Shown piece by piece: positions 1 to 64,000 of a DNA stretch of 64,000 bases. A model generated the notes under the pieces. It searched no databases. It was not told the origin of the DNA and was given only the letters and a program-made list of their open reading frames with translations. This DNA is from Prorocentrum cordatum. Its lineage: Eukaryota. Location of the stretch: NCBI GenBank assembly GCA_963575745.1, contig CAUYUJ010000114.1, positions 1,364,001 to 1,428,000 on the forward strand, given 5' to 3'. Numbering within the stretch: the first letter of the stretch is position 1; each line of letters begins with the position of its first letter. The position numbers were made by a program, and so were the translations under genes.

Positions 1-548
1 GGCCACCATCCCTTGCAAAAAATGACACGCGGGGCACATGCGCGCGGCCGCCGCGCGCGCACCTCGAAATCCTGCCAAACACACTGTGATTTCAACAATT
101 TCAAGATGCGATGTCAAACAAACATATGAAAACACATCACTTTCTCATCCAAAAATTCCGAAAATCTGCCCCCGCGCGCATGCTGAATCCTTCCAGAACC
201 AATTGTTTTTCAACGTTCCTATCAAACGGGGCTTCGAGGGCAACTTTTGCGCTCACCTCGAACTGTTTCAACTTCGTCTGCGCGCCTGCGAGGGCCACCA
301 TCCCTGGCAAAAAATGACACGCGGGGCACATGCGCGCGGCCGCCGCGCGCGCACCTCGAAATCCTGCCAAACACACGGTGATTTCAACAATTTCAAGCTA
401 CGACTTCAATAGAACATATGAAAACGTACGACTTTCTCATCCAAAAAATCTGAAAATCCACCCGCGCGCTCTCGCTGAATCTTTCAAGAACTACTGGTTT
501 TTCCACATTCCTGTCCATCGGGGCTTCGCGGGCGACTTTCGCGCGCAC
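1..548. repeat. Tandem duplication, 292-bp unit (~1.9 copies)
   Basis: ggccaccatccc..gcaaaaaatgacacgcggggcacatgcgcgcggcc starts at 1 and again at 293; similarity continues to ~548. Confidence 0.9.
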
Positions 549-1055
549 GTATATACATTGGCGCCACCCACGTGGTACCACTCAAAATAAGTGTATTCGC
601 TAGTGGGGTACAGAAACGGAAAAACGTCGTATCAGACGCTAGCGCCTCACCAACCATAGCAGTCAATATCATTGTAGGCCCGACAGACAGTACCGGCGTC
701 GTACTGGTATACCGTGGTTTCCTATTCTAGCGTCAGAAACATGTTACCATCAAAAACCAGTACAGGTGTCGAGTGTTTGAAAAGTGGGAAAAGTCGTATA
801 CTAAGCTAGCGTCCAGAAAATGTTACCACAACAAGTCACTGTACCCATGCGCCAGTGTAGTAGCCAAGGTCGTCCGCATGCCACGAAGTGAAGTGTCCGA
901 ACGTCATAGGGCGGGAAGCTGGGTGTGGGTGGTCGCGAAGAGTCGTTTGGAAATTTGGGAGAGCTTGAACTGCCCCCCCACAAAGTGGGGGTATTGGCCG
1001 GCGTCCCATGAAAACCCTGGCACTGGTGAGAACGGCGTGTCCCCACGTGCTAGTA

Positions 1056-1057
<2 letters not shown>

Positions 1058-1132
<75 letters not shown>
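1058..1132. repeat. (TGT)n microsatellite
   Basis: Perfect trinucleotide run. Confidence 0.97.
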
Positions 1133-1134
<2 letters not shown>

Positions 1135-1479
1135 TGTTTTGTGTTCTGTGACAAGTCTTTGGCTCGGTCGTGGGGCGTAGAGACGCAATCAGCAGTGTCG
1201 AGACCGCCCTTGGCGACCGCAAAGGCCCCCAGGCCTTTCTCGTGGCCCCATTCGGCCGTGTTGGGGTGTTCGGGGCTCCTGCGCTTCAGCCGTCAGGGTG
1301 CCCTCTGGTGCCATCATGGGGCACGGTTGGGAGCCTCTGGATCTGTAGCGGGGCAATCTTGGGGACCTCTAGGACGAGCTTGCACCGTCGAGAAACAGAA
1401 CAGGCTGGGAGGCCAGAGACCTCGGAGAAACCAAAGGAACAAATATGATTTGAGCCTCCAGGGGCCCTTGTGGGGAGCC

Positions 1480-2350
1480 TCTGCGAAGCTTCTTTTGCTG
1501 GCGAGGTGGCCTGGAGAGCTGTCATGGGGCCATCGTCGGCGTCGCGCAGGCCTGGAAGCGACTCTGGCGGCTCGTGGAGCCTAACTACTTGGGGGCGCTG
1601 GTCCTCCCATGCGGAGCCGTCTTGGATCGCGCTCGGGAGCCCCAGGGGCCCGAATCACATCGGTCTGAGCGCCTTCTTGGGCTGCCGTGCAGCGTGGGGA
1701 TGCAGAACAAGCTGGATGATTAAAAGCGTAGAAAAATACATTGGAAACGAACAAGGAGTAAGGCCTCAAAGAGCCCTCCGGGGAGGCCTCTTGGAAGCGT
1801 GCCGTGTCGACGAAGTCGCTCGGGGGGCTGTCTGCGATCGTCGGCGTCGCAGGCCTGGGAGCGACTCTGGCGGCTCGTGGAGCCTACTTGGGGGCGCCGG
1901 CCCTCACGTGCGGAGCCGTCTTGAATCACCGTTGGGAGACCCAGGGCCCCGAAACACATCGGTCTGGACGTCCTCTTGGGCTGCCGTGCAGCGTGGGGAT
2001 GCAGAACAAGCTGGATGAAAGAAAACGTAGGAAAACCATGGGACAAACAAAAGGTAAGGTCTCAGAGAGCTCTCTGGGGAAGCCTCTTGGAAGCATGACG
2101 TGTCGACGAAGTCGCTCGGGGGCTGTCTTGGGGTGATAGTCGGCGTCGCACGGATCTTGGAGCGTCCCCGGCCGCTCTGTGACACTACTGGGGCGCGCCG
2201 ATCCTCCCATGCAGAGCTATCTGGGGACAAGGTTGGGAGCGTCTGGGAGTCAGGGTCCGAACTGGGACGTTTTGGGCGTCCTCTGGGGCTGCCGCGCAGC
2301 GTGGGGATGCAGGACAGGCTGCATGGAGAGAAACGTGGGAAAAAACGATC
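1480..2350. repeat. Degenerate ~300-bp tandem repeat (3 copies)
   Basis: ggctgccgYgcagcgtggggatgcag recurs at ~1680, ~1979 and ~2287. Confidence 0.85.
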
Positions 2351-2788
2351 GGACAACCAAATGTGTGAGCTTCGGGGAGCTCTCCTGGAGGGCTCTGGGA
2401 GGCCTGTGGGAGACCTGGGGCACCAGGCGGGAGCAGCCCCTGGAGCCCCCTCCTGCAACCTCTTGGGGCTCTGGTGGCTCCAAGCCGGCGAAACCTTATA
2501 AAAACAAATGGACAGTAAGGCCCCGGGCCCCCCATGCGCCGCCGAGGTCCCTGGGCGGGACCCTCCCCGGCCACGCCCCCCGGGGCTCTGGTGGCTCCGG
2601 GCGGCCGAAACCAGGAAAAAACGGGCCGCCCATGCCCTGCCGAGGTCCCTGGGCGGGACCCCCCCGGCCACGTCCCCCGGGGCTCTGGTGGCTCTGGGTG
2701 GCCGAAACCTTCAAAAAATACAAAGAAAGTAAGGCCCCGGCCCCCCATGCCCTGCCGAGGTCCCTGGGCGGGGCGGCCACGTCCCCGG

Positions 2789-3398
<610 letters not shown>

Positions 3399-3578
3399 AT
3401 AAGTAGGTAGGAACATGAAGTAGGAAGGCGCTGAACGTAGAATGAGTGTCCGCCCGCCCCCGAACGAGGACGGAAACGGTGAAGCCACTCGATCATTGAA
3501 GTAGGAATGCGCTTAAAGTAGATTGTAATCTCTTCAACGACCGATGGGCACGCATACATACATGCACAAACACACATA

Positions 3579-3611
<33 letters not shown>

Positions 3612-3682
3612 CTTCGGGCCATGTGTGAAGTCCTCCAGACCCCGAATTCGTGGCCGGTGGACTCCCGCACTGTCTCTTGCAG

Positions 3683-4262
3683 GGTCTCCCGTGTGTCTCC
3701 CAACTGGTCTCTCCAACCTCGCCTTCCGTACGGTCTCCCGTAAGGTCACCCGCAAGGTCCGACGACAACGACGACGACGAGGACTGGCGCCTCGGCGGCG
3801 CTGCTGCGAGGCCAGCAGGGATGCCCCTGCGCCCAAGAGGCAGGCAGCCCCCGCCGCGGCCGCAGAGGCGGACGCGCCAGCGGCCTGGACGCCCCAGGGA
3901 CGTCAACGCCGTCGCCGTCGGCGGCAACATAAAAGTCGGCGTCGCCGTAGGCGGCGTCGGCGTCGACGTCGGCGTCGTCGTCGTCGTCGTCGGCGGCGTC
4001 GCCGTCGTCGGCGGCGGCCTCGCCCCACCCGGCGTCGTCGACGTCGGCGTCGGCGTCGGCGTCGTCGTCGTTGTCACTACATCGGCGGCGGCATCGGGGG
4101 TGGCGCCGTCATCGTCGCTGTCGGCGGCGGCGGCGGCTCACGCGGCGGCCGTGGGCAGCGTCGTCGTCGGTGGCGTCGCCGTGGGCAGCGGTGGCGAAGG
4201 CGGCCTGCGCGTGGGCCGCGCCCGCGGCGCCGACCGCGGGCGACGCGGCGCCTCGGCTTTGG

Positions 4263-4306
<44 letters not shown>

Positions 4307-7300
4307 GTTTGCCGTCGGCGTCGCCTTCGCCGTCGTCATCACGTTGCCTTCGTCGACAGAGGGCCGACGAGTGAGGATCGCGGCTCGAACGTCGAACGTT
4401 TGTGCCGTCTTGGCATCTCTGGATCTCTGGGGGCCCCTGGAGTCCTCGGGCCCGCCATCGCTCGGACGTCCATTTTCCGTGCATGTTTCGGCTCCGTGCG
4501 TGTTTTTTTTTGGTCGATGGTCCAGGATGGTCCTCGATGGTTCTCGCCGAGAAAAATTCACACGTCCGAGCGATGCCCAGCGGGAGCCCCAGGGCGTTCT
4601 CGTCGTCGTGGTCGACGGGGGTCGTCGTGGCACCTGCGGGAGCGAGCATTCGCCGAGCGGTGGCAGGGGCAGCGTGCGCGCGTTCAGAAAGCACCGGCTA
4701 TACTTCTTGGCGTCGCGGTGCCGCGACCAGCGGCGGGCCGTAGCACGGTCAGAGAACACTAGCCATACTAGAAGAAGAACAAAGACAAAAACATAAAATT
4801 CCGGCGCTCCGCGCGGATTTCTCGGATCCGCGCTGGACCCCCCTCCCCGGCGCGCTCCGCGCGCCAGGGGCGGCGCCCGTGGCGCCGCCGGGGGGCCCAG
4901 CGCGGATCCGAAAAATCCGCGCGGAGCGCCAACAGTTTATGTCTATGGCGTTTTTTCGTCTTCGAAACTATACACCTACACCGATCATGGCCAGGATCAA
5001 CCTGGGCCCAGGATCGGTGCATACGCTCTTCTGGCTTGAGCAGGAAGGAAGGGATTCACACCGAACCAAGGCCCAAGATAGGCCTGGTCAGGGTCGGCGC
5101 AGGTGTATAATAGGCGCCCGACGAGGTTCCGATAGCGACAGGGGGACGAGGAGGAGGAGCTGAGGAGCAGGAGGAGGAGGAGGAGGAGGAGGAGGAGGAC
5201 GCCGATCTTGGGCCCTGGATCGGCGTATACGCCCTTCTGACCTGGACAGGAAAACATCTACACCGATCCTAGGCCTAAGATCGGCCCGGCCAGGATCGAT
5301 TCAGGCTCATATTAAGGGGCCCTGGGACATACAAATAAATAAACACAGATCCCAGGACCCCCCATATTTTATTATATTTTCTGGGTTTGCGACGCCCCCC
5401 TCACTTCCTGCAGTTTCCCATATTTTCTGGGCTTTCGTCTTCTCCCATATTTTCAATTTTTTTCCTGGGAGTCGATGATTCAATGTGTGTGTGTGTGTGT
5501 GTGTCGTTTTCCTCCTCATGAATTTCGTTGGCGCCCTCCGACGCGTGCAGACGTTCGGAGCTGCTGTTCTTTTCAACAAGCGCTTTTCCCGAGACTGATT
5601 TAGGCCTCCTTCGGGCTGGGCGAAAGGGGGGGATAGCAAAGGGGGGGTTTTAGAATCAGCTCACGTAGCTGATTTTTCTGGCGCCTCCCGGCGCCGGGAG
5701 GCGCCCACTTACCGAGGAATGGACCCGGCGGCGGAGCGGAAACCAGCTGCATGCAGCAGATTTCGTACCCCCCCCTTTCCCTATCCCCCCCTTTCGTTCG
5801 GCCCGACTCCTGGAGTAGAAGAAGAAACAACGCCATAAACACAAACTTTTGGCGTTCCGCGAGGATTCCTCGGACCCGCGCTGGACCCCCCTCCCCTGGC
5901 GCGCTCCGCGCGCCAAGGGCGGCGCCGGAGGCGCCGCGGGGGGGGCCCCCGCGCGGATCCGAGAAATCCGCGCGGAGCGCTAGAAGTTTATGTTTATGGC
6001 GTTTTTGTCGTCTTCGAAACAAGCGTGCTTCCTGAGTTTGATTTGTCGGCGGTGGGCAAACCTCCCTTACATAAACCTCCCCTTCGTGAAAACGGCCTGG
6101 GACCGAAACCGACGGACCTGGGCCCGCAAAAATGACGGCCGCGACGCCCTCTCGCAAACTGAAAACGGCCAAATCATGAATCGACGTGTCAGGGTAGGAA
6201 GTCTATCAACCTCCGAATCTAGGTCTCCTGGAGGCTCTTTCCAAGCCCCAGGGCTATCAACAACTGGCCGGGACAGCGAAGCTGGTGCTGGTGCAGGCTC
6301 GAGGGACCCACGGGTTAGAAGCAGCAGGCCCTCGGCTGGAGGTCTCGTGTCCAGCACTTGCCGAGACTTCTGCCGGGTCGTCCGCGGCGTGGGCGTTTTG
6401 GCGGGGTCGGGCATGCTTGCGCGGATGTTTAGAGAATCCCTGCCCATGGAGCCGGAGCCGGCGACGGGCGGTGTTGTGCCTTGCTCCTTGCCCTGTCGAC
6501 GCTGGCGTGCTGCTGTACATACACTCGCGCCTGCGATCTGCAACCGATGTGCCGTCTGGGCACGGTCCACTTGACTGGACTTGGCAGGGGATGGCGGGAC
6601 TCGGAAGATCCCCCGCTTCTTGGGAGCCCCTCCTTCCTTATCACCGAGGGGCCTTCCCGAGGAGGAGGAGAAGGAGGAGGAGGAGGAGGGAGGAGGAGGA
6701 GGAGGAAGAGGAGGAGGAGGAGGGGAGGAGGATGATGATGATGATGAGGAGGAGGAGGAGGAGGGAGGAGGAGGGAGGAGGAGGAGGAGGAGGAGGAGGA
6801 GGAGGAGGAGGAGGGAGGTGGAGGGAGGAGGAGCTCGCTGCCTTCTTGTAGAGGGCCGCCACGCTCGTGCCGTCCCCCCCCCCTTCTGCGCGCGCCAGAC
6901 GTTGCCCGACAGCACCGGACGTTGCAGGGTGGCACGCGTGGTCGTGGACAAGAGCGGCTACGTACGCGTGCGCGCCACCCTGGGTTTCCAACCAGTCTGG
7001 CGGCACCCTGGCCGCCGCTTCCACAACCGCCGCAGGAATCTCCCTGGAACTCGGGAGAAGCGAAACCTGCCCACATCCACAGTTCCTGCTCGAAGCAGTA
7101 ACAGCCCTGTCAGCATCACAGGAGCAGGCGGCTCCTGTGATGCTGACGGAGCTGTTCCAATACGGATCGAGGACTGGGACAACATCGGACCAAAATGCGT
7201 AAATCGGGGATCTCTGAGATCCGGTGGCGCTAGAACATGTTTCGGGCGCCGCGGCCGTTCCAGGGAGAGCGTTCCGGGACGCTCTGGAATGATTTATCCC

Positions 7301-10300
7301 GGTCCTAGTCGGGCGTTGGCGGGACTGGGTTTTAGTGGGACCTGGTTTAATGATGTGTACAAGGGACGCCCTCCACGCCGCAGTCCCCTGACCAGAACTG
7401 CCGTCGCCCGAAGAAACATCAACTGCGGCAGACTTTGTTTGGTGCTTCTGGTCATTTGCCTGGGCTTCGGGGCCCAACCACTAACCGGCTCCCCTTTCCC
7501 GTGATCCTGGCTATATCCGACCTAGCCCCGCCCCATGTTCTGTACTCCGGATCCTTCAATCAGCCCCCCCCCCCCGGGCCAACCTGTCCGACGCCCTTGT
7601 CCGCCCCCCCACGCGCCCCAAACCTACCCCCTCTCGCTCCCCAACCTCCCCACGCCCCCCGAAGGACAGCAGTCTCCCACCCCCCCTCGCGATCCTTCCC
7701 CCCACGCTCATTGAGAGACCTGGAGTGCCCGTCCGTGCAGGCAGCGCTCTCGAGCGATCCGCTGATCCGGATGCTTTTCAGCTCTTTCTGCCCTCTGGTG
7801 TTCGGGCGCAGGGGGGCGCCACAAGGAGGGGGGCGCCACCAGCCTCGTGCAGGTCCGATGCCTTGGCATGCACAGGTCAGGAGGCAACTGCTGGGAGGTG
7901 TTCGTCGGAAAGATTAGGGAGGATCCGGCCCCATTTGGGAGCTGTTACGCCGGAGTGGGCCTCGGGCCAAGCAAGACTAAGCTGGCATTCCGCGGGATTG
8001 GGCTGGATTTAGGACCAGGGCGAGAACAGAACTCGACCTCCCAGGAGTTGCATCCGAGCGCAGGCGCCGGCCGCCGCCGAACTAGAGACCACAGCAGAAC
8101 CTAGCAGCAAAAGGGTGGAGGGCTCCTCCGCTCCCGCCGGACGGGGTCGATCGGCGGCGGGCCTTGGGGGGGGAAGGTGGGGAGGGGGCGGGCCTGCTCC
8201 CGGCCATCGCTCGGACGTCCCTTCCCTGCGTTTTTTCTGAAGGCTCAGAAGGCCCCCGACCTTCTGAGACCTTTTCGAAGCCTTCCCGAAGGCACAGAAC
8301 ACCTCTCAGAATGCCGGAGCGCTTCTGATAAGCCCCGCCGCCTTCCGAGATGGCCTTCTCCTTCTAACCTCCCCCCCTCGCTCGCCGCCGAATCGAGGGC
8401 CCAAGCCAACACGCATGTCGTCTGCAGGTCAACCGCTTTCCGACCGCATTCGCTCGCTGGGGCTTCTCAAGCCGCAGCTCGTTTTTTGGCCTGGCAGGCC
8501 CTGTCGACCTCTTCTCCTCAGACCGAGAGCGCAAGAGAGAGGAGGGGAAGGGGGAGGGGAAGGAATAGGGGCCGGCCTCAGATGTCGACGACGTTCTTGC
8601 AGGCGCTGCTCACGGTGGTCGCATCCTCGTGATCGTCCTCCCCTAGGAGCCCTCCCACGAGGTAGCCCGCGTGACGCAAGTTGCGGACGAAGAAATTCAA
8701 GTATGCTATGCCTGTATTTGTGCGACCGTGCACCACTTTCAACATCACTTTCCCGAAAGATATCCACTTCGTGCCAGTGTGGACTTTCCCGGAGCCCGCG
8801 CTGAAGGAGAGTCCGCCGCCAGCCATCCCGAGCGCGTGGACTTTGGACTCTACCCATTTTCCCGTTATGTTGATGCTCATGAAGTACGTATCCGCGCAAG
8901 TATCACCCCCTATCCTCTGGGCGTCAGCCTCCACTAGGAGAACCACTTGCGATGGACGCGCCTTGAAGGGCACATGAAGAAGGACATGGACGCCAGGTTT
9001 CATCAAGTCGAAATGCTGCCCGTGCAGATTTACAAGATGCGGGTCGCCAGTCGCACTCATCGTAGTCGGCGAGGCCGTCGGCGCAACAGTAACGAAAGTC
9101 GGTGCCGGGGTCAGGGCGGCCGTCGGTGCAGCTGTGGAACCCGCCGTCGGTGCTGCTGTTGGCGAGGTCGTCGCTGACGGGGTCGGGGAGGCCGTCGGTG
9201 TTGCTGTTGGCGAAGCAGTCGGCGCAATCGTGAAGAAAATTCCGGAATTCCCGTTTTGATCAGTCGGCGGGGCTGTCGGTATGGGAGCCGCCGTCGGTGC
9301 TGCCGTCGGCGAGGCCGTCGGCGTGGTCGTCGGTGATGGGGTCAGGGAGGTCGTCGGCACAGCTGTAGGAGCCGCCGTCGCTGCTGCTGTTGGCGAAGCC
9401 GTCGGCGCAATCGTGAAGAAAGTTCCGGAATTCCCGTTTTGATCAGTCGGCGGGGCTGTCGGTGTGGGAGCCGCCGTCGGTGCTTCCGTCGGCGAGGCCG
9501 TCGGCGAGGTCGTCGGTGATGGGGTCAGGGAGGCCGTCGGCGCAGCTGTAGGAGTCGCCGTCGCTGCTGCTGTTGGCGAAGCCGTCGGTGCAGGGGTCGA
9601 GGACGCCGTAGGCGCAGCTGTAGGAGCCGCCGTCGGTTCAGCCGTCGGCGAGGTCGTCGGTGACGGGGTCGAGGAGGCCGTCGGTGCAGCCGTGGGACCC
9701 GCCGTCGGTGCTGCTGTTGGCGAGGCCGTCAGTGACGGGGTCGGGGAGGCTGTCGGTGCAGCTGTTGGCGAGGCCGTCGGTGCTGCTGTTGGCAAGGCGG
9801 TCGGTGACGGGGTCGAGAAGGCCGTCGGCGCAGCTGTGGGAACCGCCGTCGCTGCTGCTGTTGGCGAAGCCGTCGGCGCAATCGTGAAGAAAGTTCCGGA
9901 ATTCCCGTTTTGATCAGTCGGCGGGGCTGTCGGTATGGGAGCCGCCGTCGGTGCTGCCGTCGGCGAGGCTGTCGGCGAGGTCGTCGGAGACGGGGTCAGA
10001 GATGTCGTAGGCGCAGCTGTAGGAGCCGCCGTCGGTGCAGCCGTCGGCGAGGTCGTCGGTGACGGGGTCAGGGAGGCCGTCGGTGCTGCTGTGGGACCCG
10101 CCGTCGGTGCTGCTGTTGGCGAGGTCGTCGTTGCTGCTGTTGGCGAGGTCGTCGGTGACGGGGTCGAGGAGGCCGTCGGCGCAGCTGTAGGAGCCGCCGT
10201 CGGTGCTGCTGTTGGCGAAGCCGTCGGTGCTGCTGTTGATGAGCTCGTCGGGGACGGGGACGGGGAGGCCGTCGGCAAAGCTGTGGGAGCCGCCGTCGGT

Positions 10301-12332
10301 GCTGCTGTTGGCGAGGCCGTCGGGGAGGCCGTCGGCGCAGCTGTAGGAGCCGCCGTCGGTGCTGCTGTTGGCGAAGCCGTCGGTGCTGCTGTTGGCGAGC
10401 TCGTCGGGGACGGGGACGGGGAGGCCGTCGGCACAGCTGTGGGAGCCGCCGTCGGTGTTGCTGTGGGCGAGGCCGTCGGGGACGCCGTCGGCGCAGCTGT
10501 GGGAGCCGCCGTCGGTGCTGCTGTTGGCAAGGCCGTCGGGAAAGGCGTCGGCGAAGGCGTTCGAATACTGTCGAAGTATTCCTGAGCACACGTGAAGCTC
10601 CCCGCCTCAGCGAAGAAATTCGACGTCCCGCCCAAGCCGAAATTACGGCCCCAAAGATGAACGTGATCATCGGAGTATGCATTGAGGATCCTGAATCCGA
10701 TTTCGAACGAACTGACATTGTCGAACTCGGCCATGAAACACCGCTTCGCTTGGTCAACAGGGACGGCCGTCTCGTCTGGACAAGTGATGTTGATTAAATC
10801 ATTCGGGCCGGTTGGATTGTCGCAGCCGTGACCGAACATCCGCGAAGTGGACATGATCCCAAACTTGCCACCGGGGTAGGTGTACCTGCGGGACATCCTG
10901 CCTGGAACGGATGATTGGATCGATTCGGAGACCACGCCAGTCAGTTGCTGGGGGCTGTCCCCCACGGAAGTTCCATACTGAAAGAAACTTAGGTCGAAAT
11001 CGATGTCGCCGTCGATCGTGTAGACCGCCCTGACGCCGTCTAGCAATATTATTTCGTTCTCGCCGTCTATGAAATGGTCAATATCGCAGAAAGTTAGTTT
11101 TGGAGAATTTGGGAACTCGGGGCAGAAAGAATGGTTTCTCACGAACTCTGCCCGGAGAGTAACCCGCTCACCAACAAGGAGGTTCACAAGCGCCTGTTCC
11201 CCAGAAACGCCGTTCCAATTCGTGTTCCGGGGAGTATAGACGCTTGTGTTGGTGTAGACTAAATCATATATGACTCCATTTGGAAGTTTACCAACTCCGT
11301 AATATCGCATCTCCTTGGGCTTAGTATAATCTGGACCCAATCCGCCAAGATTTGAGTGAGCTTGATGACCAAAAAACTGAACCCAATCCTCACAGCCTGC
11401 TGGGTGAGTAACATATTCTACAGCAGGGCACTCCTCGGGACACACGCAGCACATTGAAGAGCTGAAGTCATCGTCGTCATAATACGGATCCAAGCATATA
11501 CTGATATATGGGGCATCAGGGTCGTAGCTATAGACAGCGCAAGAATTGCCAAATCTATTCGTAGCTCCATTGTCTGCGTCTACACATGTGGTCGGTGCTG
11601 ACGTTGGTGCTCCTGTTGGTGCAGACGACACAGCCAGTGACCCCTTACGCTGTGAACTGTTCACCGTGATGTCACCAGGCATTTTTTGATCGGTATCCAT
11701 CTGAACCTCGTACAACAACTCGCCCTGCAGCAGGAACATATCCAAACACCCACCGCTTTCACACGCCTGCGAACGTGTGTCTTGGGACATACTGCTACCC
11801 GCGACATGCGCAGTCGTGGAATTCACAAACCATGACACGAAGGCCACCGCCATCCACCTTGCACGGCACAGTACCACGCAATCGTATGAAGGCCAGCACT
11901 TCATATCAGAAATGATGGATGGCAAATAGAGAAGTAAGTGTGATAATGGTAAAAGCTAATAGAAATAAGGAAGTTTTGTGTAAGTGCATAGAATTGGAGC
12001 CATAAGGCCTACGGATCAGGCCTAAGTCGATGAGAGAGGAGAAGAAAGTTATCGGTCGCTCTACCTCGACTGTGAGGTCGCACCACCGGCAACACCGTCG
12101 ATCAGAAGCAAAGGCTTGATCAACCACAGCTCGATCTCAGGTGGCCGACTCCAGGAACCCGTGCGTCGACCCGTCCTCGGGGATCCCCCTCGGCTTCAAA
12201 GATGGATGGGGCACCGAGACATGAGAGCCTGGGGCCAGGAGGCCTCGACCTGGAAGCCGCTTCCTGTCCGCAGGGCCCCATCCAGGGAAACCACAAGATA
12301 CCAATACCGCTTCTCCCTTGACCTCTCCTGGG
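3683..12332 (+). CDS. Candidate multi-exon gene of unknown product; putative exons 3683-3810, 6223-6341, 7036-7171, 7876-7984, 12239-12332
   Basis: Each non-repetitive island starts after AG|G and ends at a GC/GT/GA donor. Phases join into one open frame (GLPCVSQ...AAR/SPGG...SAG/GISLELGR...FQYGSR/SGGNCWEV...KTKL/EASTWKP...DLSW). No family recognised; donors were chosen by eye. Confidence 0.35.
4769..4970. mobile_element. Palindromic MITE family A
   Basis: Long imperfect inverted arms (cataaa..ggcgctccgcgcggatttctcggatccgcgctgg / ccagcgcggatccgaaaaatccgcgcggagcgcc..tttatg); TA at both ends; five copies in the window. Confidence 0.8.
5313..5517. mobile_element. MITE family B
   Basis: aggggccctgggacaYacaaat...gtgtgt..ttcctcc. 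Further copies at ~12630, ~12996, ~13340, ~14478, ~22549, ~27078 (reversed), ~34707 and ~39646. Confidence 0.8.
5611..5806. mobile_element. MITE family G
   Basis: Termini tcggg..cgaaagggggg / cccccctttcg..cccga. Copies at ~24986-25193 and 29926-30120. Confidence 0.8.
5816..6021. mobile_element. Palindromic MITE family A
   Basis: Same inverted arms as 4769-4970. Confidence 0.8.
8578..11904 (-). CDS. Intronless secreted/surface mucin-like protein (1108 aa): hydrophobic N-terminus, Cys-rich module, globular domain, long PT (PTAA/PTAS) repeat stalk, C-terminal GDPH (VWD-like) domain
   Basis: Uninterrupted ORF from ATG 11904 to TGA 8580-8578 with complex non-repetitive domains: CVDADNGAT...YDDDDFSSSMCCVC, HSNLGGLGPD...TFCDID, ATGDPHLVNLHGQHFDL...GGLLGEDDH. 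Confidence 0.9.
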   Translation of the reverse strand: MKCWPSYDCVVLCRARWMAVAFVSWFVNSTTAHVAGSSMSQDTRSQACESGGCLDMFLLQGELLYEVQMDTDQKMPGDITVNSSQRKGSLAVSSAPTGAPTSAPTTCVDADNGATNRFGNSCAVYSYDPDAPYISICLDPYYDDDDFSSSMCCVCPEECPAVEYVTHPAGCEDWVQFFGHQAHSNLGGLGPDYTKPKEMRYYGVGKLPNGVIYDLVYTNTSVYTPRNTNWNGVSGEQALVNLLVGERVTLRAEFVRNHSFCPEFPNSPKLTFCDIDHFIDGENEIILLDGVRAVYTIDGDIDFDLSFFQYGTSVGDSPQQLTGVVSESIQSSVPGRMSRRYTYPGGKFGIMSTSRMFGHGCDNPTGPNDLINITCPDETAVPVDQAKRCFMAEFDNVSSFEIGFRILNAYSDDHVHLWGRNFGLGGTSNFFAEAGSFTCAQEYFDSIRTPSPTPFPTALPTAAPTAAPTAAPTASPTASPTATPTAAPTAVPTASPSPSPTSSPTAAPTASPTAAPTAAPTAAPTASPTASPTAAPTAAPTALPTASPSPSPTSSSTAAPTASPTAAPTAAPTAAPTASSTPSPTTSPTAATTTSPTAAPTAGPTAAPTASLTPSPTTSPTAAPTAAPTAAPTTSLTPSPTTSPTASPTAAPTAAPIPTAPPTDQNGNSGTFFTIAPTASPTAAATAVPTAAPTAFSTPSPTALPTAAPTASPTAAPTASPTPSLTASPTAAPTAGPTAAPTASSTPSPTTSPTAEPTAAPTAAPTASSTPAPTASPTAAATATPTAAPTASLTPSPTTSPTASPTEAPTAAPTPTAPPTDQNGNSGTFFTIAPTASPTAAATAAPTAVPTTSLTPSPTTTPTASPTAAPTAAPIPTAPPTDQNGNSGIFFTIAPTASPTATPTASPTPSATTSPTAAPTAGSTAAPTAALTPAPTFVTVAPTASPTTMSATGDPHLVNLHGQHFDLMKPGVHVLLHVPFKARPSQVVLLVEADAQRIGGDTCADTYFMSINITGKWVESKVHALGMAGGGLSFSAGSGKVHTGTKWISFGKVMLKVVHGRTNTGIAYLNFFVRNLRHAGYLVGGLLGEDDHEDATTVSSACKNVVDI
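11994..12015 (-). other. Degenerate relic dinoflagellate spliced leader
   Basis: TCCGTAGGCCTTATGGCTCCAA versus TCCGTAGCCATTTTGGCTCAAG: 17/22 identical, ungapped, same strand, 89 nt upstream of the ATG. Confidence 0.75.
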
Positions 12333-12995
12333 GTGCTTTCTGACCACAATGCCGCGGCGAATCCAGCCGTGGCGACGTGGGCCTCCCAAGAGGCTGGAAA
12401 ATGCACAAACGAGGCGTAGCGGTATCGGTTCCAATCCCGCAGGCTTCCGCCAAACCTCCGCCAAGGCAAAACGATGCCAGGACGATGACATATTCTGGTG
12501 AAGTTAAGTGTAGAGTCTCTGAGATCCGGCGGCTCTAGAAGATGTCTCGAGCCCCGAGGCCTTTGCAGAGTTTCCGGAACGTTCAACGCTCTGGAACGTT
12601 TTTTTTCCTCGTCCTAGCCCCGCCCGGGTGAAGGGGCCCAGGGACACACACACATGAATAGACACGAGTAACAGGACTCCCCATAGTTTCCAAGATCTTC
12701 TGGGTTTTCGCCCCCCCCCCCCCCCCCCCCACTTCCTACATTTCCCACACGTTCCTGGGAATGGACGACTCATTGCGTCTGCGTGTTTTTCCCTCTCCCG
12801 GTGCTCTTCTCCGGTACTTCGCCACCGGGCTCCTGCCGAAGGCGTCCCTTTGCAAAAACTCCGGCTTCGGCACCGCCTGTATCCGAGGCTATTCCTCCTC
12901 GCGGCCCCGCTCTGAGGCTCCGCCGCTTCCTCCCTCCTCTTCCCCGCCTAATTCAAGCTTCGCGCGGCCCGCTTAGCTTCGACCGGAAGAGGTTG

Positions 12996-13490
12996 AAGGG
13001 GCCCCAGCACACACAAATAAATACACACAAATAAAAATACACCCCATATTATCCCCACATTTTCTGGGCTTCTGTCTTCTCCCCCACTTCCCATATTTTC
13101 CAATATTTTCGGGGGAATCGACGATTCATTGTGTCTGTGTGTTCCTTTCCCTCCTGAGAGGTGCGCTCTCGACCCGCGGATCAAAACGTGTTTGTCCCCC
13201 TCCCGACCGAGCAGGGCCTCTGCCAGGCTCCCGCTGGCAGCCGACGGCCTCCCCCCTCGGGCCACCCGCCGCCCCGGCCGCGGCGGGGGGGGGGGGGCGC
13301 GCCCAAGGCAGCGAGGGCCGCAGGAAAGGGATCCTTTTGAAGGGGCCCTGGGACACACAAATAAATACACACAAACAAAAATATGCCCCATATTTTCCGG
13401 GTTTTTGTCTCCCCCCCCACTTCCCATATTTTCCCATAGTTTCTGGGGAATCGACGATTATTTGTGTCTGTTTTTTTTTTTCCCCCTCCT
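12996..13490. mobile_element. Two MITE family B copies (12996-13155, 13340-13490)
   Basis: tga|aggggccc...cccttcc/cccctcc|tga termini and shared interior. Confidence 0.8.
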
Positions 13491-14632
13491 GACCTTTTCG
13501 GGCCACCGAAGGGACCCTCCAGGGTCGAAGAGGAGGCCCTCCCCGAGCAGTGCGCCTCCCAGGGCTCTGGCAGGCCCTGCGGCTCCCGGGGGCTCCCAGG
13601 ATCCCGAGACTCAGCCGAGGCCTCCTGGGATCCCCCCCCCAGGAATCTGGCACCTCCTACGAATCCCGAGGAGTTCGTAGCACGCCTCCCTGCGACGAGG
13701 TCAAGTAGTGTCCTCCTGCAGGGGGATTCTGGAAGAACGGTGAAAACTGGTCAGAACGATCCAACAGTAACAAAAATACCGCCCCCATACTATTTTTTGG
13801 ACAACTCGTGCAAATTCTTCCTGTAGACGGACATGCCCGACTTGACCCCTCGATTCCTTCCTGAGAAACTGGCTACCTACCAAACCACCCCAACCCAACC
13901 CGAAGGCCCGAGTTTGGCCCGAATTTCGGGTTGGGGGGGGGGGTTCGGGTTCCGTGCGTTCTCTCATTGTTCCCCGACCCCCCCACTCTGGAAATAGAGG
14001 GCAAATTGAGCCCTTCGGGTTGGGTCGGGGTGGTTTGGCAGGAGAGCCCAGAATCGAATCGACACATTGGATCGGCGATCGACATGAATCGGATCGGCGG
14101 AAATCGGCAGCCGAGTCGGGAAAAGTCGAATCGGCAGAAATCGGCAGGCTGGCAGGCTTCCGATAACAGATCGGAACCCGACTCGGGGCCCCAAATCGGA
14201 TCGCATCGGAATCGGAAGCAACCGAGATCGAATCGCACCGCATCGGAGGAATCGAAACGAGCCCTGCTTGCCGGGAGCGGCCAAGAGGGGGGTGTCCAAG
14301 AGGGGGGGGTGCAAATCATGACCGGCGGCACGTGCGCGGCCCAGCGGGGGGGCCAGGGACGTAGTGAAATAAGAAGGGGCGCCCTGCAATCTGGGGAGAC
14401 ATCATGGCCCCCGCCATGATATCCACCCCCCTCTAGGCATCGCCCCCCTCTTCGCCGCCCCCGACCAGGTCACCCTTGAAGGGGCCCTGGGACACACAGA
14501 TGAGTAGACACAAATAGCAGGATTCCCCCATCTTTTCCCAACTGTTCTCGGTTTTTGTCTTCCCCCCCGCTTCCCATATTTTCCCATGGGTGGGTGGTGA
14601 GAAACTGCCGCCCCCGATTGTCGGCTGCACGT

Positions 14633-14792
14633 AAGAGTGGCCCTGGGCAAGAGTGACCTCTGGTGCGCGGCTTCTCGGGGGCCGCGGGGAGACCAGACCT
14701 GGGCGCGCAGGCCGCTGCTGCCGCTTCGCGTTCAGCCATCTGGGGGACCATGTGTGCCCGCACCAAAGGTCACTCCGGCGAAAGGTCACTCC
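14633..14792. mobile_element. MITE family C
   Basis: gagtgRccctgggcaagagtga / aggtcactccggcgaaaggtcactc. A second, longer copy lies at ~63100-63413. Confidence 0.7.
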
Positions 14793-14931
14793 TCCTCCCT
14801 CTCCTCCTCCTTCTCCTCCTCCTCCTCCTCCTCCTCCTCCTCCTCTCCTCCTCCTCCTCCTCCTCCTCCTCCTCCTCCTCCTTCTTCTCCTCCTCCTCCT
14901 CCTCCTCCTCCTCCTCCTCCTCCTCCTCCTC

Positions 14932-14962
<31 letters not shown>

Positions 14963-15955
14963 TTCCTCCCTTGGGCCAGCACGCTCACGCTGCCACTCGT
15001 TCGTGGGTGCTGCGGAAGCAGGCGTGTCCTCGCCCTGCGCCCCCCCGCTCTGCGATGCCGGGCTCTGCGCTGCCTCACGGAAGGGACGGGCTGCCGTGCT
15101 GTGCCTCGCGCACCGCTGGCAAACCACGCACACTCCGGACTCCATAATAAAGTAGGGGGGGTCACATTTGGGGGGGGGGGTCTGATTTGAGCTGTCTTGG
15201 AGGGTTCGGGGGGGTCTGGGCAAAGGGCCGCCCTTTCATGGATGGTCTGGGAGGGTCTAAAGCTTCTCGTCTGGGAGGGTTGTGACCCCCTCCCTTTTAT
15301 TACGAAATCTGGAGTACGCTGCACAACTATTCGCTGACAGACTGAATGCCGCACGCTCCGCACGACAACGGGCGACTCTTACGTCCAGTCGAGACTGGTG
15401 GGTGGTGAGAAGCCGGCCGGGCACCGCAGGCCGGGAGGGCCCCGCGCCACCTCCGGCGCCGGAGGCCTGGTGGAGGAGGAGGAGGAGGAGGAGGAGGAGG
15501 AGGAGGAGGAGGAGGAGGAGGAGGAGGGGAGGAGGAGGAGGAGGAGGAGGAGGAGGAGGAGGAGGAGGAGGAGGAGGAGGAGGAGGAGGGGGAGGAGGAG
15601 GAGGAGGAGGAGGAGGAGGAGGAGGAGGAGGAGGAGGAGGAGGAGGAGGAGGAGCTGGTGGAGGGCCCCGCGCCGCCTCGGCGGCGCAGCCCTCCGCAGA
15701 GGCCCCCCCCCCCCGCCGCCCCCCCTGGGCCCCCCGCGGGGCGCCAGAGCCGGCCGAGGGCCAGAGGCGCGCTCGACCCCTCCCCCCCCCGGGAAGGGGG
15801 GGGGAGGGGTCGAGGAGGAGAGGCTTCCCTCCTCGCCCTCCTGATCTCCTGCTCCTCCTCCTCATTTCTCCTCCTCCTCCTCCTGCTCCCCCTCCTCCTC
15901 CTCGCCCTCCTCCTCCCCCCCTCCTCCTCGCTCCCCTCGCCCTCCCCTGACTGAC

Positions 15956-16151
15956 AGGCCTAGAGGTTGACACCAACACCAAGATCGGCGGTGTGTCTCC
16001 ACCGAGGGAAGAAGATCCCGATCTCGGTGATGGTGGTGATGTTCTGGCTTCCAAGGTGACCGAAATAGTACCACCAATATCGAGATCTAGGATCATCTTC
16101 CCCATATGGAAGCAACCCCCTGTGTTGGTGTTGGTGCCCATTTCCAGGCCT
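15956..16151. mobile_element. Short element with imperfect terminal inverted repeats
   Basis: aggcct..caccaacaccaa at the left end, ttggtgttggtg..aggcct at the right end. Confidence 0.6.
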
Positions 16152-16959
16152 CCAATCCCCCCCTTGCCTCCTCGCCCTCCTGATCTCCTCCCCCCGCCCT
16201 CCTCCTCGCTCTCCTCGCCCTCCTCCTCCTTCTCCTCCTTCTCCTCCTCCTCCTCCCCCTCCTCCCCTCCTCCTCCTCCTCCTCCTCCTCCTCCTCCTCC
16301 TCCTCCTCCTCCTCCTCCTCCTCCTCCTCCTCCAGCTCCTCGACAGGAGGAGCCGCTGTGCGGCCGGGCCGCTGCAGACTGGCGGCGGCGGAGACGCTGA
16401 GCGGCGGCACCCGCGGGCGCGCCCCTCAGCACCGGCACGAAGCCGGCGCCGCCAAGCCAGGCCGATCCGCAGGCCAGGACCTCGAGGCCGGCGGCGAGCC
16501 CAGGGGGGGGGAGGGGGAGGAGGAGGAGGAGGAGGAGGAGGAGGAGGAGGAGGAGGAGGAGGAGGAGGAGAGGAGGGAGAGGAGGAGGAGGAGGAGGGGG
16601 AGGAGGAGGAGGAGGAGAGGAGGAGGAGGAGGAGAGAGAGGAGGAGTAGGAGGAGCAGGAGGAGGAGGAGGAGGCGGAGGCGGCGAGCCTTCTCAGAAGG
16701 CTCGGGAGGCACCCCAGTCTTCGGAGACATGTGCCAGGCCTTTCCCGAAGACGCATCCGTCTTCTCAGAAGGCCCGAGGGCTTGCGAGGAGCCCTGCCGC
16801 CTTCCGAGAAGGCCTGCTCCCTCTCACCTCGCCGCCGGGACGCACCGCACCGTCTGCAGCGGCAGGCCGGCGACGGCGGCGGCGGTGGCCTCCGCAGCGA
16901 CGGCGGCGACGGAGGCCGACGACGACGGCAAGGGCCGACGCGCAGGCCAGAACCTTGAG

Positions 16960-17157
16960 TAGGAGAACGAAAAGTGGCATAAACATAAAAACTCGGAGGT
17001 CCGCGCGGATTTCTCGGATCGGCGCTGGGCCCCCCCGGCGGCGCTTCCGGCGCCGCCCCTGGCGCGCTCCGCGCGCCAGGGAGGGGGTCCAGCGCCGATC
17101 CGAGAACTCCGCGCGGACCTCCGAGTTTTTATGTTTATGCCACTTTTCGTTCCCCTA
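16960..17157. mobile_element. Palindromic MITE family A (best-preserved copy)
   Basis: TA|ggagaacgaaaagtggcataaacataaaaactcggaggtccgcgcgga ... tccgcgcggacctccgagtttttatgtttatgccacttttcgttcccc|TA; TA flanks suggest a Tc1/mariner-type target duplication. Confidence 0.9.
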
Positions 17158-18589
17158 TTCAGGCACCACCTGCAACGACATGCCAACGACGGCGGCGGCG
17201 GCGGCCTCCCCAAAGATCGAAGGCGTCTCAGCGTTTTCGAGCCAGGTGATCTCGCCCCGTTTCGGGCCCGTGGGTCTTCACAGAGCGGTCCAGCTGGCGG
17301 TCCAGCTAGAAAGCTGGCGCAGACGAATGGGGCGGCCACGGGCTGCGTTCGAGATTTTTTGACGACGTTTCAATGAATGGGCGACGTCGAACCTCAGGGT
17401 CCGCAGCGACGGCGACGACGTGGCCGACGACGACGGCAAGGGAGCCGACGGTGCCGCCGCCGCTGACCTCTGGAGGCCTGAGGAGGCTCCTGGGAGTCTC
17501 CGCGGAGGTGGGTGGTAGGGCTGAGCCTAAGCGGTGTGTTTCGTCTTCATGTTGCTTTTTTGTTTATCCTCGTTTTGCCTTCGCTTCGCCTAGAATGCAA
17601 CATAACACGAACTACAAAACGGCCCACGAGATTACCAAAACACGGTTTCGGTCCAGCCCTGGTGGCTGGAGGCCCCCAGGGAAATGCGAGGGCCTCTGGG
17701 GACACGCGAGAGCCCAGGAGGTGGGCAGGCAGCGCAACAGAAGGCATCGATCCTCAACCCTCCACCCTCAAAGCGGCGGCGACGGCGGCAGCGGCGGCGA
17801 CGGCGGCAAGGGCAACCATGACGACGACAAGATGAACAAACACATCATCATTCCCCTGATGCTGCGACATCTACGCCCGCCTATCTCGCACACGGTTTTG
17901 TTATGAGCACGATTGTTCCGACTTGGCTTTCCACATTGCTCCCTCATCAGAAAGATCTCGGCCTGTCAACAAAAATATTATCCCGCTGCAGCGTTTGCCA
18001 CGTTCAATGATCTCCAGGGGGCCTCCGTCCAGCGGAACGGCGCTTTCGCCGCTCTCGCATCAGTGAGCGTAGTGCTTCCACTGTAGGGTTTTCCACATTT
18101 GCGACTCTGTCAGTGGTCGTCCTCGCCATCCTCCTCCCTGGTCACCTGCGTTCCCGCCCCCTCCCAGTCGCCGCCCTCCTCAACGACCTTCCTTTTCCCC
18201 CCTCCTTCCTCCCCTTGCTCCCCGTCCTTCCTCGTCGCCACCCTCAATCCAACCCTCTCCCTCGTCCGTCTTCTCTCGTCCTCCCCCCTCCTCCTCCTCG
18301 CCTCTCCTCCTCCTCCTCCTCATCCTCCTCCTCTCCTCCTCCTCCCCCTCCTCCTCCTCCTCCTCCTCCTCCTCCTCCTCCTCCTCCTCCTCCTCCTCCC
18401 CCTCTTTCTCTTCCCCTCCTCCGCCTCCTTCATGCCTTCCCAGCTGTTGACTCCCAGGGATTACGGTCCTCTTCGATGAGATTGCCCCTTGGGGGCCAAG
18501 GTCTTTCCCACAACCAGAGTCTGCGAACAGCAACATATTCAAAGCAATGGAAAAGTATGTGCGGGAAGGGGTAAGACGTAAGGTCGGGC

Positions 18590-19940
18590 GCCGCCCTTGG
18601 CTTGAAAAAAACGCGTCTCCCTTATCAATGCGGCTATTTTGCCGGAGAGGTCCTGGCTATCTGGGCGCGAAATGGCCCGTGCCATACCCCCCCCTGGCGG
18701 CACCCCCTTTGGCGGCCCAGATGCCATGCCTGCTACATCGCTGTGGTCATAGGGCTCTGAACAAAAAACGCGTCAACCTTCCCAAACTGGCCATTATGCC
18801 TGAGATGTTCCAATCAACTAGGAGCGACCAGGCTCGCACCGTACCTCCAGGCGGCTCCCAATTGCGAAACCGAGCAGTCCTGCCTGCTGCATAGTGATGA
18901 CCATGTGGCTTCGAAAAGAGGCGTACCAAGCTGCCTCAAAATGAAACATTCTGCCTAATTTGTCTCGGCAGTCTGAGCGCGAAAGGGCCCGTAACATACC
19001 CCTTGGCGCTCCCCCTTGGGGCGGCCCAAATACCATGCCAGATATATAGCTAAGATCATGGGGCTCTGTCGAGAGACGCGTTCCCGCCAACAAAAACTGT
19101 CATTCAGCTTGAGAGGTCCGGACAACCTTGGCTCGAACAGGCCGGCGCCATACCTCCTGGCGGCTCGCGCTTTGGCGTCCCACAAGCCATGCATGCTACA
19201 AAGCGGTGGTCAAGAAGACTTGGAAAAATGCGCGCACCCCCTCCTGCACAACGGCCATGATGCTGGAGAGGTCTCGACATTATGAGCGCAAGAAAACCGT
19301 ATGGCACCCCCTCACGGCGCTTCTTGGGTAGGCCCAAATGCCATGCGCATGTTATGGCGATGATCATGGCCTCTGTCAACAAACACGTCTGCCCTTCCAA
19401 AGATGCCCATTCTGCAAGGGGGTCCTAATAGCGCGAAAAGGACCGTACCATTCCCCCTCGCGGCCCCCCCGTTGGCGGCCCGGATGCCGCGCCTGCTACA
19501 TGGCGGTGATCATGGGGCTATGAAAAAACGCGTGAGCCTTCCCGAACCTGTCATTCTGCCTGAGATGTCGCGATAATCTAAGAGCGAACGGGCCCGTGCC
19601 GCACTCCTTGCCGGTTTCCACTTGGCGATACCGAGACATGTTCCTGCTGCATCGCAAGATTGGAGCTTCGATCAGAGACTCTCCAACCCCCCCACACGGC
19701 TATTCTGCCTGAAAGGTCCTCAATCTGGGCGCGAGAAAGCCCGTGACATACCCCTTGGCGCCCCGGGAGGCCCAAATGCCATGTGTGCTACATCGCGGTG
19801 TTCACGGGGCTCGGACAAGAGACGCGTCAAACCCAATAACAATGGTCATTCCGCCTGAAATGTTTTGACAATCTCGGCGCGAACGGCACCGTGTCATGCC
19901 CCCTTGCTGCTCCCTCATTAACAGCCCAGATGCCATGCCT
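18590..19940. repeat. Diverged satellite, ~150-158-bp unit, ~9 copies
   Basis: aaacgcgtc...gcgcgaaa.ggcccgtgccatacccc...ggcggccca.atgccatg recurs at ~18608, 18766, 18921, 19076, 19230, 19382, 19526, 19675 and 19820. Confidence 0.8.
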
Positions 19941-20334
19941 GAAACGTAGCGATTGAAGCGGAGAGTGAGTGGGCTTGAGCGTGAACAGGGGAACTCTGAG
20001 AATGATCGAACCTGAATGCCAGTGGGTGTGAATATGAGTGGGCCCTAGTATGAGTGAGTGCGAATATGGGCGAGTCTGGGTGCGAGTGAGTTTGAGCGTG
20101 AGTTCATGTGAACGTGATCGAAACCGAGCGCGATATAGCTGTGAACATTAGCGTGGGAGGGAGGCGGGCTGCGAGGGGGGATGTGCGTATGGGGTTGGAG
20201 CGGCATCTGAGCCAGACGCGAAGCCACTGGTACTTGAGGGCCTCGCTTCGCCTTTGAAAGCGGACGATATCCGTATTGCGGATCAGCTTAGATCGTAACT
20301 TCTTCATGCTATAGCAGGCGGATGCAAGCGAAAG

Positions 20335-20416
20335 CGACAGAAAGAGAGAAAGAGAGAGGGAGAGAGATAAACGGAGAAAGAGAGAGAGAGAGAGAGAGAG
20401 CGAGAGAAAAAGAGAA

Positions 20417-20447
<31 letters not shown>

Positions 20448-21024
20448 TGGAGAGAGATGGAGAGAGAGAGAGAGAGCGAGATGGAGAGAGATGGAGAGAG
20501 AGAGATGGAGAGAGATGGAGAGAGATAATACATAGACAGACAGAAAGGGGGAGAAATAGAGAGAGAGAGAGAGCGAGAGAGAGAGAGATAGAGAGAGCGA
20601 GAGAGAGAGAGAGAAAGACAGGCAAAGAGAGAAAGAGCGAGAGGATAGCAAAAGAGAACACAAGAGAGAGGAAGAGAGCGAGAGAGAGAGGGAGAAAGAG
20701 AGAGAGAGAGAGAGAATAAAGAGAGAGAGAGAGAGATAACAACGAGAGAGAGAGAGAGACATTAACACATCAAGAGGGCGAGAAAAGGAGAAAGAGAGAT
20801 GGAGAGAGAGAGAGAGAGACAGTGAGAGGCAATACGATATGATACTATAGTCACAAGTAAACAAAGGGAAGACACGACCAGGCATATCGATATATTGTAT
20901 ATATATAGTTAAACAAAGATAGCGAGAACGAGAAACAGAAATAGAGAGAGAGAGAGATGGACACAGGAAGAGAGCACAAGAGAGAGAGAGGGAAGAGGGA
21001 GAGACATACCAACACATCTATGTT

Positions 21025-21083
<59 letters not shown>

Positions 21084-21381
21084 ACACAACACAGTTAGAG
21101 ATATACAGAGAGCGAGAGAGAGTGAGAGAGAGAGGGATAAAGAGAGAGTGTGAGAGAGAACAAGAAATACAGAGAGAACGAGAGAGAGAGAGAGAAGGAA
21201 ACACACACGCACACACATATAGAGAGAGAGGGAGAGAGATAAAGAGAGAGAGAGAGAGAGACGGAGAGAGAGAGAGCGAGAGAGAGAGAGAGACGGAGAG
21301 AGCGAGAGACGACAGAGAGGAATCCATAGACAGAAAGGGAGAAAGACAGAGAAGGAGTACATAGACAGACAGAAAGGGCGA

Positions 21382-21417
<36 letters not shown>

Positions 21418-21500
21418 AAGAGAGAGAGAGAGAGAGCGAGAGAGAAAGAGAAACAATATAAACAAAAGAGAAGGAGAAAAAGAGAGAGAGAGAGAGGAGA
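20335..21500. repeat. (GA)n-rich polypurine tract
   Basis: Direct reading. Confidence 0.95.
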
Positions 21501-24159
21501 AACTTATCTGGGCGAAAAACCCAACCATATGCAGTTGTGAATACCGGAGTTGTGAGTACTTTCTTCGGTGGAACTCCCTAGCAGCATGCGAACGCAGCTG
21601 TTGGGGCCTTCGGTGGGCCTCCCTATGGGGGCCATCGAATCCATTCGCGCCGCTGTCGATCCCGCCGACGGGCCGGCTGCGCGTGCTCAGCTGTTGCCGC
21701 ATGCGTTCGCGCCATGGAGTCAGCCCGTCGCCGATCGGCGCCCCGCCGCCCCGCCGGGGCCATCTCGGGCCAACTTGCACGGGCGCGATGGAGCGCCCTG
21801 AGCTCAGTCAGCGCCGTGCTCCCGCGGCTGCGGATGCCGCTGTGTGGGATGCGCCCCCCTTGAGCGAGGTCCAAGAAAGAAGTCTGGCGCTGCTGCGCCG
21901 AGGACGTCCCGCGCGCGTTGGCAGTCGCAGCCGAACGCTGGGCCGGCGTCTGCCCTCAGCGGAAAAGGACCTCTGGGCGCGACCGCGTTGCCTGACCTGT
22001 TGTCGGTCGTCGGCATGGCGTTACAGTGGGGGCTCGGCCACAAGAAACCTCCGCTAAAAACCCAACCCTGAAATATGCGATTTGTGCAGTGAGAACCCAC
22101 ATGTGTCGATCGACAATGATTGGGAGCCCATCAAAATCCAAGAAACCCAGGGCACCCTGGCAAAACCCAACTGGTTTCTTGGCACGCGCCCCCACTGCAA
22201 TGCAGCGCGAGCAGCAAGCACGCGCCCGCTGCTCGCGTGCACCAGTCGTCGGGGGCGGGGCCGCGCGCGAGCGCCTTCCGTCTGCGAGCTGGGGGGCGCG
22301 CTCCAATCCCAAAATCCAGTTGTGCCACGCTTGACTCTCGTGCTGCGGGGGTGAGGGCGGGGATCGGCGGGGCGCGGCCGCGTGCGGGCGCCGCCAGTTC
22401 GAGAGGCGGGGGCGCGTTCCCATCCACATAGCCAGCTGCGCCACAAATCGTGCTCATGTCGTGGGGGAGTTAGGGTGGGAATCGGCGTGGGGCCCTCTGG
22501 CTTGCCCGACCTGGCCATGTTGGCGCTACTCCTGTTCCGAATCCAACTAAAGGGGCCCCAGGACACACAAATAAATACACACAAATAAAATGATTCCTCA
22601 TATTTTGCCATATTTTCTGGGTTTATGTCTTCCCCCCCACTTCCCATATTTTCCTATATTTTCTGGGGAATCGAGGATTCATTGTGTCTGTGTGTTTCTT
22701 TTCCTCCTGACCAACGCCTACCCTTATCTCCTATTGCCACATGCGGCCGCTCTGGGCCTCTGCCGGCCTCTACGTCAGAAACAATGCAGCTTCAATGTGT
22801 CGAAGCAATCAAAAACATGCAAACAAAAACAAAAAAAAACAATCCTGGTTTGTCGTCGATGTCGCAGACCGCGCGGCAAGAACGGGGCGGGGTGCGCACC
22901 CCGCGTGGCGCGAGAAAAAGCCGAAAGGTCGCTCTGGCCTCGGCGCCGCGCTCATTTTTCTAAAGCGTTGGCCTGCCGCCTGGGCGCGGCGCACTTTTTT
23001 AAAATGCACTTCTTCGCCGGCGTGCGAGCGGACGAACGTGTTGCTGTCGCCGCCGAGTAGAGTTCGCATGTAAGCGGCGCTCCCGCCCCGACGCGACGCA
23101 GACTTGTCTCTCGCCAGTTTCGTCGGGGGGGCGCGCGAGTGGGCGACTTGTGGCGCTCGCCCGCGCTTCGTGCGCGTTTGGTTCGTAGGTGGCGTTCCAT
23201 CGCGGGCGCGGCGTGTGGTGCGTTCGCTGAATCGCAGTCGAGCGACAGCGGCCGGGGCCGCGCGAGAGCAGGCGAACTGTCGACCTAGCCCAAACGCCGG
23301 GTAGCTTGCACATGAACGTGGAAATGCTGTGTCAACGGGGCGTATGCTTCGTCTTCGACGCTCCCGAGGTTTGCCGCTCCCGCCCCGCTCCCGCTCCCGC
23401 CCCTGCGCGGACCGCGTAATTGTCTGTTCGCCAACTCGTCGGAAGCGGGACCGCGCGCGAACTCCTTCCGTTTGCGAAGTAGAAGCAGAAGTGTGTTTCA
23501 ATCCCTAAGTCAGATGGTGCCCCAATTGATCATTATGTGCTGGGGGGTAAATCGGATTTCGGCGGGGACCTCTGACCCCCTCGACCTGGTTAACTTGACT
23601 CCTCCTCCTATTCTATTTTACCCTGCTGTCGTCCCCTCTCTGTCTCTACGCTACTACACTCCGGATCTACTCTAGTCGATTGTCACTCTACACTCCTCTC
23701 GTCTCTTCCTATCTACTTCATTCGACCCTGCTCTGCTCTACTCGACTCTTCTACTGTTCTCTGCTATACTCTGATCTTCTACTTTGAACTTGTCTACTGT
23801 ACGCGACCGACTCGACTCTGCCATTACCCTACCCTGCTCTGCTCTTCTTTACCCTACCTTACTCTCTCATACCCTACACGTCACTCTAGTGTATTCTACC
23901 CTACTCTATTTTAGCATGCTCTACTGCTCTCCTATTCTACTCCATTTGGTTCCTTCTTCACCCTCTTTAAATTTCCCTTCCTCTCCTCTCCTCTCCTCCA
24001 CTCTGCTCAGCTCTACTGTGCTCGACTCTGCTCTGCTCTACTCTATCTTTTCTAGTCTACTCCACTCTATTCTGCTCTGCACTACTCGACTTCTAATTTT
24101 GACGACAGTTCAACGATGGTTGGGGCGCCATTGGACTGGCCACAGGAAGCCAATGCAAT

Positions 24160-24400
24160 AGCAGAGGAAGCCATGCGGATACAGAGGGATCCATGCGGAG
24201 AGCAGACGAAACATGCGGATACAAAGGAAGACGTGCGGATAGCAGAGGAAACCATTCGCACAAAAAAGGAAACCATGTGCAACAGAGGACACCTGCAGAG
24301 GGAGCCCTGCGGATAGCAGAGGAAGCCATGCGCAACGCAGGACGCGCGCAAGGGCAACATATAAAGCCATGCGGATGGAAGTGGGAACCATGCGAAAATG
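24160..24400. repeat. Degenerate ~20-24-bp minisatellite
   Basis: gcagaggaagccatgcggata variants in tandem. Confidence 0.75.
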
Positions 24401-25218
24401 GAGGACGCGTTGGGGGCAAAATAGAAGGGGGGTGTCAGTGGACCAAGTCTTTCTGGATTGAGCCCGCACTCCTAATTATAGGGACGCTGAGAACGCACGC
24501 ACCGCAATCCCCCCACACAGACTTCCAGCAAGGTGTTAGTTTCTGATCCTCGCTGACCGGGGGCATCAAACGGGGTGCGAAGCTTTCTGCAAACCTCGAT
24601 CCCCTTTCGTTTGTTGCCCCCCTTTGGTCGTTCGCCAGAGATTCGTTCCCAGCTGATTATGGTGTGTCGCGTTTTTCCTCGCTTTCGGCTTTCGAGAGGA
24701 TCCTGCTGGCCCCCAGCCCACCACCAAGACAACCTGGGATTGACGAGCTGTCCTTGGAGAAGGGGTCGAGAGCTCCAAGAAACGTAACCGGCTGTTTTTC
24801 CACGTGACGCTGGGTGAGCAAACGCAGTATCAATGACGCCCCGCCGTGAGGAACCCGTCGGCGTGTTCTTGTCGATGAAACACTGTGCCGCCGGAGGCAA
24901 CGAAGGAAACCGCGCTGACGGCACCCGCTGGCGGGAGGCCCTCGGCGCCCTCCTGCGCTCACGCGATCGGTCGGCCAAGCCCCACTCGGAACGGACGAGC
25001 GGGGGGATCATTAGCGAGAGGGGGGGTAATGAATCACCCTCACGCAGCTGGTTTTCCCGGCGATTCCCGGCGCTGGGAGGCGCCCATGCGTCGTCGAGAA
25101 TGGCGCCAGGCGGCGGGGTCGAAACCAGCTGCGTGCCATAAGTTTCGTAAACCTCCTTTCCCTGTCCCCTCCCCCGCCTTTCGTCCGACCCGACTCATCA
25201 TGCACCCTCGGCAATAAA

Positions 25219-25414
25219 TAGGGGAACGAAAAATGGCATAAACATAAAAACTCGAAGTCCGCGCTGATTTCTTGGATCCGCGCTGACCCCCTCCCTGGCG
25301 CGCGGAGCGCGACAAGGGCGGCGCCGGAGGCGCCGCCCAGGGGCCCCAGCGCCGATCCGAGAAATTCGCGCGGACTTCCGAATTTTTATGTTTATGTCGT
25401 TAGTCGTTCTCCTA
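25219..25414. mobile_element. Palindromic MITE family A
   Basis: TA|ggggaacgaaaaatggcataaacataaaaa ... tttttatgtttatgtcgttagtcgttctcc|TA. Confidence 0.85.
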
Positions 25415-38576: not shown

Positions 38577-40183
38577 TTAGCAGCCCCTGCCCGGCTTCCG
38601 ACTGAGGCGGAGCCAGGAGTCGAGGCCGGCATCGGGCGAGGGCGGATCGCGAAGCTCGGAGAGCGGGCGGCTCTGGAGGACGTCTCGCGCGCCGCGGCCT
38701 GCTCCGGGGCGCCCTGAGAGCCTTCGTGGGCGCTCGACGGATGCCCGGAACGGATGCGTCCTTCGCAGACGGGGGGAAAACGGGCCCTGGGCTCTCGGGC
38801 CTTCCCCACAGGGCGACCTCCACTGCAGGAGCCGCTCCCTCACGCTCCCGAGGCTCGCGGAGGGCCCCGGGAGCCCGAACAAACGGCGACAAACCTCGGG
38901 ACCCGTTTCCCTCGGGTCGGCCGTTGCCAGAACTGGGTTTAGTGGGACCTGGTTCAGAGATGAGTACTCGGGGACGCCCCCCCCGCCCCGTTCCACGAAC
39001 CGGAACTGCCGCCACCCGGTTTAGTGATTCTTGGCAGTTCCGGGGCTCCACGGCCCTATCACTAAGCGGGTCCCCTTAGTTCTGGCTCTACCCGATCGGT
39101 ACCCTCGGCGGTGGACAAACCTCCCTTTAGTAGACCTCCCCTGAGTGAAAAAGGCCTGGGACCGAAACCGACGGACCTGGACCCGCAAAAATGACGGCCG
39201 CGACGCCCTCTCGCGAACCGACAAGTTTGGACGCCCGAAATGGGCACGGAAAGAATGGGTACAATGCCCAACAACAAATGTTGTCCCCATCCAACAGCGG
39301 CCGCTGTTGGGCAGGCGGCCTCCTGTCTCAAACGGACACAGGCCGCGGCGGCGCGGACAGCGAGTCCTGTTCAAAATGAACTGGAACTGCTGTTGGGCAT
39401 TGTACCCATTCTTTCCGTACCCATTTCGTTCTAATCGACGTGTCAGGGTAGGAGGTCTATCCACCCCCGATGCCCGATTCCCCCACGGCGACTGGCCCAG
39501 TCCGGCAGCCTGCGCTGGCGCAAGAACGCGTGCCGCCGGCGCGCGGGGGGGCCCTGCCGGAAGCGCACGCCCAGCACCCCGCCACTCCAAGGCTCCAGCA
39601 GCGAGGGGAACTCCCGGAGCAGTGCCTGCGCGCCCCGCGCCTCCGAAGGGGGCCCAGGGGGCACACACAAATGAGTAGACGCAGCTCCCATGATGCCCTG
39701 TATATTTTCGGTGTTTCCTGGGTTTTCGTCTCGCCCTCCACTTCCCGAGTGGCTTCCATATTTTCCCGCGATCGACGATGAGTTGTGCCTGTGTGCTTCT
39801 CCCCTCCTGCACCTCTTGCACCCGCCGCTCCGCGGCCGACATCCTGGCCTGGAGCCCCCCGCGGTTCGTCTTGCAACGTGTCTTGGCACAGGGCTCGAGC
39901 TGAACAGTGTTTTCAGGTTTTGTGCTGCTTTCGTTTTCCCTCGTTTCGTGTTCTCTCGTTCTCTATTTTCTTTGTGTGTGTGTGTGTTTTTGTGCCTCTG
40001 CTGCAGAACGGCATCAACACGAAAGCGGTCCACGAGGTCGCCCAACCACCGCTTAGCTCGGGCCCCGTCTTGGCACAGTAGCCGCGGTAGCGCAGCACGG
40101 CCCCGTCGAGCTGGAAGAAGCGGACGGTGCGCTCGACGTCCTCGTGGCCGTCGCCGTGCCGCAGCAGCAGCTCCTCCCTGTGC
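38577..40183 (-). CDS. 3' part of a putative TET/JBP-associated (TAGT/GREB1/JGT-like) glycosyltransferase; exons 40183-40069, 39881-39807, 39625-39553 and, less certainly, 38698-38577
   Basis: Spliced peptide RHREELLLRHGDGHEDVERTVRFFQLDGAVLRYRGYCAK/TRCKTNRGGLQARMSAAERRVQEVQ/ALLREFPSLLEPWSGGVLGVRFRQG/RGARDVLQ...; GC3-rich codons; consistent phases. The EDxERT..DG.V.R...KT...GG.Q...LL..FP motif series was recognised from memory, not by search. Confidence 0.65.
39646..39807. mobile_element. MITE family B copy forming most of a 181-nt intron
   Basis: aagggggcccagggggcacacacaaatg...gtgtgcttctcccctcc; the right end coincides with the CAG|GA donor. Confidence 0.75.
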
Positions 40184-40339
40184 CTGCCCGCAGGGGGGAC
40201 GCTCAGCGGGTCCTCCACCCCGGGGCCCTCGCCCCAGGGATGAGCTCTTCCTCCAGAGCCGCCTGCGGACAGCCCCAGGGGTCCGTGGAGGGCCCCGAGA
40301 GCCCGAGAACGGCGAAAAGCCTCTGGACCCGTCTCCCTC

Positions 40340-40439
40340 NNNNNNNNNNNNNNNNNNNNNNNNNNNNNNNNNNNNNNNNNNNNNNNNNNNNNNNNNNNNN
40401 NNNNNNNNNNNNNNNNNNNNNNNNNNNNNNNNNNNNNNN
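40340..40439. other. Assembly gap (100 N)
   Basis: Run of exactly 100 N. Confidence 1.
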
Positions 40440-43400
40440 CGTCTGAGTCGCCCCCTTTCCCTACACCCTCCTCAAGCCTGTCAGCGAGAGAGAAGCCTCG
40501 CAGCGTCGCAATCGAATCGAAGGAAAGCTCCTTCTCTTTGATCCTTCCCCCGTCGCGGGGGGAGGTCTGGGGGGGGTCACATACGCATCATCCCCCCCGA
40601 GGGCCTGGGACTGCAAAAAGTACCGAAACGAGGCAAGAGTGCCCCAAGAGGCCCCTGGGACGGTCCACCCCCAATCGCCAAACGATCGGCCCAAAACGCT
40701 GTCACGCTCCCTGAAGGCACTCCCAAGAGGGTTCCAAGAGGGCTCCAAGAGGGAAAAATCATTGATTCCCTGAGGCGTTCTCGCCTGCTCCGCTTCCCGC
40801 CGCTCCAAGAAGGCCGAAGAGGCCCTCAAGATCGTCTCAACACGGCCCAAGATGATGGGCCTGTGTTCCACCACCACCACCATAAGTTGGAGGGGGAGGG
40901 GATCCTCCTCCGCCTCCTCCTCCTCGTCCTCCACCTCCTTCCCCCTCCAACTCATGGTGGTGGTGATGGTGGAAAACAGGGCCATCACAAGAGGCTTTCA
41001 AGAGCGCTCCAAAACATCTCAGGAGAATCCCAAGACAGCCCGAAACGCCTACAAGACGGCCCAAGAGGCCCCCAAGACGGCTCCAGCGTGCCTTGACGGG
41101 GAACCCGAACGGGCATTTCGAGCCAACGGCCTCGAGAAGCTCCCACGAGGCCCCAAGAGGTTCCCAAGAGGCCCCAAGAAGCCCACAAAAGGCCCCCAGG
41201 ACACCCGAAAAGGCTCTCAAGAGGCCCCAAAGAGGCTCCCAAGAGACCCAAAAATTCCTCCCCAGAGGCCCCAGAGAGCCTTCCCAAGAGACCCCAAGAA
41301 GCATCCCTGAGGACTCGGGCCCACGTCAGCGTCGTCGTCGTCACCGCCGCCTCCACCGCCATCGTCGACGTCCCCCTTCAGGGTCGGCGGCACCGGCCGT
41401 AAGGCCTTCGCAATAATGCCACGCTCCCCCGATTAGGGCAGCTCCCGTGGGCATCGTTCCTGGCTGGGTTGGTGGGAATACTTGTTTGGTACGCGGGCGC
41501 GCGAAGCAAGTCGAACGCCGAGCACGCTAGGGCGGGCCGCGACGTAACGAAGGAAAAAACAGCGAAGCAAACTACGCGCCACAGAGCGGAGCAGAGCGAA
41601 GCGCAGCCAAAATGGCGCGGGAGGCAGCGCACAGGTGTTGGTGGGATTTGCTTGGTCGCAGCCGCAGGCGAAGGAGCCAGCAACGAACCTAATTGCCGGT
41701 GCGCGCGCGCAGAAGAAAGCAGGACTTATCGCCGGAAGAAGCAGCTGCGCCGGGGGCCGTGCTGCAACCGCCGAGGCTGAGAAACAGCGCCGAGGGTGGG
41801 GACTGAAAGCTGCTGGGGCTGCCAGGAAGCTGCAAACGTGCGGGTACCATGGGAGCTGGATCACCAGGTACGTGAATTGGACCTTGTCGCCACAGGGCGC
41901 CAGAGGTCGGTGCGCCACAGACGTGGCGAAGCGCGGGACCGCGTGACAGCCCAGCGAGTGGCAGCGGACCGACGGGGGACGCGCAAGCTCGACCAAGAAG
42001 GCTGAACAGCTCCTGCGTGAACCGTTTTTTTCGCTGCGTTGAGATTTCACATTCCTGCTACGCTGTTGCACAGGCACAGTGGCGGGGTTTGCCGCAGGCA
42101 GCTGGATACCGGGGATCACTCGCGGCCTTACCCTTATTTTGTTCATCAGGGCTTTATCCGAACGAAAGCAATACCAAGGAGTTCAACAAGACGATCCTCT
42201 GGCTTACCTGTGCATTCTATGTTTAGCCTAAACATAATCGGCGTATGCAGTGCAGACTTTCTGCTGGGGCATTGCGGGAGGTGGTCGTCTTGCCCTTTTC
42301 CCTGGCGCGCCCCCGGAAAAGGCCAGTGCGCCAGCGAAGAACCCTACCCGGAGCCTCCTCCCCCCCCTCCAATCACAACTGCTTCCAAGCCCGCTAGCAA
42401 GCCCCACGAGGCACCCAATAGGCACCCACGCTGCCCCAAAGGCCTCTGGTCTACAACCCAGTGCCGCGAAGGCTGCAGATCAAAGAGTACGGTCACGGAG
42501 CGCGCGGTACAAAACGACAAGCGTACACGAGGGCAGCGGAAACGCGCGTGTATACAGTAGGAGCTCGACCACAAGAAACATTATACAAGAGACCCAACCC
42601 TGAGACCCCAGGACGTCCATTGGTTTTTGGTGTGGGAGCGTCACGCTTTCCATGGCAAAACAATCGAAACCCAAGAAACCCAGGGCACCCGGGAGACAAG
42701 CAAGGTGTTTCTTGACATGGGTTTCCACTGCACGAGAGGTTGGATGCAACATACCGACGGACCGTAACGCACGGACGCGAAACGCTGTGCAAACCCAGCT
42801 TGGTCGCAAGGGCCGCCGGGCAACGGGCGGACTCCTGCGGTAGCCCTTCGCGTCTAGCGCGAGTCCAGTGATCAGAAAGGGCACGACGGTAATGGATGCT
42901 CCAAGTCTCTCAATAAACGTAGGCGGGGGGGCATCGCGTGGGGGGGTGGGAAACCGCTGTCCTTCGGGGGGCGTGGGGAGGCTGGGGAGCGAGAGGGGGT
43001 TGGTTTGGGGCGCGTGGGGGGGCGGGCAAGGGGCGTCGGACAGGTTGGCACGGGGGGGGGGGTGCTTACTGAAGGATCTGGAGCGTTCCTCTCCCCCTCC
43101 CCCGCCACGCCTTCGCATTCCCCCTCCTCCGGAGTCGTCCCAGGTACCCTCGACGGAACCACTGGGTCGCCTCTCCAGTGGTGTTGAAACTTTCAGGGGT
43201 TGAAACAAAAAAAAGGTACCCTCGACGGATCGGTCAGAGCGCAAGTGCACCCAAGAGCACACCGCGACGGTGACGGAGGGAGGGGGCAGACGGTCGAAGC
43301 CGATGCCCTGCTGCCCAGAGGGGGCAACGCCAGGTCACGGTGGCCATGGCCTCGGGCACGCACGCCGATTGCGCATGCGCGGGGCGCACGGCTTTTCCAA

Positions 43401-43689
43401 GAGAGGAGGGGGCTCGATCGTGGAGCTGGTAAGCAACAGCGGCAGGCAGCGCAAGGAGGCAGGAGAGCGCCTTTTGAACGAGGAACGATGGCTCACTCGT
43501 GGAGCCCGTCCGCAACCTGATTCCGAGGTCACACAGCCCTGCTCATGAGAGGGACACGCACTGACACTGTCATATGGCTGCAGAAGGGCTACGATGAAAC
43601 TGACTCTACAGATGAACCAGAAGGAGAAGGAGATGGAGGAGGGGCAGGATTATTATGGCCCTGAACGGTGAAAGGTTGACACAATTGAA

Positions 43690-43962
43690 CTACTCAAGCG
43701 ATTCAGGCCCACCAGAGATGAGCCGTTCGATATCTTGCGCAACTGCCTCGGTCGGGAATTTCGGCGAGTAGCGTCGCACGGGCTTACCGTCCTGGTTAAC
43801 CAAGAACTTCTCGAAATTCCAAATGATGTCGTTGCGAGTTACCGGAGACCAAATAATGAACCCAATGTTGTCAAAGCAATGGTCAGATCCCTTGCAACCG
43901 CAGTCGTCGTGGGGCTTGGGCAACTCTGCACGCAGCCATTGGAAGAGCGGGTCCGCGCCAGC
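43690..43962 (-). CDS. GPX: Glutathione peroxidase, last coding exon
   Basis: AG|GCT acceptor; AGADPLFQWLRAELP...IIWSPVTRNDIIWNFEKFLVNQDGKPVRRYSP...TAG carries the WNFEKF signature. Confidence 0.95.
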   Translation of the reverse strand, partial: AGADPLFQWLRAELPKPHDDCGCKGSDHCFDNIGFIIWSPVTRNDIIWNFEKFLVNQDGKPVRRYSPKFPTEAVAQDIERLISGGPESLE

Positions 43963-44135
43963 CTTAGAAGCATCAGCCACCACACCCGTTCTTTCTGCTC
44001 AGCCTCCCCCTCCCCCTCCTCCTCCTCATCCTCCTCGTCCCCCTCCCCCACCTCAGCACCCTCCTCTTCCTCATCCTCCTCCTCCTCCTCCTCCATACCA
44101 CTTCCTTACAAGTGACTCCTCTCGACCCTGAAAAT

Positions 44136-44480
44136 TCAAAGTGTGCAACAACGTCACAGGTGGAGGGCGGGCCGTTTTCAAAATGTGGCTCTAGCCTCAG
44201 CGCCGCGCCCATTCGATTGCAAAGTTTGCAACAGTTTCAAGAATGGAGGGCGGAACGCTTTCAAAATGTGGATCCCACACCAGCGCCGCGCATCTCTGTC
44301 TGAAAGTTTGCAACATTTTCAAAGATAAACGGCAGCTCACTTTCAAACTGTTGCTCTCACCTTGGGGCAGCACACATTCATCGCAAAAGCTTGCAACAGC
44401 TTCAAGGATGGAGCGATGGTCGCTTCAATAATGCGCCGATCGCCTCAGCGCCGCGCACATTCGTGCTAAAATTCCACAGC
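44136..44480. repeat. 83-bp tandem repeat (~4 copies)
   Basis: aaagtttgcaaca-like anchor at ~44138, 44221, 44304 and 44386. Confidence 0.8.
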
Positions 44481-45139
44481 GGCTTCAAGGCTTCGTAAGG
44501 CTGAAGTCCCAAGAATGGGGGTCCTGGCACGACCTAGGATTTTCAGGGCGCACCAGTCACGTGGAGTCACCGCATTGAACAACAAGAATGAATGCCTGGC
44601 TCGCTTCAGGGTTGCCAGGACGGAGCCGCCACGTTCATTCTCGGTGTTAAAGTCCCAAGAACGGTTTCCTGAGACGATCGAAGATCCTCATTTTTTCCAG
44701 ACGGGCACTTCCCGCAATGAAAATAGGGAGGGAAGGTTTATTGCAACCGCATTGATGCGTCTTGGGTCTACACATCCTTGTCGCTTTCCTCCCCCCGTTT
44801 TCCTCCTCCTCCTCGTTTTCCTCTTCCTCCTCCTCCTCCTCCTCCTCCTCCTCCTCCTCCTCATTCTCCTCTTTCTCCTCCTCCTCCTCCTCCTCCTCCT
44901 CCTCCTCCTCCTCCTCCTCCTCCTCCTCGTCCTCATCATCATCCTCATCCCCCTCCTCCCTCCCTCTCTTCCCCATACCTGCCAGAAACAAACTGATCCG
45001 TAGAACGTGGCGGTAAGACCTACGCTACGGCACCCGGTGAAACAAACCATGAGACGCGGAAGCCAAAGCCTGGCGAAAAACCCAACCATGCGCAGCTGCG
45101 AATACCGCGAAGCAGGTTGGACGAATGAGAGGGCACTTT

Positions 45140-45632
45140 CTACGGTGCCACGAAAAGTGCGAAGGGTGTGCCGACATGGGTGCGGTGGGCGCATGCGAAC
45201 GCAGCCAATGGGGCCTTCGATGGAGCCCCCTTACGGCGCCACGAAACGTGTGAGGCGTGTGCCGAAATGAGTGCGGTGAGCGCATGCGAACGCAGCCACC
45301 CGGGCCTTCGGTGCAGTTCCCTGCGGGGCAACGAAACCTCTGAGGAGTGTGCCGAAATGCGCGCATGCGAACGCAACCATTCGGGCCTTCGGTGGAGCTC
45401 CCTACGGGGCCGCGAAACCTGCGAGGGGTGTGCCGAAAATGGGCGCGGGGGTGTGCCGAAATTGGCACGGTGGGCGCATGCTAACGCAACCATGTGGGCC
45501 TTCGGTGGAGCTCCCTGTGGGGCCACGAAACGTGTGAAGGGTGTGTCGAAATTGGTGCGGTGGGCGCATGCGAACGCAACCACTCGGGCCTTCGGTGGAG
45601 CTCCCTATGGGGCCACGAAGCGTGCGAAAGGG
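45140..45632. repeat. ~91-bp tandem repeat (~5 copies)
   Basis: gcgcatgcgaacgcaacca..cgggccttcggtggagctccct..ggggccacgaaacgtg repeated; a single related copy lies at ~21585. Confidence 0.85.
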
Positions 45633-46220
45633 TGCAATAGCGATCATGATGACGATGATTTTGACGATGACGTCGATGTTGATGATGATGATGCTGATGA
45701 CGATGACGGGTATGATGCTGCTGATAATGATGGCGCTTAGGCTGATGATGGTGACTATGATGATTGTGATGAGGACGGTGATTATGGTAGTCATGATGAT
45801 GACGGTAATGGTGGTGACGACGATGATGGCGATGATGATAATACTGATGATGAGGATGCTGCGTACGATACAGATGATGATGCTGGTGCTGACGATGATG
45901 TCGAAGATGCTGATGATGATGACGACGATGATCGGGTACGGACTATACGGTCTGGGAGCGGTGCTCGGCTCAGCCGTGATAAATTGACACGCGAACGCGC
46001 GGGGCGCTCAGGCCCTTTCCGAGGGAGTGCCCCGCGGCGCTCAGCGGCTCGGCCCCCCCGCCTCCGAGCCGCGCCCGCGCGAGCGGCTCAGCGCCTCTGG
46101 GCGGCCGCCGCCGCGCTCGGCACTTGCGCCGCCCCGCGCGGGGTGCCTCCCCCGCCGCGCCCCCCTCGGCGCGGCTGCCTGGCCGGCGCTGGCGCCCCCC
46201 GCGCACTGGTCGCGTTGCGG

Positions 46221-46502
46221 AAAAAAATAAAAGAAAAAATAAAAAAAAAAAAAAAAAAAGAAAAAAAGACGACGGGCCACCCTCGCGCCGATCCGCGCGG
46301 CAGCCGCAACCGCGCAAAGACAGGCGGCGCTGTCCCACGCCGATGCCCAAAAGGCGTGCGATACGTCGAAAACAAAAAAAAATAAAAAAAAAAAAAAGGA
46401 ACAAAAAAAAAAAAGAAAAAAAAAAAACAAAAAAAAAAAAAAAAAAAAATACAAAAAAAAAAAAAAAAGAAAAAAAATAAAAAAAAAAAAAAGAGCAAAA
46501 AA

Positions 46503-46567
<65 letters not shown>

Positions 46568-46584
46568 AATAAAAAAAAAAAAGA
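46221..46584. repeat. Two A-rich tracts (46221-46268, 46369-46584)
   Basis: Direct reading. Confidence 0.9.
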
Positions 46585-49500
46585 AGCTCACGTTCCACCA
46601 TCGCGGGCGGCCGCCCGCGTCCTCGGCGCCCACGGCTGCGCCGCCCTCCCCCGCGCCGCCGTCGCCGTTCCGGGCGCCGCCGCGCGCCTGGGCCGCCGTC
46701 CGTCGCCGCTACGGCGCCCGCGGCGGCCGCCCCCGCGCCCTCGGCGCCTTGTCGGCGCGCTCTCGCGGAGGTCCGCGAGCGGGCCCGTCGCTCGCCGGCC
46801 TCCGGGCCAGGGGCCCGGCGGCGCTTCCGCCCCGCCGCTCGGGGCCCAGGCCGTCCGCCGCGGACGAGCGCGCCGACTAAGCGGCCCGCGCATGCGTCGC
46901 AGAGCCAGCGCGTCCCGCGCGAATCCGAGACCGCCGTGCCGCGCGCAGCGCATGGCCAACGCCTGCAGCCTGGCCCGCTGTCGCGGCAGCGCGCGGCGCC
47001 TGACTCGTCGCCCGCGCCCGCGCCCGCAACGCGCGGGCCCCGCGGCGCCCGCGCCCGCGCCGTCGACCGCCGCGAGGGCGTCGCTCCCCAGCTGTAGCGC
47101 CTCGCGGAGCCAGCTAGTCGCCGCCGTCGCGATCGCGTCGGCCAGCTCGATCCGCCTCGCCGCCGCCTCGCACGCTGGGTGGAGCTCCGCGCCCTTCTTG
47201 GCGAATCTGTCCGCGGCGCGCTTGCCCTCGCGGTCGCCCAGCACGGCGACGCCGTCGCGGACCAATCGGAGCGCGGCGCGCCCCTTCACCTCGGCGACCC
47301 GCGCGCACTGCCGACCGCCGAAACACTCCACGGCCAGCCAGAACTCGCGCCACACCTCCAGGCCTGCAGGCACGGGCGCCCCCGCGCGCAGCACCGGGCC
47401 CTGCCCGCGGCGAGCCCCGTCGCGAGCAGCTTGCAGTCCGTCCTATCTCGAGGGTTCCGTCCGCGCCAGGCATGCCCCAGCGCGGGGCACGGGCCGCGGC
47501 CAGGAGCTCGCCCGCGTTGGCGCCCTGCGGCACGCGGGCGGGGACTCGCCCCCAGGCGCCGCGCGCCGCGCCGCGGGCCTGCGCGGCCGCGAGCCCCCAG
47601 CCAGCGCGCACCTCGGCCGACCCCGCCTTGCCGCGCATCGTCGAGCCGTCGGTGTACAGGGCGCTGGCGCCTGCCAGGGCCGCGTCACCGTCGCTGCTGC
47701 TCCAGCGCGCCTCCTCGGTCTCCAGCGGCGGCGGGAGGGCGGCCATCTGGTAGGGGACCAAGGCCCTCTCGAGTAGTGGGGGCCCTCGCTGTCGGGGGCC
47801 GCGGCCACGTCGGCGAATGCTTGCAACGCGTCGCCACCCGCGATGGCGTCGCGCCTCTCCGCCGCGAGGGCGCGGCGCCGCCTGGCGAGGTGACGCGCCG
47901 CGCCGCGGTCGCCGCACCCCGCGGGGCAGGCGTCCGAGCGGCGCAGCGGCGGGCCGCGGGCGGCTCGGCGAGCGACAGGCCAGAGCCCGCCGAGGGCTGC
48001 GCTGCGGGCGCTGGACGACCGCGCCCGCCGCTCGACGTTCGCCTTGGTGGCGAGCCGCCGCCGTCGGAGGCCGCGGATGGCGGCGCCGTCGGCCGCGTGC
48101 TCGAGGTCCTCGTCGCGAGCTGCAGCCTCGCGCCAGACCCAGACATCCGACGTCTCGATTTTTTAGAGACGCGGGCCCCCGACCTCCCGACCACTTCCCT
48201 GGGACCGGTTTTTCATCCCGAGTGGTTTTTTGACGGTCCCGAGGCCTGGCGAGGGCCCCGAAAGGCCAAAAACTATGAAAAACCTCTGTCTCGATTTTTT
48301 CGAGACGCCCGATGTCTGGGGAGCCAGCGCAGGTGCGATTCGCGGACTGTCCTGCGGAGCGCGTGGCCGCCGATCTCCTCGAGCTTCAGCGGCGCCCCGT
48401 CGCCCGCAGCCCAGCGGCGCGTTGCCGTTGAGCTCCAGCCGAGCCTCTCGAGCGCGAGCGGCGCTGCCGCTGCGGGGCCGCACCCCGCCGCGCCGCTGGG
48501 CCCCCGCTCGAGGCGAACCCGCGCGGCGCGCCTCCACGCCCAGAGCACGTCGCCAGCGGCATCGGGGTGGCCTCGCGCGAGCCCGCGCCCCCAAGCTTGC
48601 ATCGCCAGCTCGGCCTGCGAGCGCCGCAATTGTGCCGGGGGGCGGCTGCCGGCGCGAAGCCCACCTTCAGGGGTCGGCCCCGCGCGCTGCCGAAGGCGAG
48701 CGACCCGACCGCCGAGCGCCACTGCTGGAGCTCGCTCGCAGCCCAGACCTGAGCGCTGCAGCCGCAGGCCGTCGTCGGGGGGGGGGCCGCCCACCAGCAG
48801 GCGCATGGTGGCGCTGATGGGCCGGCGCCGCGCGCCTGCCACGGCGCGCCGCTTTCTCGCCACCCCCGCCGGGGCGGGGCCGCCCAGGCAGAAGCCCGCG
48901 CCCGGGTTCTTCGCGACCTTCGTCGGCCTGGCACCCAGCACGCTGGACTTCGGCACCGCCTGGACCTCGTCCCGCGCCAGCGCGTCAGCGGCCACCGCCT
49001 CCGTCTTGGCCCCCGAGATCCTGCAGCCGAGCGCGGTGAGGCCCGCGGCCACCGCGAGCCCACCTCCACCAAGTGCTTCGCGATCGCCCGCGAGGCGCGC
49101 CAGTGGCGAGCCACGGTCGCGTCGTCGTAGCAGACGCACGCGCAGGACTTCAGCTCGCCGCTGCTGCAGGCGCCGACCCCCTCAGCGCGCGCCCTCGCCA
49201 CCGGGAGCATTGCCGCCTTCAGGGCGACCCCCGCGCGCGGGCAACCAGCCGGCGAGCCCGCGTCCAACGCGCGCGCCTCGGCTACGACGGTGCCCACTCG
49301 TAAACGACGGCGCCCGCGGTAGGTCGACATCACGCAGCGGGCAAGTCTGCCGCGCACGCCAGCTCGGCGGGCCAGGCACTCGGCGCAGGCCAATCGCACC
49401 GTCTCGCGCGCCTTCTCGAGGTCGATCAGAAGCGCGGCTCCGCGAAACCGCTGCGCCCCCGCCGCCTCGGCGGCCAGCGCCTGGCGCCGCGCGGACTCCT

Positions 49501-50641
49501 GGGCCGAGCGCCCAGGTCCGCCCCAGAAGGCGCTGGTGCCGCTGCCGCGGCGGGTGGCCTCCCAGCGCCGCGCCTCGGCTTGCCTGGGCTTGCTCCAGAT
49601 CTGCGGGATGCTGGACAGCAGGCCGATGGCCCTCCAGCCGCCCACGGGCTCGGGCAGCATCGCGATGAGCGACGCCCGCGCCGCCAGGGGGCGCCCGCCC
49701 CACTCCTCGGCCGCCATGCCTACGTCAACGAAGAGCTCGGCCGTGGCCGTGGAGACCTGGGCGAAGGCTCGGGGCGACACGCGGTCGACGCCCATGCCGT
49801 TCGCCTCGAAGGACCTGGCGGCGCCCAGCCACTCGTCTGCAGTCGGCCTGGGCAGCGCCTCCGAGTCCGACTGCCTCTCGAAGTCCTGCCACCCGTCCGA
49901 GCCGTCGGCCGTGCTCCAGACCTCGGTCGCCCAGTGCCCGTCGATGGCGCCCACCTCGCGCTGCTCCGCGCCGAGGGCGGCTCGCTCGGCCAGCGCTGAC
50001 TCGAGCTCCTTCGCGGCGAAGGCGAGGGCCTCCTTCCGCACGGGCACCTGCTCCTGCTTCGCCTCGCGGCGCTTGTCCAGCTCGTCCATCTCGCTGTGGC
50101 AGGACTCCAGGAGCGACACCAGAGGCGACGCCGCGGCCTCGTCCGCGCGGCCCGCGGCCTCCAGCTTCGCGACGAGGCCCTGCTGCTCCGCCGTCCTGTT
50201 GCTGCCGCGCGCCTCCTCCGCGCCAGCGCCGCTCCTCGGCGGCGGGCGCCGCAGCGCCACGTTCTCCTTCTTGATGCCGTCGATCTCGTGTTGCAGGGCC
50301 TTGACCTCCTGCGCCGCAGCCGCCGCGGCACGCGGCCTCGCCCAGGGCGGCAGCGCGAGGCCGCGCACGCGGCAGGCGCCGTCCCAGCCCGCCTTGCTGC
50401 CGCTGCCCGCGCCGCCGTGGCCCGCCGCCCCCCCTGGCCGGGAGCCGCGGCGGCCCGCGCAGGCCCTGGCGCCCTCCGCCAGGCTTTCGCGTCCGCGCCC
50501 GCGGCTCCTGCCCGCCTTGGCCGCCAGCGGCGGGCCCGCCTACGATCGCAGCGGGCACAGCGATTGCTTGCTGACTCACGCCCCGCTTAGCGCTAGTCTC
50601 AGCGCGAGGAAGGCGTCAGCCTGGCTGACGCGCACAAAACC

Positions 50642-50659
50642 CACGAGCCAAAACTAGGA
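50642..50659 (-). other. Degenerate SL-like relic at the 5' end of the minus-strand LINE
   Basis: TCC-TAG---TTTTGGCTCGTG versus TCCGTAGCCATTTTGGCTCAAG, exactly at the microsatellite/element junction. Confidence 0.55.
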
Positions 50660-50753
50660 TGATGATGATGAGGAGGAGGAGGAAGAAGAAGAGGAGGATG
50701 GTGGTGGCGCTGATGATGATTAGGAGGAGGAGGAGGAGGAGGAGGAGGATCAC

Positions 50754-50794
<41 letters not shown>

Positions 50795-50795
50795 G

Positions 50796-50852
<57 letters not shown>

Positions 50853-50894
50853 CATCCTCATCATCATCATCATCATCACCATCACCATCATCAC

Positions 50895-50932
<38 letters not shown>

Positions 50933-51041
50933 GCATCATCAGCATCAGCATCAGCATCAGCATCAGCATCAGCAACATCATCATCATCATCATCATCAGC
51001 AGCAGCATCATCATCAGCATCATCATCATCATCATCAGGAG

Positions 51042-51076
<35 letters not shown>

Positions 51077-51231
51077 ACAGCATCATCATCATGGGAGGAG
51101 GGAGGAGGAGGGGGAACGGAAGGAGGAATGAGAACGCGGGGCGATGCGCACTCAAAACGAGGACCCAACACCACAGGATGGTTGGGCACAGGCGACGGAA
51201 GATGCAAAGGCAAAGGATATGTGTGTATGAG

Positions 51232-51263
<32 letters not shown>

Positions 51264-52200
51264 AGCACACAGATCTATGTATACATAAACGTGAAGGAGG
51301 AGATGCTCGAGGTCATCTCGGTCGCGCAGGCCCTCCTCCAGAGGTCCGAGAGCCACGATCCCCACGGGGGGGCGGGAGCCGCCCGCGAGGCTCCCCGCGG
51401 CCCCCCGTGGCCTCGGGGAGGGGGCCCTGGCCCGCGTGGGGGCCCCGGGGCGCCGCCCGCGGTCGGGGCGCCGGGGGGGCGCCGTGGCCCCGCGCGGGGC
51501 TCGGCGGGGGCCTCGGGGGCCCGCCGCGCTGCCTCGGCCCCCCGGGGGGGGGGGCGCGGGCGACTCCCCCTCCCTCGCCATCGCTCGGACGTCCATTCCT
51601 CTTGTATTTTTCGGTTTCGCGCGTGTTCCTCGATGGCCGCCGCCGAGAAAAAAATGCACACGTCCGAGCGATGCCAGGCCTCCTGCAGCAGGGCCGGGGC
51701 GGCAGGGGCAGGGCTCTCGCCCCCGTCGTCAGAGCCCGCTGGGCCCCCTGAAGATTCTGGAAGACAGGAGAGCGCGCCACCCCGTGCGTTGCTCGGCTTC
51801 GCAAGTGGTACCTTTTCGCCAGATGATCCAAGATGTTTCTCGAGGGTCCTCGCCGAGAAAGCTGCACACGTCCGAGCGATGACAGAAGAATGGTTCACAT
51901 GCGCTGCCGAGGCAGCACTGCTTAATAACAGACCACTTCCAGCAGCGAAAGAAACGCCAGAGGCACGAGAGAAAAGCGGCCTCCTCCCGCCCTTCTTCCC
52001 TCCATCCCCGGGCCCAGGCTGATCCTGACCCTCGACGATGGGACCCGATCCGCCTGGCCGATCGACGGGTCGAAAAAGTCGGCGACCGCTCATCCTCCTC
52101 CTCCTCCTCCTCCTCCTCCTCCTCCTCCTCCTCCTCCTCATCATCATCATCAGCATCAGCATCAGCATCAGCATCAGCATCAGCATCATCATCATCATCG

Positions 52201-52260
<60 letters not shown>

Positions 52261-54116
52261 CATCATCATCATCATCATCGTCATCCTCCTCCTCCTCCTG
52301 ATCCTCTCCTCCTCCTCCTCCTCCTCCTCCTCCTCATCATCATCATCATCACCACCGCCACCACCATCATCAGCAGCATCAGCATCATTGGCATCATCAT
52401 CATCATCATCAGCAGCAGCATCATCATAATCAACCCCATCATCAGCATCATCATAATCAACAGAATCAGCATCACCATCAGCAGCAGCATCATAATAAGT
52501 GTCATCATCATCGTCATCAGCAGCAGCACCATCATCCTCATCATCATCATCATCCTCATCATCCTGCTGCCAGGATGAACACGAAAGCTGCTTCACCCAA
52601 ACAGATCCGTGTCGTCCGACTGCTGGCGCACGCCTGACGGGCACGGCTCGTGCCCGTCCACTTCGTGCTGCTCCCTTCCCCCGGCTGCCCCGTGCTGGGC
52701 CCTCGTGCCGTCTCCCCCCCCACTCCTCCCGACCCCCCCCCTCCTCGTCCTCCTCCCTCCTCGCGCCCCCGCGTGCTGCAATCCGCGCAGCCGTCGCCTC
52801 GCACCGCCGTGCCCATGGGGGCTCTGGCGCAACGGCGCACGGCACCGTCACACGTGGGACCCCTCCCTCCCGTGCGCAGCCAGGCGCGCCGCCGTCGCCA
52901 CCTTGCTGCGCCCCCGAGGCCCAGCCTGACCGCTCCCTTCCTGGGTGCCGCCAGGCCCTCAGAAGCAGTCGCCACCCTGCTGCGCCCCTGGGGGCGGAAT
53001 GGTGACCCACGCCGTGCAGGTGTCGCCGCTCTCCTGCGTCCCAGGGAAGGGGGGGGGGAGGGGGGGGGGCGACATGGCGCCTTACACGGATCCAGGCTAG
53101 ATCTCGCGCCCTCCCTGGCTGCCGCCTCGAGCGCGCAGCTGTCGCCGCGCCGCCGCCTCTCCAGGAGGGGGAGGGGAAATCAAGCCTGCCGACGCCCACC
53201 TTGCCCTCAATGGGCGCCGACCAGCGAGCAGCTGCTGCCACTCTGCTGCGCCCGCGCGCGAGGGGGGGAGGGGGGCAGCCCAGTGTGGTGCTGAGCAGGT
53301 GCAGACGGGGCCTCGCCCTCCCTGGTGCTGCGGTCCTGCGCAGACTCCATCCCCTCTTATCCTCGTTCCTCCTCGCCTCATAGCCGCCGCACCCGTTTCC
53401 TCCCCGCTCCGCCTCATTTCCCATGGAATTCCTTCAGATGGGCCCCTCGGGGCTTGCAAAGTCATGGCTTCCTATCGAGGTCTCAAAAAGGATTGCGTGC
53501 ACTTTCATGCAGCTGCTCGTTCCAGCTGCTCCGCGCTCATGCGGTCACTCGGTAACTAATACATGTGTTGGTGCGACGGCAGAGGAGGGAGGGGCGACCC
53601 GTATCCCAGACTTCGTCGGATTTCGGCTAGACCAAAAGATGGGGTCTCGAGTGAGGATAAATCGAGAATCTCTGAGGTCTGGCGGCTCTTGAGGATGCCT
53701 TGGGCGCCGCGGCCTCCTCAGAGAGTTCCGGAACGCTGTGAGAGCGTTCCAGAATGCTCTGGAACGGATTTATCCTCGTCCTAGCCCCGTCCCAACATCG
53801 CATGCGATGCTTGCCTCATGGGGCCTTTGGAGGCCCTCTGGGACCTCCGAAGGTATCTGGGGACCTCCAGAGGCATCAAGGGACCTCCGCGGAAACCTTC
53901 TGGATGTCCTCCCGGACGGGCGGGAACAGGAGGATTTGGGGAGAGGTAAAGAGGGAAAGGCGGGGGGAGAGGCAGGGTAGGTAGGATGGGGGAAGGAGGA
54001 AAGGGGAGAAAGGAGGGGGGATGGAGGCAGAAGGATGGGAAAGGCGGGAAAGAGGCTGAACTCGGCAGCGGGAAGGAGGGTGAGGGGGACGGGGGAAGGG
54101 CTCCTAGGGCGCCGAC

Positions 54117-54290
54117 ACCGTTCACTTCCACGCGAGTGGTGAGGGGAAACTTGGGCTCGAACCCTCCACCCGGCCGCACGTGCTTCAACAGGGCAAGCGT
54201 CTCGAAGTCCTTCTCGTTGGACTGGTGCCCAAACTGATTGCAGGGAACGCCAACGACGCTCAGCTTATCCCCGAAGCGGTCAACCAGATC
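54117..54290 (-). CDS. GPX: Glutathione peroxidase, middle exon
   Basis: [58 protein letters not shown] carries the PCNQFGHQ signature; GT donor at 54116-54115 joins in frame to the last exon (EVNG/AGADPLF). The 5' boundary is 54290 or 54299. Confidence 0.95.
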
Positions 54291-54989
54291 CGCATACCCC
54301 TTCGGGTTCGTCCGCAAGGCGTGCGAACATCCCGCCTCCGGACCGGAAGTCCTCGCCCACGGGGCTCAGAATCGTATGGTCGGGAATTTGGGGATGGAAT
54401 GTTGCTGCGGCGGGCCCGGCGACACGCTGTCCCGTGCGAGCGGACAGCGTGACACACCGCTCCGCGGGGCTGAGCCCTGGGAAAGGCCCGGGAAGTCGTC
54501 GCCTGGGGACCGGAAAGTGGATAGCGTGTCGCTCCAAAGCGCGACGGGCCAGAACCGGCGGAACGACTCGCTGTCCACAAGCTCCCTGCCGTATCAGCCC
54601 TCCGACGGCATGTGGCTGGCGGTGGCAAGCTTTCCGAAACAACCCCCGCGCCCTCTTGTGGGAAAGGGGGCTACCTCCCGCGGCCCTGGCGACACGAAGG
54701 CAGCAGGGAGAGGGTCATATCTCGTGGTCGCCTCTGCAGCTGTGCTTTGACAGGGGCACCGCTGATGTTCACTCCACCGCACCTCCCCCCCTCCTCCTCC
54801 ACTTCTTCCTCCTCCTCCTCCTCCTCCTGCTGCTGCTCCCCCTCTTTTCCTTCTCCTCCTCCTCCTCCTCCTCCCTCCTCCTCCTCCTCCTCCTCCCTCC
54901 TCCTCCCCTCCTCCTCCTCCTCCTCCTCCTCCTCCTCCTCCTCCTCCTCCTCCTCCTCCTCCTCCTCCTCCTCCTCCTCCTCCTCCTCC

Positions 54990-55010
54990 CCGTAGCCATT
55001 TTGGCTCAAG
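54990..55010 (+). other. Perfect dinoflagellate spliced leader
   Basis: CCGTAGCCATTTTGGCTCAAG, 21/21 match. Confidence 0.98.
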
Positions 55011-55143
55011 GCTAAACGTTGTGAAGGGCTATGGACGCCTGAGAATCAGCGATTAGCTTTGGGGCTTCCGTAGCCTGCTTTCTTCGAGAGGAGCGAAGGC
55101 TCCCTTTTGGCATCATTCCTCCATATCTGAGGCGCCCGTGGCC

Positions 55144-56436
55144 ATGGCGCCTGAGCCCCCATGGCGTCGCGGTGGCGCTGGTCCTCAGGCTGGCAGCTAT
55201 CGCGGCCAAGCTGGGAGCTGGGTGTTTCAGCCTGAAGGTTCACGGGACGGCATGCGTGCCCCGCGGCGCCGCCTGCGCCAGCGCAGGTACCACGTGTGTT
55301 CTTCCTGCAGTCACTGGGAGTGGGCGAGCCGTGGGCACGAGGCTTGCTCCAAGTGCGGGGGCTACTACCTCGAGTCCAATGTCGGTGGAGGGGGAGGCCA
55401 TGAAGGCGCCCCTGTGCGGGCTGCTGGTGCTGGGCAGCCCGATGCGCTGCTGCGCGCCGCAGCCGCCACTCTCCTGGCAGCGCGGCCTGACCTCCGCGAG
55501 TCCTTGGGCGACTTGGCGGAGGAGCCAGCGCCCCCTGCGGCTGTCCTCACGCCCGCCCAGCTCGACACCGCGGCGAACACCGAGCGGACCCGTTTGGCAC
55601 GCGTGGTCGAGGATGCAGCTCGGCAAGTACGACTCGCGTGCCAGGAAGTGGAACAGAAGAGAAGCAAGGCTCAACGTGTACGAGAGCAACTCGATGAGGC
55701 GACGAACGCCTTGCATGCTGCGGAGGAGGAGCATGACGCTGCTCAGAAGGCTCGCCGCGATGCAGACGCCGAGCTGCAGGCATTCGACCCCGAAGCCTGG
55801 AAGGCGGCGAAGGCTGCCGAGGCGCGCGCTGAGGCGGCGCGCCAGGCCCAGCGGGCTGCGCCCCCCGCTGGCGCCCCTGCTGCGCCGCGGGCGGGCCCGC
55901 CCTGGCGGGGCGGGGCGCGCTGTGGCGCGGCGCGCGGCGGCGAGGCTGCTGGAGGTGCTGGTGGTGGCGGCCCTGCTCATGCTGGTGCGCCTGCTAGCGG
56001 TGAAGGAGGTGCGGGCGCTCCAGTGCAGGAGCCCACGCAGGTGGACCTCCCCGCTTTCTCGCAGATGTCGGCAGCCGAGCAGAACGAGCGGGCCAGCCAG
56101 CAGCGGTTGCCCAAGGGCCTTTGGGAGGCGTTCGTGGCCATGCGGACCACCATTCTTCGTGCTGGTGACGATGCTGCTAGCGACGCAGGCAGCGACGCCA
56201 GCTTCGGCGACGCAGTCGGAGCTGGAGATGAAGAGTTGCGCGGATTGCGCAAGCGTGGTCAGGAGCAGGTCCTTACCCCCGAGGAGCAGGAGCGCATGGA
56301 GAGCCTCATCCGTGATCGCGTTCGAGCTCGCACCTCCAAGCGCCTGCGGACCACGAAGGAGCAGATCCATCGCCAGTTCACCGAGCTGCTCAAGCAGGCC
56401 GTCGCGATGCCTGTGGAAGGGGCGGCGTCTCTTTAG
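55144..56436 (+). CDS. LINE ORF1 protein (430 aa): N-terminal CxxC..CxxC zinc finger and coiled coil
   Basis: Open from ATG 55144 to TAG 56436; CSSCSHWEWASRGHEACSKCGG followed by an E/A/R/Q-rich helical region. Confidence 0.8.
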   Translation: MAPEPPWRRGGAGPQAGSYRGQAGSWVFQPEGSRDGMRAPRRRLRQRRYHVCSSCSHWEWASRGHEACSKCGGYYLESNVGGGGGHEGAPVRAAGAGQPDALLRAAAATLLAARPDLRESLGDLAEEPAPPAAVLTPAQLDTAANTERTRLARVVEDAARQVRLACQEVEQKRSKAQRVREQLDEATNALHAAEEEHDAAQKARRDADAELQAFDPEAWKAAKAAEARAEAARQAQRAAPPAGAPAAPRAGPPWRGGARCGAARGGEAAGGAGGGGPAHAGAPASGEGGAGAPVQEPTQVDLPAFSQMSAAEQNERASQQRLPKGLWEAFVAMRTTILRAGDDAASDAGSDASFGDAVGAGDEELRGLRKRGQEQVLTPEEQERMESLIRDRVRARTSKRLRTTKEQIHRQFTELLKQAVAMPVEGAASL

Positions 56437-56473
56437 CACTGAGTTGGCTCACCGATCCCGTCCGCCCCGAGCC

Positions 56474-59400
56474 ATGGTTTCACTTGCCGCAGGCGGGGGC
56501 CTGAATTTGGTGCTTTGTAACGTCACGAGCTGGTCCAGGATTGCGAAGGACCTGGCGTCTGCCATTTGCCCGGAGGTTGATGCTTTTCTCTTTTGTGAGC
56601 ACCGATTGCAGCAGCAAGCGCTGCCTGCCGCGAAGCGAGAGATTGCAGCCATGAGCTGGAGGCCCCATCTGCAGGCAGGTGTGCCTACTAAGGGAGGGGG
56701 GACTCACGGCGGGGTCGGGATGGTCGTCAGTAAGAGCCTGTATGTAAAACGTTTTCTTGCCCATGCGGGCGGAGTTTCTGACATTGGGTCGGGCCCAGGT
56801 TGGATGTTTCTCGAACTCAAGACCCAGAAAGCGACCGTTGCGGTCGGAGTTGGTTATTTTGTCTCGTGCCTGGGTGTCGCGGGGGGGAACCTGTCCAAAA
56901 TGCGGGGTATCGCCGAGTTCGTTCGTGCTCTCGGGATTCCCTGGATGTTGATCGGGGACTTCAATATCGAGGTTGAAACGATGTGGCTCTCTGGATATCC
57001 GCAGTCTGTTCACGCTCGGGTATTAGCACCGGTGGGAGTCGATTTCACGTGTTCACAAGGATCAGGGACGATGATCGGTTATGCGTTGGTCTCGGAGGAT
57101 TTGGCCCCGTTCGCCCAGGTTGGAGTGCACGAGCCGTCCCCCTTTTAAAACACATCGTGCGCTCCGCATCCAGCTAGCTCACCGAGTGTTGGTTCAGCGC
57201 CTCGATCGGCGAGTACGCCCTCGAGTTATTCCAGTGTGTCACGGGCCCGACTTACCGCGGCGGCGCCACCTTCATCAAGAGATTTGCTCCGACCGTGTGC
57301 CGCTGAGTATGTGCTCTGTGCAGATGGCCCATATCATCCCGCATGCTGTCGAGCATCTCGATGATCAGATATCTGTACAGTATTCCCTCTGGTCGCGTGC
57401 TACCGAACGTTTGTTTCTTTCGCGCGCCTGCGCCGCCATCAATGAGGATGAGGAACATGCGTACATGGGGAGAGGGGATGCTATGAAATTGGCTACATCG
57501 ACGAACACGCATAAAGGTTGCATGGGCACATCTTTTCGTTGTCCGACGTTGGCGTTTTGGTCTCGGTCATCCGCCAAGCTGTTTGAGCTCCGCACGTTGT
57601 TGCGACGGCGACCCACCGAGAGCCACGTCTGCGGGCTGATCCTGGACATGGTCAGCCGCGTCGGCGAGTTCTCCGAGGCGCTGCCACCAGCTCAGCCTTC
57701 CCCCTGGTGGACCGATCAGGTCACCGCTGCGGCGCTAGGGGATCTCGATATGGTGGATCGCCTCGTCGGCCTTACTTCCGAGGTTTTGAAGCGTGCTTGG
57801 ACGGCAGCTAAGGCGGAGTCTTCGAAAGGCCTTAGGGCCTGGCTGCTGCGCGCCATCCCACACGGTGCCAAGGGGGTGCATTCCTGGTTGAAGCGTGACA
57901 ATCGAAGCGCGGTTGCATATTTTACCCCCCCCCCCCCCCCCTGACGGCGCCAAGCAGTTACCTGAAGAAATGATGGAGTATCGGGCCCGTTTGTGGTGAG
58001 GATTTTGGTCTGTGTCGGAGGGTGAGATATTGAGGCTGGGTGGCGCCATGTCTGACCTCCGTGCTGCGGCTCTGGAGCATGTGAACGACCTTCCACCATC
58101 ACCGCCCCATGCATTCAAGCGTGTATTTTTTTCTCGGCGACAATGGCCGTCGGCGTTGGTGGGTGGGGACCTCGGGCGGTGGCTGAGCTCCCTGCAGAGG
58201 CCCTTCACGCCCTGGCCTCTCTGTACTCCCTTTGCGAACGGAGTATGGCTTGGCCGGCTCAAATCTTGCTCGGCCTGATTGCGTTGTTGCCCAAGTCTCA
58301 GACTGATGAGCGCCCCGTCTGCAAGTGCCCCACCTTGTACCGACTTTACGCCAACATTCGGGGGGGGGATATCGATGCGTGGACTGCCAACCACGCGGCG
58401 TTCTGGGACACGGCGGTCAAGGGATCGTCGGCTCTCCGAGCGGCGCTTGCTCGGGAGCTGCACCACGAGTGTGCCAGACATGAAGGGGCTATTTCTGTTG
58501 CGATTCATTTGGGTCTTACAAAGTTTTTTGACACGGTGGGCCCGAGATTGCCCATCCGATTGGCCCTGCGCATGAAATGCCCACCCCATCTGTTGCACCT
58601 TGGGATGCTCATCCATACGGCCCCCCGCATGTTGGAGGTTGAAGGTTACGTTTCCCGCGTGGCGTCCGCGGGGAGGGGGGGTGTTGCCTGGCTGTCCCCA
58701 GAGTATGCCGTGGGTCAAAATCTACGTTTATGAGGCCCTGGAGGCTGCGCATTATCAGGTGAATGGCGAAATGTCTCGAGTGATCTCACGGGCCTATGTT
58801 GATGATATTGCTCAGAATATGGCTGGTACGGAGCAGGGGCTCTTTACCCACGTCTTGCCTGCTGCGACGCTGTTCGCGCAAGAGGTTCACAAGCTGGGCT
58901 TGACGATCAGTTGCAAGCGCGCCCTCGTCTGCTCTTCCCCGGCGGTCGGCGCTCACCTTGCGGATAGTCTTCAGGCCTTGGGACTGCCAATTCGATATCG
59001 TGCTGAAGCGAGGGATTCGGGGTCCTGTACCACGGCGGGAAGACGGCGGAGGATTCCTGAAGTGAAGCGGCGGAGGCTTGAAGCGCGGCGCCGTTCGTGC
59101 AAGGTTTCTTCCCTTTCCCGCATTTATCAGAGGGCCTCCAAGCTGCACAAACCTGATGTGTTGGCGGTTGGGACCTGGGGCCATCAACTGGTCGGGATGT
59201 CCCCTCACCAGTTGCAAACTGTGAAGGGCCAAGCGGCCCAGTGTTCGGGTTGGTGGGCCGCTGGGTCTTGTTCCACCACGGTTTTGTCGTTGATCTGTAG
59301 CAGTGCGGAAGACCCTATCTTCCGATTAGGCATGAGCACCTGCTCAGCTTTGCGGATCTGTGGTGTGCTTTGCCACCTAAGGGCCGTATGCGAGTCCATG

Positions 59401-61180
59401 ATGTTTGGGTGGCGGCGGTGGACTTATTTTTGAGCATTCCTGCGAATTGTCGTTGGAGGCGGGTCAAAGGACCCGCGATGGCCACCGTCGCCACCCTCTT
59501 CGACCTTGAATGGATGCCCACCTCCCCTTGTGAATGCCAGGATGAGTACGGTACCCCCCTCTACGTTGGGACCCCCTCCTTTCGGTTCTACCTGTGGCGG
59601 GCTCTCCAGGCTACCTGTGCTGATGTGGTTCGGGGCAAAGCCGCGGAGCACTATTTGGGAGCGGGGGTGCAAGAGGGAGTTGGTTGTTCCGTCCCTCGGG
59701 CCATGTTGAAACAGTTTGGTCGGAACCTGGATTACGAATCCCAGGCGATCTTGCGGAACACCTTGGTGGGGGGGATTTGGGACCGAATCCCGTTTGTTCG
59801 AGGCTGGTTACGCAGCTAGCCCTTTGTGTCCCAGGTGCGGGCTGGAGCCCGAGACGCCGAGGCACCGATTCTGGCAGTGCGCGGCGAACTGTGCGCTAGA
59901 TAATCCTGATGTCTTGGCCACAGACAGCTTGTCCCCGATTGCTATCGCGGAAAGTGCCTCCCTCCCTGCCGCGGTCTGATGTCGCTCGATCAAGTTGTGA
60001 GGGGTCTCCCGATGCCCCAGACTGCTCAGTGGGTCTTGGAGCTCTCCAAGGCGCCCGCCCTGTGGTTGGTGGGGCGTGGGGGATCGATGGATCGGGGGGC
60101 TCTGAGACTAAGGACTGGAGGCTAAGGAGGTGCGGGCGGAGCGCTGTTATGCTACATCCGAACGAGTCCGACATTGCGGGTGGAGTCTCTGGGACTTTGC
60201 CTACTACTTGCCGGAGCTCTCCTCGGTCAGAGCTCTATGCGTTGCTCGTCCTGCTGACGATGACTGAAGGGAATATTCTGGTGTTCTCGGGCTACCTCCC
60301 TGTTGTTCGGGGTTTTCGGAAGTCTCCAGAGCATGTTAAGAGGAGTAAGAGTAGTATGCTCGATATCTGGGGTCGTATTTGGGAGCGTCTTGGGACGCGT
60401 TCGGGCAAGGTTGATCTCCGTTGGACAAAATCCCACCCGACCCAAGCACAAATTGAGGACATGCAAATTTCTCGCGTCGAGCTGCTGCTGAATAATGCAT
60501 CCGACCTCTGTGCCAATGAAGTGGCCCTGAGAGGCAAGTTAGGACCAGATGAGGTCGCCTCTGTTCGAGCTGCAGACGAGCTGCAGGAAAAGATCCTGCG
60601 CCGTCTAGTGGCGATTCAGCGAGAAGTTTTTCTGACATGCGAGCGGGAACGCGGCACTGACAGCCGTGTTGGCCTCGCTGCTACTCGGAAGCGTGCTGGC
60701 ATCACTAGTTTGGAGGCGCGGCGGGCGAGGTTGATCGCTGCTGGCCACGATGTTTCTCTTCGTCGCACGTTGTTCAAGTGTACGAGGTGCAGCCGCTCCT
60801 TCTCTCGAAGAGGAGCCTTGTTGCAGTTCTGGCCTCGCACGTGCATTACATTGTCCGAGTTCGGGCAGGTCGCGGGGGAGTGGATCACTCAGGGTGAGCA
60901 GGACCGCCGCGAGGAGGCACCCCCCATGGTCGTGGCGGACATCCAGGCGCGGCGCCCTCCCTCCGACCACCCTCTCTTTGGCTCTGTCCATGCCTCCCAC
61001 ACCCTCGCCACCTGTCAGGGTGCGTTGTACTGCTTAGTTTGTGGAGCGTTTGGAGTTGATCAAACGCGGAAGTTGTCTGGCCTGTGTGGAGCCCCCACTG
61101 CTAAAGGGCGGGAGACGCTCTCCCGTTTCTCCCGGGGGCTCCCTCCAAAGTCAGGTATGAGCTTCCCCGTGCGAGGGTGA
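56474..61180 (+). pseudogene. LINE ORF2 (APE endonuclease, RT, Zn finger, RNase H, C-terminal Cys/His fingers), disrupted
   Basis: APE: LCNVTSW, FCEHRL, HGGVGMV, IGDFN, KTHRAL. RT: LLPKS..ERP, LTKFFDTV, GVLPGCP, AYVDD. Zn finger: CPRCG..ETPRHRFWQC. RNase H: IDGS, RSELYAL, WTKSH, NNASD. Several frameshifts, many at homopolymers, plus in-frame stops. Confidence 0.92.
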
Positions 61181-61951
61181 ATGCCCCATGCGCCCAGGCT
61201 TGCTCTTGGTCACCGCATTCAGCGCAATCGCAATCGCAATCTCCTCCTCCTCCTCCTCCTCCTCCTCCTCCTCCTGCTCTTCCTCCTCCTCCTCCTCCTC
61301 CTTCTCCTCCTCCTCCTCCTCCTCCGCCTCCTCCTCCCCTCCTGCCTCCTTCTCCTCCTCCTCGTCTTCCTCCTCCTCCTCCTCCTCTTCCTCCTCCTCC
61401 TCCTCCTCCTCCTCCACCTCCTCTTCCTCCTCGTCTCCTCCTCCTCTCCTCGTGGCGCGCTACCGCGCGCCAGGGCGAGGGGTCCAGCGCCGATCCAACA
61501 AATCCGCGCGGACCTCCGAAAAGCTGTGATGTGATGTCGTGTAGATTGTTCTTCCTCCAGGGAGGTGGAGGGGAGGACAAAAGTTGGACGAGGATGGAGG
61601 AATGGATTTCGACGGTCTCCGCCCAGACCTCTCGCACGGAGCAGTCATACGTCACCCGCGTGCCAAGGCCCCGCGCAGGGGCCAAAAGGTCGGAAGGCCA
61701 AGCGCACGGCCCGAATGTATACCGTCGGTCGTAAGAAGTGGGTAAAAACATTAGGGAATCGTCCGAGATAGATCGGGTCCTCGCTCACCCCCTGAAGAGG
61801 AGGGGAGACTCGACTCTTGGAGCAGGAGGGCACCTGAAGCAGGTTGGGACCTTCGGCATACCAAAATACGGGCCTTCGACTGACGACGGGTAATTATGCT
61901 GAGGCCGCTGCCCTGGATCGCCCCACTTCGCGCCTGCCGCGCCCCGCGACG

Positions 61952-62892
61952 CCTCCTCCTCCTCCTCCTCCTCCTCCTCCTCCTCCTCCTCCTCCTCCTC
62001 CTCCTCCTCCTCCTTCTCCTCCGCCTCCTCCTCCTCCTCCTCCTCCTCCTCCTCCTCCTCCTCCTCCTCCTCCTCCTCGCTCCCCCCCTCGCCTCCTCCT
62101 CCCTCCTCCGCCTCCTCCTCCTCCTCCGCCCTCTCCCCTCCTCTCCTCCGCTCCTCCTTCCTCCTCCTCCTTCTTCTCCACCTCCTCCTCCTCCTCCTCC
62201 TCCTCCTCCTCCTCCTCCTCCTCCTCCTCCTCCTCCTCCTCCCGTCCTCCTCCTCCTCCTCCTCCTCCTCCTCCTCTCCTCCTCCTCCTCCTCCCCTATC
62301 CTCCTCCTCCTCCTCCTCCTCCTCCTCCTCCTCCTCCTCCTCCTCCTCCTCCTCCATCCTCCTCCTCCTCCTCCTCCTCCTCCTCCTCCTCCTCCTCCTC
62401 CTCCTCCTCCTCCTCCTCCTCCTCCTCCTCCTCCTCCTCCTCCTCCTCCTCCTCCTCCCCTCCCCTCTCCTCCTCCTCCTCCTCCTCCTCCTCCTCCTCC
62501 TCTCCTCCTCCTCCTCCTCCTCCTCCTCCTCCTCCTCTCCTCCTCCTCCTCCTCCTCCTCCTCCCTCCTCCTCCTCCTCCTCCTCCTCCTCCTCCTCCTC
62601 CTCCTCCCCTCCCTCCTCCTCCTCCTCCTCCTCCTCCTCCTCCTCCTCCTCCTGCCTCCCCTCCTCCTCCTCCTCCTCCTCCTCCTCTCCCTCCTCCCTC
62701 CTCCTCCTCCTCCTCCCCTCCTCCTCCTCCTCCTCTCCTCCTCCTCCTCCTCCTCCTCCTCCTCCTCCTCCTCCTCCTCCTCCTCATCCTCCGCCTCCTC
62801 CTCCTCCTCCTCCTCCTCCTCCTCTCCTCCTCCTCCGCCCTCCTCCTCCTCCTCCTCCTCCTCCTCCTCCTCCTGCTCCTCCTCCCTCCTCC
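61952..62892. repeat. ~940-bp (CCT)n polypyrimidine tract, the longest of many (CCT/GAG)n runs
   Basis: Direct reading. Confidence 0.97.
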
Positions 62893-63052
62893 GCGCGGCC
62901 GTCTTCGCGCCGTCGCGCCGCCTCCTCGGAGAGGGGCAGCCGCGCTGGCCACGGCTGCGACTCGCGCGCCGGGCGCCGCGAGGCCTGCGCGCCCCGGCGG
63001 GCGCGCCGGGCTCTCTCTTTCGGCGGGGGCGCGGCGCGAGCCCCGTCGGAGC

Positions 63053-63088
63053 GTTCATCTGCGTGAAGTCGCGCACGGTCGTGCCTCA
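63053..63088 (-). CDS. GPX: Glutathione peroxidase active-site micro-exon, (U)GTTVRDFTQMN
   Basis: TGA GGC ACG ACC GTG CGC GAC TTC ACG CAG ATG AAC|GC matches the GPx1 motif UGTTVRDYTQMN. The acceptor may be TGAG|GC, which would start the exon at 63084. Upstream exons were not found in the window. Confidence 0.88.
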
Positions 63089-63806
63089 TCGGCGACACGC
63101 GAGAGTGACCCTGGGCAAGAGTGAACTTCAGTGCGGGACGGGAAAAGGACCAGAGCCACTGCTTCTTGTTTGCGCCGCCGTCCAGCCGGCCGAGGAAGAA
63201 GCAGTGGTTGTGGTCATTTCCCTGGTGCCAAGCTGAACGAAAATGACCACAAATACTGCTTTGTTTCTGCTGGCTGTATTTAGTGCGCGGACAGAGGTGG
63301 CGCAAGGTGGCCAAATCCAAGGGCGCAAGCAGCCACTGTCGCATCGCGCTCAGCGGTCGGGGGGTCCCCGGCGAGCCCGCACCAAAGGTCACTCCGGCGA
63401 AGGGTCCCTCTTACGTGTAGTCGACCTCAGAGCGCCGCCACGTTCTGGATCAGGGTGACCTTGCCCAGGAACTGGGAGAACTTGAGCGGCTCCCCCTGCG
63501 GCTCCCCCTCTCGGGAGGGAGCCGGGGATCTGCCGACCCGGGTCCGTGCAGACCCGGGTCGGTCAGGATCCTGCAGCATCCTGCAGGATCCTGCGACCCC
63601 AAGCCCGGATCAGTGCGACCCTGGCCCAGGAGGAGGAGGAGGAGGAGGAGGAGGAGGAGGAGGAGGAAGGATCCTGCAAGGTCTGGCGCTCTCTGACTGG
63701 CCCCCGCCTGCACCAACCCCGGCCTCTGGAGCCCCGAGGGGGCCCGGCCGAGACGGCGGCAGCCCTCCCTGGCACTTCTTTTGGTCGCCCTCTCTTACGC
63801 AGAAAA

Positions 63807-63952
63807 CATCTGTACACCACCACCGTGCCAGGCCAGGGCCATCCTGGGTCCTGGGATGGTGTATACGCCCCTCCTGGCCGAGCCAGGAGGGTCTATACAC
63901 CATCCTGGGGCCCAGGATGGCCCTGGCCGGGCACGGTGGTGGTGTATAGATG
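63807..63952. repeat. 146-bp near-perfect palindrome (foldback element)
   Basis: catctgtacaccaccaccgtgcc..gggccatcctggg..gatggtgtata..cctcctggc is mirrored by gccaggaggg..tatacaccatc..cccaggatggccc..ggcacggtggtggtgtatagatg. Confidence 0.9.
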
Positions 63953-64000
63953 CCTTCGTCGGATCTCTGGGCCTCGTCTGGAGGCTCCTCGTCGCCGCGG

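What the first reader, a model, noticed from the sequence alone, without database searches (positions are those of the whole stretch)
38577..40183. Intron-containing gene resembling TET/JBP-associated glycosyltransferases in a 5hmU-containing lineage
Seen: three to four short exons, not joined in the ORF track, splice into HEDVERTVRFFQLDGAVLRYRGYCAKTRCKTNRGGLQ...LLREFP...GVRF. Established: TAGT/GREB1-like GT-A enzymes include the kinetoplastid base-J glucosyltransferase, which glucosylates 5hmU in DNA. Inference: the motif spacing matches the C-terminal half of that family, which would hint at a glycosylated hmU base in dinoflagellates. The N-terminal half with the DxD motif is missing, probably at the gap, so family and substrate are unproven.
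Basis: partly seen in the sequence, partly recalled or inferred. Interest (0 to 1): 0.8.

Follow-up and report, generated by a model that had tools for sequence, protein, structure and literature searches.

The report
DNA-glycosyltransferase-like gene in a dinoflagellate
This is the back part of an expressed dinoflagellate gene from the enzyme family that attaches sugars to modified DNA bases in phages and trypanosomes, so the abundant hydroxymethyluracil of dinoflagellate DNA may carry sugars too.

Summary
On the minus strand, three short exons (40186-40067, 39879-39813, 39640-39510) are joined in RNA-library contigs with no mismatches. A fourth exon is RNA-supported (38508-38359), and two more are predicted, ending at a stop at 36784-36782.

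The organism is Prorocentrum cordatum.

The family assignment also holds, but only through relatives. The raw frames hit no Pfam family. Exhaustive phmmer found a dinoflagellate protein family. Its full-length members pass Pfam TAGT (PF20691) and match phage DNA-glucosyltransferase PHROGs. The closest relative models as a GT-A fold. The spliced product keeps 32 of 32 conserved family columns within its range.

Exon A aligns directly (E 2e-8) to a viral TAGT that lies beside a Tet_JBP dioxygenase gene.

The N-terminal half with the DxD motif is absent from the window. The RNA contigs run about 600 nt further upstream, so it probably lies in the assembly gap.

A DNA substrate (glycosyl-hmU or glycosyl-hmC) is plausible but unproven, since GREB1 shows the family can glycosylate protein.

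This scan earlier noted a TET+TAGT pair in a giant virus, not in a dinoflagellate.

The parts
40340..40439 (.). Assembly gap of 100 N, directly upstream of the gene part. It is the likely location of the missing N-terminal exons.
   Evidence: No N-terminal homology was found anywhere in the window.
40067..40186 (-). Exon A. It encodes R-H-R-E-E-L-L-L-R-H-G-D-G-H-E-D-V-E-R...R-Y-R-G-Y-C-A-K-T, and corresponds to P0031 residues 242-281 and roughly the last 40 positions of the Pfam TAGT profile. The acceptor is CAG|G.
   Evidence: Profile E 7.1e-25. RNA contigs X1 record 7 and X4 record 15 cover 40067-40186 with 0 mismatches. GC3 is 0.97. BLASTP against the viral TAGT of L009 gave E 2e-8.
39880..40066 (-). 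Intron A/B, 187 nt, non-canonical. A 12-nt direct repeat (CTGTGCCAAGAC) sits at both borders, so the cut can lie anywhere within it. No placement of the cut gives GY..AG. The intron ends form a terminal stem of about 20 bp, which makes it introner-like.
   Evidence: Joint 39879>40067 skips 187 with 'both 12', in X1 and X4.
39813..39879 (-). Exon B, encoding R-C-K-T-N-R-G-G-L-Q-A-R-M-S-A-A-E-R-R-V-Q-E.
   Evidence: Profile E 1e-08. It is bridged on both sides by RNA contigs. The deposited gene model skips it.
39641..39812 (-). Intron B/C, 172 nt, GT..AG.
   Evidence: Joint 39639>39812, 'CT..AC (cut +1)' on the + strand, in X1, X4 and X8.
39510..39640 (-). Exon C, encoding A-R-G-A-Q-A-L-L-R-E-F-P-S-L-L-E...G-V-R-F-R-Q-G... 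It marks the end of the GT-A domain.
   Evidence: Profile E 3.7e-06. RNA contigs X1 record 7, X7 record 16 and X8 record 29 cover it. GC3 is 0.93.
38509..39509 (-). Intron C/D, 1001 nt, GC..AG. It holds a high-copy palindromic repeat at about 39108-39459.
   Evidence: Joint 38506>39508 skips 1001, in X1 and X7. Depth over the repeat is 31-950 in all 4 runs. Inverted repeat I2 is reported.
38359..38508 (-). Exon D, the linker and the start of the C-terminal domain (...E-F-R-A-L-V-S-A-G-E-A-A-R-L-D-G-V-R-W...).
   Evidence: RNA contigs X7 record 16 and X1 record 1 cover 38356-38506. GC3 is 1.00. It aligns to P0031 residues 359-385.
37412..37493 (-). Exon E (predicted), part of the C-terminal domain (...C-D-G-T-V-R-H-S...). 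The donor is GC and the acceptor is AG|G.
   Evidence: It is present in the deposited model P0030. No RNA was laid on it here.
36782..37024 (-). Exon F (predicted), the end of the C-terminal domain and a basic tail (S-G-W-L-V-P-P-S-K-R-S-R). The stop codon is at 36784-36782.
   Evidence: tblastn with P0031 residues 411-480 gave E 2.5e-06. P0015 gave E 0.001. No RNA was laid on it here.

Best explanation
The locus is the 3' part of an expressed nuclear gene of Prorocentrum cordatum: six exons and 263 codons on the minus strand, from 40186 to 36782. The gene encodes a TET/JBP-associated glycosyltransferase (TAGT, Pfam PF20691) of the GT-A fold.

What the window encodes:
- Exons A-C encode the last third of the catalytic domain. 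This includes the invariant G-D-G-x-E-D-V-E-R, R-x-R, G-G-L-Q and F-P motifs.
- Exons D-F encode a small C-terminal domain specific to the dinoflagellate family, plus a basic tail.
- The N-terminal two thirds, with the nucleotide-sugar and metal site (DxD), lie upstream of exon A in the transcript but not in the assembled window. They most likely fall in the 100-N gap.

Proposed mechanism (inferred, not shown): like phage TAGTs and the kinetoplastid base-J glucosyltransferase, the enzyme takes a UDP-sugar at the DxD/Mn2+ site and transfers the sugar to the hydroxymethyl group of 5hmU (or 5hmC) already in nuclear DNA. That base is made by the dinoflagellate TET/JBP oxygenases. The result would be a base-J-like glycosylated base on a fraction of the very abundant hmU.

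My odds: family membership about 0.9; DNA as the acceptor about 0.45-0.5.
For: Shown:
- Exons and splicing rest on profile E-values, RNA-contig joints with 0 mismatches, and an open frame with GC3 of 0.87-1.00 across six exons.
- Species: the deposited P. cordatum protein CAK0788792.1 is 100% identical over exon A.
- Exhaustive phmmer with the exon A frame gave 26 hits at E<=1e-3.
- Pfam on 24 of those hits: TAGT above cut-off in 7, below cut-off in 2, no family in 13 (many of them short fragments), and 2 unrelated.
- The closest full-length relative, P0031 (85% identical over exon A), scores TAGT 35.9 against a cut-off of 27.5.
- PHROG phrog_25200 matched 6 of 6 relatives. phrog_842, 'beta-glucosyl-HMC-alpha-glucosyltransferase', matched 4 of 6.
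- The AF2 model of P0031 has pLDDT above 90 over most of residues 80-340. Foldseek gave 286 PDB matches at E<=1e-3, and all those listed are GT-A enzymes. VIA gave Z 15.3, rmsd 3.0 and 188 aligned residues to POMGnT1, over model range 69-340.
- The window product keeps 15 of 15 invariant and 17 of 17 near-invariant columns of the 22-member alignment that fall within its range.
- Nine viral loci encode relatives at 24-33% identity. Among 66 ORFs scanned from 8 of these loci, TAGT passed cut-off in 6 loci. A Tet_JBP gene lies 27 nt downstream of the TAGT in L009 and 2.9 kb away in L010.
- Exon A aligns to the L009 TAGT with 18 of 30 identities, E 2e-8.
- Members of the family carry labels of several dinoflagellates: Ansanella granifera, Dinoflagellata sp. 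MGD and Symbiodinium natans.

Established knowledge (passages read):
- 5hmU replaces 12-68% of T in dinoflagellates and is made by a TET/JBP enzyme (PMC11572971).
- PF20691 includes the T2/T6 enzyme that glucosylates glucosyl-hmC DNA (PMC13216743).
Against: - The window's own stop-free frames hit no Pfam family at E<=10, so membership rests on relatives.
- The catalytic N-terminal half, including DxD, is not in the window. I could not read the upstream 600-650 nt of the RNA contigs, so the claim that they encode it is an inference.
- No Tet_JBP domain was found in 114 long ORFs of the window. This is a weak test in an intron-rich genome.
- GREB1, a relative of the same GT family, O-GlcNAcylates a protein rather than DNA (PMC7968844, passages read).
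- No chemical evidence for glycosyl-hmU in dinoflagellates turned up. Marinov et al. 2024 (PMC11071213, passage read) state that dinoflagellates have not evolved the elaboration needed for base J.
- Exons E and F are predicted only. Relative to P0031, the product lacks about 11 residues of the C-terminal domain.
Confidence: 0.5

Rival explanations
1. The gene and family are as above (TAGT-type GT-A glycosyltransferase, expressed), but the acceptor is not DNA. The enzyme would glycosylate a protein, as GREB1 O-GlcNAcylates ER-alpha, or some other cellular acceptor. The family's link to hmU would then be historical only.
For: [quoted passage not shown]
- No Tet_JBP gene was seen in the window.
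- Relatives carry varied extra modules: UBA/CUE in P0029, FYVE in P0007, and ketoacyl synthase in P0016 and P0042. These do not point to DNA.
- No report of glycosylated bases in dinoflagellates was found.
Against: - The dinoflagellate proteins lack GREB1's architecture. They are 350-740 aa long, and Pfam reports no Zn-binding or helicase-like domain in them.
- Their strongest profile matches are phage and giant-virus proteins, including the hmC-DNA glucosyltransferase PHROG and viral TAGTs beside Tet_JBP genes.
- The lineage has more hydroxymethylpyrimidine in its DNA than any other eukaryote (PMC11572971).
Confidence: 0.35
2. The window copy is a truncated or disrupted relic. It would have lost its 5' half, and exon A/B would be broken by a 175-nt transposon with a 12-nt target duplication. 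The matching RNA contigs would then come from an intact allele, paralogue or retrocopy elsewhere.
For: - No N-terminal exons are in the window.
- The A/B insert has terminal inverted repeats plus a 12-nt direct repeat, and no GY..AG sites. That fits an unspliceable insertion.
- Read through, exon A runs into a stop after about 50 codons.
- Contigs cannot show which locus was transcribed.
Against: - RNA contigs match the exons with 0 mismatches over 120+68+132 nt and over 151+136 nt.
- X8 record 29 keeps 133 nt of this locus's upstream intron while lacking the A/B and B/C introns. This ties a processed RNA to a locus with this flank.
- All six exons stay in frame, with GC3 of 0.87-1.00 and 32 of 32 conserved columns kept.
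- A 100-N gap sits 150 nt upstream of exon A.
- Introner-type introns with inverted and direct repeats are reported as enriched in P. cordatum (PMC10666404), and are spliced without canonical sites in Amoebophrya (PMC7789003).
Confidence: 0.1
3. The frames are chance open frames in GC-rich, repeat-rich DNA and there is no gene.
For: - The window has long stop-free frames in all six phases.
- The raw frames have no Pfam hit.
Against: - Profile E-values reach 7e-25.
- RNA contigs show spliced joins.
- 32 of 32 conserved columns are kept.
Confidence: 0.01

Closest known systems
Phage and giant-virus TET-associated glycosyltransferases (Pfam PF20691 TAGT), including the T2/T6 beta-glucosyl-HMC-alpha-glucosyltransferase
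   Same: - They share the Pfam family and PHROG matches.
- They share the GT-A fold. Here that rests; for T6 TAGT it is stated in PMC13216743.
- They share the ...E-D-[VI]-E-R-[TS]-[VL]-R... motif that was used to find the viral loci.
- P0031 is 30% identical to the L009 protein over 245 aa, E 4e-27.
   Different: - The dinoflagellate proteins are nuclear, intron-rich genes, not viral ones.
- They add a conserved C-terminal domain of about 90 aa and a basic tail that the 258-301 aa viral proteins lack.
- No dioxygenase gene was seen beside this one.
- The T2/T6 enzyme's acceptor is a sugar already on hmC. The acceptor here is unknown.
Kinetoplastid base-J glucosyltransferase (JGT)
   Same: - By published accounts it belongs to the same TAGT-related GT group (PMC7968844 passage citing Iyer et al. 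2013; Bullard et al. 2014 seen only as a reference).
- It is a eukaryote whose DNA holds TET/JBP-made hmU.
- The proposed reaction, a sugar placed onto the hmU hydroxymethyl group, is the same.
   Different: - I had no JGT sequence to compare, so orthology is untested.
- hmU is about 0.02-0.12% of nucleotides in T. brucei, against 12-68% of T in dinoflagellates (PMC11572971).
- No base J has been reported in dinoflagellates.
Animal GREB1 / GREB1L C-terminal glycosyltransferase domain
   Same: It is a related GT-A catalytic domain in a eukaryotic nuclear-encoded protein (PMC7968844).
   Different: - GREB1 is 1949 aa, with an N-terminal Zn-binding domain and an inactive helicase domain, and it O-GlcNAcylates a protein.
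- The dinoflagellate proteins are 350-740 aa, and Pfam reports no such domains in them.

Membership tests
TAGT (Pfam PF20691) | Match to the Pfam TAGT profile above the gathering score (27.5 bits) | tested here: inconclusive
   - The window's three stop-free frames gave 0 families at E<=10. Only about 40 of the 205 profile positions are encoded here, so they cannot reach the score alone.
- Relatives found with the window's frame do pass: 7 of 24 (32.3-44.6 bits), P0031 at 35.9 and P0035 at 34.8.
- Exon A aligns directly to the Pfam-positive viral TAGT of L009, E 2e-8.
TAGT (Pfam PF20691) | GT-A (Rossmann-like, GT2-like) fold | tested here: met
   This was tested on the closest full-length relative, P0031, not on the window product itself.
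- AF2 pLDDT is above 90 over most of residues 80-340.
- Foldseek gave 286 PDB hits at E<=1e-3, and the top-listed hits are all GT-A enzymes.
- VIA gave Z 13-15.3 over model residues 69-340.
- The window's exons A-C correspond to model residues 242-335.
TAGT (Pfam PF20691) | DxD metal and nucleotide-sugar motif in the N-terminal half | not testable with these tools
   - The exons that would carry it are not in the window, and the RNA contig sequence upstream of exon A is not shown by the tool.
- In alignment A1, 18 of the 19 members that cover the site have D-D-D, and one (P0015) has G-D-D.
TAGT (Pfam PF20691) | Conserved C-terminal catalytic-domain motifs (G-D-G-x-E-D-V-E-R, R-x-R, G-G-L-Q, F-P) with family spacing | tested here: met
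   All 15 invariant and all 17 near-invariant (>=90%) columns of the 22-member alignment that fall in the encoded range are kept, with no indel between them.
TAGT (Pfam PF20691) | Association with a TET/JBP dioxygenase (neighbour gene or same organism) | tested here: inconclusive
   - No Tet_JBP was found in 114 long ORFs of the window. Short exons would be missed.
- Dinoflagellates do have TET/JBP enzymes that make 5hmU (PMC11572971, passages).
- Tet_JBP lies within the 5 kb of flank fetched in 2 of the 6 viral loci whose scanned ORF passed Pfam TAGT.
TAGT (Pfam PF20691) | Sugar transfer to hydroxymethylpyrimidine (or its sugar) in DNA | not testable with these tools
   This needs an enzyme assay and nucleoside mass spectrometry.
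Kinetoplastid JGT (orthologue) | Closer to JGT than to other TAGT branches | not tested
GREB1 / GREB1L | Large multidomain architecture (Zn-binding N-terminus, permuted inactive helicase, C-terminal GT) | tested here: not met
   - Relatives are 350-740 aa, and TAGT is the only shared Pfam domain.
- The window gene ends 263 codons after the start of exon A.

The most novel reading that the evidence does not exclude
Dinoflagellates do not stop at 5hmU. A conserved, expressed TAGT-family enzyme would convert part of their 5hmU (or 5hmC) into a glycosylated, base-J-like base that enzymatic-digest LC-MS could detect. The enzyme was possibly acquired from giant viruses, whose TAGT genes sit beside TET/JBP genes. 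That would add a second layer to the hmU mark implicated in transposon silencing and domain boundaries.
Probability: 0.35. Interest if true: 0.9.

Novelty: new member of a known kind. Interest (0 to 1): 0.7.

Why it matters
Dinoflagellate DNA holds more 5hmU than any other eukaryote, and what that base does is a long-standing question. The writer enzyme (TET/JBP) was identified only in 2024 (PMC11572971). A 2024 mapping paper states that dinoflagellates have not evolved the further step to base J (PMC11071213).

An expressed gene family of the base-J/phage DNA-glycosyltransferase type, carrying labels from several dinoflagellate lineages, makes the opposite idea directly testable with a mass-spectrometry run and one recombinant enzyme.

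In the held library I found no paper that mentions such a gene in dinoflagellates. The founding paper of the family (Iyer et al. 2013) is not held, so I could not check it.

The locus also shows why the family is easy to miss:
- The deposited gene model is a 1746-aa chimera that skips an exon.
- The 5' half falls in an assembly gap.

Tried and rejected
- Direct Pfam and PDB-sequence searches with the raw frames found nothing useful.
- A whole-genome search was not possible, because no genome is held for this window.
- I looked for the N-terminal half in the window with tblastn using 14 relatives and P0031, and with a family HMM over all six-frame pieces. Nothing scored below E about 0.7. One 15-residue look-alike (63267-63223, E 1.5-1.7) stands alone and I take it as chance.
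- I tried to fetch the gene's own transcript from JGI metagenome contigs. An exact 42-mer gave 0 hits. A peptide scan gave L001, a 739-aa long-form relative at 65% identity, and L002, a false positive: a bacterial luciferase-like oxidoreductase that shares F-F-Q-L-D-G-A-V-L-R.
- A profile of the family against PDB sequences gave no meaningful hit.
- The C-terminal domain was modelled alone, with pLDDT 84. Foldseek gave no match at E<=1e-3. VIA-wide gave a best Z of 6.0 (a TraI translocation-signal domain), plus scattered Tudor, KOW and PWWP-type barrels at Z 3.5-4. No fold is assigned.
- The ESM Atlas gave no usable hit for that domain.
- By eye, the N-terminus of P0038 looked like a 2OG dioxygenase. 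BLASTP against the L009 Tet_JBP protein gave E 2.9, and Pfam found none. The idea is not supported.
- The A/B insert has no other copy in the window.
- RNA depth is not used as a measure of expression, because the runs are contigs.
- Parts without cover are not interpreted.
Full report
**What is in the sequence**

The window is GC-rich eukaryotic DNA with a 100-N gap at 40340-40439. Long open frames are common in all six phases here, so openness alone means nothing.

A sliding codon-position scan did show a sharp coding signature at 40230-40066. There GC3 is 0.96-1.00 while GC2 is 0.32-0.48. Weaker signatures appear over the other two pieces and at 38520-38356.

**Homology**

Pfam on the raw frames gave nothing at E<=10, and PDB sequences gave nothing useful. 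An exhaustive phmmer search with the frame holding exon A (P0003) found 26 proteins at E<=1e-3. Nearly all aligned to the same 40-55 residues at 53-76% identity.

Pfam on 24 of these hits gave the following:
- PF20691 'TET-Associated Glycosyltransferase' above its cut-off in 7.
- The same family below cut-off in 2.
- No family in 13, many of them short fragments.
- Two unrelated repeat proteins.

tblastn of 14 relatives against the window placed three exons. A profile built from 24 hits, run over every six-frame piece of the window, made exactly three significant matches. They lie at consecutive profile positions:

| Window coordinates | E-value | Profile positions |
|---|---|---|
| 40185-40063 | 7.1e-25 | 121-161 |
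| 39890-39810 | 1e-08 | 157-183 |
| 39643-39491 | 3.7e-06 | 182-233 |

Nothing matched profile positions 1-120.

**RNA evidence and gene model**

Thirteen public runs were listed for 38400-40339. Ten of them hold part of the stretch, two of those on record as RNA, and the RNA or probable-RNA runs hold about 0.11-0.15 of its words. I laid four runs on 37700-40339. Contigs join the exons with no mismatches:
- X1 record 7 (994 nt) covers 40186-40067, then 68 nt of exon B, then 39639-39508, and then jumps to 38506.
- X4 record 15 (a polyA RNA library) covers exon A with 601 nt more upstream.
- X7 record 16 joins 39643-39508 to 38506-38356.

The introns on the minus strand are as follows:

| Intron | Coordinates | Length | Splice sites | Support |
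|---|---|---|---|---|
| A/B | 40066-39880 | 187 nt | non-canonical | RNA joint |
| B/C | 39812-39641 | 172 nt | GT..AG | RNA joint |
| C/D | 39509-38509 | 1001 nt | GC..AG | RNA joint |
| D/E | 38358-37494 | 865 nt | GC..AG | predicted |
| E/F | 37411-37025 | 387 nt | GC..AG | predicted |

The two predicted introns come from the deposited model and homology. Joined by coordinates in a script, the six exons give an open frame of 263 codons ending at a stop at 36784-36782. GC3 is 0.87-1.00 in every exon.

The rest of the interval is intron.

**Species and the deposited model**

A word-indexed search found a deposited protein that is 100% identical over exon A: CAK0788792.1, 'unnamed protein product [Prorocentrum cordatum]', 1746 aa. 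Mapped back, it runs across the window from 54263 to at least 16400 on the minus strand (its last ~230 residues were not placed). It fuses a glutathione-peroxidase fragment, a long unassigned stretch, the TAGT part and a cyclophilin. It skips exon B, joining ...C-A-K-T-G-P directly to A-L-L-R-E-F-P. I read it as a merged prediction.

**Family membership**

- The closest full-length relative, P0031 (508 aa, from a 1635-nt JGI contig), is 85% identical over exon A. It aligns with the window product from residue 242 to 480, with 114 of 262 columns identical.
- P0031 passes Pfam TAGT at 35.9 bits against a cut-off of 27.5, over residues 79-289.
- Six relatives all match phrog_25200 (best E 7e-24). 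Four of the six match phrog_842, 'beta-glucosyl-HMC-alpha-glucosyltransferase'.
- An AF2 model of P0031 built from a 22-sequence alignment is confident over residues 80-340.
- Foldseek gave 286 PDB matches at E<=1e-3. Those listed are all GT-A enzymes, such as RmlT, TarS, GnT-I, POMGnT1, ppGalNAc-T and LH3.
- VIA gave Z 15.3 (rmsd 3.0, 188 aligned) to POMGnT1, and Z 13-15 to many others, over model residues 69-340.
- In the 22-member alignment, 19 columns are invariant and 26 are conserved at 90% or more. Of these, 15 and 17 fall in the part the window encodes, and the window product keeps all 32, with family spacing.

This argues for a gene under purifying selection rather than a decayed fragment.

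**Context from relatives**

Family members carry labels of Ansanella granifera, Dinoflagellata sp. MGD, an MMETSP transcript and Symbiodinium natans.

A scan of IMG/VR with the family alignment found nine viral loci that encode relatives at 24-33% identity. I ran Pfam on 66 of the 75 ORFs of 110 aa or more from eight of these loci. I dropped nine L007 ORFs because that locus mirrors L006, and I did not scan L008 because it mirrors L005. The results were:
- TAGT passed its cut-off in six loci.
- An NCLDV major capsid gene lies about 300 nt from the TAGT in L005.
- A D5-type primase lies in L003.
- A Tet_JBP dioxygenase lies 27 nt downstream of the TAGT in L009 and 2.9 kb away in L010.

The window's exon A peptide aligns directly to the L009 TAGT with 18 of 30 identities, E 2e-8. 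P0031 aligns to it over 245 residues, E 4e-27.

In the window itself, 114 long ORFs showed no Tet_JBP domain. Short exons would escape that test.

**The missing half**

No piece of the window resembles the first ~240 residues of P0031, or profile positions 1-120. Two RNA contigs extend 601 and 647 nt upstream of exon A, into sequence that is not in 40187-40339. That length fits an N-terminal half of about 180-240 residues. The tool does not show those letters, so it is an inference that they encode the DxD half. The gap 150 nt upstream of exon A is the obvious place for the missing exons.

**Function**

- Shown: this is an expressed gene of the TAGT family with all checkable conserved residues.
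- Inferred: the enzyme uses a nucleotide sugar at a DxD/metal site and glycosylates hydroxymethylpyrimidine in DNA.

For the DNA inference:
- The family's characterised or context-defined members act on DNA (T2/T6 enzyme, PMC13216743; viral TAGT beside Tet_JBP; JGT, recalled and cited in PMC7968844).
- Dinoflagellates replace 12-68% of T with TET/JBP-made 5hmU, and also hold 5hmC (PMC11572971, passages).

Against it:
- GREB1, a related GT, modifies a protein (PMC7968844).
- Some relatives carry UBA, FYVE or ketosynthase modules.
- No glycosylated base has been reported. Marinov et al. state that dinoflagellates lack the elaboration to base J (PMC11071213, passage).

By analogy with GT2 enzymes, the invariant E-D in exon A may hold the catalytic base. 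This rests on recall and was not tested.

The C-terminal domain gave no convincing fold match.

**Literature**

Searches for dinoflagellate with glucosyltransferase, 5hmU, base J, JGT or TAGT returned no paper describing such a gene in dinoflagellates. I read passages of PMC11572971, its preprint, PMC11071213, PMC12584245, PMC4738411, PMC7968844, PMC13216743, PMC10666404 and PMC7789003. The others I saw only as listings. Iyer et al. 2013, which defined the family, is not held, so prior mention there cannot be excluded.

**Verdict**

This is a new member of a known enzyme family in a lineage where its presence makes a long-standing question testable.

Noticed in passing
window 39880-40078 (minus strand): Intron A/B (187 nt) is flanked by a 12-nt direct repeat, and its ends pair into a stem of about 20 bp (MFE -65.9 kcal/mol, z -1.9). 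No placement of the cut gives GY..AG; the best options are AC..AG or GA..AA. Even so, RNA contigs of two runs lack it exactly, and a third contig (depth 2.7) differs by one extra T at the joint. This looks like the introner type reported as enriched in P. cordatum introns and spliced non-canonically in Amoebophrya. An allele without the insert is not excluded.
   Followed up: partly
window 16400-54263 (minus strand): The deposited gene model CAK0788792.1 (1746 aa) merges a GSHPx fragment, about 1000 residues of unassigned ORF, the TAGT 3' part (without exon B) and a cyclophilin. It is probably a chimera of several genes in one unidirectional array.
   Followed up: partly
window 39108-39459: A palindromic element (arms 39236-39329 and 39335-39428, 71% complementary) sits inside intron C/D. 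It has very high contig depth (about 31-950) and many variants in all four runs laid. Many contigs replace its core (about 39222-39430) with 14-20 other letters. It appears to be a high-copy MITE-like repeat family.
   Followed up: no
window 40252-40339 and 38844-38910: Two copies (about 80% alike, 1428 nt apart) of another repeat show high contig depth (43-326). One copy abuts the assembly gap, which may be why the assembly broke there.
   Followed up: no
window 37106-37300 and 37548-37690: Predicted exon E (37412-37493) sits between a (GGA)n-rich tract and a (CCT)n-rich tract. These form long imperfect inverted repeats (for example 95-nt arms, 71% complementary).
   Followed up: no
L001 and proteins P0032, P0034, P0037, P0022, P0007: Long-form relatives (about 700-960 aa) share a further conserved C-terminal Cys/His-rich module, (R-I-W-x-G-G-W-G-x-Q-C-T ... 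C-x-x-H ... Q-G-Y-L-T-H-G-R ... P-P-K-K-x-x-E-F). It has no Pfam match.
   Followed up: no
proteins P0016 and P0042 (Symbiodinium natans 'ppsA'): A TAGT domain is fused N-terminally to a ketoacyl-synthase domain in two records. This may be a real fusion or merged neighbouring genes.
   Followed up: no
L009 4995-6757; L010 4980-10158; L005 3180-5819: Viral contigs carry a TAGT beside a Tet_JBP dioxygenase in L009 and L010; L010 also carries a deoxynucleoside kinase. In L005 the TAGT lies beside an NCLDV major capsid gene. These are candidate DNA hypermodification cassettes in giant viruses.
   Followed up: partly
window 8581-11955 (minus strand): A 1125-codon open frame whose only Pfam match is the PT disordered repeat. 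The opposite strand reads as glycine-zipper repeats. This looks like a long low-complexity repeat tract rather than an identified gene.
   Followed up: no
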